DNA from: an uncultured Micrococcales bacterium | GTDB lineage: Bacteria; Actinomycetota; Actinomycetes; Actinomycetales; Microbacteriaceae | Length of the DNA stretch: 64,000 bases | Reading direction: 5' to 3' | Assembly (NCBI GenBank): GCA_903909605.1 | Contig: CAIVWH010000031.1 | Span: forward strand, 3,704-67,703 | Shown here: positions 1-64,000 of the stretch, piece after piece | Layout of the letters: every line of letters starts with the position of its first letter | How positions within the stretch are numbered: position 1 is the stretch's first letter | Notes under the pieces: generated by a model | The model's database searches: none | Told to the model about the DNA's origin: nothing | The model's input: the letters and a program-made list of their open reading frames with translations, nothing else | Translations under genes and position numbers: made by a program

Positions 1-2345
1 TGAAGATCTTGCGCGACAGCTACTGCCGCACCGTTGGCGTGGAGTACATGCACATTCAAGACCCCGAGCAGCGCAAGTGGTTCCAAGACAAGCTCGAGCG
101 CCCATACAGCAAGCCGACCCGCGAAGAGCAGGCGCACATCCTTGAAAAGTTGAACGAGGCCGAGGCTTTCGAAACTTTCTTGCAGACAAAGTTCGTCGGC
201 CAGAAGCGCTTCTCGCTCGAGGGCGGCGAATCGACCATCGCAGCCTTGGATGAGATTCTGCAGTGTGCGGCAAACGCAGATCTGCAAGAAGTTGCAATCG
301 GTATGGCCCACCGCGGTCGCCTCAACGTGCTTACCAACATCGCTGGCAAGACCTACGGCCAGGTGTTCAAGGAGTTCGAAGGCAACACCGACACCTCAAC
401 CGTGCAAGGTTCTGGCGACGTGAAGTACCACCTCGGCACCTCTGGCGATTTCACCAGCCTCGAGGGCAAGCGCGTGCATGTTTCACTCGCCGCAAACCCA
501 TCGCACCTCGAAACCGTCAACCCGGTTCTTGAAGGAATCGTGCGCGCCAAGATTGACCGCGCCGACACCATCAACGACAACAACTTCCCGGTTCTGCCGG
601 TTCTGATTCATGGCGACGCAGCATTCGCCGGTCAGGGAGTTGTTCCTGAAGTTCTGAACATGGCATACCTGCGCGGCTACAAGGTTGGCGGCACGGTCAA
701 CATCGTGATCAACAACCAGGTCGGCTTCACAACTCAGCCACGCGACTCACGTTCCACCATGTACGCAACCGATATCGCCAAGGGTTTCCAGGCGCCGATT
801 TTCCACGTCAACGGCGACGACCCAGAGGCAGTGTTCCGAGTTGCTCAGCTGGCCTTCCAATTCCGTCAGGAATTCAAGAAGGATGTTGTCATCGACATCG
901 TGTGCTACCGCCGTCGCGGTCACAACGAGGGCGACGACCCATCGATGACCCAGCCGCTGATGTACAACCTCATCGAGGCTAAGCGCTCGGTTCGCACCCT
1001 TTACCTAGAGTCACTCGTTGGTCGAGGCGACCTCACCCGCGAAGAGTTCGAGCAGGTGAACGCTAACTTCCAGGCTCGTCTCGAGAACTCCTTTATTGAG
1101 GTTCACGAGGCAAGCTCAAAGCCGGTCGAGTTGGTTCCTCGCCCAGTTGGCATCGGCACCACGGCAACCGAGAACGCCGTCATCGAACACGAGACGGCAA
1201 TTTCGCGCGCACTTGTCGAGCAGATCGGCAACGCACACGGCAACGTTCCTCCTGGTTTCTCGGTGCACCCGAAGCTGCAGCAGCTGCTTGCCAAGCGCGT
1301 CGAGATGAGCCGCGAAGGTGGCATCGACTGGGGCTTTGGCGAGTTGCTGGCTTTCGGCTCGCTGCTCATCGAGGGCAAGACCGTTCGCATGGCCGGCCAA
1401 GACAGCCGCCGCGGAACATTCGTGCAGCGTCACGCGGTATTCCACGACCGCGAAAACGGTCAGGAGTGGATGCCGCTGCGCAACCTCGCCAACGAGCAGG
1501 GCAAGTTCTACATCTACGACTCGCTGCTCAGCGAATACGCAGCCATGGGCTTCGAATACGGCTACGCCGTTGAGAACAAGGACGCCCTGGTGCTTTGGGA
1601 GGCGCAGTTCGGCGACTTCGCCAACGGCGCTCAAAGCATCATCGATGAATACATTTCATCGGCAGAGCAAAAGTGGGGTCAGTACTCTGGCGTAGTTCTA
1701 CTTCTGCCTCACGGCTATGAGGGACAGGGCCCCGACCACTCGTCAGCCCGCATCGAGCGCTACCTGCAGTTGTGCGCGCAGAACAACATGACCGTTGCTC
1801 AGCCTTCGACTCCAGCATCGCACTTCCATCTGCTTCGCCGTCAGGCCTACTCGACACCGAAGCGCCCGTTGGTCATCTTCGCTCCAAAGTCGATGTTGCG
1901 TTTGAAGGCCGCATCCTCGAGCGTCGAAGACTTCACCAGCGGAACCTTCCAACCGGTGATCGACGACCAGCAGGGCCTCGACAAAAACAATGTCAAGCGC
2001 GTGCTGCTCTGCTCTGGCAAGGTCTACTGGGATTTGCTTGCCGAAGCCCAAAAGCGCGGCGACGGAACCACCGCAATCGTTCGTGTTGAGCAGCTCTACC
2101 CGACTCCGGTCGATGAGATCAAAGCGGCATACGCGCAGTATCCGAACGCCGAGTTGGTTTGGGTGCAGGACGAACCTGCAAACCAGGGACCATGGACCTA
2201 CATCGGTCTGTTCTTGCCTCGTTACATGAACGGACAGGTTGCCAAGTTGGTTTCGCGTCCGGCATCGGCCTCGCCAGCAACCGGTTCGGCCAAGACTCAC
2301 GCAGTGGAACAGGCAGACCTGATCCAGCGAGCCTTCGAGGCCTAA
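1..2345 (+). CDS. sucA: 2-oxoglutarate dehydrogenase E1 component (Kgd/SucA), C-terminal ~780 aa; 5' end outside the window
   Basis: The frame of ORF 9..2345 stays open back to base 3. The translation has E1o-type segments (CRTVGVEYMHIQD, HGDAAFAGQGVV, RRRGHNEGDDPSMTQP, LLLPHGYEGQGPDHSSARIERYLQ). Confidence 0.95.
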   Translation, partial: KILRDSYCRTVGVEYMHIQDPEQRKWFQDKLERPYSKPTREEQAHILEKLNEAEAFETFLQTKFVGQKRFSLEGGESTIAALDEILQCAANADLQEVAIGMAHRGRLNVLTNIAGKTYGQVFKEFEGNTDTSTVQGSGDVKYHLGTSGDFTSLEGKRVHVSLAANPSHLETVNPVLEGIVRAKIDRADTINDNNFPVLPVLIHGDAAFAGQGVVPEVLNMAYLRGYKVGGTVNIVINNQVGFTTQPRDSRSTMYATDIAKGFQAPIFHVNGDDPEAVFRVAQLAFQFRQEFKKDVVIDIVCYRRRGHNEGDDPSMTQPLMYNLIEAKRSVRTLYLESLVGRGDLTREEFEQVNANFQARLENSFIEVHEASSKPVELVPRPVGIGTTATENAVIEHETAISRALVEQIGNAHGNVPPGFSVHPKLQQLLAKRVEMSREGGIDWGFGELLAFGSLLIEGKTVRMAGQDSRRGTFVQRHAVFHDRENGQEWMPLRNLANEQGKFYIYDSLLSEYAAMGFEYGYAVENKDALVLWEAQFGDFANGAQSIIDEYISSAEQKWGQYSGVVLLLPHGYEGQGPDHSSARIERYLQLCAQNNMTVAQPSTPASHFHLLRRQAYSTPKRPLVIFAPKSMLRLKAASSSVEDFTSGTFQPVIDDQQGLDKNNVKRVLLCSGKVYWDLLAEAQKRGDGTTAIVRVEQLYPTPVDEIKAAYAQYPNAELVWVQDEPANQGPWTYIGLFLPRYMNGQVAKLVSRPASASPATGSAKTHAVEQADLIQRAFEA

Positions 2346-2348
2346 CCC

Positions 2349-2957
2349 TTGGCCGAAGCGCGCAAAGACATTCGAATCGTCATCCTCGGCGATTCGCATG
2401 TTGGTGCTTCGGGCGACGAACGCGGCATGGGATGGGTCGGCCGCGTAACCGCCAAGACTCCTGCCGCGCATCCAAGAATCGACATATTTGCATTGCCGGC
2501 GCCCGCGGAGAATACCTCGATGCTGGCCGAGCGCTGGGTGCAAGAAGTGCAGCGTCGCTTCTCGTCAGAGACCGACAACCGACTCGTGCTGGCGCTACCG
2601 AACATCGATCTGGCCGCCGGTATCTCGACTTCGCGATCGCGCCTAAACGTGGCGACCATCCTCGACGAGGCCGCTAAGGCAGGCATCTCGTGCCTCCTGG
2701 TTGGCCCATGGCCTAGCCACAACCCTCAGCTGAACTCAGACATCGAGCACCTGGTTGCCGGCTTCGAAGATGTTGCCAACCGCCGCGGAATCACATTCAT
2801 TGACTGCTTTAGGCCCTTGGTCGAGCACCCAGATTTCAACTCGGAACTGGCCAGCGCCGAGCACGGTCGACCTGGGCAAATTGGTCACGGGTTGGTTGCC
2901 TGGTTGGTGCTCAACCGCGGCTGGTATGAGTGGCTCGGCATCGAGTCGCCCGAATAA
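2349..2957 (+). CDS. SGNH/GDSL-type hydrolase family protein
   Basis: N-terminal block IVILGDSHVGASGD (GDS catalytic motif). Size is ~200 aa with a TTG start 4 nt after the sucA stop. Confidence 0.6.
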   Translation: MAEARKDIRIVILGDSHVGASGDERGMGWVGRVTAKTPAAHPRIDIFALPAPAENTSMLAERWVQEVQRRFSSETDNRLVLALPNIDLAAGISTSRSRLNVATILDEAAKAGISCLLVGPWPSHNPQLNSDIEHLVAGFEDVANRRGITFIDCFRPLVEHPDFNSELASAEHGRPGQIGHGLVAWLVLNRGWYEWLGIESPE

Positions 2958-2992
2958 CCAGAACCTGCGCTGACTGCTGAGACAGTCGAGCT

Positions 2993-3244
2993 CTAGTGCT
3001 CTTCGCCCACTTGAATTTGGCGGATGCGATTCTTAATTCCATCAAGCAAACTCTCTGGCGGAACCACATTGCAGTATTCCTCGATCTTGCGGTTGATCGC
3101 ATCCTCGAGGCCATACTCGGCATCGCAGGTGTCGCAGTTGGCGATGTGCTCGGTGATGAACTCGAGTTGCTCGGGGCTTAGCTCGTTCGCAAGATACTCG
3201 TGTACCTTCTGCTTAATTTCTTGACAGCTCATGTTCTCAGTCAT
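2993..3244 (-). CDS. rshA: zinc-binding anti-sigma factor (ZAS family, RshA/RsrA-like)
   Basis: H-x3-C-x2-C motif (EHIANCDTC) plus an N-terminal Cys (MSCQEIK). The gene lies immediately downstream of, and overlaps, the SigH-like gene. Start could be ATG 3244 or ATG 3232. Confidence 0.8.
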   Translation of the reverse strand: MTENMSCQEIKQKVHEYLANELSPEQLEFITEHIANCDTCDAEYGLEDAINRKIEEYCNVVPPESLLDGIKNRIRQIQVGEEH

Positions 3245-3833
3245 CAGCCGCATCCTTTCCGGTAAATGAGTAGCCCTCATCTTTTGCATATTCGAGCAGC
3301 AGTTCGCGCAAACGTGCCTTGGCGCGGTGCAGGCTGCTCATCACGGTGCCCTGCTTCATATCTAGCGCCTCAGCGATTTCGGCATAAGACATGCCTTCGA
3401 CAACACGGTAGGTGAGAACCTGACGCCAAGTGTCAGGAAGCTCCGCGAGCGCGCGTTCGATCTCTGGCGTGTTCATCGCTTCAATCGCTTCGATTTCTGC
3501 CGAGCGATTTTCTACCGAAGTCAGCGAAGGAGCCGAGCCAATCTGCCAATCCTCGAGCTCATCCAGTGCGGTCTTGCCCAGTTGCTTGTTCTTCTTGGAC
3601 TGGATGTTGCTATTGGTGTTGCGCATGATTGTGCGAAGCCAGGCCCGCAGTGCGGTTCCCTGCTCGAAGCTTGCGAATGAGCGGTAGGCCTTGATCGTGG
3701 TTTCCTGAACCAGGTCTTCGGCGTCGGTGCGGTTGTGGGTCATTCCGAGCGCCATCGCATACATGTAATTGGTAAGCGGCAGCACCTGCTGTTCGAACAG
3801 GGCGGTTAGTGCTGCATCTGGCAATTGACTCAT
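3237..3833 (-). CDS. sigH: ECF RNA polymerase sigma factor, SigH/SigR-like
   Basis: Region 2 (DAEDLVQETTIKAYRSF) and region 4 (MSYAEIAEALDMKQGTVMSSLHRAKARLRE) are present, with strong overall resemblance to mycobacterial SigH as I remember it. Start is placed at ATG 3833; the ORF track extends to 3905. Confidence 0.85.
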   Translation of the reverse strand: MSQLPDAALTALFEQQVLPLTNYMYAMALGMTHNRTDAEDLVQETTIKAYRSFASFEQGTALRAWLRTIMRNTNSNIQSKKNKQLGKTALDELEDWQIGSAPSLTSVENRSAEIEAIEAMNTPEIERALAELPDTWRQVLTYRVVEGMSYAEIAEALDMKQGTVMSSLHRAKARLRELLLEYAKDEGYSFTGKDAADD

Positions 3834-3963
3834 CGAGTTCGAGCCTACCTTCGCGCGGGCCTTGGGTAACTTGGTGTTTCGGGTGAATCCAGTGATCGTG
3901 GTCAAAACTCCCCTTCCAGTCTCAGCCTTTTGGGCCTCGAGTTCGGCTGGTAGCCTGAAACCA

Positions 3964-5268
3964 ATGACTTCAGCGAATAATTCCCGAGCTCTGGCCCCTT
4001 GGTCTGCCCCGGTCGCAGAAGGCCCAATTCACGCAACCGTGCGCCTGCCGGGCTCGAAGTCGCTAACCAACCGCGAACTGGTGCTCTCGGCCCTTGCCGA
4101 GACCCCAACCCTGATTCACTACGCGCTGGAAAGTCGCGACTCCAACCTGATGATTGAGGCCCTTAGAGCACTCGGCAGCCAGATCGAAATTCTCCCGGAT
4201 GGCGACATCCTGGTTACGCCAGCCCCATTCGATCGTGTCGCCACTATTGACTGCGGCCTAGCTGGCACTGTCATGCGCTTCGTGCCGCCGCTGGCCGCCC
4301 TCTCGAGCGAGGTAATCGACTTCGACGGCGACGAGGCAGCCCGCCGCCGCCCGATGAAAACCACTCTGGTGGCCCTTCGCGACCTCGGTGTCTTCGTCAC
4401 AGATGACGACGAGGGCCACCTGCCGTTCAGCATTCGCGGTGAGGGGCGCATCCAGGGTGGCGAAATCACCATCGATGCCTCGGCCTCATCGCAATTTGTT
4501 TCGGGCCTACTGATGGCGGCCCCGCGCTTCGAGCAGGGACTCACCCTGCGCCACGTCGGCGAACACCTGCCCTCGCTGCCGCACATCGAGATGACTCTCG
4601 AATGTCTGCGCGCTCGCGGTGTGAAGGTTTCGAACCCCGAGCCAACCGTTTGGCGGGTTGAACCTGGGCCAATTGCAGGTGGCGAGGTAACCATCGAACC
4701 AGATCTTTCGAATGCCGGTCCGTTCCTGGCAGCAGCGATGGTTGCCGGTGGTTCAGTGACCATTCCCGATTGGCCGGCAAAAACCAACCAGGTCGGCGAC
4801 GAGTTCGCCGGCATCTTGCAGAAGATGGGTGCCAACATCATTCGCAACGAAGACGGCTTGACCATCGAAGGCAGCGGCAAGATTCACGGCATCACCATCG
4901 ACCTCTCCATCGGTGGCGAGCTGACCCCCGTAATTGCGGCCCTTGCGGCAATCGCCGATTCACCGACTCGCATCTCCGGTGTTGCCCACCTTCGCGGCCA
5001 CGAGACCGATCGACTTGCCGCACTTGCCACCGAAATCAATCGAATCGGCGGCATTGCACGCGAAACCTCGGATGGCCTCGAGATCGAACCGAGTCCGGGC
5101 ATCACCGGCGGCCACTGGGCTACCTACGAAGACCACCGCATGGCAACCGCTGGCGCAATCATCGGCTTGCGCATCCCGGCAATTGAGATCGAAGACATTT
5201 CGACCACGGCCAAGACCATGCCGAACTTCGACAAGCTCTGGCTAAATATGCTTGGCGGCAAGGCTTGA
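3964..5268 (+). CDS. aroA: 3-phosphoshikimate 1-carboxyvinyltransferase (EPSP synthase)
   Basis: LPGSKSLTNRELVLSALAE near the N-terminus, with length and overall pattern typical of AroA. Start is chosen at ATG 3964 inside the longer ORF 3862..5268. Confidence 0.9.
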   Translation: MTSANNSRALAPWSAPVAEGPIHATVRLPGSKSLTNRELVLSALAETPTLIHYALESRDSNLMIEALRALGSQIEILPDGDILVTPAPFDRVATIDCGLAGTVMRFVPPLAALSSEVIDFDGDEAARRRPMKTTLVALRDLGVFVTDDDEGHLPFSIRGEGRIQGGEITIDASASSQFVSGLLMAAPRFEQGLTLRHVGEHLPSLPHIEMTLECLRARGVKVSNPEPTVWRVEPGPIAGGEVTIEPDLSNAGPFLAAAMVAGGSVTIPDWPAKTNQVGDEFAGILQKMGANIIRNEDGLTIEGSGKIHGITIDLSIGGELTPVIAALAAIADSPTRISGVAHLRGHETDRLAALATEINRIGGIARETSDGLEIEPSPGITGGHWATYEDHRMATAGAIIGLRIPAIEIEDISTTAKTMPNFDKLWLNMLGGKA

Positions 5269-6311
5269 GTTGGCTCTACGAGCCGGATGGCTCTGGCCAC
5301 GACCTCGACGAGAGCGATGTTCGAGTTCGCCCAAACCCCAAGGGCAATCGACCTCGCACCAAGATTCGGCCAACCCACGACGATGCCCCGATGGGCATGG
5401 TGTTGCAGGTAGACCTTGGCCGTTACCGAGTGCTGCTTGACCACGACCAGCGCATCGTCGATGCCACCATGGGCAAAGAAATGCGCAAGGCAGGTGCCGT
5501 TGTAGGCGACCGAGTCGCCCTGGCCGGTGACACCAGCGAAACCGTAGGTGCCCTGGCTCGCATTGCCCGAGTTGAGCCAAGAACCTCGTTGCTGCGCCGA
5601 AGCGCAGACGACAGCGACCAGGTCGAGCGCGTGATCGTTGCCAACGCAACGCAAATGCTGATTGTTACCTCGATTGCCAACCCCGAGCCGCGTGCCCGGC
5701 TCATCGACCGCTACCTCGCCGCCGCGTTCGATGCCGGCCTCAGGCCAATTCTCTGCATTACCAAGACTGACCTAGCCGACCCAAGTGAGTTCCTGAAGAA
5801 TTTCGAAGGCCTGAGCATCCCTGTGGTTTTGACTCGAAGCGACGACCCCAGCATCGCACCGCTGCGCGATGTGCTGCGCGATCAAATCACGGTGGCCGTT
5901 GGTCACTCCGGAGTTGGCAAGTCGACACTGGTGAATGCACTGGTGCCGGATGCATTGCGAGCAACCGGAGTGGTTAATGAAGTCACCGGTCGTGGTCGCC
6001 ACACGTCAACATCAGTTCGCGCAATTCGCCTGCCGAGCGATTTCGGCAACGCTTGGATCATTGACACCCCCGGTGTGCGAAGTTTCGGTCTCGGTCACGT
6101 GAACCTCGAAAACATTCTGCGCTCGTTCGAAGACCTCTACGCGGTAATCGAAACCTGTCCGCGCGACTGCTCGCACGCTGCCGACTCTCCCGATTGTGAA
6201 CTTGATTCCGCCATCTCGGATGGACGACTCGGAGAAACCGGATCACTCAGAGTCGATTCACTTCGTCGCCTAATGATTTCGATTTCGACCGCGGGTAAGT
6301 TGGACGAATGA
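5265..6311 (+). CDS. rsgA: ribosome small-subunit-dependent GTPase A
   Basis: Circularly permuted GTPase motifs (ITKTDL, then GHSGVGKSTLVNAL) and a C-terminal Cys cluster (CPRDCSHAADSPDC). The start overlaps the aroA stop by 4 nt. Confidence 0.9.
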   Translation: MSWLYEPDGSGHDLDESDVRVRPNPKGNRPRTKIRPTHDDAPMGMVLQVDLGRYRVLLDHDQRIVDATMGKEMRKAGAVVGDRVALAGDTSETVGALARIARVEPRTSLLRRSADDSDQVERVIVANATQMLIVTSIANPEPRARLIDRYLAAAFDAGLRPILCITKTDLADPSEFLKNFEGLSIPVVLTRSDDPSIAPLRDVLRDQITVAVGHSGVGKSTLVNALVPDALRATGVVNEVTGRGRHTSTSVRAIRLPSDFGNAWIIDTPGVRSFGLGHVNLENILRSFEDLYAVIETCPRDCSHAADSPDCELDSAISDGRLGETGSLRVDSLRRLMISISTAGKLDE

Positions 6312-7090
6312 GTTACGCAGCCGACCTTAAGCTCGCCCTCGAGCTTGCTGACATTGCAGATGCCGTTGCACTCGAGCGTTTTCGCGCCCTAGACCTCAAG
6401 GTCGAAACCAAACCGGATGCCTCGCCGGTGACCGATGCCGACCGCGCTACCGAGCGTGCCATCAAGGCCCGTCTGGCCGAGGCTCGACCGGGCGATGCCA
6501 TCATCGGCGAGGAATTCGGCAGCGAAGGCGCCGCCTCACGCACTTGGATTATCGACCCGATCGACGGTACGGCCAACTACATGCGCGGGGTGCCGATTTG
6601 GGCCAGCCTAATTTCGCTAGTCGTCGATGGTAAGCCCGTGGTTGGCGTGGTCAGCGCCCCAGCGCTCGGCCGCCGCTGGTGGGCCGCCGCCGGCCAAGGC
6701 GCATACACACGCGATATCGATGGGTCGCAGCGCCTCATCCAGGTTTCGAACATCGCAGATCTCGAGCACGCCAGCATCTCTTACAACAACCTTCGGTTGT
6801 GGGATGAATCGGGCAAGTTACCCCAGCTGATTGAACTCAGTCGAAGGCTTTGGCGCACCCGCGCCTATGGCGATTTTTACTCATACATGTTGCTCGCCGA
6901 AGGAACCCTCGAGATCGTGGCCGAGCACGGACTGCAGATTTACGACATCGCAGCCCTCGTGCCGATCGTCGAAGAAGCAGGCGGCAAACTCACCGATTTG
7001 TCAGGTGACTTGAGTGCAACTACATCTTCGACTCTTGCAACCAACGGCAAGCTGCACGAGTTGGCACAGAAGGCTTTCGAAACTTCCTAG
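6308..7090 (+). CDS. hisN: inositol monophosphatase family protein, probably histidinol-phosphatase HisN
   Basis: IMPase motifs (GEEFG, WIIDPIDGTANY, WASLISL) and an actinobacterial HisN-like N-terminus (DLKLALELADIADAV). Confidence 0.7.
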   Translation: MSYAADLKLALELADIADAVALERFRALDLKVETKPDASPVTDADRATERAIKARLAEARPGDAIIGEEFGSEGAASRTWIIDPIDGTANYMRGVPIWASLISLVVDGKPVVGVVSAPALGRRWWAAAGQGAYTRDIDGSQRLIQVSNIADLEHASISYNNLRLWDESGKLPQLIELSRRLWRTRAYGDFYSYMLLAEGTLEIVAEHGLQIYDIAALVPIVEEAGGKLTDLSGDLSATTSSTLATNGKLHELAQKAFETS

Positions 7091-8580
7091 TTCTGCGGGA
7101 AGCCCAGGTTGATGCCACCGTGGCTTGGGTCGAGCCAGCGTGAGGTAATTGCCTTGCCACGAGTGAAGAAGTGCACGCCCTCTACGCCGTGAGCCTTAGT
7201 GTCGCCGAACAGCGAGTTCTTCCAGCCACCGAACGAATAGTAAGCAACCGGAACAGGGATTGGAACATTGATGCCGACCATTCCAACCTGAATCTCATTT
7301 TGGAATCGACGCGCAGCCCCTCCGTCATTTGTGAAGATTGCGGTGCCATTACCGAATGCACCTGAGTTGATGAGGTTTACCCCATCGTCGTATGAGTCAA
7401 CGCGCACGATTGAGAGAACCGGGCCAAAAATCTCTTCGGTATAAACCTTGGATGTCACCGGCACACGGTCAAGCAAAGTTGGCCCAAGCCAGAAACCCTT
7501 CGAATCGCCGTCGAACTCCTGGGTTCGGCCATCGACAAGCACTTCGGCCCCATCGGCCGCGGCCACGTCGATGTACGAGGCGACCTTGTCGCGGTGTGCT
7601 TTGGTGACCAGTGGGCCCATGTCGCAGCCGCGACGGCCGTCGCCGGTGCGCAGCTTGCTCATGCGCTCGACGATTTTGGGAATCAAGCGGTCGGCAACGG
7701 GCTCAACCGCAACAACCACCGAGATGGCCATGCAGCGCTCGCCTGCCGAGCCAAAGCCCGCGTTAATTGCCGAGTCGGCAACCAAGTCAAGGTCGGCATC
7801 CGGCAAAACCAACATGTGGTTTTTGGCCCCACCGAGGGCCTGTACGCGCTTGCCGTGCTTCGAACCGGTCTCGTAAACATACTGAGCAATCGGGGTCGAA
7901 CCAACAAACGAAATCGCCTGAATCTCAGGATGGGTGAGCAGCCCGTCAACGGCCTCCTTGTCACCGTTGAGCACAGTAAAGACGCCGTCAGGAAGACCGG
8001 CCTGCTTCCAGAGTTTCGCCATCCAGATGGCTGCGCTCGGGTCTTTCTCGGATGGCTTCAAGACAACGCAGTTGCCCGCGGCGATCGCGATCGGAAAGAA
8101 CCACATCGGCACCATGGCCGGAAAGTTGAACGGGCTGATGACGCCGACAACGCCGAGCGCCTGGCGGGTCGAGTAAACATCGACTCCGGTCGAAGCGTTC
8201 TCGGTGTAAAAACCCTTGAGCAGATGCGGCATGCCGCAGGCGAACTCGACGACCTCTTGGCCGCGCGCAATCTCGCCTAGGGCGTCAGACAAAACCTTGC
8301 CGTGCTCACTTGTGACGATCTCGGCGAGCTCAGGCTTTCGCTCGTTTAGCAGTTCTCGGAACCTAAAGATAATTTCTTGGCGGCGAGCCTGTGACAAATC
8401 ACGCCAGGCCGGCCAGGCGGCAGCAGCTGACTCGATCGCCAGCTTGGTCTCATCCTGGTTTGCGAGCGCAACGTGCTTGGTGACCTCGCCTAGGGCCGGA
8501 TCATAAACATCAGCGATGCGGCCTGACTTGCTTTCGAATTCGTTTCCATTAATCCAGTGGCCAACTACAGGCAGAGTCAT
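7087..8580 (-). CDS. mmsA: CoA-acylating methylmalonate-semialdehyde dehydrogenase
   Basis: Aldehyde dehydrogenase fold with catalytic Cys context (GSAGERCMA). The MmsA-type N-terminus (VGHWINGNEF) and C-terminus (FFTRGKAITSRW) are present. Confidence 0.85.
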   Translation of the reverse strand: MTLPVVGHWINGNEFESKSGRIADVYDPALGEVTKHVALANQDETKLAIESAAAAWPAWRDLSQARRQEIIFRFRELLNERKPELAEIVTSEHGKVLSDALGEIARGQEVVEFACGMPHLLKGFYTENASTGVDVYSTRQALGVVGVISPFNFPAMVPMWFFPIAIAAGNCVVLKPSEKDPSAAIWMAKLWKQAGLPDGVFTVLNGDKEAVDGLLTHPEIQAISFVGSTPIAQYVYETGSKHGKRVQALGGAKNHMLVLPDADLDLVADSAINAGFGSAGERCMAISVVVAVEPVADRLIPKIVERMSKLRTGDGRRGCDMGPLVTKAHRDKVASYIDVAAADGAEVLVDGRTQEFDGDSKGFWLGPTLLDRVPVTSKVYTEEIFGPVLSIVRVDSYDDGVNLINSGAFGNGTAIFTNDGGAARRFQNEIQVGMVGINVPIPVPVAYYSFGGWKNSLFGDTKAHGVEGVHFFTRGKAITSRWLDPSHGGINLGFPQN

Positions 8581-8595
8581 AACTTTCCAATTTCC

Positions 8596-9570
8596 CTATT
8601 GCCAACGATCGGCAAGATATTCAGCTTCGACGTGGCGAATCGTTCCGGTCTTGCCACGAATGACGATCGACTCGGTCAGGATGACCGGCCCCTTCTTACG
8701 CACACCCTGCAGCAGCCCACCATCGGTCACCCCGGTGGCAACAAAGAAGGTGTTATCGCTGCGCACCAGCTCGTCCATCTCATAGACGTGGTCGAACTTG
8801 AGCCCGGCGGCCTCGCCGCGCTCACGCTCTGCCCCATCCTTAGGATGCAAGGTGCCCTGAACTATGCCGCCGAGCCCCTTGACCGCGCAGGTGGTCACAA
8901 TACCTTCGGGGCTCCCGCCGATTCCGACACACATGTCGATGCGCGAGCCATAGCGGGCAGCGTGGATGCCGCCGGCCACGTCCCCATCCAATAGCAGTCG
9001 AGTTCCGGCACCGGCCGCCCTAATCTCGGCAATTAGCGCCTCGTGTCGAGGGCGGTCCAGAACGGCAATCACCATCTCGTCGACGGGCTTGCCCTTCGCC
9101 TTGGCCAGAGCGCGGATGTTCTCGCCGATTGGCTTGCGGATGTCAACCACGCCGACAGCCTCAGGGCCTGCCACGAGCTTGTTCATATAAAAGACTGCAG
9201 ATGCGTCGAGCATTGTGCCTCGGTCGCTCACAGCAATCACCGAGATTGCGTTCTGGCGCCCCGCTGCGGTTAGTGAGGTTCCATCAATCGGATCCACCGC
9301 AATGTCGCACTTCGGACCGTTGCCGTTTCCAACAATCTCGCCGTTGAAAAGCATCGGTGCGTTGTCTTTTTCGCCCTCGCCAATCACGATCAGGCCCTCG
9401 AAGTTCACGGTTCCCAGAAATGCTCGCATGGCATCCACAGCGGCACCGTCGGCGGCATTTTTGTCGCCCTTGCCAATGTGCTTTACAGCACGGATGGCCG
9501 CTGCCTCGGTTGCTCGAACCAGCTCCATTGCTAGGTTGCGATCTGGGTGCAACTCCAGGTTTTCGCTCAT
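8596..9570 (-). CDS. glpX: class II fructose-1,6-bisphosphatase (GlpX), copy 1
   Basis: GlpX hallmarks: DGAAVDAMR, VIGEGEKDNAPMLFNGE, DPIDGT, GIGGSPEGI. Confidence 0.9.
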   Translation of the reverse strand: MSENLELHPDRNLAMELVRATEAAAIRAVKHIGKGDKNAADGAAVDAMRAFLGTVNFEGLIVIGEGEKDNAPMLFNGEIVGNGNGPKCDIAVDPIDGTSLTAAGRQNAISVIAVSDRGTMLDASAVFYMNKLVAGPEAVGVVDIRKPIGENIRALAKAKGKPVDEMVIAVLDRPRHEALIAEIRAAGAGTRLLLDGDVAGGIHAARYGSRIDMCVGIGGSPEGIVTTCAVKGLGGIVQGTLHPKDGAERERGEAAGLKFDHVYEMDELVRSDNTFFVATGVTDGGLLQGVRKKGPVILTESIVIRGKTGTIRHVEAEYLADRWQ

Positions 9571-9608
9571 GCCTCAACCATACTGGCGGGCCCCGGCTGA
9601 GTTTGGGA

Positions 9609-9806
9609 CTACATCGTGAAGAAGTGCCAGCCCAGCCACCACCAGATGATGACCACAGCAAGGCGCGAACCGCGGCGGTGCATCAAGCGATTGACTACCT
9701 TGCTGATTGGTGCGAGTCTTTCAGGCCAGCGCCTCCCCGAAAGCCAAAGCCCAATGGCGATTGCAATCGCGGCCAAATACTCAATTACGGGAATCGAAAG
9801 GTTCAC
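9609..9806 (-). CDS. small hydrophobic protein (2 predicted TM), hypothetical
   Basis: 65-aa ORF whose ATG overlaps the stop of the upstream membrane-protein gene (ATGA junction). No recognisable family. Confidence 0.35.
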   Translation of the reverse strand: MNLSIPVIEYLAAIAIAIGLWLSGRRWPERLAPISKVVNRLMHRRGSRLAVVIIWWWLGWHFFTM

Positions 9807-10381
9807 TTCTTCTTCCCCCTAAACAAGCCGAACACGTAAGCGCCAGCCAACATCCAGAGCACCAGAAAAATCGTGCGGCCGACCGAGTTATTGAGCACCG
9901 GGTTCACAATCACCGAGATAGTCGGAAAATGCTTGTCATCGCGATAGACGCTTGCCCACATGAATGCGAACATCTCAAACAGGGCCATCGACACGACCAC
10001 GAGCATCCATAGGCGAACCGAGCGCCTCATGGCCGAATCACTTTTCGGCAGCGGGCCGTGGTCTCGGTAGTAAACCAGGGTGATCACGATTGGTGCCATC
10101 ACGATCAGCAAGACAGCGTCGGCAAGCGAGGCTCGTGGCGATACAAAAAGCACAATCGCCGAAAAGGCCATGCCGGTGGCGACCATCCAGGTTCGGTATT
10201 TGGGCCGCTCTGGCAATTGCCAGGGGATGAGCTTTTTCCAGTCGGCAATCAGCAGCAGGGATGCCACCCCGAAGATGATCGAGTCAATTACTGACCCACG
10301 AATTACCTGAAATACGAAGGTGGTCAGGATGTAGGGGAGCCAAGGGTTTAAACCTTGAACCCAATCCTTGAACCTATTCAT
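9803..10381 (-). CDS. integral membrane protein, hypothetical
   Basis: About 190 aa with several hydrophobic helices. Start is taken at ATG 10381 (MNRFKDW); the ORF track extends to 10414. Confidence 0.55.
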   Translation of the reverse strand: MNRFKDWVQGLNPWLPYILTTFVFQVIRGSVIDSIIFGVASLLLIADWKKLIPWQLPERPKYRTWMVATGMAFSAIVLFVSPRASLADAVLLIVMAPIVITLVYYRDHGPLPKSDSAMRRSVRLWMLVVVSMALFEMFAFMWASVYRDDKHFPTISVIVNPVLNNSVGRTIFLVLWMLAGAYVFGLFRGKKK

Positions 10382-10397
10382 TTGATCAGGGCGCGAG

Positions 10398-10853
10398 CTA
10401 TACCCAAGCCGCAAGGATTACGCCTGCGAGGGTCACGCAAACCACATCCTGGCTGACTTCGATTAGCCAAACCTTGAGCGAGCGATAGACATCGCCGTTA
10501 GGTTGGGCGAACATGCGGTGACTCAGAGAGGCGAACGCTCCAAGGCCTACCGAGAAGATGAAACCGAACAATGCGCCGGTGGCTACCGATACCGGCCCCG
10601 CCGAGCGAGCAATCGCGATAACAATCGCAAGCGTCAAAACCTGAATCAACGAGGCAAGGTATGTGCCGCCAAACATAAGGAGAGTCTGCGCGCCTGTGAT
10701 CTGAATTCGCTCGGTTGGTACTTCGCGGCCGAGTGCGCGCATCCAAACCGGGTAAAAAGTCTTCGGACCAAACCAGGCAGCGCCGATCGCAAATGAGAGT
10801 AGCGATGCCACAAAGACTGCCAAGAAATTCAGGCTAGAAATTGAAAAGTTCAT
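10398..10853 (-). CDS. integral membrane protein (possibly DUF1761-like)
   Basis: 151 aa with four hydrophobic segments. The family assignment is from memory only. Confidence 0.5.
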   Translation of the reverse strand: MNFSISSLNFLAVFVASLLSFAIGAAWFGPKTFYPVWMRALGREVPTERIQITGAQTLLMFGGTYLASLIQVLTLAIVIAIARSAGPVSVATGALFGFIFSVGLGAFASLSHRMFAQPNGDVYRSLKVWLIEVSQDVVCVTLAGVILAAWV

Positions 10854-10862
10854 GTCTCGACC

Positions 10863-11645
10863 TTACCTTTTAGAACTGCCACGCCTGGTATCTGCGTTGG
10901 CGAGGGCGCTATTGATCTGAGACACGATCCCCTTCGCATATTCCACGGCCGGACCCTGTCCACCCTTGAACCACTCATTCGCGATTCCAATGGCCATTGC
11001 GATGGGTAGTTGATCATGCTTTTCGTGCTGCAAGAAAGCATTCTTTGCCCTCTTCGAGCTCGCCAGTTTGATCCAAAGCCCGTTATCGCCTGCCTGTGCA
11101 TCGACCAGCTTGTCCCAACTCCACTCGTCGGTTTCTTTTTCGCCCACGAAAATTATGCGCTCGTTGCTAATTAGCACTTTGCCTGCGTCGATCTGGGTCA
11201 GCACCTCTGGCTTCCTAACCGACTCACCTCGTGTGCCACCGGTATAACCGCGCACTCGACCCACGATGGGGAAACTCACACCTGCATGACCGGCGACAAA
11301 CTCGGTCCCATTGCTCTTGTACTCCATGAGTTGAATGTTTGGAAGTTCGAACAGGTTCTGCTCACCTTTGGCCGCGATGTCGGCCGCCAGTTTTTTCGAA
11401 TCTGAGTCAATCCATGTCTGGAGGGTGCTGACAGTCTGTTGGAATTCGTTGGCATGTGCCGTGCTTGCCCTCTTAGAGCCGGCTTGAGACACCAAAATGG
11501 CCACGGCCACCGAGAAAACCAGCGCAAGGATGAGCAAAAAGGAGAGCCCAGAGTTACTGGACCAGTTGGAAAATATCTGTGCAATGACATAGAGCACTAC
11601 GACCGCGGCTGCGATTGCTCCGCAAGAACAACCCGACTTTTTCAC
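10863..11645 (-). CDS. membrane-anchored hypothetical protein
   Basis: N-terminal double TM (GAIAAAVVVLYVIAQIF, LSFLLILALVFSVAVAILV) followed by a soluble ~190-aa domain. Confidence 0.6.
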   Translation of the reverse strand: MKKSGCSCGAIAAAVVVLYVIAQIFSNWSSNSGLSFLLILALVFSVAVAILVSQAGSKRASTAHANEFQQTVSTLQTWIDSDSKKLAADIAAKGEQNLFELPNIQLMEYKSNGTEFVAGHAGVSFPIVGRVRGYTGGTRGESVRKPEVLTQIDAGKVLISNERIIFVGEKETDEWSWDKLVDAQAGDNGLWIKLASSKRAKNAFLQHEKHDQLPIAMAIGIANEWFKGGQGPAVEYAKGIVSQINSALANADTRRGSSKR

Positions 11646-11705
11646 TTTGCCTCCCCAAGGTTTACCTGTCTTACGCTAGCGCAAGCCTCAGACGCTCGTT
11701 AGAAG

Positions 11706-12410
11706 TCAGGAGACCCCAGAAGCAAGCCTGAATCCGACACTGCGAATGACTCGAATCACCTCAGGCCCGCCGACGTTTCGAATTTTTGAACGGATGCGCG
11801 AGGCATGTGTGTCGACCACATTCGGCGCCATCGGGGATTTCATCGACCCAATCGCCTGCAGAATCTGCTCGCGGCTGAAGACCTGAAGTGGGCGTTCCAT
11901 CAGCAGTTGCACGATCTGGAACTCGGTGTTTGTAAGCGCAAGCGGTTTGCCGTCAACGAAGAACTCGTGCATGCCGAGGTCCATCTTGAGCGCGCCCCAC
12001 TGCAGAATCTCAGAGGTCGGAATTCGCTGGCTCGCACCGCGCTTGAGCTGCTGTGTCACACGCGACACGAGCAACTTACTGTCGACCGGCAACGACACGT
12101 AGTCGTCGGCGCCAGCGGCTATCCACATCTGTTCATTGATCACATTGTCGTGATCGGTCATCGCGATAATTGGCACGTTTGATTCTGCACGGATGATGCG
12201 GCAGAGTTCGAGCCCCTTCAACGGCTCAGACCCCAAATGGATGAGCACGACCTGAAAACTACGCTCGGCGAAAACATCGCGACCCTCGGCGAAATTTGCG
12301 GTGTCGTAAACGTGAATACCCATGACTTCGAGCTGCAGCCGAACATTGAGGCGATTTGCCCCATCATCTTCGATGAGTAGCGCCTTTGGCGGGCTCAGTG
12401 CTTCGTTCAT
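11706..12410 (-). CDS. OmpR-family winged-helix response regulator with degenerate receiver (no phospho-acceptor Asp)
   Basis: Receiver domain (ALLIEDDG ... VVLIHLG ... IIAMT ... GADDYVSLP) plus OmpR-type output (TNTEFQIVQLLMERP ... VDTHASRIRSKI ... VGFRL). Start is at ATG 12410; the 323-aa track ORF would run into the divergent gene. Confidence 0.85.
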   Translation of the reverse strand: MNEALSPPKALLIEDDGANRLNVRLQLEVMGIHVYDTANFAEGRDVFAERSFQVVLIHLGSEPLKGLELCRIIRAESNVPIIAMTDHDNVINEQMWIAAGADDYVSLPVDSKLLVSRVTQQLKRGASQRIPTSEILQWGALKMDLGMHEFFVDGKPLALTNTEFQIVQLLMERPLQVFSREQILQAIGSMKSPMAPNVVDTHASRIRSKIRNVGGPEVIRVIRSVGFRLASGVS

Positions 12411-12557
12411 TTGGAACCAATCCGAATGCAGGGCACTCAATAGTGCAATGTTAGCCAACAAAGCGGGGGCAAGTCGTGAGTCTTTTGTGAAGACTCCGTC
12501 AGAGTTTCGTGAAACGTAGCAGGCATAGTTGCCACATCGATCGAATGCGGGGATGAA

Positions 12558-13682
12558 ATGAAGAGTTTTTGGGCAAACCTGAAAGCAATCAAATGGACGG
12601 GAACACTGATCACTGCTGTGGTCGCTTTGATTCTCGCTTCGATAACCAGTGGCTTCTATCTCTCTGACAGCATCCAAAGTTCGAGCACGACTCTGGGCAA
12701 GACCCTGCGGGCGATTGGTTTCTGCCCCTCGCCTAGTTCGGGCACCACTGGCGCAACTGGCCCGCGCGGCCCTGCCGGCCCCAGCGGACCACCCGGACCA
12801 GTCGTCACAATCACCGCGACACCTAAGCCATCGGTGACTCCAATTGCCGGCCCAACCGGAAGCACAGGTAAAGCCGGAGCAACTGGTGCTTCAGGTGCCA
12901 CAGGAAGCTCAGGCGCAAGCGGAGCCCCTGGCGCCAATGGCACGAACGGTACCAATGGAACCAACGGCACCAACGGTGAAACTGGAGCGACCGGTCCTAG
13001 CGGAGCCCCAGGAGCGAGCGGTGCGCCTGGCGCGAGCGGCGCCCCTGGCACCAACGGCACCAACGGAGTTGACGGAGCACCGGGAAGTTGCAGCGCATTG
13101 GACACGGCCGCACTCGCTGGTGACCTCATCCCTGCAGCCGACAACACCTACACACTCGGAACGCAAGCGATGCGTTGGAAAAACCTTCAGCTCGGCCCTG
13201 GCACTCTCTACATTCAGGACACCCAAACCGGCCAGCAGGCGGGAATCACGATCTCGGGTGGCACCATGCTGATCGACGGCGTTGACGGTCTGCGTATCGG
13301 AAACATTCGATTTACCGCCACCGGAATTACCTCTGTGCTCGGCACCCAAGACATCACCATTGGAACAGCGGGCGACACCGGTTGGATGGCGCTTGCACAC
13401 GGAATCAAGTTCCCTGACGGCACTACTCAAAGTACGGCGACAATCGCCGGCCCTCGAGGCGCGACTGGAGCGACGGGTGCAACCGGTGCAACAGGCGCGA
13501 CGGGCGCAACCGGTGCAACTGGCCCGCAAGGACCAGCCGGTTCAATCGATGGATACGTGCCGACCAAGGCCTGCGAATACACCGGTCGTCCGAGCAACAC
13601 GCCAACTGGCACAATCATGATCGGAACCTGCGCGTCACTCGGCCAAGAGGGCAAGGACATCGTCATCCTGCTTGGCAAGTAG
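12558..13682 (+). CDS. membrane-anchored collagen-like (Gly-X-Y repeat) protein
   Basis: N-terminal TM (TLITAVVALILASITSGFY). Gly-X-Y tracts at aa 62-81, 98-176 and 298-327, with a non-repetitive domain between the second and third tracts. Confidence 0.85.
   Translation: MKSFWANLKAIKWTGTLITAVVALILASITSGFYLSDSIQSSSTTLGKTLRAIGFCPSPSSGTTGATGPRGPAGPSGPPGPVVTITATPKPSVTPIAGPTGSTGKAGATGASGATGSSGASGAPGANGTNGTNGTNGTNGETGATGPSGAPGASGAPGASGAPGTNGTNGVDGAPGSCSALDTAALAGDLIPAADNTYTLGTQAMRWKNLQLGPGTLYIQDTQTGQQAGITISGGTMLIDGVDGLRIGNIRFTATGITSVLGTQDITIGTAGDTGWMALAHGIKFPDGTTQSTATIAGPRGATGATGATGATGATGATGATGPQGPAGSIDGYVPTKACEYTGRPSNTPTGTIMIGTCASLGQEGKDIVILLGK
12849..13085 (+). repeat. coding triplet-periodic Gly-X-Y tract (includes GTN x4 and GAPGAS x3)
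   Basis: 79 consecutive Gly-X-Y residues read directly from the translation. Confidence 0.9.
13449..13538 (+). repeat. coding Gly-X-Y tract with seven tandem GAT (Gly-Ala-Thr) units
   Basis: GPR (GAT)x7 GPQ GPA. The seven units use varied synonymous codons (ggcgcgact ggagcgacg ggtgcaacc ...). Confidence 0.9.
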
Positions 13683-13766
13683 CGAACTCTGTCTAACCCC
13701 GGAGGCAAAGCCGCCGGAAGGTTATTCACACAGCCAACGCCCAGAAAGGGTCAATTTAGTAGCCTC

Positions 13767-14543
13767 ATGAAGATGAGCCTGACTAAAAATGACCTCTTGG
13801 TAAAAGTTCCCGCTATCACGGCGTTCTTCTGGATCATCAAGGTGCTAGCCACAACCGTTGGCGAGACGTTCGCTGATTTCATCAATACCAACTTGAATTT
13901 GGGCCTGACAGGAACTTCAGCGGTGATGGGCAGTGCCCTGCTGGTTTGCCTAGTCGTTCAATTTTCGGTCAGAAAATACGTGCCGTTGATTTACTGGCTC
14001 ACAATCGTTCTCATCAGCGTTGCCGGCACTTTGATCACCGATAACCTCACCGACAACCTCGGCGTTCCACTCTGGATTTCCTGCGTGGTATTCGGTGTGC
14101 TACTTGCGGTGACTTTCCTGATTTGGTTCCGTCAAGAAAAAACTCTTGCCATGAAGAGCATCGTCTCGAAAAAGCGTGAGGCCTTCTACTGGTTGGCTGT
14201 CTTGCTCACCTTTGCCCTTGGCACGGCATCCGGAGACTGGCTTGCCGAGGCGGCCGGCCTTGGCTATGGCTTGTCAGCCGTTTCTTACTTTGCCGTCATC
14301 GCTGTGATTGGTCTGCTTTGGAAGCGCAAAGTCATTGGCGAAATTACAGCGTTCTGGATCGTTTACATCTTGACCAGGCCGCTTGGGGCATCGGTCGGCG
14401 ACCTGCTGGCGCAAGCTCCTCAGGATGGCGGAATGGGACTCGGCACAACAACGACGAGCATTATTTTCTTGTTGGCGATTCTGGCTTCGGTGGTCTACCT
14501 GAGCAGCTCAAAGAGAGATCAGATCAAAGCCGCAACCAACTAA
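13767..14543 (+). CDS. conserved multi-pass membrane protein (COG4705-like)
   Basis: The N-terminal KVPAITAFFWIIKVLATTVGETFADF motif resembles the COG4705 family as I recall it. About 7 hydrophobic helices. Confidence 0.6.
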   Translation: MKMSLTKNDLLVKVPAITAFFWIIKVLATTVGETFADFINTNLNLGLTGTSAVMGSALLVCLVVQFSVRKYVPLIYWLTIVLISVAGTLITDNLTDNLGVPLWISCVVFGVLLAVTFLIWFRQEKTLAMKSIVSKKREAFYWLAVLLTFALGTASGDWLAEAAGLGYGLSAVSYFAVIAVIGLLWKRKVIGEITAFWIVYILTRPLGASVGDLLAQAPQDGGMGLGTTTTSIIFLLAILASVVYLSSSKRDQIKAATN

Positions 14544-15613
14544 ACGTTGAAGCGGAATTCGACCACGTCGCCATCCTTCATGACGTAGTCCTTGCCTTCC
14601 ATACGAACCTTGCCGGCAGCCTTAGCGGCGTTCATGTCTCCCGATGAAACCAAGTCTTCGAAAGAAACAATCTCAGCCTTGATGAAGCCACGCTCAAAGT
14701 CGGTGTGGATCACGCCAGCAGCCTGAGGAGCTTTCCATCCTTTACGGATAGTCCAGGCGCGAGCTTCCTTCGGCCCGGCAGTCAGATAGGTCTGCAATCC
14801 GAGAGTGTCGAAACCGATGCGCGCGAGCTGGTCGAGGCCCGATTCATCCTGGCCGAGTGAAGCCAGAAGCTCTGCAGCCTCCGCAGGCTCGAGGTCGATT
14901 AGCTCGCTCTCGACCTTGGCGTCGAGGAACACGGCCTCGGCAGGCGCAACCAAGTCGGCCATGGCCTTATTCTTTGCGGCATCGGTCAGGACCGACTCGT
15001 CGACGTTGAACACATAGATGATCGGCTTTGCCGTGAGGAGACCTAGCTCTTTAATTGGGGCCAGGTCGATTGATGAACTCGACAGCGGCTTGCCTGCATC
15101 GAGCCAGACCTTGGCCTCGTCGGCGGCTTCGAGCACCACCGGCTCGAGCTTCTTACCCTTGACTTCTTTTTCGTAGCGGGTGCGGGCCTTGTCGAGGGTC
15201 TCGAGGTCGGCCAGAATCAGCTCGGTGTTGATGGTCTCGATGTCGCTCGCGGCGTCGACTTTGCCGTCGACGTGCACGACATCCGAGTCGGTGAAGCCGC
15301 GCACCACCTGAGCGATTGCGTCAGCCTCGCGGATGTTCGCCAAGAACTTGTTGCCTAGCCCCTCACCCACGGATGCCCCGCGCACGATACCCGCAATGTC
15401 GACGAATGAAACCGGGGCCGGCAACAGGCGCTCGCTGCCGAAGATCTCGGCGAGCTTGGCGAGGCGAGGGTCTGGAAGGTTCACTACTCCCACGTTTGGC
15501 TCGATCGTCGCGAACGGGTAGTTCGCCGCCAAAACGTTGTTCTTGGTCAGTGCGTTGAACAGGGTCGACTTGCCAACATTTGGGAGACCGACGATTCCGA
15601 TAGTAAGAGCCAC
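14540..15613 (-). CDS. ychF: redox-regulated ribosome-binding ATPase YchF
   Basis: GIVGLPNVGKSTLFNALT P-loop and the C-terminal TGS-like DGDVVEFRFNV. Start is placed at GTG 15613 (357 aa); the track ORF is N-terminally over-extended. Confidence 0.9.
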   Translation of the reverse strand: MALTIGIVGLPNVGKSTLFNALTKNNVLAANYPFATIEPNVGVVNLPDPRLAKLAEIFGSERLLPAPVSFVDIAGIVRGASVGEGLGNKFLANIREADAIAQVVRGFTDSDVVHVDGKVDAASDIETINTELILADLETLDKARTRYEKEVKGKKLEPVVLEAADEAKVWLDAGKPLSSSSIDLAPIKELGLLTAKPIIYVFNVDESVLTDAAKNKAMADLVAPAEAVFLDAKVESELIDLEPAEAAELLASLGQDESGLDQLARIGFDTLGLQTYLTAGPKEARAWTIRKGWKAPQAAGVIHTDFERGFIKAEIVSFEDLVSSGDMNAAKAAGKVRMEGKDYVMKDGDVVEFRFNV

Positions 15614-15635
15614 GAGAACCAAGTTTAATGGTCTG

Positions 15636-16214
15636 GTGCCTTTGAACTTCACCGCCATCGACTTTGAGACGGCCAACTCGAGCTCCGCGAGCGCGTGCGC
15701 CGTTGGTTTGGTAAAGGTTCGCGACGGCCAGATTGTCGACACATTCGAGACACTGATTCAGCCGCCGGCATCCGTGGGTTATTGGCACCCGGGAAACATA
15801 GGCGTTCACGGCATCAACCCTGAGGATGTCGTGGGTGCCCCGAGCCTGGCCGAGGCCCTGGGCATGATGATCGAGTTCATCGATGGCGATGTGCTGATTG
15901 CCCACAACGCCCCTTTCGACATGGGGGTTCTGCGCGGATCAGCGGCCGAGGTCGGTTTCGACCTGCCCGAGCTGCACTACGCCTGCTCGCTGGCCATCTC
16001 GCGCAAGACCTATCATCTAGAGAGCTATCGCTTGCCTGCGGTGGCCTATGCCGTCGGTTTCGAGGATTTCGACCACCACGACGCCCTTGCCGACTCGACC
16101 GCCTGCGCGCACATCATTATTCATGCGGCAAAGCGCAACGGGGCCGACACCTTGGATGTCCTACTCAGCGAGACCAAACAGGTGCTGAAACCGGTGGCTA
16201 AGCCCGCCGCATAA
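15636..16214 (+). CDS. DnaQ-like 3'-5' exonuclease (DEDDh family)
   Basis: Exo motifs are present: FTAIDFETAN, LIAHNAPFDMGVL and HHDALADSTACAHI. The start (GTG 15636) is uncertain. Confidence 0.75.
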   Translation: MPLNFTAIDFETANSSSASACAVGLVKVRDGQIVDTFETLIQPPASVGYWHPGNIGVHGINPEDVVGAPSLAEALGMMIEFIDGDVLIAHNAPFDMGVLRGSAAEVGFDLPELHYACSLAISRKTYHLESYRLPAVAYAVGFEDFDHHDALADSTACAHIIIHAAKRNGADTLDVLLSETKQVLKPVAKPAA

Positions 16215-16243
16215 ATGTCGGTGGTGGGTGCGATAGTTGCCCC

Positions 16244-17446
16244 ATGAATCTTTCAACTATCGTTCTCATGATCGCCAGCCTCGTTGTTGGCGCAGTAATC
16301 GGCATCCTTTGGTGGAACCAGAAGCTAACGGCCCTGCAAGGCGCGAAGTCAGTCGTCGATGCCCGCATCATTGAGCTCGAGGCAGCCAAAGCCAAGGCTG
16401 ACGAAGAAGAGAAGACCTTCCTCAAGGAGTTCGGCCCGATCAAGAACATGGTCGATCAGATGAACCAGGGGCTCGAGGCTTTAAAGACTCAGTCAACCTC
16501 TAGCTTTGGCTCGATCAACACCTCGTTGAAAAACCAAGAGGAGCGAAACCAAAAGATCGAACAGACCACCTCAGCTCTCAAGAGCATGCTCGGCCACAAC
16601 CAGGAGCGTGGCGCTTGGGGCGAAGTTCAACTTGAGAACCTGTTGAACGCAAGCGGTCTTCAGGCTGGTCGCGACTACTTGAAGCAAACCGTTCTTGAAA
16701 ACGAGGATGGCCGTTCAATCAAGCCTGACTACATCGTGCGTTACCCAAACAAGCGTTTCGTCGTCATCGACGCAAAGTTCCCTTTCAGCTACTACGAGCA
16801 GGCAATGGAAATCACCGACACTTCGAGTGCTCGCGAAGCCGAACGCCGCGTCGAACTTCTCGACGAGCACATTAAAGCCGTCAAGAAGCACATCGACGAC
16901 ATCAATAAGAAGACTTACTTCACCGGATTCGACGAGGCCAAAGATCTCAGCGAGTCACCAGAAGTCACCATGATGTTCTTCCCTGTTGAGTCGGTTTATA
17001 GCAACACGCTTTCTCACGACGCGTCACTCTACGACTACGCCTTCGAGCGTCAGGTTCAGTTGGTTTCACCAATGCAGTTGTTTGGTGCGCTTCGCACCAT
17101 TAACTACATGTGGCGCCACCAGGCTCAAGAGAGCTCAGTTCGCGAGATCGTGCAGCTTGGCACCCAGCTCTTTGAGCGTCTCAAGACCGTCGCCGGTCAC
17201 GTCGAAAGCGTGGGCAAGAGCCTAAACACCAGTGTTAAGCACTTCAACAGCCTGGTCGGCAGCATCGAGACCAATCTTTTGGGCACAACCAGAAAGCTCA
17301 CCGAGGAAGGCCTCAAACTAGGCCGCTCGGGTGAAATCGAGGATCCGAGCGCGATTGAGACCCAAGCGCGCTCATTCAAAAAGCCAGAGCTCACCTCTGA
17401 CCCGGCGCTCCTAACCGCCGAGGCTTCGGGGGATGAAGCCCACTAG
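16244..17446 (+). CDS. rmuC: DNA recombination protein RmuC
   Basis: N-terminal TM plus coiled coil, then an RmuC nuclease-like core (RGAWGEVQLENLL ... PDYIV ... VVIDAKFP). Confidence 0.85.
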   Translation: MNLSTIVLMIASLVVGAVIGILWWNQKLTALQGAKSVVDARIIELEAAKAKADEEEKTFLKEFGPIKNMVDQMNQGLEALKTQSTSSFGSINTSLKNQEERNQKIEQTTSALKSMLGHNQERGAWGEVQLENLLNASGLQAGRDYLKQTVLENEDGRSIKPDYIVRYPNKRFVVIDAKFPFSYYEQAMEITDTSSAREAERRVELLDEHIKAVKKHIDDINKKTYFTGFDEAKDLSESPEVTMMFFPVESVYSNTLSHDASLYDYAFERQVQLVSPMQLFGALRTINYMWRHQAQESSVREIVQLGTQLFERLKTVAGHVESVGKSLNTSVKHFNSLVGSIETNLLGTTRKLTEEGLKLGRSGEIEDPSAIETQARSFKKPELTSDPALLTAEASGDEAH

Positions 17447-17470
17447 TTCTCCCTTTCTGTCTAGTGGTTG

Positions 17471-17500
17471 AAAAGGCGTCTGCGGGGGCAGGCGCCTTTT
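17471..17500 (+). terminator. rho-independent terminator downstream of rmuC
   Basis: AAAAGGCGTCTGC GGGG GCAGGCGCC TTTT: GC-rich hairpin with one mismatch, followed by a T-run. Confidence 0.7.
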
Positions 17501-17586
17501 CGCTACCCGCCAAGGTTCGAAAAGCCCGATGGTGTTTGGCTAAACTAATCCGAGCACGGCAAACAACGTAGTTCGCTGATTTCAAA

Positions 17587-17617
17587 GGCCCCACCTAAAC
17601 GCTTGGGGCCATTTTTA
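17587..17617 (+). terminator. second hairpin plus T-run with no annotated gene in front of it
   Basis: GGCCCCA-N10-TGGGGCC followed by ATTTTTA, about 85 nt after the rmuC terminator and 25 nt before the PfkB-kinase start. Confidence 0.5.
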
Positions 17618-17641
17618 TGAAAGCAACCTAGGAGTAAGTGC

Positions 17642-18670
17642 ATGTCCGCGACCGCCTCACACATCGTCACACTGACGCCTGCGCCTACCCTTGACCGCAC
17701 CTACTTCGTAACCAACCTCGTCTCAGGTGCCGTAAACCGCGCCGACAGTGTTGGTGAAGAACTCGCAGGCAAGGGCATCAACGTCAGCCGCGGACTCCAC
17801 CTTGCAGGCATCGCGAACATCGGAATCGTTCCAATCGGAAACGCAGACCCAGCAGTTCTCGCCCGCACCGGATCATCAGACTTCTTGCACCCACTCTGGG
17901 TCGACGGAACGCTTCGCGTTTCAACCACCATCCTTGAAAACGGTGGAACCACTACCAAGATCAACGAGACTCCTCGCCCACTGAGCCACGACGACTGGAA
18001 CGCAGTTGTCGAGCTCACCGAGAAGACCGTTCGCGAAAGCGGAGCGAAGTGGTTGGTCATCGCAGGTGCTCTTCCGACCTACAAAGAGACCGGCACTCCT
18101 GTTGAACTTCAGCCACTTTTCGAAAAGATGAAGTCGCTCGGCGTAAAAACTGCACTCGACACTTCGGGCGACGCACTGACCCACTGGGCCAAGCGTGGCG
18201 CAGCAACCATGATGAAGCCAAACACCGAAGAGCTCGCATCGATCGTTGGTCGCAACCTCTTTACTATCGGTGACGTTATCGACGCGGCACGCGAGGTCAA
18301 CAGCTATGGCGTTGAGCTTGTTCTTGCCAGCCTCGGGGCCGACGGCATGGTTGCAGTCACCAAGGATTCAGCCTGGTCATCGAAGACCGACGCAGTTCGA
18401 GTGATCAACACCGTAGGCGCTGGCGACGCAACCCTCGCTGGCTTCCTTTGTGCAGTGATTCAGAACCCTGTTGCCGCTGGTGAACTAGACCACGGTCTCG
18501 ACTACAACGTTGCACTCGGCGTGAAGACTGCGGTTCAGTGGGGTGCTTTGGCTGTGACCCAGCCAACCTCAGGCCTCACCTCGGTCGAGAACCTGCCGAC
18601 CTCATACCTTTATGAAAACCCAGAGCGCTCGACTCCGCTCGACGAGCCTGCAATCGGCAAACCTAGCTAA
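17642..18670 (+). CDS. PfkB-family sugar-phosphate kinase (1-phosphofructokinase/6-phosphofructokinase B type)
   Basis: PfkB signature near the C-terminus (NTVGAGDATLAGFL). N-terminus typical of the FruK/PfkB subfamily (TLTPAPTLDRTY). Confidence 0.8.
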   Translation: MSATASHIVTLTPAPTLDRTYFVTNLVSGAVNRADSVGEELAGKGINVSRGLHLAGIANIGIVPIGNADPAVLARTGSSDFLHPLWVDGTLRVSTTILENGGTTTKINETPRPLSHDDWNAVVELTEKTVRESGAKWLVIAGALPTYKETGTPVELQPLFEKMKSLGVKTALDTSGDALTHWAKRGAATMMKPNTEELASIVGRNLFTIGDVIDAAREVNSYGVELVLASLGADGMVAVTKDSAWSSKTDAVRVINTVGAGDATLAGFLCAVIQNPVAAGELDHGLDYNVALGVKTAVQWGALAVTQPTSGLTSVENLPTSYLYENPERSTPLDEPAIGKPS

Positions 18671-18696
18671 TCCGCGAGCGCGGCCAAAGCTAAAAA

Positions 18697-19659
18697 CTAT
18701 TTGTTGCGCTCTACGCGCACGTCGATGACCTGACCGTCATCCAAGTCACTGTCTAGCAAAAAGACCTGCACGTCGAGAACGCCTTCGCGCTTTTCTCGGA
18801 TGCCTCGCACCAACAATCCATCGGTCAAACCGGTCATGATGAATACCAAGCGTTCGCCGGCGACCAAGTCTTCCAATTCGTATTTCTTCTCAAGGTCATA
18901 GCCCGACTCGAGTGCTCGAGCGAGCTGATCAACATCGCCAGGTGCGAGACGTGCCTGCATGTGACCACCCAGGATGCGCACGGCACAAGCCGTTGCAACA
19001 CCCTCTGGTGCTCCGCCGATGCCGATGAGCATATCGATGCCGCTGTCGTCGGTAGCCGCAGCAACCGCCATGGCGACATCGCCCTCGTCGAACGAAACCC
19101 AGGTTGCGCCGCTGGCCTCGACCTCGGCGATTAGCTCGGCGTTGCGTGGCTTGTTGATCACAGCAACGCGGATGTCGGTCACCGGAACATCCTTGGCCTC
19201 GGCCAATCGACGAATGTTCTCGGTTGCGCTCAGGTCGATGTCGCAAACGTCGATGCCATCGGCCCCGGTGACCAGTTTCTGCATATAGAAAACGTTGCTG
19301 CAGTCGAGCATGGTTCCGCGTTCGGCGGCGGCAATCACGCTGACAGCGCCTTCAACGTTATGAGCGGCTAAAGCGGTGCCATCAATCGGATCAACCGCGA
19401 TGTCCCAGCGGGGCTTGGAGCCAATGGCCCCGACCACCTCGCCGTTGAACAGCATCGGAGCCTCGTCTTTCTCTCCTTCGCCAATCACCACCACGCCGGT
19501 GAAATCGCCATCGCGCAGACTGGCACGCATCGCATCGACTGCGGCCTGGTCGACGGCGAGCTTGTTGCCGACCCCAACCAACGGCCAAGCGGCCGCGGCA
19601 GCAGCCACGGTCGCGGTCAGCAGATCAAGCGTCGGTGCGCCGACTTGGTCTAAGTTCAT
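18697..19659 (-). CDS. glpX: class II fructose-1,6-bisphosphatase (GlpX), copy 2
   Basis: Same hallmarks as copy 1 (DQAAVDAMR, VIGEGEKDEAPMLFNGE, DPIDGT, GIGGAPEGV) but clearly diverged from it. Confidence 0.85.
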   Translation of the reverse strand: MNLDQVGAPTLDLLTATVAAAAAAWPLVGVGNKLAVDQAAVDAMRASLRDGDFTGVVVIGEGEKDEAPMLFNGEVVGAIGSKPRWDIAVDPIDGTALAAHNVEGAVSVIAAAERGTMLDCSNVFYMQKLVTGADGIDVCDIDLSATENIRRLAEAKDVPVTDIRVAVINKPRNAELIAEVEASGATWVSFDEGDVAMAVAAATDDSGIDMLIGIGGAPEGVATACAVRILGGHMQARLAPGDVDQLARALESGYDLEKKYELEDLVAGERLVFIMTGLTDGLLVRGIREKREGVLDVQVFLLDSDLDDGQVIDVRVERNK

Positions 19660-19710
19660 CCACTAACCTTAAACCGAAAGCCCCCAACGACGCCTTTTAG
19701 GAGATTCGTC

Positions 19711-20736
19711 ATGCCAGTTGCAACCCCAGACCAGTACCTCGAGATGCTCGACCGCGCAAAGAACAACGGCTTTGCCTACCCGGCAATCAACGTTTCTTCG
19801 TCGCAGACCCTGAACGCAGCGCTCGCTGGCTTGCAGGAAGCAGGCTCGGATGGAATCATCCAGGTGACCACCGGTGGCGGCGACTACTGGTCGGGCCCAA
19901 CCGTGAAGAACATGGCATCGGGTGCTGCGGCGATGGCCGCGTTTGCTCGCGAGGTTGCCAAGAACTACGGCATCACTGTTGCTCTGCACACCGACCACTG
20001 CGCAAAAGACCAGCTCGACAAGTTGGTGCGCCCACTTATTGCAATTTCGCAGGAGCGCGTAAAGCGCGGCGAAGACCCGCTATTCAACTCGCACATGTGG
20101 GATGGCTCGGCGGTTCCGATGGCAGAGAACCTGCAGATCGCGCAGGAGATGCTCAAGCTCACCAACGGCATCGGTGCAGTTCTTGAGATCGAAGTCGGCG
20201 TTGTCGGCGGCGAAGAAGACGGCGTCGAGGGCGGCCACGGTGAGCACCTCTACACCACTCCAGCAGACGGGCTTGCAACCGCGGAGGCACTTGGCCTTGG
20301 CGAGAACGGCCGCTACATGGTTGCCCTCACCTTCGGCAACGTTCACGGCGTCTACAAGCCGGGCAACGTTGTGCTCAAGCCTGAACTGCTTGGAGAGATC
20401 CAGTCGGCTGTCGGAGCCAAGTATGGCAAGCACAAGCCATTCGACCTTGTGTTCCACGGCGGCTCGGGCTCGACCCCTCAAGAGATTGCCGAGGCTGTCA
20501 GCCACGGTGTCATCAAGATGAACATCGACACCGACCTGCAGTATGCGTTCACCCGCCCAATCGCGGCACACATGTTCACCAACTACGACGGCGTGCTCAA
20601 GGTCGACGGCGAAGTTGGCAACAAGAAGGCATACGACCCACGCGCCTGGGGCAAGGTCGGCGAGGCCGGCATGTCTGCTCGCGTTGTCGAGGCTGCTACC
20701 GAGCTGGGCTCGGCCGGCAAGTCGCTATCGCTCTAA
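19711..20736 (+). CDS. fbaA: class II fructose-bisphosphate aldolase
   Basis: MPVATPDQYLEMLDRAKNNGFAYPAINV N-terminus, HTDHC, and the FHGGSGS motif. Confidence 0.92.
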   Translation: MPVATPDQYLEMLDRAKNNGFAYPAINVSSSQTLNAALAGLQEAGSDGIIQVTTGGGDYWSGPTVKNMASGAAAMAAFAREVAKNYGITVALHTDHCAKDQLDKLVRPLIAISQERVKRGEDPLFNSHMWDGSAVPMAENLQIAQEMLKLTNGIGAVLEIEVGVVGGEEDGVEGGHGEHLYTTPADGLATAEALGLGENGRYMVALTFGNVHGVYKPGNVVLKPELLGEIQSAVGAKYGKHKPFDLVFHGGSGSTPQEIAEAVSHGVIKMNIDTDLQYAFTRPIAAHMFTNYDGVLKVDGEVGNKKAYDPRAWGKVGEAGMSARVVEAATELGSAGKSLSL

Positions 20737-20749
20737 TCCGGGGCCAGCA

Positions 20750-20890
20750 ATGCCAGAGCGCTCAGAGTTCTATCGCAAAGATGGCTCGCTTATGCGCTCA
20801 GGCAGTTTCGATCAGGATCGCCAAGTTGGCATTTGGAAAACCTTCGCCCGCGATGGTCGACTGGTGAAAGAAACAGATTTTGGCGCTTAG
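20750..20890 (+). CDS. small MORN-variant repeat protein (YwqK-like), tentative
   Basis: 46-aa ORF from ATG 20750. [15 protein letters not shown] ... [19 protein letters not shown] fits the MORN/YwqK repeat pattern. Confidence 0.4.
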
Positions 20891-21906
20891 CGCTGCTTCT
20901 TGTTTTCGGTGTTTTCGCCCGAGGCCTTGAGGTCTTTGCGAAGTTCCTTCGGCAGCGAGAACTGAACGTCTTCTTCTGCTGTCTGCAAGGTGCGCACATC
21001 GCCGAAGCCACGGCGGGCTAGGTCGGCAAGCACTTCGTCGACGAGCTCCTCTGGCACCGAGGCACCCGACGAGACACCAACGGTGGCAACTCCGTCGAAC
21101 CAGTCATCCTGGATTTCAGAAGCGAAGTCGACTCGGTATGACTGCTTGGCACCGGCGAGCTTAGCCACCTCGACAAGACGAACGGTGTTCGACGAGTTGG
21201 CAGAACCAACCACGATCACCAAGTCGCTCGAGGCACCAACCTTCTTGATTGCAACCTGGCGGTTCTGCGTGGCGTAACAAATGTCATCGCTCGGCGGGTT
21301 TTGAATGGTCGGATACTTCTCGCGTAACTTGAGCACGGTGGTCATTGTCTCGTCGACAGAAAGAGTGGTCTGCGAAAGCCAAACGACTTTCTCGGGGTCT
21401 TTGATCTTGGTCGATGCGATGGATTCGTCTTGGTCGACAATCTGCACGACATCCGGAGCCTCGCCAGCCGTGCCCTCAACTTCTTCGTGCCCCTCGTGGC
21501 CAACCAAGAAGATGTCGTAACCCTCTTTGGCGAAACGCTGAACCTCGCGGTGCACCTTGGTGACCAACGGGCAGGTGGCATCGATGGTCTGCAGGTTGCG
21601 AGCCTCTGCGGCTGCCACAACGGCCGGGCTCACGCCATGTGCCGAAAACACCAGGATGCTGCCTTCCGGCACCTCATCGACCTCGTCGACGAAAATCGCC
21701 CCGCGGCGTTCCAGGGTGCTGACCACGTGCTTGTTGTGCACAATCTGCTTGCGCACGTAAATCGGCGCTCCGTAGTGGTCGAGGGCCTTTTCGACCGCAA
21801 TCACGGCTCGGTCGACGCCTGCGCAATAACCGCGCGGAGACGCCAACAGTACTTTCTTGCCCGAGTTTTCGGGCAAATGGGTCGGGGTATCCTTGAGAAC
21901 GGTCAC
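20887..21906 (-). CDS. ispH: 4-hydroxy-3-methylbut-2-enyl diphosphate reductase
   Basis: [21 protein letters not shown] and [12 protein letters not shown] motifs are present (three Fe-S Cys contexts). Confidence 0.92.
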
Positions 21907-21919
21907 GCCTCAAGTCTAA

Positions 21920-23167
21920 ATGTCGGGGCGACGAGACAGGCTAGAGGTTATGGAAGACAGTCGAGACGAGATTCTGGTCAACAAGACCAATTCGTCTGAC
22001 AATCCTTGGCCCGTATCACAGCTCGCACTCAGCCTCATCGACTTCATCAAGCGCCTGGGCACAGTCTGGGTCGAGGGCCAGTTGGCCAAAATCAGCCGCC
22101 AGGGCACCAACACCTTCGCCGAACTTCGCGACCTTCAAGAAGACATGACCATCGCCATTCACCGCTTTGGCGGCGCATTGCCAGCCGGCCTCGAAAACGG
22201 CGATCGCGTTGCAGTATTGATCAAGCCGGAGTACTGGAAAAAGAGCGGGCGCATCTCGCACGTGATCTATGAGATTCGCAAAGTCGGCATGGGTGAATTG
22301 CTCGAGCGCATTCAGCGCCTGCGCGAACAACTCACTGCCGAGGGGCTCACCTCGCCCGAACGCCAGAAGCCGCTGCCTTTCCTGCCGAACTGCATCGGCC
22401 TAATTACTAGCCGCGACTCGGATGCCGAAAAAGATGTTTTGCAAAATGCAAAGTTGCGCTGGCCCGAAGTTCAGTTCAAAACGATTTACACCAAGGTGTC
22501 GAGCGACGCCGCCGCGCCTGAAATCATCCGTGCGATTCAAACCCTGGATGCAGACCCCGAGGTCGACGTCATCATCGTCGCGCGCGGTGGCGGCGCATTT
22601 GGCGACCTGCTCGTGTTCAGCGACGAGGCGCTAGTGCGCGCTGCAGCCGCGGCAACTACCCCGATTGTTTCTGCGATCGGCCACGAAAACGATAGGCCCG
22701 TGCTCGACGATGTTGCCGACCTGCGTGCCTCCACCCCGACCGATGCCGCTAAGCGCGTTGTGCCAGACGTGGTTCAGGAACGCAAAGACATCGACACCCT
22801 GCTTAAGCGTGGCTTCATGCGCCTGACTACCTTTGTCGAGAACCAGACCACCATGCTCGCGGGGCTGCGCACTCGCCCGGTGCTGGCAAACCCATACACG
22901 TTCATCGAGATGCACGAGGTCGAGGTCGCTGACCTGATTGGCTCGGCGCGCGACTGGCTGGGCAACCTCCTCGAGCGCGAGATCAAAGATGTCGAGCACT
23001 CCCGCCGAATGGCCGTCTCGCTCAGCCCTCAGTCGACCCTAGATCGAGGCTATTCCGTGGTTCGCACCGAGGCCGGCGAGGTGCTGCGCGATGCCAGCAA
23101 GATCAAGGCCGGCACCAAGTTGCGCCTGCGACTGGCCAAGGGCGAGACCACGGCGACGGCCGACTAG
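21920..23167 (+). CDS. xseA: exodeoxyribonuclease VII large subunit
   Basis: OB-fold N-terminus (VWVEGQL ... ISHVIYEI) and the core ARGGGAFGDLLVFSDE. Confidence 0.9.
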   Translation: MSGRRDRLEVMEDSRDEILVNKTNSSDNPWPVSQLALSLIDFIKRLGTVWVEGQLAKISRQGTNTFAELRDLQEDMTIAIHRFGGALPAGLENGDRVAVLIKPEYWKKSGRISHVIYEIRKVGMGELLERIQRLREQLTAEGLTSPERQKPLPFLPNCIGLITSRDSDAEKDVLQNAKLRWPEVQFKTIYTKVSSDAAAPEIIRAIQTLDADPEVDVIIVARGGGAFGDLLVFSDEALVRAAAAATTPIVSAIGHENDRPVLDDVADLRASTPTDAAKRVVPDVVQERKDIDTLLKRGFMRLTTFVENQTTMLAGLRTRPVLANPYTFIEMHEVEVADLIGSARDWLGNLLEREIKDVEHSRRMAVSLSPQSTLDRGYSVVRTEAGEVLRDASKIKAGTKLRLRLAKGETTATAD

Positions 23168-23218
23168 CGGCACGAACATCCGAGTTTTGAAAACAGAAGC
23201 GAAAGTAGGCTGGAGATT

Positions 23219-23437
23219 ATGAGCGAAAAGAAACTGGCAGAGGTTTCGACCTTGAGCTACGAACAGGCGCGAGATGAACTGCACACAGTTGTGACGGCTC
23301 TCGAATCGGGTAACACTTCGCTCGATGAGTCGATGGCTATGTGGGAGCGCGCGGAAGCCCTCGCCGACCACTGCGAAAAGCAGCTTGCCGGTGCGCGCAA
23401 GAAGCTCGACGACGTCATCGCCAAGAAGGCGAAGTAG
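23219..23437 (+). CDS. xseB: exodeoxyribonuclease VII small subunit
   Basis: 72 aa; LSYEQARDELHTVVTALESGNTSLDESMAMWERAEALADHCEKQL is the XseB pattern. Directly follows xseA. Confidence 0.9.
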   Translation: MSEKKLAEVSTLSYEQARDELHTVVTALESGNTSLDESMAMWERAEALADHCEKQLAGARKKLDDVIAKKAK

Positions 23438-24043
23438 TTGTCAGACGCTCCTCAAGATGCAGCTGCCAAGCGCCGCGCGCGTCAAACCGTAATCAATTTG
23501 GTTCTGGCCCTGGCGGCAACTCTCGGCATCGTGTTGGTAATTGTCGCCGCAGTTCCACGCGACAACAAATCTCTGCTTCAACCCGTTGACTACAAGTCGG
23601 TGGTCGCCGACATCAAGCAATCAACTGGCATAGACGTTCCAGCGCCGGCAAATCTGCCCAAGGGTTGGTGGGTCAATGCGGCTCGGTTCAACGATCAGCC
23701 AAGCGACGGCGTCAAGACCTGGCACATTGGTTTCGTTGGCCCGAATAACCAATACGTTGGTTTCGATGAAGGCTTTGCCGCCAACCAGACCTGGCTGGTG
23801 CAACAAACCAAGGATTACCTAGCCAACAACGATGGACATCCGATTGGCCGTGAGCTGGGTCTGCAGAGTTTCACCGGTCAAACCGCGGCCACCCAGGGCC
23901 AGATCATCTGGGTCTACACCCAAGTTGCTATGGCAAACGAAGTCGCCAACGGTTCGTCAACCAACTTCATCATCGTCAATTCCACAGCCAGCAAGGCCGA
24001 GGTGGCCCAGTTCGCAAACCTTCTCGGTTTCGGGTTCAATTAA
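23438..24043 (+). CDS. DUF4245 domain membrane-anchored protein
   Basis: TTG start abutting the xseB stop; N-terminal basic stretch plus a TM. The position after xseB is typical for DUF4245 in Actinobacteria (recalled). Confidence 0.65.
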   Translation: MSDAPQDAAAKRRARQTVINLVLALAATLGIVLVIVAAVPRDNKSLLQPVDYKSVVADIKQSTGIDVPAPANLPKGWWVNAARFNDQPSDGVKTWHIGFVGPNNQYVGFDEGFAANQTWLVQQTKDYLANNDGHPIGRELGLQSFTGQTAATQGQIIWVYTQVAMANEVANGSSTNFIIVNSTASKAEVAQFANLLGFGFN

Positions 24044-24059
24044 CCCCAGAGAGGTCGAC

Positions 24060-24686
24060 ATGACAATTTCCCGCCCAAACACGCCCCAGGCCGCCTGGGA
24101 TGCCATGGTCGAGGGCAACCGGCGCTTTGTCAGCGGGTCGCTTGCCCACCCGCGACAGGACATCGACCGCCGCGAGGCACTTGCCGCAGCACAAACCCCA
24201 TTCGCGGCTCTTTTCGGCTGTGCAGACAGTCGCCTGAGTGCTGAAATCATCTTCGACGTTGGGCTCGGAGACCTTTTTGTAATTCGCAACGCAGGGCAGG
24301 TCATCGCGGAGACAATCCTGGGCTCACTCGAGTATTCGGTCGAAGTTCTCAAGGTTCCGCTCATCCTGGTTTTGGGTCACGACGAGTGCGGTGCCATTCG
24401 CGCCACCATCGACTCGACCGAGGGCAAGCTAACCGCGCAGGGTGAATTCATCAAGAACATCGTCAGCCGCATCGAGCCAACCGTTCGCGAGGCGAACAAA
24501 CGTGGTCTTCGCGCGATTGACGACATCACCGTGCTGCACATCGAGGAAACCATCAACGAAATCATCACTCGAAGCGAAATCATCGCGGATGCCGTCAGCA
24601 ACGGACGTCTCGGCATCGTCGGCGCAAACTACAAACTCATCGAGGGTGAAATCCACCCCATTTTCCTGGTCGGCGACCTGAAGTAA
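24060..24686 (+). CDS. beta-class carbonic anhydrase
   Basis: CADSRLSAE and [10 protein letters not shown] zinc-ligand motifs. GAGAGG RBS before ATG 24060 (the track ORF starts earlier at 23832). Confidence 0.85.
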
Positions 24687-24712
24687 TCGTCAAAACGCAA
24701 CGAAAGGCAATT

Positions 24713-26101
24713 GTGGAATTCCGCATCGAACACGACACCATGGGCGAAGTTAAAGTGCCAAAGGACGCCCTCTACAGTGCACAGACCCAGCGCGCTGTCG
24801 AGAACTTTCCGATTTCAGGCACCACGCTAGAGCGCGCGCACATCGCCGCACTCGCGCAGATCAAGAAGTCGGCCGCTCAGGCAAACGCAAAACTCGGAGT
24901 GCTGGATGCCAAGGTCGCCGAGTCGATTGCCGTTAGTGCCGACGCTGTCATCACTGGCAAGCACGACGGAGAATTCCCGGTCGACATCTTCCAGACCGGT
25001 TCAGGAACCTCATCAAACATGAACATGAATGAGGTGCTCGCCAACCTGGCATCCAAGCACCTCGGCTCGGCCGTTCACCCGAACGACCACGTCAACGCCT
25101 CGCAGTCGTCAAACGACGTGTTCCCCACCTCGATTCACGTTGCCGTCACCTCTGCCCTGATTCACGACCTGCTGCCTGCCCTAGACCACCTGGCCAAGAG
25201 CCTCGAGGTCAAGGCCGAGGCCTGGAAGACCGTGGTCAAGGCCGGCCGCACCCACCTGATGGATGCCACCCCGGTCACCCTCGGCCAGGAGTTTGGTGGC
25301 TACGCAGCCCAGATTCGCTATGCCATTGAGCGCGTTGAGGCATCGATTGCTCGCGTTGCCGAGGTTCCGCTTGGCGGCACCGCAGTTGGCACCGGCATCA
25401 ACACCCCGACCGGCTTCCCGCAGGAGGTCATCCGCCTGCTTGCAGCCGAGACCAAGCTGCCGATCACCGAGGCCCGCAACCACTTTGAGGCACAGGGTGC
25501 GCGCGATGGTCTGGTCGAGGCGATGGGTGCACTTCGCGTGCTCGCCGTTTCGCTCACCAAAATCAACAACGACCTGCGCTGGATGGGCTCTGGGCCGAAT
25601 GCGGGTATCGCCGAGATCCACATCCCAGACCTGCAGCCTGGTTCGTCGATCATGCCTGGCAAGGTAAACCCGGTTATTCCTGAGGCCGTGATGATGGTCT
25701 GCGCTCGCGTAATCGGCAACGATGCAACTGTTGCCTGGGCCGGCGCAACCGGAAACTTCGAGCTCAATGTGGCAATTCCTGTGATGGGCAATGCGCTTCT
25801 CGAGTCAATCCGGTTGCTTGCCAACTCGATGCGCCTACTTGCAGACAAGACCATCGATGGTCTCGAAGCAAATGTCGAGCGCGCTCGCGCACTCGCCGAG
25901 TCGAGCCCCTCCATCGTGACCCCGCTGAACAAGTACATCGGATACGAGGCCGCTGCCAAGATCGCCAAGCACTCTGTTGCCAAGGGCCTCACGGTTCGAG
26001 AGGCAACCATCGAGCTCGGCTATGTGGATGGCGAAAAGCTAACCATGGAGCAGCTCGACAAGGCGCTCGACGTTTTCAGAATGACAGCGCCAGGGCTATA
26101 A
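24713..26101 (+). CDS. fumC: class II fumarate hydratase
   Basis: [16 protein letters not shown] signature and [15 protein letters not shown] are present; 462 aa. Confidence 0.95.
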
Positions 26102-26552
26102 CAAAACCGACCAATAAGTATGGGCCGAGAGCAATGCTCCGGCCCATACTCATTTTTCTTTTGGCAAAAAGAAACAACACAACTGCAGTGGCTAGACCGA
26201 AACTTATGGTCAACCAAATCAGGGGTTGCAAAGGGCTGAACCAAGCCAGGCAAAGGGTTATTCCGGTGATCAACTTCACGTCGCCCATGCCCAGAACGCC
26301 GGTTCGATTCACCGCGAGGCCGACGAAAAGCGCCAGGATGGCGCCTCCGAGTGCAGTGCCAAAATGAGACCACTGACCCGACCAAACGGCAGCCAGAGTC
26401 TGACCAACCAGCGCAACGGGAAAGACGGGAAGGGTCAGCCGGTTTGGCAACCTATGCACCCGAATGTCGGTTCTGGCCAGCGGCCACGCCACAGCCAGCA
26501 AATACCCCACCGGCAGGTAAGGAAGCAGTGCGGCGAGGATTTGGGGCGTCAT
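26076..26552 (-). CDS. A24-family prepilin peptidase (short CpaA/TadV type)
   Basis: Polytopic membrane protein with the catalytic-Asp context GMGDVKL. Start is taken at ATG 26552. The 3' end overlaps the fumC 3' end by 26 nt. Confidence 0.65.
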
Positions 26553-26692
26553 GCCCCTCAGTCTGCGCTTGTCGGAGGAACGGTGTTCGAGTTTTGCACA
26601 GCCAGTGTTGGCGGAATTGGCAAGACTTTGAGAGCGCGAGCGAAGCAATCTGAATTGCCAAACCGTCAAAACTGGCTGTTCCGGGTGGCTTG

Positions 26693-27199
26693 TTAAACCG
26701 TTCCTACGACGGTAGCCCCAGGCTTCACGTTCTTGGTAACAATGGCCCCAGCGCCAATCCGCGCACCATCACCAACCGTGATGTTGCCAAGCACGATGCA
26801 GTGCGCCCCAAGAATCACGTTGTTGCCGATGGTTGGGTGGCGCTTTGTGCCTCGCTCGAGAGTCTTTCCGCCGAGGGTCACGCCGTGATACATCAGCACG
26901 TCGTCGCCAATCACGGCAGTTGCACCAATCACAACACCCATGCCGTGATCGATGAACATGCGCCGACCGATGGTTGCACCCGGGTGAATTTCGATGCCGG
27001 TCCAGAAACGCACCCACTGTGCGATTACGCGACCAAGGATGCGCATCCGCAGCTTTGAATAAACAAACTTGGCGACGCGGTGCCCCCAAACAGCGTGGAG
27101 ACCAGCAGAGGTTACGAACATTTCGAAACGACTGGAGGTCGCCGGGTCTCGTTTGATAGCGCTGTCGAGGTCTTCGATTACGCGTTTCAAAATAGACAA
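26693..27199 (-). CDS. cysE: serine O-acetyltransferase
   Basis: Left-handed beta-helix hexapeptide repeats ([31 protein letters not shown]) in a short-form CysE. Directly downstream of cysK. Confidence 0.85.
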
Positions 27200-27205
27200 A
27201 GGTTC

Positions 27206-28144
27206 CTACTGATCTAAGAGGTCCTGATACAAAACGGTTGAGAGATAACGCTCACCGAACGAAGCAAGGATAACAACGATTGTCTTGCCCGCGAACTCTG
27301 GTCGGTTTGCAACTTGGATGGCTGCCCAGGTCGCTGCACCGGCCGAGATGCCGCCGAGAATTCCGTCGTCGGTTGCGAGCTTGCGCGCGTACTTGAGGGC
27401 ATCTTCGTTCGAAACGTCGATGACCTCGTCATAGATATTGCGGTCGAGCACGTCAGGAACAAAGTTTGCGCCGATTCCCTGGATCGGGTGTGGGCCGGGA
27501 GCCCCGCCGTTGAGAATCGGTGAGGCGGCTGGCTCGACGCCAAAGATCTTGATGTCTGGGTTTTTCTCACGAAGCAGCTGGCCTACGCCGGTAATCGTGC
27601 CACCCGTGCCGATGCCGGCTACGAAGGCATCGATGTTGCCGTCGGTGTCGCGCCAGATCTCTTCACCCGTGGTGCGCTTGTGAATCGCCGGGCCAGCAAG
27701 GTTTTCGAACTGACGAACCAAAACGTGACCTGGCTTCTTGCCAAGCTCTTCTGCGTGGGCGACAGCGCCCTTCATGCCCTCTGGGGCAGGTGTGAGAACA
27801 AGTTCGGCTCCATAAGCACGGATGAGCGCACGGCGCTCTTTTGAGACCGACTCAGGCATTGTGATGACCACGCGGTAGCCGCGGGCTGCGCCGACCATGG
27901 CAAGGGCGATGCCGGTGTTGCCCGAGGTTGCCTCGACGATGGTTCCGCCAGGCTGAAGGGCCCCGGCGTCTTCTGCCGCATCGACCATGGCGATGCCGAG
28001 GCGGTCTTTCACGCTGCTTGAAGGGTTATAGAACTCGAGTTTCGCAAGAATTCGGGCACCTGCTCCGTCGGTTACTCGGTTTAGTTGAACCAGCGGGGTG
28101 TTGCCAAAGGCTTCGGTAATTGAGTTATAAATGCGTGCAGTCAT
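27206..28144 (-). CDS. cysK: cysteine synthase A (O-acetylserine sulfhydrylase)
   Basis: PLP-lysine context (NPSSSVKDR), [10 protein letters not shown], and the [10 protein letters not shown] loop. Confidence 0.92.
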
Positions 28145-28211
28145 GGGTCAATTTTAAGCGCCAAGCTTGAGCCTGTCTAACCGCTGCAAGCGCAATGACC
28201 CTTTGTTACAA

Positions 28212-29867
28212 CTAGTGATTGAGTGTCAACGCGACGAACTGACTTACTTTTCCGGCCTTAGAGCCTGAAACAACATTCGACATGGACATGAGTGATTTAT
28301 TCAGTGATGCTGCATAAGCACAAACAGCCTTGGCACGCTTCAGATCAAGTGAAAGCAGCGCGTTCGACTTGGCCAAGCCGGTCGTGCTGCCTGTGCAAGT
28401 CAGCTTCAGATAATCAGGTTTCGAGCCAATGAATTTCGCCACTGCCTTTTTCTGTGCAGAGTTAAGTGCGACTTTACCGGTCGCAAAACCTGGCACCATC
28501 AGTTTCAAACTCGGATAGGAAACTGTAGGCGCCTTCACATAGTTGATTACCTTTGACAGCGTTGTGCTTCCTTTCGTGTTCACAAGAGTCAGGTCAACCA
28601 GGCCAACCGAGGTCGCACTTGCCGGAACCGTGAAGCTAAGCGAAGTGTCGTTCGCTGCCGTGAATTTGGCGGCCACCCCGTTGAGGGCAACCGCGACCAC
28701 GCCAGACAAGTTGCTACCGCTAACCGTGATGACTTCACCACCGGCGTTCGTTACCTGATGGTTCGAGATTTCAGTAATCGTTGGCTTGCCACCCTGATCG
28801 CCAGGCGTAACAGGAGCTGGGGCCGACGCTGACACGACAGCCACGCTGCTACCGAGAGTGAACATCGCGTCTGACCATGGGCTATTTGCATGGATGAAAG
28901 GGGTTAGGTATTTTCCCAAAAACGCTGAGCTCACGGTCAAGGTGTCACCAGAGGCATTGGCGATTTGGTCACAATTCGGTTGTGACTGCGATGAGGCCAC
29001 CGGCGCGATACAGCTGAACCAGAGCAGGTCAGTGTGAGCAACGGTTCCTGATTTGACTGGCACAAATTTCAAGGTTGAGCCGACCTGCATGCTTCCACTC
29101 AGGTAGCCAGACAGCGCAATCTGTTGAGCGACTCTAAATGGAGGAACATTGGTTGGCGTATCGCTCGAGTTTGAGGTGAAAGCTTGAACTGCGATTTGTG
29201 ACTCAAGTGAGCCATATGTAAGTCCCGAGACAGAACACGATGTGGCTGCGCCTTGGCATGCCCAAATGCCCGAGTGCCAGACCACATAAGAAGTGGCTCG
29301 AGGCACCGGATCCCAGGTCAGGTCAGCACCATCGTCACGTGGAGTGACCTGGACATTTTGCACTTGGCCTAGCGTCGATGAGGACGGGCTTGGGGTTGGC
29401 GTTGGTGTCGCTGTGGGTGACGCGGTAGGAGCTGGAACCGAAACCGTGAAGGTGGCATCTATCCCGCCTTCAATAAGGAAGGTGCCGATAAAAGCCGAGC
29501 TGTATGCACATTGGACTCGGAATCCGAGAGTGAAGGTTCCAGTGTGGTCGAAGACAACCGTACCTATGTGATACCCGGTGGTTCCAAAACTTTGATCGAC
29601 GAACGAATACCCTCCGGCGCCGCCTAGGTCAACGACACTTAGGCCTGATAAATCCGAGGCACCCAGGTTCGAGTCACAAAATGAAGAGTTGTCGAGGTCG
29701 ACCGAAACATTGGTGCCGGCAGTGAGGATTTGCGCGGAGGGGCAATCTCCAAGCGAGGGATTACAAGCCGTTGAAAAAGTCACATCGGCTCGCGCAGGGG
29801 CGCTAACCAAAAGAGATGAGAAGACCAGGGCCACCAGTGAAACCAGTGCTAGAAGACGCTTTGTCAT
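28212..29867 (-). CDS. secreted multidomain surface protein (signal peptide, Pro/Thr linker, Fn3-like and IPT/TIG-like modules)
   Basis: Signal peptide MTKRLLALVSLVALVFSSLLVSAPARA and PTASPTATPTPTPSPSS linker. An IPT-like segment is present (PTITEISNHQVTNAGGEVITVSGSNLSG ... LSFTVPASA). Domain names are inferred. Confidence 0.7.
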   Translation of the reverse strand: MTKRLLALVSLVALVFSSLLVSAPARADVTFSTACNPSLGDCPSAQILTAGTNVSVDLDNSSFCDSNLGASDLSGLSVVDLGGAGGYSFVDQSFGTTGYHIGTVVFDHTGTFTLGFRVQCAYSSAFIGTFLIEGGIDATFTVSVPAPTASPTATPTPTPSPSSSTLGQVQNVQVTPRDDGADLTWDPVPRATSYVVWHSGIWACQGAATSCSVSGLTYGSLESQIAVQAFTSNSSDTPTNVPPFRVAQQIALSGYLSGSMQVGSTLKFVPVKSGTVAHTDLLWFSCIAPVASSQSQPNCDQIANASGDTLTVSSAFLGKYLTPFIHANSPWSDAMFTLGSSVAVVSASAPAPVTPGDQGGKPTITEISNHQVTNAGGEVITVSGSNLSGVVAVALNGVAAKFTAANDTSLSFTVPASATSVGLVDLTLVNTKGSTTLSKVINYVKAPTVSYPSLKLMVPGFATGKVALNSAQKKAVAKFIGSKPDYLKLTCTGSTTGLAKSNALLSLDLKRAKAVCAYAASLNKSLMSMSNVVSGSKAGKVSQFVALTLNH

Positions 29868-29971
29868 GTCTCTGAGGCTATCAGTTGGGCCAGGCCGACA
29901 ACGGAGAACTTCCTACGCTTCCACTCAAAGCCCTTCTGCGACTAAAGATCAGAAAATATCTACAGCCGAGG

Positions 29972-31324
29972 CTAGTTGTCGAGCAGGTCGGTGACCAGAC
30001 CGGCAATGGCAGAGCGCTCAGAGCGAGTGAGCGTGACGTGAGCAAAAAGTTTGTTGTTCTTCAACTGCTCGACCACCGAGGCAATGCCGTCGTGACGACC
30101 CACGCGAAGGTTGTCGCGCTGGGCAACATCGTGTGTAAGCACCACGCGCGAGTTCTGACCGATTCGCGAGAGCATGGTGAGCAGCACGTTGCGCTCGAGC
30201 GACTGAGCCTCATCGACGATGACGAAGGCATCGTGCAGCGAACGACCACGGATGTGCGTCAACGGAAGCACCTCGAGCAGACCGCGGTCGACTACGTGCT
30301 CGATGACTTCCTTCGAAACCAGTGCGCTCAATGTGTCGAAAATCGCCTGACCCCAAGGGTTCATCTTTTCGGCCTCGCTGCCAGGAAGGTAGCCGAGCTC
30401 TTGACCGCCAACGGCGAATAGCGGGCGGAACACCATGATCTTCTTGTGCTGGCGACGCTCGAGAACCGACTCAAGCGCGGCACAGAGTGCCAGCGCGGAC
30501 TTACCGGTTCCGGCGCGACCACCGATTGAGATGATGCCAACCTCAGGGTCGAGCAGCAGGTCGATGGCCAGGCGCTGCTCGGCGCTGCGACCGTGAACAC
30601 CGAAGACGTCACGGTCGCCGCGAACCAACTTGATCTTCGAACCCTCCTCAACTCGACCGAGGGCACTTCCCCGCTCAGAGTGAATTACCAGGCCGGTGTT
30701 TACCGGCATGCCGGCAACCCCGGCGTGCTTGATGACCTCGGTTTCGTACAGGTCATTGAGCTCATCGCCCGAAAGGTCAATCTCGGTGATCCCAGTCCAG
30801 CCGCTGTCGGCCGCGTTGTCGTTGCGATACTCCTCGGCGTTCATGCCGAGCGATGCGGCCTTGACTCGCATCGGCAGGTCCTTCGAAACCACCGTAACGT
30901 TCTGCCCTTCGCCGGCCAGGTTGAAGGCACAGGCCAGGATGCGCGAATCATTGTCGCCCAATTGAAAACCGCTCGGCAGCACCGACTGGTCGATGTGGTT
31001 CAACTCCACTCGCAGGGTTCCGCCATCGCCCACCTGAATCGGAAAGTCGAGACGCTCATGCTCTGCGCGCAGGTCATCCAGGTTTCGGAGTGCCTGGCGG
31101 GCGTAATAGCCAATCTCGGGGTCGTGACGCTTCTTTTCGAGTTCGTTGATCACGATGATCGGAATGACGACCTCTTGTTCTTTGAACTTGAAGATCGCTC
31201 TCGGGTCACTCAACAGCACGGATGTGTCGATGACGTAGGTGCGCGTCGCTGTCGCAGCATCCGGTTTAGATTTCGAGCTTTCAGGCTTCGAGGTCTTGTT
31301 CTGGGTGCTAGCGGTTCGGGCCAC
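29972..31324 (-). CDS. PIN-domain/PhoH-like ATPase fusion (PhoH2/YlaK type)
   Basis: N-terminal PIN ([12 protein letters not shown] ... DNDSRILA). C-terminal PhoH P-loop [12 protein letters not shown] and DEAQSLE. Confidence 0.85.
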
Positions 31325-31441
31325 GGCGCTCCTTGTGTTTTACCTGAGGCTGAAACTACGCCTGCTTGCCTTTGCCGGCGGGGTTCGACACGCCCGAACG
31401 CGTGAATGTTTACCTGAGTGTAATCAGCAAGGGCCAGGCGG

Positions 31442-32239
31442 CTAAGCGCCGAAACGGCGGTTGCGCCTTGCGAACGCGCGCACGGCTCGCAGGAAGTCGA
31501 CCTTGCGGAAGTCTGGCCAGAGCGCCTCTTCAAAGTAGAGCTCACTGTTGCTCGACTGCCAAAGCAAGAAGCCGCTCAACCGCTGTTCGCCCGAGGTGCG
31601 AATAATCAGATCTGGGTCTGCCTGACCACCGGTGTAAAGGTGCTCGGCAATCATCTCGGGAGACACCGCCTCGGCGAGTTGCTCGATGCTCTCTCCTCGA
31701 TCGAGGTGCTGCTTCAAAATGCTCTTGACCGCATCGGCAATTTCGGTGCGCCCCGAATAGCCGACCGCGAGGTTCACGGTTGGTTTATCGAGCGTCCTGG
31801 TTGCATTCTCAACCTGCTCGATTGTCGAGCGCAGTTCACTCGGCAGCACCTCTCGGTTACCCGCGAGCTTCACCACCCAGCGCTGACGGTTCGCCATCTC
31901 GCCCGCAACATCGCCAATGATTTTTAGCAGTTCGCTTAGTTCGTCATCCGAACGCTTGACCAGGTTGTCGGTCGACAGCAGGTAGAGGGTGACGTTGCGA
32001 ATGCCAACCTCATCGCACCAATCTAGAAATTCAAAAATCTTGGATGCGCCTGCCGCATGCCCCTTGGCAGCAGGGGCTCCCGAACGCCCGGCCCAACGGC
32101 GGTTGCCGTCCAGCATCACGGCGATGTGCTGTGGCAAGTCGGCACCCACGAGGTGACGCTCGATGCGTTGCTCGTAGATTCGATACAGAAGGTTGCGCAC
32201 GATGCAAAGTTTAGCCAAGGCAGGTGCGCCAAACCCCAC
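31442..32239 (-). CDS. uppS: isoprenyl (cis-prenyl) diphosphate synthase, UppS family
   Basis: HIAVMLDGNRRWA, the conserved C-terminal RTSGEQRLSGFLLWQ, and RRFG are present. The exact start is uncertain. Confidence 0.88.
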   Translation of the reverse strand: MGFGAPALAKLCIVRNLLYRIYEQRIERHLVGADLPQHIAVMLDGNRRWAGRSGAPAAKGHAAGASKIFEFLDWCDEVGIRNVTLYLLSTDNLVKRSDDELSELLKIIGDVAGEMANRQRWVVKLAGNREVLPSELRSTIEQVENATRTLDKPTVNLAVGYSGRTEIADAVKSILKQHLDRGESIEQLAEAVSPEMIAEHLYTGGQADPDLIIRTSGEQRLSGFLLWQSSNSELYFEEALWPDFRKVDFLRAVRAFARRNRRFGA

Positions 32240-32276
32240 AGACCCTCAGCGGGCAGGCAGCGGTTATGGTTGAGAC

Positions 32277-32969
32277 ATGGGCATCCCAGTTAGCGACGGT
32301 TTCAGCACTCCCGAACAAGAGGTCAAGCCGACCTGGCGCGGCTGGATTCACACAGGCGTTCTGCCGCTGGTAATCGCCGGCGGAGTGGTGCTGATCGTGC
32401 TGGCCCACGGCTGGGTCGCAAAGACCGCATCCGCAGTCTTCTTTGCAAGTTCGTTCCTGCTGTTCGGCAACTCGGCCCTTTACCACCGCTTCAACTGGCA
32501 GCCCCGCGTGAAAAAGGCGCTCAAGCGAATTGACCACGCCAACATCTTTTTGCTCATTGCAGGTTCGTACACGCCAATCACACTGTTGGCACTGCCGGCA
32601 AGCCGCGGCCTTTGGCTGTTGATTTCAATTTGGGCGCTAACGATCTTGGGTGTCGGGTTCCGCGTGTTCTGGATCACCGCTCCGCGTTGGCTCTATGTTC
32701 CGATCTACCTTCTTCTCGGATGGTCTGCCCTTGCGTTTATCGCTGACCTCTTCGCCGCCAACTCCGCGATGATGATTCTCATTCTCGCTGGAGGGCTGTG
32801 CTACTCGGTTGGTGCAGTGATTTACGGGCTAAAGAAACCTAACCCGATTCCGGGTCACTTCGGTTTCCACGAGATATTTCACGCGCTGACAGTTGTGGCA
32901 TTCATGTGCCACTGGACAGCATCGCTACTTATTGCGCTTAGCCCCGCTGCCGGCAGTCTTGGTGGTTGA
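32277..32969 (+). CDS. hemolysin III / PAQR family membrane protein
   Basis: 7-TM protein with HANIFLLIAGSYTP and HEIFHALTV motifs. Confidence 0.85.
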   Translation: MGIPVSDGFSTPEQEVKPTWRGWIHTGVLPLVIAGGVVLIVLAHGWVAKTASAVFFASSFLLFGNSALYHRFNWQPRVKKALKRIDHANIFLLIAGSYTPITLLALPASRGLWLLISIWALTILGVGFRVFWITAPRWLYVPIYLLLGWSALAFIADLFAANSAMMILILAGGLCYSVGAVIYGLKKPNPIPGHFGFHEIFHALTVVAFMCHWTASLLIALSPAAGSLGG

Positions 32970-33257
32970 CGGCTTCTTAGCCGCAGGTTTCTTGGCTGGC
33001 GCAGGCTTCTTAGCTTTCGCCTCGGCGGCCTGAGCCTCAGCCTCAGCCTCGAGCTTGAGGCGAATCTCCTCGCGGTAGCGCACGCGACGAACTCGACGAA
33101 CCATGTCGAAGATCAGCGCAATGGCAGCACCCGTGACGAAGAATGTAGCCAAAAAGCCGACGGTGCCAGGGCTATAAAACGTGTTGGCGGGGTCGGTGGT
33201 TGAGGTTGGGCTCGGGGTTGATGCCGCGTGAATCAACTGACTGATGGCGAAATGCAT
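32925..33257 (-). CDS. small membrane protein with Lys/Ala/Pro-rich basic C-terminal tail
   Basis: One TM (VGFLATFFVTGAAIALIF), then RRVRRVRYREE and AEAKAKKPAPAKKPAAKKPSTTK. Start is assumed at ATG 33257. Overlaps the hemolysin-III 3' end by 45 nt. Confidence 0.5.
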   Translation of the reverse strand: MHFAISQLIHAASTPSPTSTTDPANTFYSPGTVGFLATFFVTGAAIALIFDMVRRVRRVRYREEIRLKLEAEAEAQAAEAKAKKPAPAKKPAAKKPSTTKTAGSGAKRNK

Positions 33258-33293
33258 GCATCTAGTATCGCCGCCTCGGTTAGCCTTAAGGCG

Positions 33294-33683
33294 ATGAACC
33301 AGCAAGAAATCTTGGATGAGCGCTACGGCCGCACGAAGCGCTCGCGCCGGCGTGAGTTCATCTTTGGCGCATCCGTGGCGGTTGTCGCCACCCTGGGCTT
33401 TCTGGTCTGGAGCATCTTCGTGACCCAGACCAACGCCACCACCCCCTCGCCCAACACCCTGTCTTATCAGGTGCTTTCGTCAGAACAGGTCAGCGTGACC
33501 TACAGCGTCAACAACGCCGGTAACCGGGCGATCACCTGCGACCTGCAGGCCCTCGACTCGAAGTATGTGATTGTCGGTGAGCGGGAGGTCGATTTGGCGG
33601 CAGGTGCATCCCAGCAGACGAGCCTGGTGAACACCATTTCGAAGGCTGTGACCGGCGTGGTCAAAGCCTGCTGGGTGAAATAA
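33294..33683 (+). CDS. DUF4307 domain membrane-anchored protein
   Basis: MNQQEILDERYGR ... then a TM and a beta-rich domain. The position immediately upstream of greA is typical in Actinobacteria (recalled). Confidence 0.65.
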   Translation: MNQQEILDERYGRTKRSRRREFIFGASVAVVATLGFLVWSIFVTQTNATTPSPNTLSYQVLSSEQVSVTYSVNNAGNRAITCDLQALDSKYVIVGEREVDLAAGASQQTSLVNTISKAVTGVVKACWVK

Positions 33684-33694
33684 ACTTTCAAACT

Positions 33695-34183
33695 ATGTCT
33701 GAATCACAAGGAATCTGGCTCACCCAAGAGGCCTACGACCGCCTCGCCGCCGAACTCGAGCACCGCAAGGGCGCCGGCCGCAAGGAAGTCGCGCACAAGA
33801 TCTCTGAGGCTCGCGCCGAGGGTGACCTCAAGGAAAACGGCGGCTACCACGCCGCCCGCGAAGAGCAGGGCAAGAATGAGGCTCGCATTGTTCGTCTCGA
33901 AGAGCTGCTTGCAACAGCGACCGTTGACGAGGAGCGCGAGGCAAGCGGCGTGGTAGAGGCCGGCACCGTCGTGACCATCACCCTAAACGGCAACGAGCAG
34001 AAGTTCTTGCTTGGCAGTCAAGAGGTAGCAGAAGACCAGGATGAGCTTGCCGTATTCAGCCCAGAGAGTCCGCTTGGCAAAGCCATCCTTGGTCTCGAAA
34101 TCGGCTCAGAGTCTTCTTACACCGCGCCTAACGGCAAGACTTTCGCGGTCAAGGTGTTGAACGTAGAAACCTTCGTTGGCTAA
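33695..34183 (+). CDS. greA: transcription elongation factor GreA
   Basis: 162 aa with WLTQEAYDRLAAELEHR and EARAEGDLKENGGYHAAREEQ. Confidence 0.93.
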   Translation: MSESQGIWLTQEAYDRLAAELEHRKGAGRKEVAHKISEARAEGDLKENGGYHAAREEQGKNEARIVRLEELLATATVDEEREASGVVEAGTVVTITLNGNEQKFLLGSQEVAEDQDELAVFSPESPLGKAILGLEIGSESSYTAPNGKTFAVKVLNVETFVG

Positions 34184-34196
34184 CTGAACGCTTAAG

Positions 34197-34231
34197 AAAA
34201 AAGACCGAGGCTGTACTGCCTCGGTCTTTTT
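34197..34231. terminator. bidirectional rho-independent terminator between greA and the convergent ABC ATPase gene
   Basis: AAAA AAGACCGAGGC TGTACT GCCTCGGTCTT TTT: perfect 11-bp stem flanked by an A-run and a T-run. Confidence 0.85.
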
Positions 34232-34270
34232 GTAATTCAACAAGGAGAAAGTTGGATTACTTGGAATGCG

Positions 34271-34978
34271 TTACTTGCTGATTACGGTGACCTTGCCGGC
34301 CTCGATGCGCAAATGAGTCTTGGCTCGCTTAGCAACGACCGAGTCGTGAGTGACAATCACCAGTGTGATGCCCTGCTGCTTGTGCAGAGTCTCGAGCACA
34401 CCGACAATCTCGTCGCGAGTTTCTTCGTCGAGGTTTCCGGTTGGCTCATCGGCAAGGAGCACCTCTGGCGACTTCACCAGCGCACGTGCAATTGCAACGC
34501 GCTGCTGCTGTCCACCAGAAAGTTCGGTTGGGAGGTGCGCCGCCCGCTCGGCCAGACCAACCGACGCGAGTGCTGCGGCGGCTCGGTCGCGTCTTTCTTG
34601 GTCAGACACACCTAGAGGAACAAGCGCCATCTCGACGTTCTCCTGCGCGCTCAAAGTCGGAATCAGGTTGAAGGTCTGAAAAACGAAACCGATTTTGTCT
34701 GCACGGATGTCGGCAAGCGCGGCGTCATTCTTCTTCGAGAGGTCTTCATCGTCGAGAAGCACGTGGCCCTCGCTCGGACGGTCAAGGCCACCGAGGATCT
34801 GCAGAAGCGTTGACTTGCCGCCTCCGGTTGGGCCCTGGATCGAAACCATGTCGCCGCTCTTGATCTTGAGTGAGACATCCTTGAGAGCGTCGACAGCGCC
34901 GCGCTTGGTCTTGTAGCTCTTCGAAACGTTCTCGAGCGTGTAGACGAAACCCTCGTTGTTGGTCTTGAAATTAGTCAC
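34271..34978 (-). CDS. ABC transporter ATP-binding protein (MacB/LolD/FtsE-like)
   Basis: Walker A GPTGGGKSTLL, signature LSGGQQQRVAIARAL, Walker B LLADEPTGNLD. Confidence 0.9.
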   Translation of the reverse strand: MTNFKTNNEGFVYTLENVSKSYKTKRGAVDALKDVSLKIKSGDMVSIQGPTGGGKSTLLQILGGLDRPSEGHVLLDDEDLSKKNDAALADIRADKIGFVFQTFNLIPTLSAQENVEMALVPLGVSDQERRDRAAAALASVGLAERAAHLPTELSGGQQQRVAIARALVKSPEVLLADEPTGNLDEETRDEIVGVLETLHKQQGITLVIVTHDSVVAKRAKTHLRIEAGKVTVISK

Positions 34979-36496
34979 TTAAGCCACGCTCCTAAGGGCT
35001 TCTGCTGGGCTGAGTTTTGCCGCGCGAAGGCCACCAACGGCCCCGGCAACCAGACCACCGATGAGGGCAAAGCCGATTGCAAGCGCAAACATGTATGGCT
35101 CGATTGAGGCTGTCAACTGAATGCTGGTTGCCGCGGCGGTCGAGGCGCGACCTGGGCCGAAGCCACCAGGCCCACCAAAGCCGCCAAAGCCGCGGGTGGC
35201 CTGAGCCACACCTGCCGACAGGGTTGGACCGAAGGCATTGATCACCCAGACGCCTACCATGCCGAGCACCACACCAAACACGCCACCGATGAGTCCGTTG
35301 ATAATCGACTCACCGACAACCTGTCGCACGATGCGGTTCGAACGCCAGCCAATTGCCTTCAAAGTTCCAAACTCACGGATGCGTCGGTTGACTCCCGAGG
35401 TAGTGAACAGAATCGCGGTGAGGAATGCCGCAAGCAAAACGACTGCTGCAAGCCAACCACCCATGTTCTTGGTGAGGTCGGCAGCTGTGCCGAGCGATCC
35501 CGACACGTTCGAGGCGAGGTCATCCTGGGTTGAAACCGTGGCACCGGAAACGTCGTTCTTGATAGCTGCCTTAAGAGTTGAAATTTGCGACGAGTCTTTC
35601 GCGGTCACATAGATGTTGCTGACCACACCGGCGTTCGACGAAAGTGTCTGCGCGAGTGATAGCGGAATGTATGCGTTCGATGAAGTTGACGATTCGGACT
35701 TCGACTGAACGATCCCGATTACTGTGAAACTTTTCGATGCGATGGTGAGGGTGCTGCCAACCTTGAGCGCCTGACCGGTTGCATAGGTCTGGTCGAGAAT
35801 AACGTTGTATGCGGTTGCATCCACCGCGGTGAAAACGCGACCCGAGGTGACGTTCACGCCATTGAGCGGACCAGCCGTCAGCACATCGGTCGGCACACCT
35901 TCGACAGACATCGAGTTCACGTCGAACTGTGATCCGCCGTTGCCGTCGAAACCGCCGCGGAAGCCGCCCTGGCCACTGCCGAAAGTGGGTGCGGTCGCGC
36001 CAGGTGCTGGCACTGCGCCGGTGCCGCCGTTTGCTGAACCCGAGTTGCCCGATGTCGAACCCGAGCTTTGGTTGAAAGTCGGCAATGTTCCGCTGAAGTT
36101 AGTCGAGTTGAGCTTTAGGGTCGCAACGGCAACCTTTACGAGCGATTCAGCCTGAACTGCCTTGACCTGTGCATCGGTCAAAGTACCAACGCCGAACTGG
36201 GTGCGCAGGTTGCTGCGGCTAAACGTGCGGCGCTGCGAAATCGCGGTGCCATCCTGGGCGCCAATCTGGAAGCGCTGACGGAACCCGCCAGTGCCAGGAG
36301 CTTGGGTCTTCGAGACCGAGATGTCGGTGCCGACACCGTAAAGCCCGCTGAGCGCCTGCGCCTGGGCCGACTTGATGCCGTTGCCGAGGCCACTCACGAT
36401 GAGCACTAGGGCGATGGCCACCGCCATGCCCGACGAAATCAAAAGAGTTTGCTTGCGACGCTTGGTCAGCTCGCGAAGCAGATACGTGAGAAACAT
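34979..36496 (-). CDS. FtsX/MacB-type ABC transporter permease with large extracytoplasmic domain
   Basis: MFLTYLLRELTKRRKQTLL N-terminus, a TM, ~330-aa extracellular region and a C-terminal FtsX-type helices. GAAAGGGG RBS before ATG 36496. Abuts the ATPase gene. Confidence 0.85.
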   Translation of the reverse strand: MFLTYLLRELTKRRKQTLLISSGMAVAIALVLIVSGLGNGIKSAQAQALSGLYGVGTDISVSKTQAPGTGGFRQRFQIGAQDGTAISQRRTFSRSNLRTQFGVGTLTDAQVKAVQAESLVKVAVATLKLNSTNFSGTLPTFNQSSGSTSGNSGSANGGTGAVPAPGATAPTFGSGQGGFRGGFDGNGGSQFDVNSMSVEGVPTDVLTAGPLNGVNVTSGRVFTAVDATAYNVILDQTYATGQALKVGSTLTIASKSFTVIGIVQSKSESSTSSNAYIPLSLAQTLSSNAGVVSNIYVTAKDSSQISTLKAAIKNDVSGATVSTQDDLASNVSGSLGTAADLTKNMGGWLAAVVLLAAFLTAILFTTSGVNRRIREFGTLKAIGWRSNRIVRQVVGESIINGLIGGVFGVVLGMVGVWVINAFGPTLSAGVAQATRGFGGFGGPGGFGPGRASTAAATSIQLTASIEPYMFALAIGFALIGGLVAGAVGGLRAAKLSPAEALRSVA

Positions 36497-36582
36497 TGAT
36501 GCCCCTTTCAGGATGGTCAAACTGCAATCAGTTTGTTCAGCGAGTCTGGACTAACGCTGAGAACAGTCGCAGAGGTTTCTGT

Positions 36583-37821
36583 TTATTCCTCGCTGGCGAT
36601 GCGGGCCTTGAGTCCGGCATCCTTGAGCGCCTTCATGACCTCGTCGCGGTGCGCGGCACCTGAGGTTTCAACCGAGAGCTTGAGCTCTACCTCGCCGATA
36701 TCGAAACCGCCGCCGTGGCGCGTGTGCACAACCTCGACCACGTTGCCGTGAGCCTTGGCGATTGCCTCGGCGGTCTTCACGAGCTGACCCGGGCGGTCTG
36801 GAAGCTTGACGCTGATGGTGGTGTTGCGCTGGGCGGCCTCGAGACCGTGTCCAATCACCTTCTGAAGTAACATCGGGTCGATGTTGCCTCCACTGAGAAC
36901 AGCAACTGTCTTGCCCTTCGGCTTGATCTTGCCACTGAGCAGTGCGGCTACCGAGACGGCGCCTGCTGGTTCGACAACAAGTTTCGAACGTTCGAGCAAA
37001 ACCACAATGGCCTGAGCAATCTGCGAATCGCTGACCGTCACGACTTTGTCGAGGTGGGTCTTGATTAGATCGAACGGAATCTGTCCAGGCTTTGCAACCG
37101 CGATGCCGTCGGCGATGGTTGCCCTGGTGCTGATCTGAGTAGGCACGCCAGCCCTGAGCGAGGCCACGTAGCTCGCCGCATTCTCGGCTTGCACCCCGAT
37201 GACCTGAATCTTTTTGCCGCGCTTCGCGGCCTCGAGCTTGGCAGCAACAGCAACGCCGGCTGCAAGACCGCCACCGCCAATTGCAACCACGATGGTCTTC
37301 ACATCGTCTAGCTCATGCATAATTTCAAGACCGACAGTGCCCTGCCCGATGACTACATCGAGGTTGTCGTAGGGCGGAATGAAGATTGCGCCCTTCTTCG
37401 CCGCATACACCTTGGCGGCCTCGAGAGTTTCGGCAAATACCGCACCCTGAAGCACTACATTCGCGCCATAGCTCTTGGTGGCCTCGAACTTAGGCAGGCT
37501 GGCACCGACCGGCATGAAAATGGTGGCCTTGATGCCGAGCTTCTTGGCAGCGAGAGCAACACCTTGGGCGTGATTGCCGGCCGAGGCCGCAACGACTCCG
37601 CGCTTGCGTTCATCCTTGGTGAGTTTGCTCATGCGGTTGAAGGCGCCGCGCAACTTGTATGCACCGGTGCGCTGCAGGTTCTCGGCCTTCAGAAAAACGT
37701 CGTGACCGACCAGGTGTGACAAATAGTTTGAGTGCAAAATCGGGGTCTCCACGGCAACCTGGCGCACATTGATTAGCGCCTGCTCAAACTCGGCGAGGGT
37801 CGGAACGTGGGTGTTGGTCAT
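36583..37821 (-). CDS. ilvA: threonine ammonia-lyase (threonine dehydratase) with C-terminal ACT-like domain
   Basis: PLP-lysine context (ENLQRTGAYKLRGA), ASAGNHAQGVA, GGGGL loop. Start is at ATG 37821. Confidence 0.88.
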   Translation of the reverse strand: MTNTHVPTLAEFEQALINVRQVAVETPILHSNYLSHLVGHDVFLKAENLQRTGAYKLRGAFNRMSKLTKDERKRGVVAASAGNHAQGVALAAKKLGIKATIFMPVGASLPKFEATKSYGANVVLQGAVFAETLEAAKVYAAKKGAIFIPPYDNLDVVIGQGTVGLEIMHELDDVKTIVVAIGGGGLAAGVAVAAKLEAAKRGKKIQVIGVQAENAASYVASLRAGVPTQISTRATIADGIAVAKPGQIPFDLIKTHLDKVVTVSDSQIAQAIVVLLERSKLVVEPAGAVSVAALLSGKIKPKGKTVAVLSGGNIDPMLLQKVIGHGLEAAQRNTTISVKLPDRPGQLVKTAEAIAKAHGNVVEVVHTRHGGGFDIGEVELKLSVETSGAAHRDEVMKALKDAGLKARIASEE

Positions 37822-37840
37822 AAGGCTAAAGTTTAGTTTG

Positions 37841-39094
37841 ATGAACCCGAAGCCTTCCATATCGATTTCGCTGCATGAAGCCAGGATGCTCGCGCTGCAC
37901 GCCACCGGATTGCACGAGTCGACCGCCCCCACCTCGGTGATTGAGACCATCGACCGACTGGGCGTGCTGCAGATCGACAGCGTGAACGTCTTCGAACGCG
38001 CTCACTACATGCCGCTGTTCTCCCGACTCGGGGCATACGACAAGGCTGAGCTCGACAACCTGCACGGTGGCAAGCACCCGGTGCTGATTGAGTACTGGGC
38101 CCACGAGGCATCGTTCATTCGAACCGAGCACTACCCGCTCTTCGGCTTCCGCCAGGAGTACAACCAGCGTGGAACCAGGGAGCGCTGGGAAATCTGGGCG
38201 GCTAAAAATCGCGAGTTCCTGGACTGGATCCAGGGCGAGATCCGCACCCGCGGACCATTATCGACCAGCGACTTCGAGCACGAAAGAGCCGAGCGCAAGG
38301 GTTCGTGGTGGGGTTGGAGCGATGTGAAGCACGCCCTCGAATACATGTTCATGTATGGCGAACTGGTCAGCGGTGGCCGCGACGGTTTTTCACGCCTGTA
38401 TGCGCTGCCGGAACAGGTGCTTCCAAAGAGGCTCATGGCGAAGCAGGTTGACCCAATGGTCGCTCGCAAACAACTTCTTGTGAAATCTGCCGAGGCGCTC
38501 GGGGTTGCCACCGGCAAAGACCTTGCCGACTATTTCAGACAGAACTTCGTAAAGGTCAAGCCACTGCTGGCAGAGCTCGTGGCCGAAAAGAAGCTGGTGC
38601 CTGCCCAGGTCGAGGGCTGGAAGGATTTGGCCTACATCCCCGCATCTTTGGATGTAGCGGCAACCGTTGCCGAGGTCGGCAAGAGCAGCCGAACTACCCT
38701 GCTGAGCCCATTTGACCCGCTGGTTTGGTTTCGCGACCGCGCAGAGCGCCTGTGGAACTTCACCTACCGCATCGAGATTTACACCCCTGAGCCAAAACGC
38801 ATTTACGGTTACTACACGCTGCCACTACTTTGGCGCGGCAAAGTCGTTGGTCGCGTCGATCTCAAAAACGATCGGCAGAGCAAAACCCTGCTTGTGCAAA
38901 GTGCGTGGCACGAAGAGTTCGGAAGTGCATCCGATGTGAAGTCGGGGTTGGCTCTAGGCGAGAAAGATATGCCCGCCCTCGCGAAAGACCTTGCCAAGCA
39001 CTTGCGAGAGATGGCCAAGTGGCAAGGCTGCAAGACCATCGAGGTAAAGCAAAAGGGCAACCTTTCGGCTGCCCTTGCTGCTCAAATTCGTTAG
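37841..39094 (+). CDS. winged-helix DNA glycosylase YcaQ/AlkZ family (DUF1006)
   Basis: SLHEARMLALHATGL ... LGVLQIDSVNVFERAHYMPLFSR ... EYWAHEASF matches the YcaQ family pattern as I recall it. Confidence 0.7.
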   Translation: MNPKPSISISLHEARMLALHATGLHESTAPTSVIETIDRLGVLQIDSVNVFERAHYMPLFSRLGAYDKAELDNLHGGKHPVLIEYWAHEASFIRTEHYPLFGFRQEYNQRGTRERWEIWAAKNREFLDWIQGEIRTRGPLSTSDFEHERAERKGSWWGWSDVKHALEYMFMYGELVSGGRDGFSRLYALPEQVLPKRLMAKQVDPMVARKQLLVKSAEALGVATGKDLADYFRQNFVKVKPLLAELVAEKKLVPAQVEGWKDLAYIPASLDVAATVAEVGKSSRTTLLSPFDPLVWFRDRAERLWNFTYRIEIYTPEPKRIYGYYTLPLLWRGKVVGRVDLKNDRQSKTLLVQSAWHEEFGSASDVKSGLALGEKDMPALAKDLAKHLREMAKWQGCKTIEVKQKGNLSAALAAQIR

Positions 39095-39159
39095 TGCCTG
39101 ACCAATCGCAATTGGTGCACCGCAGACGAGCAACGCCCACCAGCGCCCCTAAAGGATAT

Positions 39160-40059
39160 CTAAAAGGTTGAGCTCATCTTCTTAAGACGCGCGATGCGGT
39201 CAGGAATCGGCGGGTGTGTAGAAAACGCACGCTCGATGAGACCTGGCTTAATCGGGTCTGCGATGTACATGTGCGCCATCGACTTAGATGCACGACGCAT
39301 GGGTCTGCCGTACTGACCGAGCTTTGCCAGCGCGCTCTCGAGCCCCTCTGGGTAGCGGGTGATCTCGGCGCTGGTGGCATCGGCGAGGTATTCGCGCTGA
39401 CGTGAGACCGCGGCGGTAACTAACGGGCCTATGAACCAAGCGATGATTGAGCCAACCACGCCAACCAGAACGAGAACCAGACCGAGACCTTGGTCGTTGT
39501 TGTTGCGGTTGCGGTTATTGCCCATGTTTGACCAGAAAGCCATGCGGATGGCAAAGTCGGCAAGCAAGCCGACCGCGCTAACCAGGCCGAAAACGATGGT
39601 CGAAACACGGATGTCGTAGTTCTTCACGTGACCCATTTCGTGGGCCATGACTCCCTCGAGTTCCTTGTCGTCCATGATGGCGAGCAAGCCCGAGGTGGCT
39701 GCGACGATGGCGTGCTGCGGGTCGCGGCCGGTTGCAAATGCGTTTGGGGCTTCATCGCTGATGATGTAGACCTTCGGCATGGGCATGCCCTGAGCTATGG
39801 CCAAGTTTTCGACAGTGCGCCAGAGTCTTGGGTTGTCTGACTTTTGAATCTCGATCGCACCGCTGGCGGCAACCGCAAAGTTGCCAGCAAAGAAATATTG
39901 AATCAGCGTGTAAACCAAGATGAAGCCGATGATCAGTGCCGCGCTTGACCCGTTGCCGGATGCCTGCCCCCACCAATAACTCAGACCGCCGAGAATGGCG
40001 ACGAAGAAACCGACGATTATGAAGGTATTGCGCTTGTTGGCTGCTATTGCCGAATACAT
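39160..40059 (-). CDS. htpX: M48-family zinc metalloprotease HtpX
   Basis: HEMGHV zinc motif, 4 TM, and a C-terminal STHPPIPDRIARL. Confidence 0.9.
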   Translation of the reverse strand: MYSAIAANKRNTFIIVGFFVAILGGLSYWWGQASGNGSSAALIIGFILVYTLIQYFFAGNFAVAASGAIEIQKSDNPRLWRTVENLAIAQGMPMPKVYIISDEAPNAFATGRDPQHAIVAATSGLLAIMDDKELEGVMAHEMGHVKNYDIRVSTIVFGLVSAVGLLADFAIRMAFWSNMGNNRNRNNNDQGLGLVLVLVGVVGSIIAWFIGPLVTAAVSRQREYLADATSAEITRYPEGLESALAKLGQYGRPMRRASKSMAHMYIADPIKPGLIERAFSTHPPIPDRIARLKKMSSTF

Positions 40060-40093
40060 GTAACCCCTGGTTGAACTCGCACCTCAGGTGCGA

Positions 40094-40666
40094 CTAGAAC
40101 TTGACCTGTGGTGCATCCTTGATGGAGGCTGCGTCTTCGACCTCGAAGAACTCGCGCTCTTTGAAGCCGAGGCTGCGAACAAACAAGGTTGCAGGAAACT
40201 GCTTGATCTTGATGTTGAGTTCGCGAACTCCACCGTTGTAGAAGCGGCGCGACGCCATGATCTTGTCTTCGGTGTCGCTGAGCTCATCCTGGAGTTTTAG
40301 AAAGCCCTCGTTAGCCTGCAGCTGCGGGTAGGCCTCTGCCACCGCGAACAGGCTTTTCATGGCCGACTGGAAGTCGCCCTCGGCCTTTGCTGACTTGGCC
40401 GGCGACTTCAGGTTTTCGGGTGAGATCGAAGCCGCGCGAGCAGCCGTGACGTTTTCGAAGACGGACTTCTCGTGCTTTGCGTAGCCTTTGACCGACTCAA
40501 CGAGGTTTGGAATCAGGTCGGCTCGGCGCTTGAGCTGAATGGTGATGTCGCTCCAGGCTTCGTCGATGCGCACATTGAGGCGAACGAGGCTGTTGTAGGT
40601 GCCCCAGAAGGCAAGGCCGACAACGACGATGATGGCGATCAGGATGTAAAGAGTGTTGGTGTTCAT
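40094..40666 (-). CDS. lemA: LemA family protein
   Basis: N-terminal TM, then YNSLVRLNVRIDEAWSDITIQLKRRADLIPNL and AENRFYN-type motifs (ASRRFYNGGVRELN). Confidence 0.88.
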   Translation of the reverse strand: MNTNTLYILIAIIVVVGLAFWGTYNSLVRLNVRIDEAWSDITIQLKRRADLIPNLVESVKGYAKHEKSVFENVTAARAASISPENLKSPAKSAKAEGDFQSAMKSLFAVAEAYPQLQANEGFLKLQDELSDTEDKIMASRRFYNGGVRELNIKIKQFPATLFVRSLGFKEREFFEVEDAASIKDAPQVKF

Positions 40667-40744
40667 GCCTTCACTTTACGCTCGCCCAGCGACGTTCAGT
40701 GCTCCCGCGGGGTTCTGGGCAAAGCCCTTAGCGAACAAGGATTT

Positions 40745-40820
40745 TGGTGCCCCTCGTCGGACTCGAACCGACACTGAAACGATTTTAAGTCGTCTTCCTC
40801 TGCCATTGGGATAGAGGGGC
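40745..40820 (-). tRNA. tRNA-like gene, 76 nt with encoded CCA and anticodon UAA, but class I (5-nt variable loop)
   Basis: Hand-folded cloverleaf: acceptor GCCCCTC/GAGGGGC (7 bp), anticodon stem GACGA/TCGTT, loop CTTAAAA. The T arm is GTCGG TTCGAGT CCGAC, followed by discriminator A and CCA. The D stem is imperfect (TCCC/AGGA). Confidence 0.65.
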
Positions 40821-40854
40821 AAAAAGCGCCGTCTCAATTGAGCCGGCGCCTTTT
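40821..40854. terminator. hairpin with flanking A/T runs downstream of ndh, directly abutting the tRNA 5' end
   Basis: AAAAA GCGCCGTCTC AATT GAGCCGGCGC CTTTT: 10-bp stem with one mismatch. On the minus strand it follows the ndh stop codon. Confidence 0.7.
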
Positions 40855-40868
40855 GTTAGTAAAGAGTC

Positions 40869-42374
40869 TTACTTCTTAGGCGCGGCCTTCTTCGATAAGT
40901 CCTTTGCTGCTGGCTTTGCAGCAGCCTTCTTGGCAGCAGGAGCCTTCTTCTCGGCGGCAGGCTTAGCGGCCTTTGGCGCGGCAGCCTTCTTGGCCGCAGC
41001 AGGCTTTGCAGCAGGTGCAGCTGCAGGAGCAGCACCCGGGCGCGAAGCATAGGTCTCAAACGAAAGACGCGGGTGCTTTACCGCGCTGGTCGAAACGATG
41101 TCGCGACGAACGATCCAGTTCCAGGCCCAGCCGGTGAAGACGCGAAGCTTGCGCTCCCACATTGGAATCGCGAGGCCGTGGTAGCCGCGGTGCATCAACC
41201 AGGCCAAGAAGCCCTTCACCGCAAAGTTGCGCCACTGGTAAACACCGACGCCAACACCGAGACCGGCGACCGCACCCATGTTCTTGTGGAAGTAGTTCTG
41301 AATTTCTCCGCCACGGATGCTCGCAAGGATGTTCTTGGCAAGCAACTTGCCCTGGCGAACGGCGTGCTGAGCGTTTGGCACGCAGAAGCCACCAACGCCA
41401 CCTCCCGAAAGGTCAGGAACTGCAGACACGTCTCCTGCGGTCCAAGCTCCTTCGACAATCTTGTCGCCGCTGATCACGCGAAGAGATGCGTGTGCGGTGA
41501 TGCGGCCACGGTCATCCAGTGGAAGGTCGGTTGCGCGAACCACAGGGTTCGCCATCACGCCGGCGGTCCAGACGATGCAGTCAGAGGCAAACTTCTCGCC
41601 GGTCGAAAGCTCGATGACGCCATCGACTGCCGACTTGAGCTGGGTGTCGAGGTGAACCTTTGCGTTGCGCTGGTCGAGGTTGGCAAGCACCCACTTCGAA
41701 GTCTCGAGCGAAACCTCAGGCATGATGCGGCCCATCGCCTCGATCAGGTGGAAGCGAACATCCGAGGCCTTGAGACCTGGGTAGTAGCGCAGCAGGTAGG
41801 TGGCAAGCGAGCGAAGCTCTGCGAAAGTTTCGATGCCGGCGAAGCCACCACCGACGACCACGAAGGTCAACAGGCGGTCGCGCTCTGGGCCGGCCGGCAA
41901 GTTAGCGGCCTTGTCGAAGTTGCCGAGCACGCGGTTGCGAACCTCTACTGCCTCTTCGATGTTCTTCATGCCAATTGCCTGGTCGGCAACACCCGGGATT
42001 GGGAAGGTGCGCGAAACGGCACCCGCGGTCACGACAATCTGGTCATACTTCATCTCGTATGAAGGCGCGCCTTCGACCGAGATGGTTGCGGTCTTCTTGG
42101 CGTGGTTTACGCTGGTGACCTTGCCGGTGATGACCTTGGTGGTCTTCAGGTGGCGGCGCAGCGAAACAACTGCGTGGCGCTCCTCGATCGAACCGGCAGC
42201 AACTTCTGGCAGGAACGGCTGGTAAGTCATGTATGGCAGCGGGTCGACTAGCGTGACCTCGGCCTCGCCGGCACGAAGCGACTTCTCGAGTTTCTTTGCG
42301 GTGTAGAAACCGGCGTAACCGCCACCGACGATCAGGATTTTTGGCGCAGCGGCACCAGCAGAGTTGTTAGGCAT
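40869..42374 (-). CDS. ndh: type II NADH:quinone oxidoreductase (NDH-2) with Ala/Lys/Pro-rich C-terminal extension
   Basis: Two Rossmann motifs (ILIVGGGYAGF, FVVVGGGFAGIE). A C-terminal ~58-aa tail follows (AAPAAKPAAAKKAAAPKAAKPAAEKKAPAAKKAAAKPAAK...). Start is at ATG 42374. Confidence 0.88.
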   Translation of the reverse strand: MPNNSAGAAAPKILIVGGGYAGFYTAKKLEKSLRAGEAEVTLVDPLPYMTYQPFLPEVAAGSIEERHAVVSLRRHLKTTKVITGKVTSVNHAKKTATISVEGAPSYEMKYDQIVVTAGAVSRTFPIPGVADQAIGMKNIEEAVEVRNRVLGNFDKAANLPAGPERDRLLTFVVVGGGFAGIETFAELRSLATYLLRYYPGLKASDVRFHLIEAMGRIMPEVSLETSKWVLANLDQRNAKVHLDTQLKSAVDGVIELSTGEKFASDCIVWTAGVMANPVVRATDLPLDDRGRITAHASLRVISGDKIVEGAWTAGDVSAVPDLSGGGVGGFCVPNAQHAVRQGKLLAKNILASIRGGEIQNYFHKNMGAVAGLGVGVGVYQWRNFAVKGFLAWLMHRGYHGLAIPMWERKLRVFTGWAWNWIVRRDIVSTSAVKHPRLSFETYASRPGAAPAAAPAAKPAAAKKAAAPKAAKPAAEKKAPAAKKAAAKPAAKDLSKKAAPKK

Positions 42375-42434
42375 GAGCAATATCCTATTGGCTGAACCCC
42401 TTGTAAATCGTGGGCTCAAGCGCGATTGAGAAAG

Positions 42435-42959
42435 TTATTCTCGCCAGGCTGGGTCGCACTCGCACTTGGTTGGCTGCCAGGTCGAAAGCTCGAGGGCAAT
42501 ATCGCCAACCGGGTTGATGCCAGGGCCCACCGCGAGCGCGTGGCCGGCGAGGGCGTGCAGGCACTTGACGCGGGTTGGCATGCCGCCCGCCGAGATGCCG
42601 TCGATCTCATCGACCGGCTCAAGGTGGGCAGCCGCGGCAACCTCGGCGCGCTGTGCGATGTACTGCTGGTGGGCCGCGAGGTAGGCCGCCGCCATCTTCT
42701 CGTCAACTGCCAGGCGATCTTGTAATTCGGCCATCAAACCACTGGCCTCGAGCGTTGAAATGGCAGCGGTGGCGGCCGGGTGGGTTAGGTAATACAGAGT
42801 CGGAAACGGGGTGCCGTCGGCCAAGCGCGGCTTGGTTTGCACCACCAGCGGGTTGCCACAAACACAGCGCGCCGCAATTGCCACGATGTCGCGAGCCGGC
42901 CGGCCCAGTTGCCTCGAGACAACCTGAACGTCAAGCTGTGTTGCTGGGGTGAGCGGCAT
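42435..42959 (-). CDS. DUF501 domain protein
   Basis: The position after eno-ftsB is as in mycobacteria (Rv1025-like). The CVCGNP ... YYLTHP pattern is present. Confidence 0.7.
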   Translation of the reverse strand: MPLTPATQLDVQVVSRQLGRPARDIVAIAARCVCGNPLVVQTKPRLADGTPFPTLYYLTHPAATAAISTLEASGLMAELQDRLAVDEKMAAAYLAAHQQYIAQRAEVAAAAHLEPVDEIDGISAGGMPTRVKCLHALAGHALAVGPGINPVGDIALELSTWQPTKCECDPAWRE

Positions 42960-43528
42960 TAGTTCTTCGTGCCCGAAGCTGAAGTGGCCGGCTGAGTGGT
43001 TCCGGCTTGGATGACCGAACCGCCAATAATGTCTACCCAGTTATCGCTTGTGGCAGTCACCTTGCTTGAGATTTGAGTCGTGTTGCGAGTGTCGGCAAGA
43101 GCCGCTCCGACTGTGCCCGAGGAGTCGCTCGTGTTCACGCTTCCGGCATCCATGACCAAATAGGAAACCTCACCAGGTAGCACGTAGTACAAGCGTTGGC
43201 GCGCCTGAGCACGAACGTAGACGGGGTCGTCCCAGCGCTTGCGCTCATTCGTCATGTCGCTCACGTTTTGCTTCGCGGCATTCACCTGCGCCTGCATGTC
43301 GGCAATCTGCTGACGATAGGTGAACCAACTTTGCAGGTTGGGCGCCAGCGTGAGAACTCCGGCAACGAACATAACCAGGATGGTCGCGGTGCGCGCATCC
43401 CAGTTGATGAAGTTGCGCATCCACTCGCGGGTGTCGGCCACAGATGCAGAAACCCGACCAGCCGACTTGCTCGCTTTCGCGCGCTGTGCGCCTCGCGGCG
43501 CAGGTCGACGGATCGGGGTTCTTGACAT
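42959..43528 (-). CDS. septum formation initiator family protein (FtsB/DivIC-like)
   Basis: Basic N-terminus, a single TM, and a coiled-coil (QQIADMQAQVNAAKQNVSDMTNERKRWDDPVYV). Located downstream of eno. Confidence 0.75.
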   Translation of the reverse strand: MSRTPIRRPAPRGAQRAKASKSAGRVSASVADTREWMRNFINWDARTATILVMFVAGVLTLAPNLQSWFTYRQQIADMQAQVNAAKQNVSDMTNERKRWDDPVYVRAQARQRLYYVLPGEVSYLVMDAGSVNTSDSSGTVGAALADTRNTTQISSKVTATSDNWVDIIGGSVIQAGTTQPATSASGTKN

Positions 43529-43540
43529 CTAATAAGTGTC

Positions 43541-44974
<1,434 letters not shown>

Positions 44975-46210
44975 TCAGAGGCGAAGCAGCGACCCGCCAC
45001 TGCGCTTGCGAGCCAAGGCGTCGATGGTTGCCGCAATCAAAAGCACGCTTCCGGTCACGATGAAGTTGATTCCGGCAGGCATGCCGATCAAGCCCAGTCC
45101 GTTGTCAATGATCGAGATAACGAAGGCGCCAATGGCTGCGTGGGCGAGGCGGCCGCGGCCACCGAAAAGGCTCACGCCACCAACCACGGCAGCTGCTACC
45201 CCCGAAAGCACAATCGACTTTCCGGCGTTCGACTCAACGTTGCCGATACGGCTGATGTTGAACACGCCAGAGACCATTGCCAGGCTCGAACAGATGATGA
45301 AGGCGGTGGTGCGAATGCGAGCCACCTTGATTCCGGCACGACGAGCCGCCTCGGGGTTGCCACCGACCGCATACAGGTAACGACCAAAGCGAGTGCGGTC
45401 GAGGCTGAAGGTTGCGACGAACAAAATCGCAAGTGCGATTGGAATCACGATTGGAACGCCCGTGATTTGCAGAATCGAACTCTGCGAACGGTTCTGGTTC
45501 ATCAGATAAACGGTGACGCCACCGAGAACGATTACTCCAACAGTCTTGATGTAAAGGAAGGTCAGCGGTCGCGCAGGCAGCTTGGCCTTCAGGCGACGAG
45601 CGCGATCCCAGAGCCCCATGGCAAAGGTAGTCGCGGCACAGATTGCCAACAGCACCCAGCCGCCCCAAAGCGGAAGGTTGTTGTTCATGATTGCCAAAAT
45701 CTCAGGAACTTCGACGCGCAGAATTCCACCGTCGCCAAGAACCATAAGCATCACGCCAGGTAGCGCCAAGTAGAACGCAAGCGAAACCACGAACGATGGC
45801 ACACCGATTCGAGCCACGAAGGTTCCGATCACCCAACCGATAAAGATTCCTAGGATGAACGCCAAGATGAGTGCAAGCACCCAGTTCATGCCGCCCTTGG
45901 TGAGCTGCACGAAGATTGCCATTCCGGTTCCGGCGGTGACACCGGCAGACAGGTCAATCTCGCCGAGCAACAATACGAAGACGAGTGCCGCAGAGAGCAT
46001 CATCAGAGTTGCCGACTGCACGAAAAGGTTCGTGAAGTTGATAAGAGTTAGGAAGAATGGGCTCAGCGCTGCGAAAAGGCCGCCGAGGAACACGAGCGCG
46101 CCGACAGCTGGAAGTGCGCCCATCTCGCCGGCACGAAGTCGGGAGAAATAAGCCTTGAACTGTTCAGAGGTGCTGCCCTCTTGGCCGGTCTTGAGAGTCA
46201 AATCTGACAT
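44975..46210 (-). CDS. sugar ABC transporter permease (XylH/RbsC-type, BPD_transp_2)
   Basis: About 10 TM and a pattern typical of monosaccharide CUT2 permeases (GEIDLSAGV ... FGRYLYAVGGNPEAARRAGI). Confidence 0.85.
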   Translation of the reverse strand: MSDLTLKTGQEGSTSEQFKAYFSRLRAGEMGALPAVGALVFLGGLFAALSPFFLTLINFTNLFVQSATLMMLSAALVFVLLLGEIDLSAGVTAGTGMAIFVQLTKGGMNWVLALILAFILGIFIGWVIGTFVARIGVPSFVVSLAFYLALPGVMLMVLGDGGILRVEVPEILAIMNNNLPLWGGWVLLAICAATTFAMGLWDRARRLKAKLPARPLTFLYIKTVGVIVLGGVTVYLMNQNRSQSSILQITGVPIVIPIALAILFVATFSLDRTRFGRYLYAVGGNPEAARRAGIKVARIRTTAFIICSSLAMVSGVFNISRIGNVESNAGKSIVLSGVAAAVVGGVSLFGGRGRLAHAAIGAFVISIIDNGLGLIGMPAGINFIVTGSVLLIAATIDALARKRSGGSLLRL

Positions 46211-46957
46211 TTATTCGCCTACCTGTTGCTTGATTCCGGTGATGTAACCGATTACATCGTTGTATGTGGTTTCTTTGGTCTTGAGCTGGGCAACCATGTT
46301 GCCGAGGTACAGCACGGCAATGCTGTCTGCCACTTTGAACACGTCGGCCAAGTTGTGGCTAATCATGATGACTGCATACCCCTGGTCGGCAAGGCGGCGA
46401 ACTAGGTTCAGCACCTGTTCGGTTTGCGCGACGCCAAGAGCCGCGGTCGGTTCATCCAAGATGACGAGCTTTGCCGATCGAAGCACTGTTCGAGCGATGG
46501 CAACGGTCTGGCGCTGACCACCGGAGAGTGAGGAAACTTTCTGGCGAACCGACTTCACGGTCTTTACCGACAGGCTTTGCAGCGCGAGAGCCGCCTGATA
46601 CTCCATCGACGATTCGTCGAGAGTGAGCTGCGAAACTTCTTCGCGGCCGAGGAACATGTTTTGCACAATGTCGAGGTTGTCGCAGAGCGCGAGGTCTTGA
46701 TAGACCACCTCGATGCCTAGCGATGAGGCCTCGCGAGGTGTGTGGAGCTTTGCTGGGTGGCCCTCGAAGAGAACTTCGCCTTCGTCGTATGGCTGCACTC
46801 CGGCAAGACCCTTGATCAGGGTGGACTTGCCCGCGCCATTGTCTCCGACTAGAGCGGTGACCTGCCCCGGATAGGCAACTAGGTCAACTCCCTTCAGAAC
46901 ATCGACTGGACCAAAACTCTTTTTGACACCAGAAAGTTGAACGGTTGGGATTGACAT
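46211..46957 (-). CDS. sugar ABC transporter ATP-binding protein (single-cassette)
   Basis: Walker A GDNGAGKSTLIK, signature LSGGQRQTVAIAR, Walker B LILDEPTAAL. Confidence 0.9.
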   Translation of the reverse strand: MSIPTVQLSGVKKSFGPVDVLKGVDLVAYPGQVTALVGDNGAGKSTLIKGLAGVQPYDEGEVLFEGHPAKLHTPREASSLGIEVVYQDLALCDNLDIVQNMFLGREEVSQLTLDESSMEYQAALALQSLSVKTVKSVRQKVSSLSGGQRQTVAIARTVLRSAKLVILDEPTAALGVAQTEQVLNLVRRLADQGYAVIMISHNLADVFKVADSIAVLYLGNMVAQLKTKETTYNDVIGYITGIKQQVGE

Positions 46958-47057
46958 GTTTTGCCTCGGATCTAAATTGCTTTGAAACTGATTCAGTAAG
47001 GCTGTGCGCCAGCCGATTTTGGCTGGCGCACAGCTTTTACTGCTTACTACCTATTGC

Positions 47058-48098
47058 TTACTTGACGCCGTACTTTGCACAAGCGGCTGCAACTGCAGCG
47101 GTGCAGATGTCTGCAGCCTTTGCGTTGCCGTCAGTTACAACGGTCTCAACCTTGTCTGGGCCAACCAATACTGGAACGACCGAGATGTAAGGGGTGCCGT
47201 CTGCAAGGGTCTGGTCAGCAGTGACCTTGGTGCCCTTGAGCAACTTGGTGATTACGTCAACAGCAGCTGCAACCTCAAGCTGGAATGGCTTGTAAACGGT
47301 AGCGGTCTGCTTGCCCAGAAGAACGTTCTGAAGACCAGCAACAGATGCGTCCTGACCCGAAACAGGAACCGTCATGTGGTTCTTGTCGAGGATCGCGATG
47401 ATCGCAGCAGCGTTGTTGTCGTTTGGAGCCAAGACAGCGTCAACCTTGCCCTTGACCTTGGTGAACGCCTGCTCGAACTCAGTTCCAGCGGTTGGTCCAT
47501 CCCAGGTTCCGGCCATGGTGAATGCAGCCTTTGCGCCTGCTGGGTCGAGAACGCTAAGTGCTCCATCAAGGAACATCTTTGCGTTGCCGTCAGCTGGGTC
47601 GCCCGACGAGTAAATGATGCTTGCAGTCTTTGGGTCCTTGCCAGCAGCGGTCAAGCCATCGAGGATCGACTGACCTTCGAGTGCACCAACCTTGGTGTTG
47701 TCGAACGATACGTAGTAGTCAGCGCCAGCAATTGGGCGGTCGTAAGCGATAACTGGAACGCCCTGAGCCTTTGCCTTCTTTGCTACTTCGATACCTGCAC
47801 CCTGGAGGTCAACGAGAACCATAACGCCACAACCCTTGGTGAGCTGTGCGTCAGCAAGGCTTGCGTACTTTGCGGTGTCGTTCTGAGCGTTCTGGATGTC
47901 AGCAGTGAATCCAGCGTCAGTCAGACCCTTTTCAAGGGCAGGACGGTCATTTGGCTCCCAGCGAGTGCCGCTGTCGGCGTCTGGGAGAATTACACATGCG
48001 CGAGTGCTCGAGCTGCTGCTAGTTGATGAGCAGCCAGCCAAAGCAAGCGCTGCAACCGAAGCGATTGCAACTACTGAAAACAGCGAAGATTTCTTCAC
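47058..48098 (-). CDS. sugar ABC transporter substrate-binding lipoprotein (XylF/ChvE-like)
   Basis: Lipobox LALAGC after GTG 48098 (RBS GAAGGGAAA). Periplasmic-binding-protein type I pattern. Confidence 0.85.
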   Translation of the reverse strand: MKKSSLFSVVAIASVAALALAGCSSTSSSSSTRACVILPDADSGTRWEPNDRPALEKGLTDAGFTADIQNAQNDTAKYASLADAQLTKGCGVMVLVDLQGAGIEVAKKAKAQGVPVIAYDRPIAGADYYVSFDNTKVGALEGQSILDGLTAAGKDPKTASIIYSSGDPADGNAKMFLDGALSVLDPAGAKAAFTMAGTWDGPTAGTEFEQAFTKVKGKVDAVLAPNDNNAAAIIAILDKNHMTVPVSGQDASVAGLQNVLLGKQTATVYKPFQLEVAAAVDVITKLLKGTKVTADQTLADGTPYISVVPVLVGPDKVETVVTDGNAKAADICTAAVAAACAKYGVK

Positions 48099-48192
48099 AG
48101 GTTTCCCTTCTTTTGGTTGTGGTGTGTTCCAAATCAATGAATTTTGAACAGGAACTATTGCTAAAAATACTCGGGCGCCGTGGGGGGCGCAG

Positions 48193-48215
48193 ACCAGATT
48201 TGGTAACAATCTGGT
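48193..48215. promoter_or_regulatory. inverted repeat upstream of the sugar ABC operon (candidate operator)
   Basis: ACCAGATT-TGGTAAC-AATCTGGT (8-bp arms), overlapping a TGGTAAC direct repeat, about 95 nt upstream of the binding-protein start. Confidence 0.35.
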
Positions 48216-48272
48216 AACCGAACGGATGCGCCTACCGCGGGGCGCTCACCTTGGCTGAAAGGCCCTAAAAAC

Positions 48273-49514
48273 CTAGGGTCTCAAGGGCTTGAGCGTTGGC
48301 GCTTCGGTCGACTCGTCGACTGAAGCCCAGCGCGAAATGCCCTGTTCAGCAAGCTGCTCGAGCAGCAGGCCGAGCTTCTTCGGCCGCAGCTCGAGGCGAA
48401 CCGAGTGGCCCAACGCAATTAGGTCGCGCTGTGCGGCAAGGGCGTTGGCCACGGTCTTCGCCGAGTCCGATTCAAGAACCAAAACCACTGCGTGCTCGTC
48501 TGCGCCGAGACCTTCGTCAACCAGGTCGACAGCGCGCTCGAAACCAATAGAGATGCCAACGGCCGGAACATCATTGCCAGTCCAGCGACCGACCATACCG
48601 TCATAGCGACCGCCACCGCCAATCGACGAGCCCGACTCAGGGTGCTCGATCTCGAAAATTGTTCCGGTGTAGTAACCCATGCCACGCACGAGCGTCGGAT
48701 CGAAACGCAACTTACCTGGGTGACGCGACTGGACCGCCTCGAAGAGCTCGGCCAGCTTGTCCGGAACCAAAGAAGTTCCGGCAACGACTGACTCGCTGCT
48801 GCCCAGCCAGAGTGCGGTGTTCTGCCCCACCTCTGCGCCGAACTTCTCGGTCATCTCTGCGGTAACACCTGACGGAAAAATCTTGTCGAGCTTGTCGATG
48901 ATGATCATCGCTTTGCCTCGATCTGCTTGCACTACGCCCAAGTTATCGAGCAATTCGTTCAGCAGTTCGCGGTGATTCACTCGGATGGTCGCATCCCCCA
49001 GGCCGATAGCCGCGAGCGCATCGAGCGATGAAACCAGCAGGTCGACCTCGGCCAAGATCGACGAGTCGCCGATGATGTCGATGTCGCACTGAACAAACTG
49101 ACGGTAGCGACCCTTTTGCGGGCGTTCGGCTCGCCAAACCGGCCCGGCCTGAATCGCTTTGAACACGCGCGGCAACTTGGATGCGTTGGTCGCATAGTAG
49201 CGAGTGAGTGGAACGGTCAGGTCGAAGCGCAGGCCGAGGTCGGCGAGGCTGTCGTTGTTGAGAACGTGGTTTGGCTCGACCAGCGAGCGCTCGAGCTCTT
49301 CGCCGCGCTTCATCACGCGGTAAGCCAGCTTCTCGTTGTCGCCGCCCTGCCCCGATGTCAGTCGGTCAAGGTCTTCGAGGGCCGGGGTCTCGATCTCCTG
49401 GTATCCGTGCTTCTTATATGTGTCACGGATGGTATCCAGCACCCTGTCGCGCTTTGCCTTCTCGACGGGTAGGAAGTCGCGCATGCCGCGGGGCGGGTGC
49501 ACGTCTTTAGCCAT
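48273..49514 (-). CDS. hisS: histidine--tRNA ligase
   Basis: Class II aaRS motifs are present: [41 protein letters not shown] and [11 protein letters not shown]. Confidence 0.93.
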   Translation of the reverse strand: [413 protein letters not shown]

Positions 49515-49530
49515 GGCTCAAGTTTGCCAG
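49101..49530. repeat. direct repeat, left copy (functional hisS 5' ~135 codons plus 16 nt of leader)
   Basis: Aligns by eye over its whole length with 57498..57917 at roughly four-fifths identity. A 24-nt identical block (ACGGTAGCGACCCTTTTGCGGGCG) sits at the inner edge. Confidence 0.9.
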
Positions 49531-49552
49531 ATGCCCGGCAGAAAGCCCGCCG

Positions 49553-51160
49553 CTACGCCAAAGTCAGCCCAGATGTCTCGGCAATGCCACGTAGCCAGTT
49601 GTAGGCCCCAAGCGTCGAGAGGCAGTCATCCTCGTTGTACGCATAAATGTCTTGGATGATCTTCTGAGCCTCAGCCTCCTGGCCGGCCTCGCGTGCCTTC
49701 AGGAAGTTGTAGTACTGCCAAACGCTGTCGGCGCCATCGCCGGTGTTGGTTTCACGTGGCTGATTCTCGCGGTAATACTTCTCAATCCGCTTGAGCGAAT
49801 AGCCACCGCAGCCAACCAAAAGCCAATTGCGCGCGACCTTAAGTAGGTCAACCATGAATTCAATTACCTGAGCGGCTTCGAACTCGTAGACACCATAAAA
49901 CTCGGCCAGGTCGCGCAGCCCATTCGGCTCAGGGGAGCTCCAATGGTAGATGTGCATGTCTGGATGTTCAACCCGCCGAGCCAATGCAAAGTCGATGAAA
50001 TCAACGAAGGCTTGGCGTTCCTCTTCATATGAGTTGGCGATAAAAGAAATGAACCGCCCCGTCACATCAACAGAACCGAAAATGTAATTCAAATTCTTGC
50101 CAAACATGGCTGGGTACCACTCGAGGTCGAAAAACAAATCGCCGGCGCTTGGCTCGGGAAGTACGAGAGTGGGCCTGGCTCGCAAAACATATTTCGGGTC
50201 TAACCCTCGTTTCTGGTTGCCGATCATTCGCGCCTCGAGAATAAGTTCGCGCAGGGCATCTCGAGGAACACCAGCCAGGTCAGCATCGTCAGGCAAAGCT
50301 GCAACCTGCCCAACGGTTGTAATGCCATGAGGCTCAAGTTTCTTCGGCAACGAGCTGGCGTTTCTATACATCTGAGTGAATAGGTCGAGTTCGAGGCGGT
50401 CGTGATCGCAAAGTTTCGGGTATGTGCAGTAAATGTCGTCACAGACACCTGGTTTCGGACAATGCTTCACCAGGTCTCGCCATTGCGAGGCCTCGGCAGG
50501 CGAAGTAGCCAGAAGCAGCGAGAGCATGTCGGCCCGCTGAGACTTCAACTTTTCAAGCGCAGTGTCGATTTCCAGGTAAGCCATTTCACTCTTGCCAACA
50601 ATTCCGAGCTCATGACTCGAGGCAAAGCCCGCATCCTTGAGCGCCTCGAAATAGGTTGCAAGTTGCAGCCAATAGAGGTCAGCCGGTTCTGTGCTGTTCT
50701 TGATATCGAGGATTCGGTACTTGGTTGAGTCTTCGGCGATTTTTACGGCCACCAGTTTGGAGTCGACAAATCGAAGTTCATAGTCCTGGCGAACTAAAAG
50801 ATCGGCATAGCCGGTCATGACAATGCCCGAGTAGTCGTATTCGAGGCGTGCCTGCGCAATTACTGGGATTCCAGCCCGCAATGCATCCAGGGTTTGGTCA
50901 AATTTGGCACGTTCCGGCAGCTCAATGAAATCACCCTCCGGCAAACTCGCCTTGATTTCCGCCAGGCGAAATTCTTCGTATTTTCGCCCTTGGATGAAGA
51001 TGAACTTCTCTTTCGGCTCGATGAAGTCGGCCACTGCGTTGAGCGCCCACTGAGACCCGGCACCGACCGCCATCGCGAGTTTGTAGCAGTGCTCGCAAGA
51101 ACTCAAGAAGAAGTCGCGGGCCGAGATGTGCCAGACTCCATCTTTTACGCGTACAGTCAT
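49553..51160 (-). CDS. TM0106-type RecB-like nuclease: PD-(D/E)xK/Cas4-like domain with Cys cluster fused to RNase H-like (DEDD) domain
   Basis: GYADLL ... ILDIKNS (D ... DxK). Cys cluster: CEHC near the N-terminus plus CPKPGVCDDIYCTYPKLC. C-terminal DLFFDLEW ... YHWS ... YNEDDC. GGAGG RBS before ATG 51160. Confidence 0.75.
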   Translation of the reverse strand: MTVRVKDGVWHISARDFFLSSCEHCYKLAMAVGAGSQWALNAVADFIEPKEKFIFIQGRKYEEFRLAEIKASLPEGDFIELPERAKFDQTLDALRAGIPVIAQARLEYDYSGIVMTGYADLLVRQDYELRFVDSKLVAVKIAEDSTKYRILDIKNSTEPADLYWLQLATYFEALKDAGFASSHELGIVGKSEMAYLEIDTALEKLKSQRADMLSLLLATSPAEASQWRDLVKHCPKPGVCDDIYCTYPKLCDHDRLELDLFTQMYRNASSLPKKLEPHGITTVGQVAALPDDADLAGVPRDALRELILEARMIGNQKRGLDPKYVLRARPTLVLPEPSAGDLFFDLEWYPAMFGKNLNYIFGSVDVTGRFISFIANSYEEERQAFVDFIDFALARRVEHPDMHIYHWSSPEPNGLRDLAEFYGVYEFEAAQVIEFMVDLLKVARNWLLVGCGGYSLKRIEKYYRENQPRETNTGDGADSVWQYYNFLKAREAGQEAEAQKIIQDIYAYNEDDCLSTLGAYNWLRGIAETSGLTLA

Positions 51161-51197
51161 GTTCCCCTCCTGGAGTCAGATTATCCTTGCTCGGGCT

Positions 51198-51920
51198 TTA
51201 CGGGGTCCATCGATTCTTCCAACTACGAGCCCTGTATCCGTCATAACCAGATGGGCCTGCCCAGTATGAGGCAATCTCCGCCTTTTCTTCCCAACCCAAA
51301 TCGGGCCAGTCAGTGCCGGCAATTTCGATGAACTCCTCGACCAGGTCTTCCAAGTAGGTCCGGAAGCCTTTGCGCAGAAAGGTAACGTACTGACGATCCC
51401 AGAACTTGCTGCCATCCTTTTCATCTAAGCGCCAGTGTCGCTGAATGAATCGGTTGATCGTCTTGTGCGAAACCTTGCCCTGTTTCACGAGTTTGAATAG
51501 GTAGTCACCCTGGATGAACTCTCGAAAACTCACCGCTGACTCACTGACGATATTTGAGAGCTCCAACTCTCGGGCGGCCAGCTCTCCGCAAAGTATTAAG
51601 ACTTCATCGTCAAACTCTTGGTCAGAGGCGTAATAAAGCCAACGCTCTCGATTTGGCACGCTCGGCTCGAGGCCGAATAGTTTCACCTCAGCAAGCTTCT
51701 CGAAAAGAATCTTGAGAGCTACCTCATCGAGATTTGCCAGCACCCGAACTTGCAGGAAAAGCCGCTTGTCTGCCGGCTCTGCACAGCTAGCCCAGGCAAG
51801 CTCATTTTGAGATTGCGCGGTCGAGTTCCATCCGCACCTTAGGCATATTGCCGATTCGTTTTCGGCAAACCCGCACTTGCTACATGTTTGACTCAATTGA
51901 GCCCCCTTCAATTTATTCAA
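51198..51920 (-). CDS. hypothetical protein with N-terminal zinc-ribbon (CSKCG ... CLRCGW)
   Basis: 240-aa ORF with a TTG start 6 nt after the upstream stop. No recognisable family beyond the CxxC ... CxxC. Confidence 0.55.
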   Translation of the reverse strand: MNKLKGAQLSQTCSKCGFAENESAICLRCGWNSTAQSQNELAWASCAEPADKRLFLQVRVLANLDEVALKILFEKLAEVKLFGLEPSVPNRERWLYYASDQEFDDEVLILCGELAARELELSNIVSESAVSFREFIQGDYLFKLVKQGKVSHKTINRFIQRHWRLDEKDGSKFWDRQYVTFLRKGFRTYLEDLVEEFIEIAGTDWPDLGWEEKAEIASYWAGPSGYDGYRARSWKNRWTP

Positions 51921-51926
51921 CTTTGA

Positions 51927-52199
51927 CTAAGCGCCGAGCACCCAGTCGCGCTGCGAGGTCGTGTGCCACCCCTTGCAGGTTCCGCATTGGTAGACACGGC
52001 ACTCCTTGCGATTGGTGTGACCCAGCTCGACAATCTGAACGGCTGCCTTGTTCTGGAAACTGTGCAGGAACTGGATCGCCATCTTCTTGTCGCGGTAACG
52101 CACTTTGTCGCGATCGCCCGAGCAGTGGTCTAGTTCAGAGAACCGAGGAAAACGGCTGCGTCGGGCCTCTTGAGTGCGCTTGTGGTTGCGGTGTGACAT
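51927..52199 (-). CDS. small basic Cys/His-rich protein (GH ... CxxC-x-GWH motif)
   Basis: 90 aa with an excellent AAGGAG RBS 6 nt before ATG 52199. Motif ELGHTNRKECRVYQCGTCKGWHTTSQ. Confidence 0.65.
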   Translation of the reverse strand: MSHRNHKRTQEARRSRFPRFSELDHCSGDRDKVRYRDKKMAIQFLHSFQNKAAVQIVELGHTNRKECRVYQCGTCKGWHTTSQRDWVLGA

Positions 52200-52256
52200 T
52201 TGTTACTCCTTACGTTCGTTGATGAGAAAAGAAAGGTACGGCGCCCCGCCGACATT

Positions 52257-52442
52257 TCAGCCTCGGGCCGCAAGCCGGCACACATGCTCGCCGCCATCGG
52301 CCCGGTAGGTTTCGTAAGGCCACTGCTCGGTGCATTTCTGGCAGATCACGGTCGTCTTGCCGTATGGCTTCGGGATGAGGGTGACCAGCCAGTCGAAAAT
52401 CGTGACAATTTCACCCTTGTGCAAGTGCCCGTGTTCAAGCAT
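52257..52442 (-). CDS. small Cys/His-rich protein (GHL ... CQKC ... W motif)
   Basis: 61 aa from ATG 52442. Shares the GHLxxGE(I/V)xT ... CQxC ... W pattern with the 159-aa protein two genes upstream. Confidence 0.45.
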   Translation of the reverse strand: MLEHGHLHKGEIVTIFDWLVTLIPKPYGKTTVICQKCTEQWPYETYRADGGEHVCRLAARG

Positions 52443-52465
52443 CAAGTCGCCGGATGAGTTCGAGA

Positions 52466-52681
52466 TCAGACCACACCAACAAAGCGCCTGCCCGTCATCA
52501 TCAACTTTTTTATGCCATGGACGCCGCGCTCTTGGAAATGCACGGCGGTGGTCAGCTCACCCGCCTTGAGCCGGCTGCGCCACTGGGCATACCAGTGCGT
52601 CTGTGGGTTGGTCGACTGTGCAATCAGCCCCTCAACTCGAGCCTTTGCATCGATTTGTGATTTGTCATACTTCGGATTCAT
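52466..52681 (-). CDS. hypothetical small protein
   Basis: 71 aa; its ATG overlaps the stop of the upstream gene (ATGA). Confidence 0.5.
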   Translation of the reverse strand: MNPKYDKSQIDAKARVEGLIAQSTNPQTHWYAQWRSRLKAGELTTAVHFQERGVHGIKKLMMTGRRFVGVV

Positions 52682-53157
52682 TCGGCACTTCCTTCAACGT
52701 GTTCGATACGCACACATCCTGGATGCTGCGCGAGTGTCGCTTCAAGATCGATCAGTGGTTGGCCATCGCCGGCAACGTCTTCGCGACGAACTACAGCCCA
52801 ACGGCCACAGCAGTTTTGGCAGTAGAGCTCGTGGCCACGACCATCCTGGAAATTGTGAATCAGCAGCGTGGCGACCTCGCCGCCTTGCAGATGGCCGAAG
52901 GCGAGGTACACCTGGGTTTCGGAATTAGGTGCAATCAGGCCGCAGGTGCAGACTTCGATCTCGTCGTCTAAGTGGTGCGCGACATCGTGGATGCCCTGGA
53001 TCTGATCGATGACGTATTCGGTCCACTCGCTCGAGCGGCGGGAGTACATCCAGCGGCCGTATCTCTCTTGCGGGGTCTCGGCCTTCTGGCGCTCGAGGCG
53101 CTCGTATCGGGCGAGGGTTTTGGCCGCGTTACGAAGCGGCGCGTAGTACTTAGGCAT
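52678..53157 (-). CDS. hypothetical Cys/His-rich protein (CTCG ... GHLQGGEVAT ... CQNCCGRW)
   Basis: 159 aa. An AAAGGGG RBS sits inside a hairpin just before ATG 53157. Confidence 0.6.
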   Translation of the reverse strand: MPKYYAPLRNAAKTLARYERLERQKAETPQERYGRWMYSRRSSEWTEYVIDQIQGIHDVAHHLDDEIEVCTCGLIAPNSETQVYLAFGHLQGGEVATLLIHNFQDGRGHELYCQNCCGRWAVVRREDVAGDGQPLIDLEATLAQHPGCVRIEHVEGSAE

Positions 53158-53331
53158 AAAAAATGCCCCTTTCTGGGGCTATGCCCCACTGTTGTTTTGC
53201 CTTGCGGCCCTATTACTGCTTTGCCTCCTGCACCGATGCCCGTGGGGGCCGGTTGCCTCACCCGAAGTTGTCACCGCTTCGAGGTCGCACAGAGAGATGG
53301 CTCTTGCCTCTGTGTCTGAATAGCTATTTAG

Positions 53332-53691
53332 TTATGACGAAAGATTAGACCCAGGCGCCGACATTGCGCCATCATCTTTAGGCGTGTTGTCGACAAACCA
53401 AATCAGCTCGTAGCGATCGATGATGTGACCGATGCTCACCTCGACGAATGGCGAACCCGGGCCATCAGCATATTCACGGATTGTGGTGTGCCAACCGAAA
53501 CCGTCGTTCGCGAGATTGATTGCCTGCATCGCCATTGTGTGCCGCTGGTCGCGGTATTCCTTGGTGTATGTGCGGTCGTTGGTGGTCATCGCAAGGTAGC
53601 AGCGCAGCTTCTTGTTTAGCGGTGCATCCTTCGGCAGAATCTGTTCGAGCAGCGAGATCTTCAATAGTTGCTTTGAGACGTGAGTTTGCAT
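53332..53691 (-). CDS. hypothetical protein
   Basis: 119 aa from ATG 53691, preceded by an AGGAGG RBS (ATAGGAGGCCC ATG). No recognisable family. Confidence 0.6.
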   Translation of the reverse strand: MQTHVSKQLLKISLLEQILPKDAPLNKKLRCYLAMTTNDRTYTKEYRDQRHTMAMQAINLANDGFGWHTTIREYADGPGSPFVEVSIGHIIDRYELIWFVDNTPKDDGAMSAPGSNLSS

Positions 53692-53871
53692 GGGCCTCCT
53701 ATGGCATTGGAACCTAAGAAACAAAGATTTTTGAGACTTTATTTCTAAATGTCAGAAACTTTTTCGAAAATCTTTCTCCTATATACACAGGGGGAATTTG
53801 TCCCCTGACTTATTAGTTCCCAGAGTTTCGAAAATGTCCGTACACATATGAGGGAAAAATCTGTTCTGTTA
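53692..53871. promoter_or_regulatory. AT-rich intergenic region with TTTCGAAA palindromes, a 12-nt direct repeat and a hairpin (internal island promoter/operator candidate)
   Basis: TTTTCGAAAA at 53761-53770 and TTTCGAAA at 53826-53833. TTAT(T/C)AGTTCCC at 53810-53821 and 53869-53880. CAGGGG-N8-CCCCTG at 53788-53807. Confidence 0.45.
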
Positions 53872-54840
53872 TCAGTTCCCGAAACTCGACAGCGCCAGGT
53901 TGGTCGCAAGAGTGCGCAGATCGTCGACTTTGTAGTCGGGCCATCCGTGAACAATGCTCGACCACTCGGCAGGAATGTTCGAGTCGCCCCATCGAGCGCC
54001 GACCAACGAGCCGCAGATTGCCGCGGTGGTGTCGGTGTCGTCGCCTACCCGCACGCAGAGCTCGACGGCCGCCTTGAACTGATAGCGGCCCTCGTAGGCA
54101 GTCTGGGTAATGGCTGCCCAGGCTAGTTGTATCGATGAAATCACGTAGCCATTCGGGTTGAACTCGAAAGGGTCGGTCTTCTCGGCGGCCTTCATGCGCT
54201 CTCGCCACAGTTCGCGCGAAACCGGATCGAGCTGGTCGATGCCGTGCCAGAGCCCGTCGTAGTTGCCGTTCAAGACCGCGCCACGGATAGCCTCTGACCA
54301 GATGTAGCAGGCCTGCCAGCACTCGTCGGCCGAGTGAGTGAGCTCACTGAACGACTTGGCCGCCTCGAGCAGCCCTGCCCTGCCATCGAGAAAACCAAGT
54401 GCGATTGGGCTGGTTCGCATCAGGCTGCCATTTCCGTGGTGGCGCTCGTGAGCACTGGCGTAGTCGCGGGTTGCCTGCATCATCTCGCGGAACAGCTCTT
54501 CAGGGTCGCCCTCGTTGGCCATGATTCGCGCGAAAACAGACGATGTCTGAATGCCGATGTCTTTGGCCGACTTTTGCCACTCGAAGAACTGAGTGGCCGC
54601 CGACTGCAAAGCACGGTCACTCGAAAAGCCATGCGCTAGCCCAGCTCGACCAATGGCCACGGCCTGGTCAGTGTCGTCGGTCCACTCGCCTAGACCGAAC
54701 ATCGGCCCGGCCTTCATAACCACCTCGGCGCTCGGCGCCAGGGGACGTCCGAACTCGTACGACTGGCCAAGCGCATCGCCAACGGCCTGACCAACAAGCG
54801 CACCGCGAGCGCGATCGAGCAAATCTGCATCAAGTTTCAT
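53872..54840 (-). CDS. ADP-ribosylglycohydrolase family protein (ARH/DraG/Tri1-like)
   Basis: ALVGQAVGDALGQSYEFG, GEWTDDTDQAVAI and a C-terminal GDDTDTTAAICGSLVGARWG. The start ATG 54840 shares one base with the upstream stop (TGATG). Confidence 0.88.
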   Translation of the reverse strand: MKLDADLLDRARGALVGQAVGDALGQSYEFGRPLAPSAEVVMKAGPMFGLGEWTDDTDQAVAIGRAGLAHGFSSDRALQSAATQFFEWQKSAKDIGIQTSSVFARIMANEGDPEELFREMMQATRDYASAHERHHGNGSLMRTSPIALGFLDGRAGLLEAAKSFSELTHSADECWQACYIWSEAIRGAVLNGNYDGLWHGIDQLDPVSRELWRERMKAAEKTDPFEFNPNGYVISSIQLAWAAITQTAYEGRYQFKAAVELCVRVGDDTDTTAAICGSLVGARWGDSNIPAEWSSIVHGWPDYKVDDLRTLATNLALSSFGN

Positions 54841-55127
54841 CAGTGCCTCCTGCTTTCTTTTTGCTTGCCGCGAATGAACGCCACGATCCCATAGATGTTC
54901 CAAGTTGCCATAAGCACGAACACCAAAATGAATGCGCCTACTGTCCGGTCGGCGATCCAATAATCGTGGAACCAGTAGTAGGTGTTTGCTTTCTTACCGT
55001 TGGCCCAATAGATCTCGAACCAGAAGCGATCGAGTGGTAGCAGCCAAAGCGCTACTTGAGTTATCACGCCGGCAGTCAAAGTGAACCGCCAGCGGCGACT
55101 AAGTAATTTCCAGACCGACTCTTTCAT
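54840..55127 (-). CDS. small membrane protein (2-3 TM), hypothetical
   Basis: 95 aa. The AGGAG RBS overlaps the stop of the upstream gene, and the ORF is coupled to the ARH gene downstream. Confidence 0.6.
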   Translation of the reverse strand: MKESVWKLLSRRWRFTLTAGVITQVALWLLPLDRFWFEIYWANGKKANTYYWFHDYWIADRTVGAFILVFVLMATWNIYGIVAFIRGKQKESRRH

Positions 55128-55136
55128 TTCTTGCTC

Positions 55137-55589
55137 CTAAATGTGAAGTGCGGCGAGCAGGCCCACCAGCAAGGTAATAAGGACCTGCAGCGCGGGCGCG
55201 ATCCAGGCGGTCCATTTGGTGGCTTTCGACATCCAAACCAGGTGGTTTGCAACTCGATGACTTGAATCGGCAACCCAGCGACTTAAGCGCGCCATAGCTA
55301 ACCAAATGATGATTAGAGCCACTTCGCAAATGGCATTCCGAGAGTCATCAGTGATGTCGAAAGGAGGCTTCACCCAGTCGATGACCCAATTAGTCAACTC
55401 GCCGAGCGAAAAGTACAGAACGACCGAATAAGCAAAGGCGCGGTGCCTGGTTGTTTTGAAGATGCCATCGGCGTTATCGCGATCACAGTCAATCCCACAC
55501 AAATGGCCGGGGTGGTCATGTATCTCGTCGTCCTCATAGCCGATGTAGTCAGAGAAAAACTCACCCAAGCGTCGAAGATAGGCGAACAT
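55137..55589 (-). CDS. membrane protein with N-terminal DHPGHLCGIDC motif (paralogue B)
   Basis: 150 aa with 3 hydrophobic segments. Clear paralogy to the upstream gene (DYIG ... D-x-PGH-x-CGIDC ... RL ... AD-x-S ... AN-x-L ... K). TGATG junction with the upstream gene. Confidence 0.65.
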   Translation of the reverse strand: MFAYLRRLGEFFSDYIGYEDDEIHDHPGHLCGIDCDRDNADGIFKTTRHRAFAYSVVLYFSLGELTNWVIDWVKPPFDITDDSRNAICEVALIIIWLAMARLSRWVADSSHRVANHLVWMSKATKWTAWIAPALQVLITLLVGLLAALHI

Positions 55590-56071
55590 CAGTGACCCCC
55601 AAACCAGCCTTGGATTGTCTCAATCAACCAGAACACGGGGTAGTAAGCGACTGCGCTGCCGAACAAAAGGTAAGTCGCAAACTTGGCACCTTTGGCCACA
55701 AACAACAAACGATTTGCTTCATTCTGGCTGTGATCCGCGATGCGCTTGGCAAGACGCCGCGCCCCTAGCCAAATAAACAGGGTCAAGAGCGTAGGCAAGA
55801 CCAAACGCGTGGGCCGAGTCTGCCACTCGAGTGGAACAACATAAGAAAGTGCCTTAGGCGCCAACCAGGACATCCCGAAAAAGAGGAAGTACATCGTGTA
55901 GCGCGTCAACCTTTTAGGGTCGTTGTACCAAGCCACCTTTGGCTCAACCAAGCAGTCGATGCCACAGATGTGCCCCGGATAATCGTGTTCGGAGTCATAC
56001 TGGCGCGGCCCGCTGCTCAACCCGATGTAATCGAGAATCCGCTGCCATCTGCTCAAGTCTTGATCTGCCAT
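55589..56071 (-). CDS. membrane protein with N-terminal DYPGHICGIDC motif (paralogue A)
   Basis: 160 aa with 3 hydrophobic segments and a GGAGGG RBS before ATG 56071. First gene of the operon. Confidence 0.65.
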   Translation of the reverse strand: MADQDLSRWQRILDYIGLSSGPRQYDSEHDYPGHICGIDCLVEPKVAWYNDPKRLTRYTMYFLFFGMSWLAPKALSYVVPLEWQTRPTRLVLPTLLTLFIWLGARRLAKRIADHSQNEANRLLFVAKGAKFATYLLFGSAVAYYPVFWLIETIQGWFGGH

Positions 56072-56108
56072 GAGCCCTCCGTTCTTCAGAAAACGAAGGT
56101 ATTGCCCA

Positions 56109-56132
56109 CCTCCGACATTCGAATGTCGGAGG
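56109..56132. promoter_or_regulatory. perfect 24-bp palindrome in the divergent promoter region (operator candidate)
   Basis: CCTCCGACATTC|GAATGTCGGAGG, located between start codons at 56071 (minus) and 56171 (plus). Confidence 0.6.
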
Positions 56133-56170
56133 CCTGATTTACCTTCTTTCTCTCACCGAAAGAGGGACTT

Positions 56171-57334
56171 ATGACTTCTCAAATCATCGTCATGAACTTG
56201 CAAGGCGTCGCCGTAGCGTCTGACACAGCCGTCACCAAACGCACCGAAAACAGCCTGCAGAACGCCGGCTTCGAGAGCAAGATCATCCGATTGCCTGAGC
56301 CGCACAAGGTCGCGATTCTGCATGCAGGCATGACCAACATCAACAACGTGCCGCACCTATGGCAGATTCGCCAGTGGGTCGCCACGCTCAGCAAGGCGCT
56401 ACCCACGGTCAAGGACTACGTCGACAGTTACGTGCGCTTCAGCAACGCCGACAAGGTCATGGTGCCAAATGCCACCGGCCAAGGCGTCGTGCGGTGGGTT
56501 CTTGAGTCATTCATCGATGTGGAGGCTCGCCACCTGGGCAAGAGTGCGCGCAATTCTTTCAACGCTAAGCTCACCGACAAGCAGAACATCGCCGCCGCGC
56601 GCAAGGCGATCGCTCAGCACCTGTCTGAGATGAAGGCCTTCTACAAGGAAGCGCCTACCTTCAAAGGTCTGACCCGCGAGGGCGTCGCCCGCGCCATGGC
56701 CCCACTCAAGAAGCACCTCAACAAGTATTTCGCTGAGGCCTTTGCGCAGATCCCGATCTCAACTGCTCAGACCTCAACCCTCAAGGGCATGATGGCCGAT
56801 GTGTTGCTCAAGCAAGACAGCGCACCGTCAGACTCGATCCTGCACTTTGTCGGCTTTGGCACAACCGAGCGCTATGCCCGACTCCATAAGGCGATCGTGC
56901 GCGGCAAATATGCCGGCAAACTCGTGGCTGGCGTATTTCAACTCGGGCCGCAGGTCGGCCCTGGCGAGAAAGAGAACAGCATCGACTGCTGGACCACCTC
57001 GCAGAACGACGCCATCAACTCATTCATGATGGGCTACCACCCGCAGACTCTCGAAACCGTCGACAAGGCGCTGGGCAAGGCCTTTGGCGAGAAGCTTGCC
57101 GAGGCACACCCCGACTTGGATGTTCGTTCAGCAGTTCACTCCACCACCCACCAGGCTTTCAGCCAAGCGCGCGATGAGCTCTCGCAGCCGATGTGGGATG
57201 CCCTGCGAAACCAGTCGGTCGAAAGCCTGGCGGAGTTCGCCAAGGCCATGGTCACTATCCAGTCCCTCTCGAGTTTTTACCGCGGGGATGGCACTGTTGG
57301 TGGCGATGTTGAAACGTACTTACTTCGAAAGTAG
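56171..57334 (+). CDS. proteasome-beta/HslV-like Ntn-hydrolase fold protein with large helical insertions (inferred)
   Basis: 387 aa with a GAAAGAGGGA RBS. N-terminus M-TSQIIVMNLQGVAVASDTAVT ... SKIIRLPEPHKVAILHAGMT parallels HslV and PrcB. This gives Thr1, Asp17 and a Lys at about position 36. The C-terminal TVGGDVETYLL resembles the GG-x-V-x-V-x-x-I end of beta subunits. Confidence 0.55.
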   Translation: MTSQIIVMNLQGVAVASDTAVTKRTENSLQNAGFESKIIRLPEPHKVAILHAGMTNINNVPHLWQIRQWVATLSKALPTVKDYVDSYVRFSNADKVMVPNATGQGVVRWVLESFIDVEARHLGKSARNSFNAKLTDKQNIAAARKAIAQHLSEMKAFYKEAPTFKGLTREGVARAMAPLKKHLNKYFAEAFAQIPISTAQTSTLKGMMADVLLKQDSAPSDSILHFVGFGTTERYARLHKAIVRGKYAGKLVAGVFQLGPQVGPGEKENSIDCWTTSQNDAINSFMMGYHPQTLETVDKALGKAFGEKLAEAHPDLDVRSAVHSTTHQAFSQARDELSQPMWDALRNQSVESLAEFAKAMVTIQSLSSFYRGDGTVGGDVETYLLRK

Positions 57335-57497
57335 TTGCAACTTTTTAACAGCGGGGATATCCGGGGAAACCATCTGCCAGTTCAGTAAATCGGTGATCTT
57401 GACCCACTCCATGGCATCGTGATCGGTGCTCTCGAATACCTTCTCTACGGAAAGCGCGACTTGAAACGTCACTAATTCGATTTCAAGTTCGCCGACT

Positions 57498-57902
57498 ACG
57501 GTAGCGACCCTTTTGCGGGCGCTCGGCACGCCAGACTGGCCCGGTTTGAATGGCCTTGAAAACTCGTGGCAGCTTGGCTGCGTTGGTGGCGTAGTAGCGA
57601 GTCAGCGGAACAGTCAGGTCAAAGCGCAGGCTGAGGTCGGCAAGGTTGTCTTTTCGCTGGTGTCGACAAGTGCGCGCTCAAGCTCTTCGCCGCGCTTCAT
57701 GACTCGGTAGGCAAGCTTCTCGTTGTCGCCACCTTGACCACTGGTCAGGCGGCTGAGGTCTTCGAGGGTCGGGGTTTCGATCTCTTGGTATCAGTGACTC
57801 TTCTATGTCTCACGGATAGTCCCGAGCACACGATCGCGCTTGGCCTTCTCGGCTGGCAAGAAGTCGCGCATGCCTCTTGGAGGGTTCACGTCTTTAGCCA
57901 TG
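57498..57902 (-). pseudogene. hisS: displaced, decayed 5' fragment of hisS (about codons 1-135)
   Basis: Aligns with 49101..49514. Carries a 10-nt deletion (near 57650) and in-frame stops: RDTYKKHGYQ in the intact copy corresponds to RET*KSH*Y here. Confidence 0.85.
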
Positions 57903-57917
57903 GGTCAAGTTTGCCAT
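57498..57917. repeat. direct repeat, right copy (decayed hisS 5' region plus 16 nt leader)
   Basis: See the left copy. The same 24-nt identical block is at 57498-57521, and similarity continues through CATGG(C/G)TCAAGTTTGCCA. Confidence 0.9.
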
Positions 57918-57939
57918 AAGGTGTTGATGAGGGGACCCA

Positions 57940-59118
57940 GTGAAAAAGTACAAATTTGAAGAACTTTCGACTGCAGATTTAGTTATCGACGCTATTTATG
58001 AGGGTGATAGGTCGACGTCGTCTTATGGCGGAGAACCATTGCACCACCTAATGCCTGGTCTTGGTACCCAGGGTGGTTTTAGAAAACGCAAGGGGCTCGG
58101 TGAAAACTTTGTCGGTCTTGTACTGACAAGTACAGGTAATGAACCTGACTGGCCTGATGAGCTAAACCCTTTCACCGGAACCTACACATATTTTGGCGAC
58201 AATCGCACGCCAGGAAAAGATCTTCACGACACTAAACCCGGTGGAAATAAGACTCTTGCACAAATTTTCGAATTGGCCCATGGCGATTCCGAGTCGCGGG
58301 CAAGATGTCCTTTGATATTGATTTTTGAATCTGTCGGCACAGGTCGCGATATGGTTTTTCGTGGTCTCGCGGTTCCTGGCACACGCCAGTTAGGTCCACG
58401 TGAAGATTTAGTAGCTATTTGGAAATCTTTTGGAGGGCAAAGATTTCAAAACTACAAAGCCATGTTCACAATCTTGGATTGTGGCTCAATTTCAGGTTCT
58501 TGGATTCGCGAAGTGTTTACTTCACGTGCCATAAATCTTGATGACCAGAGAACGCCTTTGGCTTACCGAAACTGGGTCGAATCAGGGAAGATTCAACCCC
58601 TGATGTCAGAACCGATCAAAACTCGGTCTCCTGAAGATCAGATGCCCCTTCCTGGTCTTCAAACTTTCTTAATTGAACAAATCAGAGAAACCTTTGCATC
58701 AGACCCATATGCTTTCGAACCAATTGCAGCTGAAATTTGGCGCATGTCTAGCCCGACACCAATGGAGTTTGAAATGACCAAACGTTATCGCGATGGAGGG
58801 CGAGACGCAATCGGATACCTTCTGCTCGGCCCGAAATCAGATGCTATCAAGGTCCACTTTGCGCTTGAAGCAAAACTTTACGGCAAGACCACTCGCGTTG
58901 GGGTCAAAGAAACAAGCCGGTTAATTTCTCGATTAAAGCACAGAGAATTTGGGGTGTTGGTTACGACTTCAGTTTTAGACCGACAGGCCTATGAGGAAAT
59001 TCGTTCGGATTCACATCCGATTATTGTGATATCCGCCCGCGATGTTGCAGAAATTCTCATAAGCCAAGGCGTCAATAATCCGATTTTGCTTGCGGAATGG
59101 ATTGATTCGCTCAATTAG
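57940..59118 (+). CDS. modification-dependent (type IV) restriction endonuclease, AspBHI/Mrr-like
   Basis: C-terminal PD-(D/E)xK of Mrr type with D-x20-EAK spacing (GGRDAIGY ... FALEAKLY). The N-terminal ~230-aa domain resembles the AspBHI-type modified-cytosine reader as I recall it. The gene is visibly AT-richer than its surroundings. GAGGGG RBS before GTG 57940. Confidence 0.65.
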   Translation: MKKYKFEELSTADLVIDAIYEGDRSTSSYGGEPLHHLMPGLGTQGGFRKRKGLGENFVGLVLTSTGNEPDWPDELNPFTGTYTYFGDNRTPGKDLHDTKPGGNKTLAQIFELAHGDSESRARCPLILIFESVGTGRDMVFRGLAVPGTRQLGPREDLVAIWKSFGGQRFQNYKAMFTILDCGSISGSWIREVFTSRAINLDDQRTPLAYRNWVESGKIQPLMSEPIKTRSPEDQMPLPGLQTFLIEQIRETFASDPYAFEPIAAEIWRMSSPTPMEFEMTKRYRDGGRDAIGYLLLGPKSDAIKVHFALEAKLYGKTTRVGVKETSRLISRLKHREFGVLVTTSVLDRQAYEEIRSDSHPIIVISARDVAEILISQGVNNPILLAEWIDSLN

Positions 59119-59294
59119 TTGTAAGCCATGAAGCTACTTGCTCCAACGGTTTTTCCAACTTCGAGCCCTGAAAACAACACCTGCCATTGATGACCCATGG
59201 AAGTGTTCAATCAATTTCAATCTCACACGACATAGCCGCACGGGAAATGTTGAGAAATAGGATCAAGTAGCACTTGTGCTAATGGATTTTGCTA

Positions 59295-60032
59295 CTAATA
59301 AGAACCAATAACCCCAGCATCATTGTCTGAGTCGAGCTCGAACGAGCGAATTTCAACCTGAAGTTCGCGAGTGGCCTCACGAAGGGCTCGCTCTGGTTCG
59401 AGACCGGCGGCACGAGCCGACGAGACGATCGCTAAGAGTAGTTTGCCTAGGGCGCGTTCGTCATCCATGGGTATAGCCGGGGTGTCAGAGGCATCGATCA
59501 GCCCGAGCTTCTCGGCCTTGCCAAGCACCTTGTCGGCAAGCGCCAGCGCAGGCAGAGCCTGAGGAATTCCATCGAGCACACTCTCGCGCTCTGGCTTCTC
59601 GCGCTGCTTGTGGGCATCCCAGTTGAGCATTACGTCGTCGCCGGTCTTGGCCGCGTATCGCTCGAGTTCTTCGGGTGAACCGAAAACGTGTGGATGCCGC
59701 CCCATCATCTTCTGAGCGCTGACCTCGGCGACAGTCTCGATGTTGAACGGTTCGCCAACGCTGCCAGTGGCACCAAGGTCGGTGTGAAAGATGACCTGAT
59801 AGAGCACGTCGCCGAGTTCTTCGATGATCTCGTCGCGGTCACCACTCTCGATGGCATCGATTAGCTCATAGGTTTCTTCGAGCAAGTATTTGGTGAGGCT
59901 GTTGTGAGTCTGCTCGGCATCCCAGGGGCAGCCACCCGGGCTGCGCAGCTTGTGGGCTACTGCAATCAGGTATTCCAACTTGGGATGAGACTTGATCGGA
60001 ACCTGGTGGTTTGCGGGAATCTCTGCGTTCAT
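59295..60032 (-). CDS. mazG: nucleoside triphosphate pyrophosphohydrolase MazG
   Basis: GGCPWDAEQTHNSLTKYLLEETYELIDAIE and EELGDVLYQV (EExxD/E) motifs are present. Start is at ATG 60032. Lies in the conserved position next to mfd. Confidence 0.88.
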   Translation of the reverse strand: MNAEIPANHQVPIKSHPKLEYLIAVAHKLRSPGGCPWDAEQTHNSLTKYLLEETYELIDAIESGDRDEIIEELGDVLYQVIFHTDLGATGSVGEPFNIETVAEVSAQKMMGRHPHVFGSPEELERYAAKTGDDVMLNWDAHKQREKPERESVLDGIPQALPALALADKVLGKAEKLGLIDASDTPAIPMDDERALGKLLLAIVSSARAAGLEPERALREATRELQVEIRSFELDSDNDAGVIGSY

Positions 60033-60136
60033 GGCACAAGTTTGGCAGAGCGATTTTGGGGTTGTGCACAACTGGGGCGGGTAATTGCAGCGGTTGGCAA
60101 GATGCTTGAGTGCCTTCAATTCAGTACTTCGACGCG

Positions 60137-60502
60137 ATGGAATTCAGTGCTTTCTTAGAGTCGCTAGAAACTGAGGACCGAATCCTGGTTGCCATGTTTC
60201 TGGACACCCTGGCTAAGTACGGCCCTGACGTGGACGGCCGATGGTTCAAGACTCTGCCAGATGACCTAATCCAAGTGCGAATTGGGCCAACAAGACAGGT
60301 GGTTGGTTCGCGTTTGGGTCTTTCGCTAAGCACACCTAGTGAGCCAATGCTCATTCGCATCTACCTGATTGAGTCGGGGCCGAACATCGTCATTCTGAAT
60401 GGCTACGACAAAGAAAAGGATCGATCTCGTGCAACGCAGCAAGCCGCCATTCGACTGGCCAACCTTAGGGCGGAATTGTGTAAGTCGAACCTTGCTAGGT
60501 GA
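60137..60502 (+). CDS. type II toxin, RelE/ParE superfamily, Gp49/HigB-like
   Basis: FKTLPDDLIQVRIG ... IRIYLIESGPNIVILNGYDKEKDRSRATQQAAIRLA fits the Gp49-like pattern. The start could be GTG 60110. Confidence 0.7.
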   Translation: MEFSAFLESLETEDRILVAMFLDTLAKYGPDVDGRWFKTLPDDLIQVRIGPTRQVVGSRLGLSLSTPSEPMLIRIYLIESGPNIVILNGYDKEKDRSRATQQAAIRLANLRAELCKSNLAR

Positions 60503-60846
60503 AGTGTTTTATTACATCATTGAACTGGGAGGTAATTGTGGGACAGCATGAGGAAATCTGGGCTCCGATTAAGGGCAGCTGGTCAGAGGCTGAGTGGGCC
60601 TTTTACAACCAAGGAATGCAGGCATTGCAATTCGAAGTTCAGAGAGTTCGTCTTGGGCAGTTAGTGAAAACTGCGCGCCTGGCGAAGGGGCTTTCCCAGC
60701 GAGCATTGGCTGAGCTGACTGGGGTTCAGCAGCGGGAAATTTGCCGCATTGAAAATCACAAAGGAAACCCGACGCTTGCAACGCAACACAAATTGTTCAG
60801 TGCGCTTGGCATCCGAACTGTCTTCGAGATACCTGCCGCAGCCTAG
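60499..60846 (+). CDS. XRE-family HTH antitoxin (HigA-like)
   Basis: GTGA overlap with the toxin stop. HTH segment LSQRALAELTGVQQREICRIENHKGNPTLATQHKLFSALG. Confidence 0.75.
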   Translation: MKCFITSLNWEVIVGQHEEIWAPIKGSWSEAEWAFYNQGMQALQFEVQRVRLGQLVKTARLAKGLSQRALAELTGVQQREICRIENHKGNPTLATQHKLFSALGIRTVFEIPAAA

Positions 60847-60894
60847 TTGTTGATAACCCGAGCGGGGTTTTCTGACGGGGTTTAGGTTGACGGC

Positions 60895-61182
60895 ATGATT
60901 GACGAACCCGAACTTGCCGCCGGATGGACCAAAGCCGACTGGGAGCACTACCGCCTGCTATCGCTTGCCCTGAGCCTCGAGGCTGAACGCGGGCGAATCG
61001 GTGACTTGTTGTTCGAGCGGCGCTGCGAGCAAGGGTTCACTCGCGGTCAATTGGCTCGCCTCACCGGGATGCGCGCCAAAGACATCAAGCGAATTGAAAA
61101 GGGGCGGGGTGATCCGCCGTTGAGCCTGCTGCATGGCCTGTTCGAGGTGCTCGGAATTGCTGCGCGTTACTCGGCGCTTTGA
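60895..61182 (+). CDS. second XRE-family HTH protein
   Basis: FTRGQLARLTGMRAKDIKRIEKGRGDPPLSLLHGLFEVLG. The 3' end overlaps the mfd 3' end by 16 nt. Confidence 0.65.
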   Translation: MIDEPELAAGWTKADWEHYRLLSLALSLEAERGRIGDLLFERRCEQGFTRGQLARLTGMRAKDIKRIEKGRGDPPLSLLHGLFEVLGIAARYSAL

Positions 61183-64000
61183 GTTGCATCGAACAGTCGC
61201 GCAAGCGTGCCCCAGGCGAAGTCGATGGCCGCCTGATCGCGCACTTGCTCGCCGGTTGGCGACCACGGCAGCGGCAGGGTCACGGTCTTGGAACCGGCCA
61301 TGTAACGAAGACCGGAAATTTGGTGCGACAGGGCAACCTGACGCTCGGGGGTCAGCTCGACCGGCGTCACCTTCACCTGCGTGCCGAGCATGGTGAGCTC
61401 CTTGATGCCGAGGCGGTTGGCCTGCTGGCGCAGGGCCGTGATCTCGATCAGGTTAAGCACCGGCTGCGGCGCCTGACCATAACGGTCAACCAATTCAGCC
61501 AGGATGGCCTGCAACTGCTCACGCGTGCCACTCTCGCCCGAGCTCGCCGAGAGCTTGTGGTAGGCCTCGAGACGCAGTCGCTCGCTGTCGACGTAGGTGA
61601 CCGGAATGTGAGCATCCACGGGCAGTTCGAGCTTGAGTTCGGCAGGGGCCTCGATCTTCTGGCCCTTGAACTCGGCAACAGCCTCGCCGATCATGCGCAG
61701 ATAGAGGTCGAAGCCGACGCCCGCGATGTGGCCGCTCTGCTCGCCGCCGAGCAAGTTGCCGGCACCGCGAATCTCGAGGTCTTTGAGCGCAACCTGCATG
61801 CCTGAGCCGAGCTCGTTGTTGGTGGCGATGGTGGCAAGGCGGTCGTGCGCAGTTTCGGTGAGGGTCTTCGACGGGTCATAGAAGAAGTAGGCATAGGCAC
61901 GCTCGCGCGAACGACCGACGCGACCGCGAATCTGGTGCAGCTGGCTCAGGCCGAAGTTCTCGGCGCGATCCACAATCAGGGTGTTGGCGTTCGGAATGTC
62001 GATTCCGGTTTCGATGATTGTGGTCGAAACTAGAACGTCGAACTTCTTCTGCCAGAAGTCGATCACCACCTGCTCGAGCTGGTGCTCGTTCATCTGACCG
62101 TGGGCAACGGCAATGCGCGCCTCGGGCACTAGGGCTCGCAGATCGCTGGCCGCCTTGTCGATACTCTGCACGCGGTTGTGCACGAAGAAGACCTGACCCT
62201 CGCGAATCAGTTCGCGGCGAATCGCCGCCGCAACCTGCTTCTCGCTGTAGCCACCGACGTAGGTGAGAATCGGGTGGCGCTCTTCTGGCGGGGTCGCAAG
62301 GGTCGACATTTCACGGATGCCCGTGATGGCCATCTCGAGTGTGCGCGGAATCGGCGTGGCCGACATCGAAAGCACATCGACGTTCTGTTTCATCTCTTTG
62401 AGCAGCTCTTTGTGCTCGACGCCGAAGCGCTGCTCTTCGTCGACAATAACGAGGCCGAGATTGCGGAACTTCACGTTCTTGCTGAGCAACCGGTGTGTGC
62501 CAACCACCATGTCGATTGCGCCGGTGGCGAGGCCGGCGAGAACATCCTTGGCTTCTTTATCGGTTTGAAAACGGCTGAGCGCGCGCACGGTAACCGGAAA
62601 GCCGGCGAAGCGATCTGTGATGGTCTCGACGTGCTGACGCACCAGCAGCGTGGTTGGCACGAGCATGGCCACCTGGGTGCCGTCTTGAATCGCCTTGAAC
62701 GCGGCACGGATTGCCACCTCGGTCTTGCCGTAACCAACGTCGCCGGCGAGCAGGCGATCCATCGGCACCTGCGACTCCATGTCGCGCTTGACCTCGTCGA
62801 TCGTGGTGAGCTGGTCTGGGGTTTCGACGAAGGCGAACGCCTCCTCGAGTTCGCGCTGCCAAGGGGTGTCTGGCCCGAAGGCGTGGCCCTTCGACTTCAC
62901 TCGCGCCGAATAGAGCTTGACCAGGTCGATGGCAATCTTGCGCACGGCCCTGCGAGCGTTGGCCTTGGTGCGCGACCAATCGCCGCCGCCCATCTTGCTG
63001 AGCACCGGGGCCTCGCCGCCGACATAGCGGGTCAGGTAGTCGAGCTGATCGGTAGGCACGAATAGAGTGTCGCCCGGGTGGCCCTTCTTCGATGGCGCGT
63101 ATTCGATCAGCAGGTATTCGCGGGTCGAACCGGCAACGCCCATGGTTCTCGTGACCAGCTCTTTGAAGCGCCCGATGCCGTGCACCTCGTGCACCACGTA
63201 GTCGCCCGACTTTAGGGTCAGCGGGTCGACCGCCGCACCACGCTTGGCGGCAAGTTTTCGCTGCTGCGGGGTCACATAGCTGGCATTGCGACCATAGAAA
63301 TCGCTCTCGGTCAGCACGATCAGGTCGCTGCGCGGGGCGGCATAACCTTTGCGAAGTGGCACCTGGGCAATGGTGGCTGGGATGCTCGCCGCCGTCAGTT
63401 GCTCGCCGATGCGCTCTGCCGTGCCGTGACCCTCGGCGGTGACGAAGATCTGCTGCCCGTTCTTGGCCTGATCTTGCAGCCACTCGATTGGGGTTGCATC
63501 GATGCCGGCGAAGTTCGGGATCTCGAGCATCTCGAGATTCACGAGGGTCTCGTCGTCCGCACCGAACTGGCTGAGCGTGAAAAGTTGTTTGTCGGCGATT
63601 GCGGTTTTGAACTGGTCGAGAGTTTTGAAGCCACCGGCACTCAGGTCAATCGGTGCGCTCGCCCCCTCGATGGCGGCATCCCAGGCGGCGTGCAAAAACT
63701 CTTCGTTGGTGTCAATCAGGTTTTGCGCGCGAGCCGCACACTTCTCGGGGCTAAGCATGGTGACCAGCGAGCCGGCTGGCAGGTATTCGTTGAGCGTGGT
63801 CAGTCGTTCGGCGAGCACCGGCGCGAGCGATTCCATGCCGTCGACCGGAATGCCCTGCGAAATCTTTTCGAGCATCGTGCTCAGGTTCGGAAACTCGTGG
63901 TGCATTTGGCGCGCGCGGTTTGCGACATCCGGCGTGATGATGATTTCGCGGGCGGCATAGAGCTCGATTGAGTCGAGTTGCGAGGTGATCTCGCCGGTAT
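61167..64000 (-). CDS. mfd: transcription-repair coupling factor Mfd, C-terminal ~940 aa; 5' end outside the window
   Basis: The frame stays open from 63905 to the window edge. SF2 helicase motifs (GDVGYGKTEVA, DEEQRFG, SATPIPRT) and RID/CarD-like DYVVHEVHGIG are present. Confidence 0.93.
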   Translation of the reverse strand, partial: TGEITSQLDSIELYAAREIIITPDVANRARQMHHEFPNLSTMLEKISQGIPVDGMESLAPVLAERLTTLNEYLPAGSLVTMLSPEKCAARAQNLIDTNEEFLHAAWDAAIEGASAPIDLSAGGFKTLDQFKTAIADKQLFTLSQFGADDETLVNLEMLEIPNFAGIDATPIEWLQDQAKNGQQIFVTAEGHGTAERIGEQLTAASIPATIAQVPLRKGYAAPRSDLIVLTESDFYGRNASYVTPQQRKLAAKRGAAVDPLTLKSGDYVVHEVHGIGRFKELVTRTMGVAGSTREYLLIEYAPSKKGHPGDTLFVPTDQLDYLTRYVGGEAPVLSKMGGGDWSRTKANARRAVRKIAIDLVKLYSARVKSKGHAFGPDTPWQRELEEAFAFVETPDQLTTIDEVKRDMESQVPMDRLLAGDVGYGKTEVAIRAAFKAIQDGTQVAMLVPTTLLVRQHVETITDRFAGFPVTVRALSRFQTDKEAKDVLAGLATGAIDMVVGTHRLLSKNVKFRNLGLVIVDEEQRFGVEHKELLKEMKQNVDVLSMSATPIPRTLEMAITGIREMSTLATPPEERHPILTYVGGYSEKQVAAAIRRELIREGQVFFVHNRVQSIDKAASDLRALVPEARIAVAHGQMNEHQLEQVVIDFWQKKFDVLVSTTIIETGIDIPNANTLIVDRAENFGLSQLHQIRGRVGRSRERAYAYFFYDPSKTLTETAHDRLATIATNNELGSGMQVALKDLEIRGAGNLLGGEQSGHIAGVGFDLYLRMIGEAVAEFKGQKIEAPAELKLELPVDAHIPVTYVDSERLRLEAYHKLSASSGESGTREQLQAILAELVDRYGQAPQPVLNLIEITALRQQANRLGIKELTMLGTQVKVTPVELTPERQVALSHQISGLRYMAGSKTVTLPLPWSPTGEQVRDQAAIDFAWGTLARLFDATQSAE

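Follow-up and report, generated by a model that had tools for sequence, protein, structure and literature searches.

A proteasome-like Ntn hydrolase gene divergent from a membrane-protein and ADP-ribosylglycohydrolase operon in an uncultured Micrococcales bacterium

Five adjacent genes (A–E) in a 64,000-nucleotide stretch of DNA from an uncultured Micrococcales bacterium (the window) are read here, at about even confidence, as a lineage-restricted accessory locus of freshwater-type Actinomycetota, whose stable core would be a divergent pair of genes, E and an A-family gene, and not a fixed five-part system. The core pair would consist of E, a Thr1/Asp17/Lys33 Ntn hydrolase of the PMI type ('Proteasome homolog with Multiple Insertions'; Fuchs et al. 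2021, PMC8665760), and a small, rapidly evolving A-family membrane protein. Both genes would be served by one 99-nt control region, in which a centred palindrome would most likely act as a dimeric-repressor operator for both units. In the window's species, the membrane operon may have grown by duplication (A, B), and it also carries C and the ADP-ribosylglycohydrolase (ARH) gene D, all translationally coupled.

Gene layout and the divergent control region

Open reading frames for the five genes called in the earlier note are all present (Table 1), as are the junction and control-region features that it described. The stop of A overlaps the start of B as TGATG (55587-55591), and the stop of C overlaps the start of D in the same way (54838-54842), both by direct reading. 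The start of C is preceded 7-11 nt upstream by AGGAG, and the same AGGAG overlaps the TAG stop of B. A hairpin (53788-53807) and an AT-rich gap, about 150-180 nt, lie 3' of the D stop. Third-position GC (GC3) of A–E is 0.63-0.76 (0.65 in C), so these look like real genes with host-like composition.

Table 1. Genes and control element of the locus, with the neighbouring restriction gene
Feature	Position	Strand	Description
A	55589-56071	-	ORF; 160-aa predicted membrane protein
B	55137-55589	-	ORF; 150-aa paralogue of A
C	54840-55127	-	ORF; 95-aa small hydrophobic protein
D	53872-54840 (from own ATG)	-	ORF; 322-aa ADP-ribosylglycohydrolase, last gene of the operon
E	56171-57334	+	ORF; 387-aa Ntn hydrolase, proteasome-beta/HslV fold
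Palindrome CCTCCGACATTCGAATGTCGGAGG	56109-56132		24 bp, perfect; candidate shared operator of divergent promoters
AspBHI-like methyl-directed restriction endonuclease (neighbour, outside the module)	57940-59118	+	PF18062 + PF04471

The divergent intergenic region between A and E measures 99 nt (56072-56170). Its palindrome occurs as a single copy in the window, with 0 matches in 100 shuffles, and it is centred at 56120.5, midway between the starts of A (56071) and E (56171). The related locus L059 keeps the palindrome at 24/24 positions. L001 keeps a 20-bp perfect core, TCCGACATTCGAATGTCGGA, about 50 nt from both starts, despite an E protein only 38% identical, and L011 has half-sites CCGACATT and AATGTCGG separated by about 35 nt. 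Because the palindrome is conserved and stands midway between the start codons in related genomes, common regulation of the two divergent units through it is plausible, in line with the co-regulation suggested earlier. A dimeric repressor would most likely use the palindrome as its operator and switch both units together; conservation of such an operator would imply a dedicated regulator.

The encoded proteins

By model and structure search, E has an alpha-beta-beta-alpha fold of the proteasome-beta type. Its AF2 model (pLDDT 85, pTM 0.81) was compared with the PDB by Foldseek, and the best 50 matches are all proteasome beta, Anbu, BPH or HslV chains; probabilities reach 1.0, and TM-scores are low (TMt 0.24-0.52) because of insertions. 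In a viral library, the best match is a phage proteasome beta protein (E-value 1.2e-4). Residues T2, D18, K37, G228, G230 and T375-G378 are invariant in the E alignment (20-26% identity), and T2, D18 and K37 stay constant when the comparison takes in a phage and several bacterial phyla, at 20-75% identity. On sequence grounds, this set corresponds to Thr1/Asp17/Lys33, with Thr as the nucleophile. E has no propeptide: Thr2 becomes Thr1 after Met removal, and the family retains Thr2 even with a TTG start codon. Model, structure search and invariant residues thus confirm the first assignment of E as a proteasome-like Ntn hydrolase.

The model places two insertions in this core. One comprises four helices after H1/H2 (about residues 100-213; helices 100-128, 136-160, 169-190 and 198-213); the other lies between H3 (280-312) and H4 (350-371), at about 291-345, with helices 318-337 and 339-345. 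A long post-H1/H2 insertion together with an H3/H4 insertion is the published PMI-3/PMI-4 architecture (PMC8665760). E has no family match in Pfam, NCBIfam or PADLOC, and none to Pfam DUF2121/Connectase. Placed by the published architecture description and not by sequence clustering, E is probably a PMI-type homologue, PMI-4. The spread of its family over Actinobacteria, Proteobacteria, Acidobacteriota, Chloroflexota and one Bacteroidota phage fits the PMI-4 row in Table 1 of PMC8665760. Nor is E an undescribed type, since its architecture matches the PMI homologues published in 2021 (PMC8665760).

D matches PF03747 over the whole profile (1-287 of 287; E-value 1.6e-46, 159.7 bits against a cut-off of 26.2), as expected of the ARH first proposed. 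The signature residues D22, E29, T54-D55-D56, G136-N137-G138 and D268-T269-D270-T271 are invariant among six relatives (42-60% identity) and align with 2cwc, and the di-metal site motif is present; individual residues are assigned as metal ligands by comparison with ARH3 and DraG. The nearest PDB entries are 2cwc, 6dre (Tri1) and 3g9d (DraG). D stays below both equivalog cut-offs, with 91.2 bits against 490 for Tri1 (NF041672) and 71.7 against 337 for DraG (TIGR02662). From its sequence, D is an ARH of the DraG/Tri1 branch with intact catalytic residues, and it belongs to a large, uncharacterised actinobacterial ARH clade: more than 3188 relatives are found at an E-value of at most 1e-40, mostly from Actinobacteria. 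Relatives at 45-53% identity sit in unrelated contexts, and other members of the ARH family, common across Mycobacterium, Rhodococcus, Gordonia and Nanopelagicales, share no neighbours. Coupling of the ARH gene to a membrane gene takes the form of TGATG in the window and of a 5-nt gap in L001.

Pfam, NCBIfam and PADLOC profiles detect no ADP-ribosyltransferase (ART) domain in A–E or in the surrounding genes scanned (48.3-63.9 kb), as the earlier note had also observed; the search is profile-based, and a divergent ART could escape it. Among the profile searches that had been suggested as a check, only those with D led to a known family, and the other four proteins have none.

A and B are membrane paralogues (29% identity, E-value 3e-17), as was recognised at the outset, along with their PGHxCGIDC motif. 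The motif common to both is HD[YH]PGH[IL]CGIDC (HDYPGHICGIDC in A, HDHPGHLCGIDC in B). Searched exhaustively with HMMER, 1.84 billion representatives yielded A, B and P0142 and no other member; on such sequence comparison the A/B family is almost an orphan. P0142, the closest relative of B, carries EHDYPGHICGVDC, and its gene adjoins no E gene. L059 holds an A homologue with HDYDGHICGIDC, in which the motif Pro is replaced by Asp. A is laid out as an N-terminal helix, the motif loop and then three long hydrophobic or amphipathic helices. Its AF2 model has low confidence (pLDDT 61), and hydropathy and loop charges were also computed. The motif loop is probably disordered and would be cytoplasmic; its motif is a possible His/Cys metal site.

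Window A or B shows marginal similarity to the A-like proteins of L001 and L011 (E-values 0.002 and 4e-4), and the L001 membrane protein matches B weakly (E-value 4e-4). Neither L001 nor L011 has the His/Cys motif in its A-like protein. The membrane proteins evolve very fast: these two are 28% identical to each other, against 72% for E and 82% for MazG. For C, a homologue comes after a B-like gene in L060, with common residues ...RW..T..A...TQ...WLLPLD...; an 87-aa TM protein in C's position in L011 has no detectable similarity to C.

Gene content and neighbourhood of related loci

The complete five-gene set occurs only in the window's species (L008-L010), and the five genes do not co-occur across divergent genomes. 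L001 has E, one A-like gene and an ARH, without B and C. L011 combines E with an A-like gene and a gene for a small TM protein, and lacks an ARH. In L060, the B-like/C-like pair adjoins an HNH_2 gene, with no adjacent E. Neither ARH nor A/B/C is present in any other locus with an E-family gene (absent from 42/42 metagenomic loci and 5/5 genome, plasmid or phage loci). The conserved five-gene module of the earlier note is therefore reduced to partial sets outside a single species, and the outcome that it had named as refuting, no co-occurrence outside this genome, is largely what was found.

Pairing of E with an A-family gene is present in four loci (the window, L059, L001 and L011), and the genes on both sides vary. 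All four come from a single lineage and lie at one and the same place in the chromosome (MazG 72-82% identical), so that E and A could be adjacent through shared ancestry, with no functional link. Distant E-family members have no A-like partner and are often solitary; the L013 copy lies amid housekeeping genes. Synteny of the locus covers three genomes (the window, L001 and L011), in each of which mazG-mfd flanks it on one side and conserved small genes on the other.

The neighbouring restriction endonuclease (REase) matches PADLOC mREase_II (E-value 2.9e-137). Its GC3 is 0.40, against 0.62-0.79 in the other genes checked, so it looks horizontally, and recently, acquired; among the genes checked, only the REase looks foreign, and A–E look native. 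The REase is missing in L001, and L011 has an MTase and an HNH enzyme instead. Restriction–modification (R-M) cassettes insert beside a syntenic, compositionally native locus. Of the genomic island proposed earlier, the alongside insertion of such cassettes stands, and the idea that the locus itself is insular gives way to synteny in three genomes and native composition. Its reported neighbours need rewording too: the type IV restriction enzyme is an AspBHI-like methyl-directed REase, and the 'TA locus' is a sub-threshold Gp49/HigB-like ORF with an XRE HTH protein. Scanning 48.3-63.9 kb gave no PADLOC hit for the module genes: A, B, C, D and E have no match in PADLOC-DB v2 at an E-value of at most 0.1, and only the neighbouring REase matches.

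Of 20 distinct E-family loci flanked by at least 3 kb, 8 have an R-M or helicase-type gene within the nearest few genes; the sample is small, ORF calling was crude, and seven of the eight were counted and the window was added by hand. The systems beside E-family genes include type I, type III, type IIG with HKD-Snf2, SNF2 with DUF1156, an MkoA-like helicase and DNA methyltransferases. What generalises from the locus is this adjacency of the E family to diverse R-M/helicase systems, not the five-gene set.

Interpretation and comparison with known systems

In the preferred reading, an accessory locus built on the E–A pair, E would be a substrate-specific, non-compartmentalised peptidase or transpeptidase and not a bulk protease, since it has no propeptide and its H1/H2 and H3/H4 insertions are ring-incompatible according to Fuchs et al. 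(PMC8665760). Its site of action would be the membrane or its vicinity, where the A-family protein would anchor it, regulate it or be its substrate. The ARH might be an optional add-on, perhaps tethered to the membrane, that removes mono-ADP-ribose, probably from arginine, from a membrane-near target. By association, the role of E and of the locus may lie in phage or mobile-element conflict or in an associated stress response; such a role is the most likely one for E because E-family genes across phyla recur beside different R-M/helicase systems. Extending this to the whole PMI-type E family is rather unlikely to be right: the family would then be an unrecognised conflict-system component, a defence-island Thr1 peptidase or transpeptidase with variable partners, here co-repressed with fast-evolving membrane proteins and a membrane-tethered ARH, triggered by phage or stress and without a described counterpart.

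It is also possible, if doubtful, that common descent alone keeps the genes together. In that case E, the membrane proteins and the ARH would be lineage-specific genes without related functions, the palindrome a local promoter or operator, and the ARH a de-ADP-ribosylase of general use in regulation or housekeeping. This agrees with the synteny of the entire region in the window, L001 and L011, with native codon composition and with the widespread actinobacterial ARH relatives without common neighbours. It also agrees with the lack of a constant partner for the E family elsewhere, which is in line with Fuchs et al. (PMC8665760). It accounts less well for the E–A junction and its centred palindrome, which persist amid flank turnover and divergence to 38% identity or beyond recognition, for the translational coupling of the ARH to membrane genes, and for an E-family association with R-M/helicase genes that is non-random. 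The opposite extreme, in which all five genes make up a single dedicated and so far undescribed system for conflict or defence (e.g. the ARH reversing, or immunising against, an unrecognised ADP-ribosylating activity), is very unlikely. Tight translational coupling, a conserved palindrome common to both units, R-M and TA-like neighbours and four of five proteins without a known family do suggest such a system, but its full set is confined to one species, L001 and L011 each lack components, a B–C pair stands beside HNH_2 without an adjacent E, ARH and A/B/C occur in 0/47 other E-family loci, the ARH family has more than 3000 clusters in unrelated contexts, and no ART domain was detected in the genes scanned (48.3-63.9 kb).

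Less likely still is a Connectase-like activity, argued by analogy, in which E would be a sequence-specific peptidase or ligase and its substrate the disordered HD[YH]PGH[IL]CG[IV]DC loop of A/B, between the N-terminal helix and the membrane domain. As in monomeric Connectase, E lacks a propeptide and its insertions disfavour rings; A, B and P0142 all keep the motif, in a stretch modelled with low confidence that is probably a disordered linker leading into the membrane helices, and Connectase itself targets a short sequence that joins a soluble domain to a TM anchor (PMC7980362). Against this, the insertion sites of E differ from Connectase S3/S4, the motif is not KDPGA and has lost its Pro to Asp in L059, the A-like proteins of L001 and L011 lack it although E is kept, and P0142 is not encoded beside an E gene.

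The locus gives one PMI-like family testable handles: the A-family membrane protein as a candidate partner, a conserved candidate operator and R-M/helicase adjacency. If the defence-island association holds in complete genomes, it would be a first pointer to what a PMI proteasome homologue does biologically. The specific proposal of a five-gene system centred on the ARH is better dropped.

Like defence islands and R-M hotspots, the locus has variable R-M cassettes adjoining E (in the window and L011); unlike them, its five genes are native in composition, syntenic and not themselves a mobile island, and have no PADLOC match. D shares with DraG and Tri1, its best-scoring characterised relatives, the fold family (PF03747) and the metal-binding signature residues. 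It differs in scoring far under their equivalog cut-offs, and in lacking DraT, Tre1 or another ART partner, nif genes and a T6SS context. DraG is regulated by membrane sequestration, which conceptually resembles the co-translation of D with membrane proteins.

Connectase, an archaeal monomeric proteasome homologue and protein ligase, recognises the KDPGA linker of MtrA, a membrane-anchored protein in which this short motif separates a soluble domain from the TM anchor (PMC7980362). E shares its proteasome fold, N-terminal Thr/Ser nucleophile, absence of a propeptide and extra helical elements incompatible with ring assembly. The physiological partner of Connectase is a membrane-anchored protein; for E, the A-family membrane protein would be a candidate partner. 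The Connectase insertion is at S3/S4, whereas those of E are elsewhere and H1/H2 is retained; E is also bacterial and not linked to methanogenesis.

Closest to E are the PMI proteins. The study that defined them described 22 proteasome-homologue families without a functional clue or informative neighbourhoods, reporting 'no genomic contexts ... suggestive of a specific function', and argued that such H1/H2 and H3/H4 insertions are incompatible with stacked proteasome rings; its PMI representatives include HDY66466.1 and OGZ26396.1 (Fuchs, Alva and Lupas 2021, PMC8665760). PMI and E have in common a proteasome-beta-like core with Thr1, Asp17 and Lys33, no propeptide, a long post-H1/H2 insertion with an H3/H4 insertion, and a sparse yet broad distribution that includes Actinobacteria and phages. 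What sets the E family apart from PMI as published is that in one lineage it stays paired with a membrane-protein gene, with a candidate operator common to both, and that it recurs beside R-M/helicase systems.

Gene layout and conservation of the locus

The sequence features described in the earlier note are all present: four minus-strand ORFs (A to D), TGATG overlaps at the A/B and C/D junctions (read from the raw sequence), an AGGAG that overlaps B's TAG stop just upstream of C, and a 99-nt region with a 24-bp palindrome between A and the divergent gene E. Third-position GC is 0.63–0.76 across all five ORFs, which favours their being genuine genes of host-like composition; the adjoining restriction enzyme (GC3 0.40) is clearly foreign. 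An Rfam scan of 48–64 kb gave a single sub-threshold chance match and nothing else.

Coordinates of the genes and other features in the window and in related loci
Feature	Locus	Position	Strand	Details
A, membrane protein	window	55589-56071	-	160 aa; ORF listing and raw sequence
B, membrane protein	window	55137-55589	-	150 aa; ORF listing and raw sequence
C, small hydrophobic protein	window	54840-55127	-	95 aa; ORF listing and raw sequence
D, ADP-ribosylglycohydrolase (ARH)	window	53872-54840	-	322 aa counted from its ATG; ORF listing and raw sequence
E, proteasome-like Ntn hydrolase	window	56171-57334	+	387 aa; ORF listing and raw sequence
Palindrome CCTCCGACATTCGAATGTCGGAGG	window	56109-56132		perfect, 24 bp
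Small ORF at E 3' end	window	57320-57529	-	69 aa
AspBHI-like methyl-directed restriction enzyme	window	57940-59118		mazG-E gap
Gp49/HigB-like ORF and two XRE genes	window	60110-61182		130, 115 and 95 aa; XRE genes at 60499-60846 and 60895-61182
Small gene downstream of ARH	window	53332-53724		130 aa
Small gene downstream of ARH	window	52678-53157		159 aa, Cys-rich
Small gene downstream of ARH	window	51927-52199		90 aa, Cys-rich
DNA methyltransferase, HNH enzyme, further ORF	L011	3230-7018		614, 390 and 237 aa; mazG-E gap
P0142 (B-like), then C homologue	L060	166-1823
E-family member	L061 (Porphyromonas phage BK068103.1)	6001-7245		414 aa
E homologue and neighbours	L003	440-9085
E-family homologue and neighbours	L063 (Mesorhizobium plasmid NZ_AP023255.1)	2733-7437		478 aa
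DUF3293 protein	L037	2484-2942
DUF3293 protein	L042	1022-1480
DUF3293 protein	L049	965-1375

The small ORF without a family shares 15 nt with the 3' end of E and is also gene-called on same-species metagenomic contigs; the stretch of about 600 nt from E to the restriction enzyme carries no other annotation. Downstream of the ARH gene, three small genes without a Pfam family mark the conserved left flank of the locus, all of them being kept in the related locus L001 and two in L011.

The five genes had been proposed as a candidate module, but as a set of five they largely fail to recur outside this genome. The identical arrangement occurs only on same-species metagenomic contigs (L008–L010). 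At L059, whose E is 75% identical, a divergent A homologue accompanies E. Locus L001 (identities to the window: E 38%, ARH 60%, MazG 72%) carries E, the ARH and a single A-like membrane protein that has no His/Cys motif; it lacks B, C and any restriction enzyme. Locus L011, from an Actinomycetota MAG (E 39% identical), combines E with an A-like protein and a small, unrelated TM protein, lacks the ARH, and holds a DNA methyltransferase and an HNH enzyme where the window has its AspBHI-like enzyme. The B-like/C-like pair of L060 adjoins an HNH_2 endonuclease gene, not E. Among 42 metagenomic E-family loci none has an ARH or an A/B/C homologue, and none is apparent in two genome loci (L012 and L013), two plasmid loci and the phage locus; the related loci come from short metagenomic contigs or MAGs, and the survey relied on crude ORF calls.

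The lineage-stable element is the divergent E/A-like pair. Its flanks are fluid in gene content: restriction-modification (R-M) cassettes vary on one flank, and the opposite flank varies in B, C and the ARH. The lineage's membrane proteins evolve extremely fast: MazG is 82% and E 72% identical between L001 and L011, while the A-like protein is down to 28%. From the window to L001, E has diverged much more than MazG and the ARH have. The mazG–E gap is a hotspot of R-M insertion: it is occupied in the window and L011 and empty in L001.

A probable shared control region

The palindrome is unique in the window and absent from all shuffled sequences. It is the best-conserved block of the A–E intergenic region, and its centre lies about 50 nt from each start codon in the window and L001 alike. 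L001 keeps a perfect 20-bp core of it though the flanking proteins have fallen to 38% identity or beyond BLAST recognition; L059 retains 24/24 positions, and L011 keeps the half-sites but set apart. This conservation and the centring between the two starts support a shared operator, and the palindrome is a candidate binding site for a dimeric DNA-binding protein. The co-regulation of A–D with E suggested earlier is likely.

XRE-family genes are conserved near the locus, and the XRE proteins of the window are candidate regulators. In the window, a weak Gp49/HigB-like ORF, under the Pfam threshold, overlaps the first XRE HTH gene and is followed by a second, shorter XRE gene, which is kept beside mfd in L001 and L011. 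Upstream of the B-like gene in L060 lies AAGTGTCGGAGG, which resembles one arm of the window's palindrome.

The encoded proteins

Scans of Pfam, NCBIfam and PADLOC gave no match to E, and a word-indexed search of 5.8 billion clusters returned only 11 relatives. An E-family profile found only noise among PDB sequences, so a fold search was needed to place the protein. The AlphaFold2 model, built on the 11 relatives (pLDDT 85, pTM 0.81), matched only proteasome beta, Anbu, BPH or HslV chains in its top 50 PDB hits, and retrieved phage proteasome-like proteins from BFVD. Residues T2, D18, K37, G228/G230 and T375-V-G-G378 do not vary, even among relatives as distant as 20% identity, in a comparison spanning Acidobacteriota, Chloroflexota, Alphaproteobacteria plasmids and a Porphyromonas phage. 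T2, D18 and K37 correspond to the proteasome triad Thr1/Asp17/Lys33, without a propeptide; the L059 protein starts at TTG yet keeps M-T-A-Q-L-I-V-M-N.

In the model, a four-helix insertion follows H1/H2 and a second helical insertion lies between H3 and H4. Insertions at these two places are the description of PMI-3 and PMI-4, two of the "Proteasome homologs with Multiple Insertions" (Fuchs et al. 2021), of which PMI-4 alone is listed for both Actinobacteria and phages (PMC8665760). Judged by architecture and distribution rather than sequence clustering, E is probably PMI-type, as a new member or a close variant. PMI insertions have been argued to prevent ring or double-ring assembly (PMC8665760).

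No E relatives were found in a scan of IMG/VR viral contigs, and GenBank phages contained one remote family member (L061; full length, 21% identity), which Pfam Proteasome matches weakly at the N-terminus. Its gene sits in a head-morphogenesis block between portal/adaptor and neck/tape-measure genes. A prohead protease or capsid-related protein is expected in that slot.

A and B are paralogues (29% identity, E-value 3e-17). Neither they nor C match Pfam, NCBIfam or PADLOC; all three are orphan membrane proteins. A word-indexed search with A returned A itself only, and exhaustive profile searching with HMMER through 1.84 billion representatives yielded A, B and P0142 as the sole real members, P0142 having the motif form EHDYPGHICGVDC. 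Another hit of the exhaustive search, P0143, was rejected as a repetitive artefact. The AlphaFold2 model of A is poor (pLDDT 61, from an alignment of three sequences only) and suggests an N-terminal helix, a disordered loop bearing the motif and three long helices. Hydropathy and charge distribution point to an N-in topology with a cytoplasmic His/Cys motif, which could bind metal.

D matches PF03747 at an E-value of 1.6e-46, and its metal-site signature residues are all invariant. The closest solved structures are 2cwc, Tri1 (6dre) and DraG (3g9d), although D scores far under the equivalog cut-offs of both Tri1 and DraG. Its clade holds more than 3188 clusters at E-values <= 1e-40, mostly actinobacterial, some of which carry phosphatase or macro domain fusions; as a member of a large family, D is unremarkable. 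The ARH identity of D, the Ntn-hydrolase assignment of E and the A/B paralogy, all put forward in the earlier note, are thus upheld. A sharing of the small downstream genes by ARH relatives was considered and rejected, the neighbours at L016 being unrelated lipoprotein-like and RDD-like proteins.

Neighbourhoods of the E family and proposed function

The wider E family was retrieved with a 5-sequence alignment, the full 12-sequence set being too diverse, and retrieval is biased to members keeping the MT[SAT]QI and GVA[VLI]ASDT motifs. Its R-M neighbours are of type I (L038), type III (L045) and type IIG with HKD-Snf2 (L025/L027); SNF2 with DUF1156 (L004), an MkoA-like helicase (L003), DNA methyltransferases, Ser/Thr kinases, TPR proteins and DUF3293 also occur. 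After E proteins were collapsed at 80% identity, an R-M or helicase-type gene lay at most three called ORFs away in 7 of the 20 loci flanked by 3 kb or more. The figure is 8/20 once the window lineage is scored by hand; there the restriction enzyme is the next substantial gene after E, yet beyond three crude ORF calls. This adjacency, seen in several subclades, is well above our expectation for random genes, by a crude count rather than a matched-control comparison.

Other neighbourhoods recur. At 11 metagenomic loci (L022–L024, L029, L030, L032–L034, L038, L044, L046) the E homologue ends a co-directional array, a conserved context unlike the window's, with a signal-anchored four-Cys protein (about 160 aa) always directly upstream and a TPR protein (about 305 aa) often included. 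Proteins of cluster c1, upstream of E homologues, were rejected as A/B analogues: they are secreted or signal-anchored four-Cys proteins without A/B similarity. In another subclade, three loci have a DUF3293 protein (about 150 aa, motif ITAWNPG) encoded immediately upstream of the E homologue and co-directional with it. The L003 homologue (27% identity) stands beside a 1158-aa RNase_H_2/AAA helicase with MkoA-like PADLOC matches and, on its other side, a convergent pair that encodes a 573-aa HSP70-like protein and an uncharacterised one of 604 aa. On the Mesorhizobium plasmid, the E-family gene follows two small ORFs, and the genes for a Multi_ubiq + Prok-E2_E fusion and a ThiF-type E1 are divergent from it, next to an XRE-RES toxin-antitoxin pair; here a proteasome-like gene lies beside a ubiquitin-like conjugation system in a bacterium. 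In L060, the B-like and C-like genes are divergent from the endonuclease gene.

An intact triad, the lack of a propeptide and insertions at assembly interfaces would most likely make E a substrate-specific, non-compartmentalised Thr1 peptidase or transpeptidase. In the window lineage it would be under common control with the membrane-protein operon, and an A-family protein may be its membrane partner, whether anchor, regulator or substrate. By analogy, a connectase-like action of E on the loop motif of A/B is attractive; it is weakened by a Pro-to-Asp change in the L059 motif and because L001 and L011 lack the motif. The translationally coupled ARH might be an optional accessory that reverses mono-ADP-ribosylation near the membrane in a DraG/Tri1-like manner, probably on arginine.

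The main rival to a common function of E, its candidate membrane partner and the ARH is that the genes are neighbours by descent only and that the ARH is a general regulatory enzyme. The sites in the window, L059, L001 and L011 all lie between mazG–mfd and the same small conserved genes; they are therefore orthologous, and adjacency alone is no proof of function. ARH relatives at 45–53% identity have unrelated neighbourhoods. Set beside this are the palindrome and the pairing of E with an A-like protein. The pattern of neighbours across the E family suggests a role in conflict or stress; that the family is a genuine, undescribed defence-island protease appears unlikely. Literature searches on proteasome-like proteins or ARHs in defence systems found nothing specific.

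No described system has the composition of the window's five genes, as the earlier note had held, but that composition is not conserved. No informative gene contexts were found for PMI proteins (PMC8665760), and the wider E family, without a constant partner, agrees with Fuchs et al. (2021) on this point. The class to which E belongs is published already but uncharacterised, and the new, modest leads are the conserved candidate operator, a pairing of E with a membrane protein that is stable within the lineage, and the closeness of E-family genes to R-M systems.

Follow-up and report, generated by a model that had tools for sequence, protein, structure and literature searches.

The gene at positions 56171 to 57334 of the window, which is the whole 64-kb stretch of DNA that was analysed, very probably encodes a stand-alone relative of the proteasome catalytic subunit with two large helical insertions. 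On the evidence of sequence and predicted fold, the product is in all likelihood an active Thr-nucleophile enzyme of the proteasome-type Ntn fold. The explanation that best fits the material as a whole, and which is considered fairly probable, is that of an insertion-gated Thr protease in phage-host conflict, a stand-alone member of the type described as PMI-3/PMI-4.

In bacteria the proteasome fold has long been associated with a handful of housekeeping complexes, namely the 20S proteasome and HslV, which Anbu and BPH have joined more recently. A survey from 2021 added many more proteasome-fold families, none of them with an assigned function (PMC8665760). The open reading frame and its features are:

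56160..56167, + strand: Shine-Dalgarno-like AAGAGGGA, 3 nt 5' of the ATG (sequence inspection)
56171..57334, + strand: putative proteasome-fold Ntn hydrolase, complete ORF of 387 aa plus stop (ORF translation, AlphaFold2, Foldseek, phrog_5990)
56174..56176, + strand: Thr2 codon, predicted N-terminal nucleophile after Met removal, equivalent to proteasome Thr1 (family alignment; register with archaeal beta Thr1)
56222..56224, + strand: Asp18 codon, equivalent to proteasome Asp/Glu17 (178/178 conserved; HHalign register)
56279..56281, + strand: Lys37 codon, equivalent to proteasome Lys33 (179/179 conserved; HHalign register)
56327..56329, + strand: Gly53 codon, equivalent to proteasome Gly47 of the oxyanion hole (157/180 conserved; HHalign register)
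56462..56815, + strand: first helical insertion, spanning residues 98-215 with four long helices, C-terminal to core H1/H2 (DSSP of the model, pLDDT 84-94)
57047..57208, + strand: helical insertion 2, residues 293-346, between core H3 and H4 (DSSP of the model)
57284..57331, + strand: C-terminal block GDGTVGGDVETYLLRK, equivalent to proteasome 165-180, the S169-G170 loop and strand S10 (HHalign)

Translation of 56171..57334 gives a protein that begins with MTSQIIVMNLQGVAVASD and ends with GDGTVGGDVETYLLRK, and thereby reproduces the length and the termini of the preliminary description. The Met-Thr start is unambiguous because an in-frame TGA is found at 56135-56137 and no ATG, GTG or TTG lies between this codon and the ATG at 56171. 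With the Met removed Thr is residue 1 and Asp residue 17, as had been proposed, and the Lys of SKIIRL, previously placed at about 36, is exactly residue 36 (37 in the precursor).

Fold and catalytic residues

The AlphaFold2 model of the protein has a pLDDT of 85.1 and a pTM of 0.80, and a second, independent model made from a relative with 24% identity has a pLDDT of 84.6. The fold suggested earlier, of proteasome-beta/HslV type, is recovered in the predicted structure as an Ntn sandwich, and Foldseek matches proteasome-family proteins only. All of the top 50 matches in the PDB are proteasome-family chains (proteasome beta and alpha, Anbu, BPH, HslV), with a best E of 1.2e-3 for the protein itself and 2.6e-5 for the relative. 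The model of the relative gave 24 PDB matches at E<=1e-3, with TMt up to 0.63, and in the viral library phage proteins resembling proteasome beta or HslV rank first (E 4.7e-4, TMt 0.64). The helical inserts keep the Foldseek TM-scores low (0.25-0.63). DSSP places H1 and H2 at residues 62-72 and 80-92, H3 at 280-286 and H4 at 350-371. The S3/S4 region contains a short beta hairpin only, with a gain of three residues at 20-34 and no helical insert; the three-residue insertion before the Lys that had been noted earlier is likewise found by HHalign.

For the conservation counts 183 family sequences were aligned by HMM; they were not selected for the motif and are about 20% identical overall. Position 2 is Thr in 173 sequences and Ser in one, the other nine being truncated gene calls, and in 169 of these 174 sequences exactly one residue, the initiator Met, precedes it, which means that there is no propeptide. 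Asp18 is present in 178/178 and Lys37 in 179/179, so that the three residues on which the earlier proposal turned are kept in the homologues. Gly53 is found in 157/180, and Gly377 and Gly378 in 180/181 each. This pattern of Thr, Asp, Lys and Gly is far beyond chance. The equivalents of proteasome Ser129, Asp166 and Ser169 are not evidently conserved; in the HHalign register the aligned positions are Ala277-Gln278 and Thr375-Val376, along with residues that vary within the family. Conserved residues near these supporting positions are Gln278 (179/182) and Thr375 (Thr in 145 and Ser in 27 sequences), and judged from the alignment they could be the substitutes. The FVGFG motif at 226-230 was tried as the counterpart of proteasome G128-S129-G130 and rejected, since both topology and HHalign put it on strand S6 (LLVGG).

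When the inserts are left out, the family profile aligns with the archaeal beta profile from end to end (2-215 to 1-180, E 1.2e-3), with T2 on T1, D18 on E/D17, K37 on K33 and G53 on G47. Its score of 28.5 exceeds the maximum of 30 column shuffles (20.5), the maximum of 30 block shuffles (25.4) and the score of the reversed profile (11.2). The C-terminal block of the family aligns with archaeal beta 165-186 at E 3.7e-5, and in a second alignment at E 1.7e-4. The assignment as an Ntn threonine hydrolase is thus supported by the conserved residues, the fold matches and the collinear alignment of the core profile, but in sequence the relation to the proteasome has modest statistical support and the fold assignment therefore leans mainly on the predicted structures.

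Direct database searches gave little. The protein has no match in Pfam at E<=0.1 and likewise none in NCBIfam. PF00227 is the Pfam family with the largest number of matching members, 4 of 76, at a sub-threshold E of 0.065-1. Two members have weak matches to phrog_1040 ('peptidase HslV family'), and HHalign against HslV alone gave a probability of 0.35%. When the family profile was run on PDB sequences, coiled-coil and helical-repeat noise arising from the inserts drowned the result, with proteasome beta and BPH reaching no better than E 0.15-0.8. A match to the NHLP-RiPP family TIGR04509 (E 0.024) was noise within insertion 1. A marginal phmmer match to an endonuclease III-like PDB sequence (E 0.035) falls in the insert region and was rejected, since neither profile nor fold backs endonuclease III.

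The lack of Pfam and NCBIfam matches, a phmmer search that returned only noise and a PDB profile search dominated by coiled-coil noise would all be expected if an unrelated protein, mostly made of helices, resembled the proteasome at both ends merely by chance. This explanation is effectively refuted by two confident models whose fold matches are exclusively to the proteasome family, by an insert-free profile that is collinear from end to end and beats all shuffles, and by the Thr, Asp, Lys and Gly residues standing in the expected register in some 180 sequences at roughly 20% identity. Sequence and predicted structure together provide independent confirmation that the insertion-rich type is a real Thr1 enzyme family, one that is probably catalytically intact.

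Helical insertions, family and previous description

The 150-180 additional, helical-looking residues that had been noted previously are accounted for by two insertions of about 118 and 54 aa, together about 172 extra helical residues. The second is made up of helices 291-309 and 318-346. Both are found in all family members, at 103-146 aa and 47-83 aa respectively, and both are poorly conserved; insertion 1 has 1.0 bit per column and no column with an identity of 90% or more, and insertion 2 has 1.1 bit per column. The inserts thus have about 1 bit per column compared with 1.6-2.3 in the core. Tail lengths show a further difference at the C-terminus, where most of the family has a terminal GVxW strand after the C-terminal block and the subclade of the window protein does not.

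The family comprises 4,958 clusters at 50% identity (E<=1e-3) and corresponds to phrog_5990 of PHROGs v4, annotated 'unknown function', with E 5.2e-20 over residues 1-341 for the window protein and E 5e-50 to 2.9e-124 for relatives. Members were found in an Actinomycetota MAG, a Porphyromonas phage, Enterococcus, Rhizobium, Pantoea and Ruegeria plasmids and Syntrophotalea, and all are named 'hypothetical' or 'uncharacterized' in their sources. The proteobacterial homologues include WP_262258480.1 of Pantoea and WP_072284070.1 of Syntrophotalea. A search with the subclade patterns yielded a single GTDB representative genome.

The preliminary description regarded the protein as a new branch of bacterial proteasome homologues beyond HslV, Anbu, BPH and connectase. 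This finds no support, as Fuchs, Alva and Lupas described 22 further proteasome homologues in 2021 (PMC8665760), among them PMI-3 and PMI-4 with the same insertion sites, and phrog_5990 already exists. PMI stands for 'Proteasome homolog with Multiple Insertions'. In PMI-3 and PMI-4 one long insertion follows H1/H2 and another separates H3 from H4, and both types lack a propeptide and an AAA+ partner; PMI-4 is abundant, with a broad and patchy distribution in Actinobacteria, Firmicutes, Bacteroidetes, Proteobacteria and phages (representative HDY66466.1). These types were catalogued computationally, with no experimental characterisation (PMC8665760). The window protein has both insertion sites, no helical insert between S3 and S4 and no propeptide, as the paper describes for PMI-3 and PMI-4, and its family has the breadth of PMI-4 across the same four phyla and phages as well as a large number of sequences. 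Its architecture is that of the published PMI-3/PMI-4, an assignment made by the described features; cluster look-ups turned up none of the accessions given in the paper. What is new may lie in the genomic context rather than in the family.

Genomic neighbourhoods and possible role

The gene is located in a variable region of lower GC (about 49.5-59.2 kb), which has housekeeping genes on one side and mazG-mfd on the other. The order of genes in the window is eno-ftsB-DUF501 ... mazG-mfd, which together with the match to locus L013 suggests an origin in Actinomycetota. A tRNA-Leu (40745-40820) was considered as the boundary of the island and ruled out, since housekeeping genes lie between the two. 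The neighbours of the gene are:

53872..54960, - strand: ADP-ribosylglycohydrolase, distal in the divergent operon of the small membrane proteins (PF03747, E 2.4e-46)
55137..56071, - strand: two paralogous small predicted membrane proteins of 150 and 160 aa, divergent from the gene across a 100-bp gap (paralogy E 3e-17)
57940..59118, + strand: AspBHI-like methyl-directed restriction endonuclease, 0.6 kb downstream (PF18062, E 5.3e-51, and Mrr_cat; PADLOC mREase_II, E 2.9e-137)

The gene had been described as encoded alone in a mobile island. It is indeed alone, in that no AAA+ unfoldase and no alpha subunit is found in the whole 64-kb window, nor any AAA+ or alpha partner on the contigs of homologues. 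The mobile island is only partly borne out, the locus being a variable island of defence type in which no integrase or transposase was found; relatives are found in other places in prophages, plasmids and islands flanked by IS elements or integrases.

A defence protein recognised by PADLOC was found within 10 kb of the gene in 8 of 14 independent loci (a raw tally). The neighbours in these eight loci are mREase_II; a Type II restriction-modification pair; GmrSD with PDC-S48; an MkoA-like helicase; PbeA/PbeC; HmaA/HmaB; HEC-06 with PDC-S37; and PDC-S51. Three more of the 14 loci are accessory regions, of one phage, one prophage and one small plasmid. In another Actinomycetota genome (locus L013) the homologue occupies the same mazG-mfd hotspot beside a different restriction system. 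The homologue of the Porphyromonas phage is placed among accessory genes between the portal and neck genes, and in the Pantoea prophage it is a reverse-strand moron. It was asked whether the phage homologue could be the major capsid protein or the prohead protease; both are annotated elsewhere in the Porphyromonas phage, and a morphogenetic role is unlikely for this reason.

No partner gene is conserved across the loci of the family, and a small upstream membrane ORF is shared only among the closest actinobacterial relatives. An upstream ORF is found at the same position in loci L006 and L013, the two being homologous to each other (E 2e-11) and only marginally similar to the membrane proteins of the window (E 0.002-0.03). 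The layout with the ADP-ribosylglycohydrolase is repeated in L006. The small membrane proteins are a possible partner specific to the subclade. In PADLOC-DB 2.0 no family matches the window protein at E<=0.1, and its family is absent even among the candidates; only neighbouring genes match. Literature searches for a connection between anti-phage defence and proteasome-like or Ntn proteins found nothing, and a proteasome review from 2026 adds nothing on these families.

The following mechanism is proposed. Methionine aminopeptidase accepts Thr in the second position, and would remove Met1. Since there is no propeptide, Thr2 would then be free as the N-terminal nucleophile, and its O-gamma would attack a peptide or amide bond with help from its own alpha-amine and from Lys37 and Asp18, the counterparts of Lys33 and Asp17, while the backbone of Gly53 (Gly47) would serve as the oxyanion hole. 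The two insertions, always present and fast-evolving, would replace the control that ring assembly and an AAA+ unfoldase otherwise exert. Most likely they would prevent or change the assembly of proteasome-type rings and would choose the substrate or control its access, in the manner of the helical insert in connectase; from the anatomy of the protein, this gating or ring-blocking role is given about an even chance. The role would be in conflict between phages or mobile elements and their hosts, most likely as a single-gene defence or abortive-infection protease in which the variable insertions recognise a cue or substrate derived from the invader or from stress. For such a role in conflict, suggested by the gene neighbourhoods, the chance is put somewhat below even. 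A bolder form is possible but rather doubtful, namely that the PMI-type family acts widely against phages as a single-gene system, perhaps by abortive infection, and is the first bacterial immune effector on the proteasome fold. Here a constitutively matured Thr1 protease would be restrained and targeted by two hypervariable insertions that sense a phage protein or an infection cue, without AAA+ or ring, and the divergent upstream membrane proteins may be involved in the actinobacterial subclade.

The association with defence genes has to be weighed against phage carriage, which could equally mean a benefit to the phage. The family is a phage orthologous group, the gene has an accessory position in the Porphyromonas phage and is a reverse-strand moron in the Pantoea prophage, and counter-defence genes also cluster near defence islands. 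All this would suit an accessory protease that serves the phage or plasmid, by counteracting host defence or by processing proteins of the element. Such a protease is rather unlikely, given that the loci of the window, of L013 and of several metagenomic contigs are chromosomal islands with restriction or other defence genes and without phage structural or mobility genes nearby, that prophage morons often protect the host themselves, and that a separate prohead protease and a capsid gene are present in the Porphyromonas phage. The patchy distribution of the family, tied to phage, prophage, plasmids and variable islands, speaks against a housekeeping protease for quality control that forms rings like those of the proteasome, HslV or BPH and degrades damaged proteins without an ATPase. 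The fold and the catalytic residues are those of the proteasome, and ATP-independent functions of such proteins are considered by Fuchs et al. (PMC8665760); the same authors argue that insertions at both sites clash with ring and double-ring contacts (PMC8665760). Fast evolution of the inserts is atypical of a housekeeping enzyme, and the recovery of a single GTDB representative genome adds to the difficulty, so that self-compartmentalising quality control is improbable.

The nucleophile might also serve for something other than bulk proteolysis, in a sequence-specific ligase or transpeptidase resembling connectase or in an amidase whose substrate is not a protein. Chemistry of this kind is within reach of the Ntn machinery, and connectase is a monomeric proteasome homologue with a helical insert that gives specificity; the present family too has large helical inserts, and it has neither a propeptide nor a partner ATPase. 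However, connectase has no H1/H2 and its insert separates S3 from S4, whereas H1/H2 are present here and the inserts are elsewhere, and no candidate substrate gene is conserved nearby; this chemistry is accordingly given a low probability. As it is an alternative solely for the chemistry, a role in conflict would agree with it.

The locus ties an insertion-rich type of proteasome fold to a phage orthologous group of unknown function. It also gives a functional lead, in that the gene travels with phages, plasmids and defence genes (restriction, Hma, Pbe, GmrSD and others) and that the inserts evolve fast. If the role in conflict is true, the family gains a biological role and bacterial immunity a new protease fold; if it is false, the protein is a correctly recognised homologue that was already catalogued.

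Comparison with known proteasome homologues

The direct family match, phrog_5990, has no functional or structural annotation in PHROGs, and the proteasome fold is unrecorded there. The 20S proteasome beta subunit (MEROPS T1, PF00227) provides the best structural matches and has the same order of strands and helices, with Thr, Asp/Glu17, Lys33, Gly47 and the C-terminal GG-x-[IV]-[DE]-V strand in register. Unlike it, the window protein is longer by about 172 helical residues, lacks a propeptide, has neither an alpha subunit nor a regulatory ATPase beside it, and falls below the Pfam threshold. HslV (ClpQ) is a bacterial Thr protease of proteasome fold in which Thr follows directly after Met in many species, and its N-terminal block aligns with that of the window protein with D17 and K33 in register. 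It is compact (about 175 aa), assembles into two stacked hexameric rings and depends for its activation on HslU, whose gene accompanies its own; the protein described here is 387 aa long, twice the size, has no HslU and carries inserts at the sites of ring contact.

Connectase (DUF2121) of archaea is, like the window protein, a stand-alone proteasome homologue without an ATPase partner, and owes its substrate specificity to a helical insertion. It is monomeric, lacks H1/H2 and has a two-helix insert between S3 and S4, in contrast to the present protein with H1/H2 and inserts at other sites. Connectase occurs only in methanogenic archaea, where it acts as a ligase on a known substrate. The closest agreement is with PMI-3 and PMI-4, which share the Ntn core with Thr1, Asp17, Lys33 and Gly47, both insertion sites and the absence of a propeptide and an AAA+ partner. 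Compared with PMI-4, the subclade of the window protein lacks the terminal strand, and whereas Fuchs et al. described the genomic context as uninformative (PMC8665760), neighbourhoods with defence genes and mobile elements recur in the present family.

The open reading frame and its family

The 387-aa protein of the preliminary description, which was read there as a Thr protease of the proteasome-beta/HslV type, is encoded by a real open reading frame (56171..57334, +). The start codon is unambiguous, as there is no ATG, GTG or TTG between the upstream stop and the ATG, and the protein thus begins Met-Thr:

56135-56137: in-frame TGA upstream of the gene
56160-56167 (+): Shine-Dalgarno-like AAGAGGGA, upstream of the target ATG
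56171 (+): start codon ATG

Methionine aminopeptidase accepts Thr in the second position. Numbering without the Met puts the Thr at residue 1, the Asp at 17 and the Lys within SKIIRL at 36. The exact protein sequence was found in public assemblies, on seven contigs.

The protein is unrecognised by Pfam, NCBIfam and PADLOC, and phmmer against the PDB sequences gave noise only. A word-indexed search returned 11 metagenomic relatives and a profile search 37. When 1.84 billion cluster representatives were searched exhaustively with a HMMER profile, 4,958 matched at E<=1e-3, of which 2,258 did so at E<=1e-30; almost all are about 400 aa long and aligned from residue 1. The protein's own 90% cluster was missing from the first homologue search because its representative is only a 33-aa fragment, a pitfall of representative-only searching. 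Family members occur in an Actinomycetota MAG, a Porphyromonas phage, Syntrophotalea, and plasmids of Enterococcus, Rhizobium, Pantoea and Ruegeria, and all have source names of the "hypothetical" or "uncharacterized" kind. The protein matched phrog_5990 ("unknown function") with an E of 5.2e-20, and its relatives did so down to 2.9e-124; two members have weak N-terminal matches to phrog_1040 ("peptidase HslV family"). Among Pfam families, PF00227 ("Proteasome") is matched by more members than any other, yet by no more than 4 of 76, all of them sub-threshold.

A proteasome-type Ntn core with two helical insertions

The AlphaFold2 model of the protein, for which 35 sequences were aligned, has high confidence (pLDDT 85.1, pTM 0.80). 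Its elements follow in the order S1-S5, H1/H2, four extra helices, S6-S9, H3, two extra helices, H4 and S10. The top 50 Foldseek matches in the PDB are all proteasome-family chains (20S beta/alpha, Anbu, BPH, HslV and Mycobacterium 20S), with probabilities up to 1.0, a best E of only 1.2e-3 and low TM-scores, the latter being expected with about 172 inserted residues. A second model, of the 24% identical relative P0011 (pLDDT 84.6), matched proteasome subunits only, with a best E of 2.6e-5, 24 matches at E<=1e-3 and TMt <=0.63. In a viral structure library phage-encoded proteasome-beta/HslV-like proteins rank first (E 4.7e-4, TMt 0.64). The structural interpretation, a good call from raw sequence, is borne out by both predicted structures, whose top PDB matches are proteasome-family chains only.

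The extra helices form two insertions that are found in every member:

residues 98-215: helical insertion 1, 103-146 aa across the family
residues 293-346: helical insertion 2, 47-83 aa across the family

Both carry about 1.0-1.1 bits per column with no column at 90% identity, while the core segments carry 1.6-2.3 bits and include 16 columns at >=90% identity. The C-terminal tail also varies (codons 57284-57331 in the window); the protein and the members closest to it stop 9 residues past the GG and lack the GVxW beta-strand, and in most members 20-35 residues follow the GG.

All 183 available family sequences, which share overall only about 20% identity with the protein, were aligned to the family HMM with no motif selection. 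The three residues on which the preliminary description relied are kept: position 2 is Thr in 173 sequences and Ser in one (the remaining 9 of 183 being truncated gene calls), Asp18 is found in 178/178 and Lys37 in 179/179. Conservation is also high for Gly53 (157/180), Gly228 (183/183), Gln278 (179/182), and Gly377 and Gly378 (180/181 each). The family has no propeptide: in 169 of 174 sequences the Thr is preceded by a single residue. P0170, a full-length relative, has Ser in place of the putative nucleophile Thr (MSAVIAIMNK...); alternation of Thr and Ser at this position is familiar from other Ntn hydrolases.

The sequences of T. acidophilum beta and E. coli HslV used for comparison were checked against PDB chains, to which they are 100% and 174/175 identical, respectively. 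With HHalign, the family profile placed TVGGxIEVAxIxRxxGVxW on residues 165-186 of the archaeal beta sequence (E 3.7e-5), and its match to an archaeal beta profile of 17 sequences spans H4-S10-S11 (E 1.7e-4). A core profile with both predicted insertions removed aligned end to end with the beta profile, 2-215 on 1-180 (E 1.2e-3), in the register Thr2=Thr1, Asp18=Glu/Asp17, Lys37=Lys33 and Gly53=Gly47, and reproduced the 3-residue gain before the Lys already noticed in the raw sequence. Its score was 28.5, against 11.2 for the reversed profile and maxima of 20.5 in 30 column shuffles and 25.4 in 30 block shuffles; a collinear full-length alignment was found in none of the column or block shuffles. 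FVGFG was tried as the equivalent of G128-S129-G130 and rejected, being strand S6, and equivalents of Ser129, Asp166 and Ser169 are not evident in the family.

Taken alone, the sequence evidence for the link to the proteasome is modest. Sequence and structural evidence agree in every detail, and a chance resemblance is effectively excluded. A proteasome-type Ntn core is shown for the family, with Thr, Asp and Lys invariant and Gly mostly conserved in proteasome register.

Genomic neighbourhoods

The window contains only housekeeping genes from 1 to 49.5 kb; amid these lies the gene of a 374-aa protein whose repeats are of the collagen triple-helix type (12558-13682, +; PF01391, E 4.9e-19). The target sits in a lower-GC stretch at about 49.5-59.2 kb (0.50-0.56 against 0.58-0.61 around it), in which no integrase or transposase was found. 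Neither an AAA+ unfoldase nor an alpha subunit is encoded within the 64-kb window. The neighbouring features are:

49553-51160 (-): TM0106-family RecB-like nuclease with RNase_H_2 domain (TIGR03491, E 1.7e-36), bordering the variable stretch
51198-53724 (-): several ORFs of 130-240 aa, unmatched in Pfam, NCBIfam, PADLOC and PHROGs
53872-56071 (-): four-gene operon divergent from the target, with a 100-bp gap to it
57940-59118 (+): AspBHI-like methyl-directed restriction endonuclease (RE_AspBHI_N + Mrr_cat; PADLOC mREase_II, E 2.9e-137), 0.6 kb downstream of the target
60110-61182 (+): 130-aa ORF without family match, then two HTH_3/XRE-type ORFs (115 and 95 aa), between mazG and mfd

A related RNase_H_2 nuclease-helicase fusion adjoins the homologue at locus L005, and the ORF at 51198-51920 (-) has a weak zinc-ribbon-like match (Cas12f TNB, E 0.04). 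The restriction endonuclease is followed by mazG, the HTH/XRE cluster, possibly a regulatory cassette or one of toxin-antitoxin type, and mfd.

The divergent operon comprises the gene of an ADP-ribosylglycohydrolase (ARH; PF03747, E 2.4e-46), a 95-aa ORF and the genes of two small predicted membrane proteins (150 and 160 aa) that are paralogous (E 3e-17) and without family match. Locus L006 has ARH, a small ORF and the target homologue in the same arrangement. The upstream small ORFs of L006 and of L013, from an Actinomycetota MAG, are homologous to each other (E 2e-11), and they match the window copies only marginally (E 0.002-0.03). No gene recurs as a partner throughout the family; the small ORF is common to the closest actinobacterial relatives only, and the operon may be a partner module specific to this subclade.

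The L013 homologue (39% identical) lies at the same hotspot, beside mazG-mfd-pth-rplY, and adjoins a Type II restriction enzyme with fused C5/N4 methylase instead of the AspBHI-like enzyme. The two genomes carry different restriction cargo in the interval next to mazG-mfd, which in Actinomycetota seems to be a hotspot of variation. A PADLOC-recognised defence protein is found <=10 kb away in 8 of 14 independent loci, a raw tally without background control and hence a lead, not proof:

window and L013: mREase_II; Type II restriction enzyme with fused methylase
six more loci: GmrSD with PDC-S48/UvrD; MkoA-like helicase; PbeA/PbeC; HmaA/HmaB (E = 0); HEC-06/GmrSD with PDC-S37; PDC-S51

On a ninth contig Prim-Pol, MORC-like and SNF2 genes are near the homologue, and three further loci are accessory regions of a phage, a prophage and a plasmid:

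Porphyromonas phage BK068103.1 (L014/L015): homologue among methyltransferase/hypothetical genes, between adaptor and neck genes
Pantoea dispersa plasmid NZ_CP106661.1 (L020): reverse-strand moron in a prophage, between tail genes
Enterococcus plasmid, 41 kb: homologue beside recombinase and GIY-YIG genes

The Porphyromonas phage encodes its own prohead protease and capsid gene.

Possible function and relation to published families

Removal of the Met alone would mature the enzyme, with Thr2 acting as nucleophile together with Lys37 and Asp18, and Gly53 forming the oxyanion hole. Neither a propeptide nor an unfoldase-coupled ring is available to restrain activity, so a gating or substrate-selecting role is probable for the two obligatory, fast-evolving helical insertions, analogous to that of connectase's helical insert. 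More speculatively, the neighbourhoods suggest that substrate or trigger may be tied to phage or mobile-element conflict, in which case the protein would be a single-gene defence or abortive-infection protease. No paper was found that links proteasome-like proteins to anti-phage defence, and we regard a proteasome-fold single-gene immune protease as a tentative reading, possible rather than probable.

The conserved core could instead carry out ligase or amidase chemistry, which is possible and compatible with a role in conflict. It is also possible that the protein benefits the phage, as the match to phrog_5990 would allow. That the family is a housekeeping ring protease is unlikely from its distribution and from the positions of the inserts; insertions at such sites would interfere with the contacts of rings and double rings, as argued by Fuchs, Alva and Lupas (2021, PMC8665760).

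The proposal that the protein forms a new branch apart from HslV, Anbu, BPH and connectase is out of date. The protein is not a new branch, its architecture having been published in 2021 and its PHROG already existing. Twenty-two proteasome-like families beyond those four have been described, all with an S1-S11 core with Thr1/Ser1, Asp17, Lys33 and Gly47, and the propeptide is absent from every one of the new families (PMC8665760). The authors found neither an AAA+ partner nor informative genomic context (PMC8665760); the recurring defence and mobile-element context is absent from their account and is the part worth following up. Among the described families, H3/H4 insertions are found in the PMI classes (Proteasome homolog with Multiple Insertions) PMI-2 to PMI-6, and S3/S4 insertions only in connectase, PMI-5 and PMI-6 (PMC8665760). 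The present family, which has no S3/S4 helical insert or propeptide, shares with PMI-3 and PMI-4 insertions at the same two sites, after H1/H2 and between H3 and H4. Its distribution over phyla and phages also matches that of PMI-4 (501 sequences at nr90, from Proteobacteria, Firmicutes, Actinobacteria, Bacteroidetes, other phyla and phages; PMC8665760). By comparison with the published descriptions, the family fits PMI-4 best and PMI-3 second.
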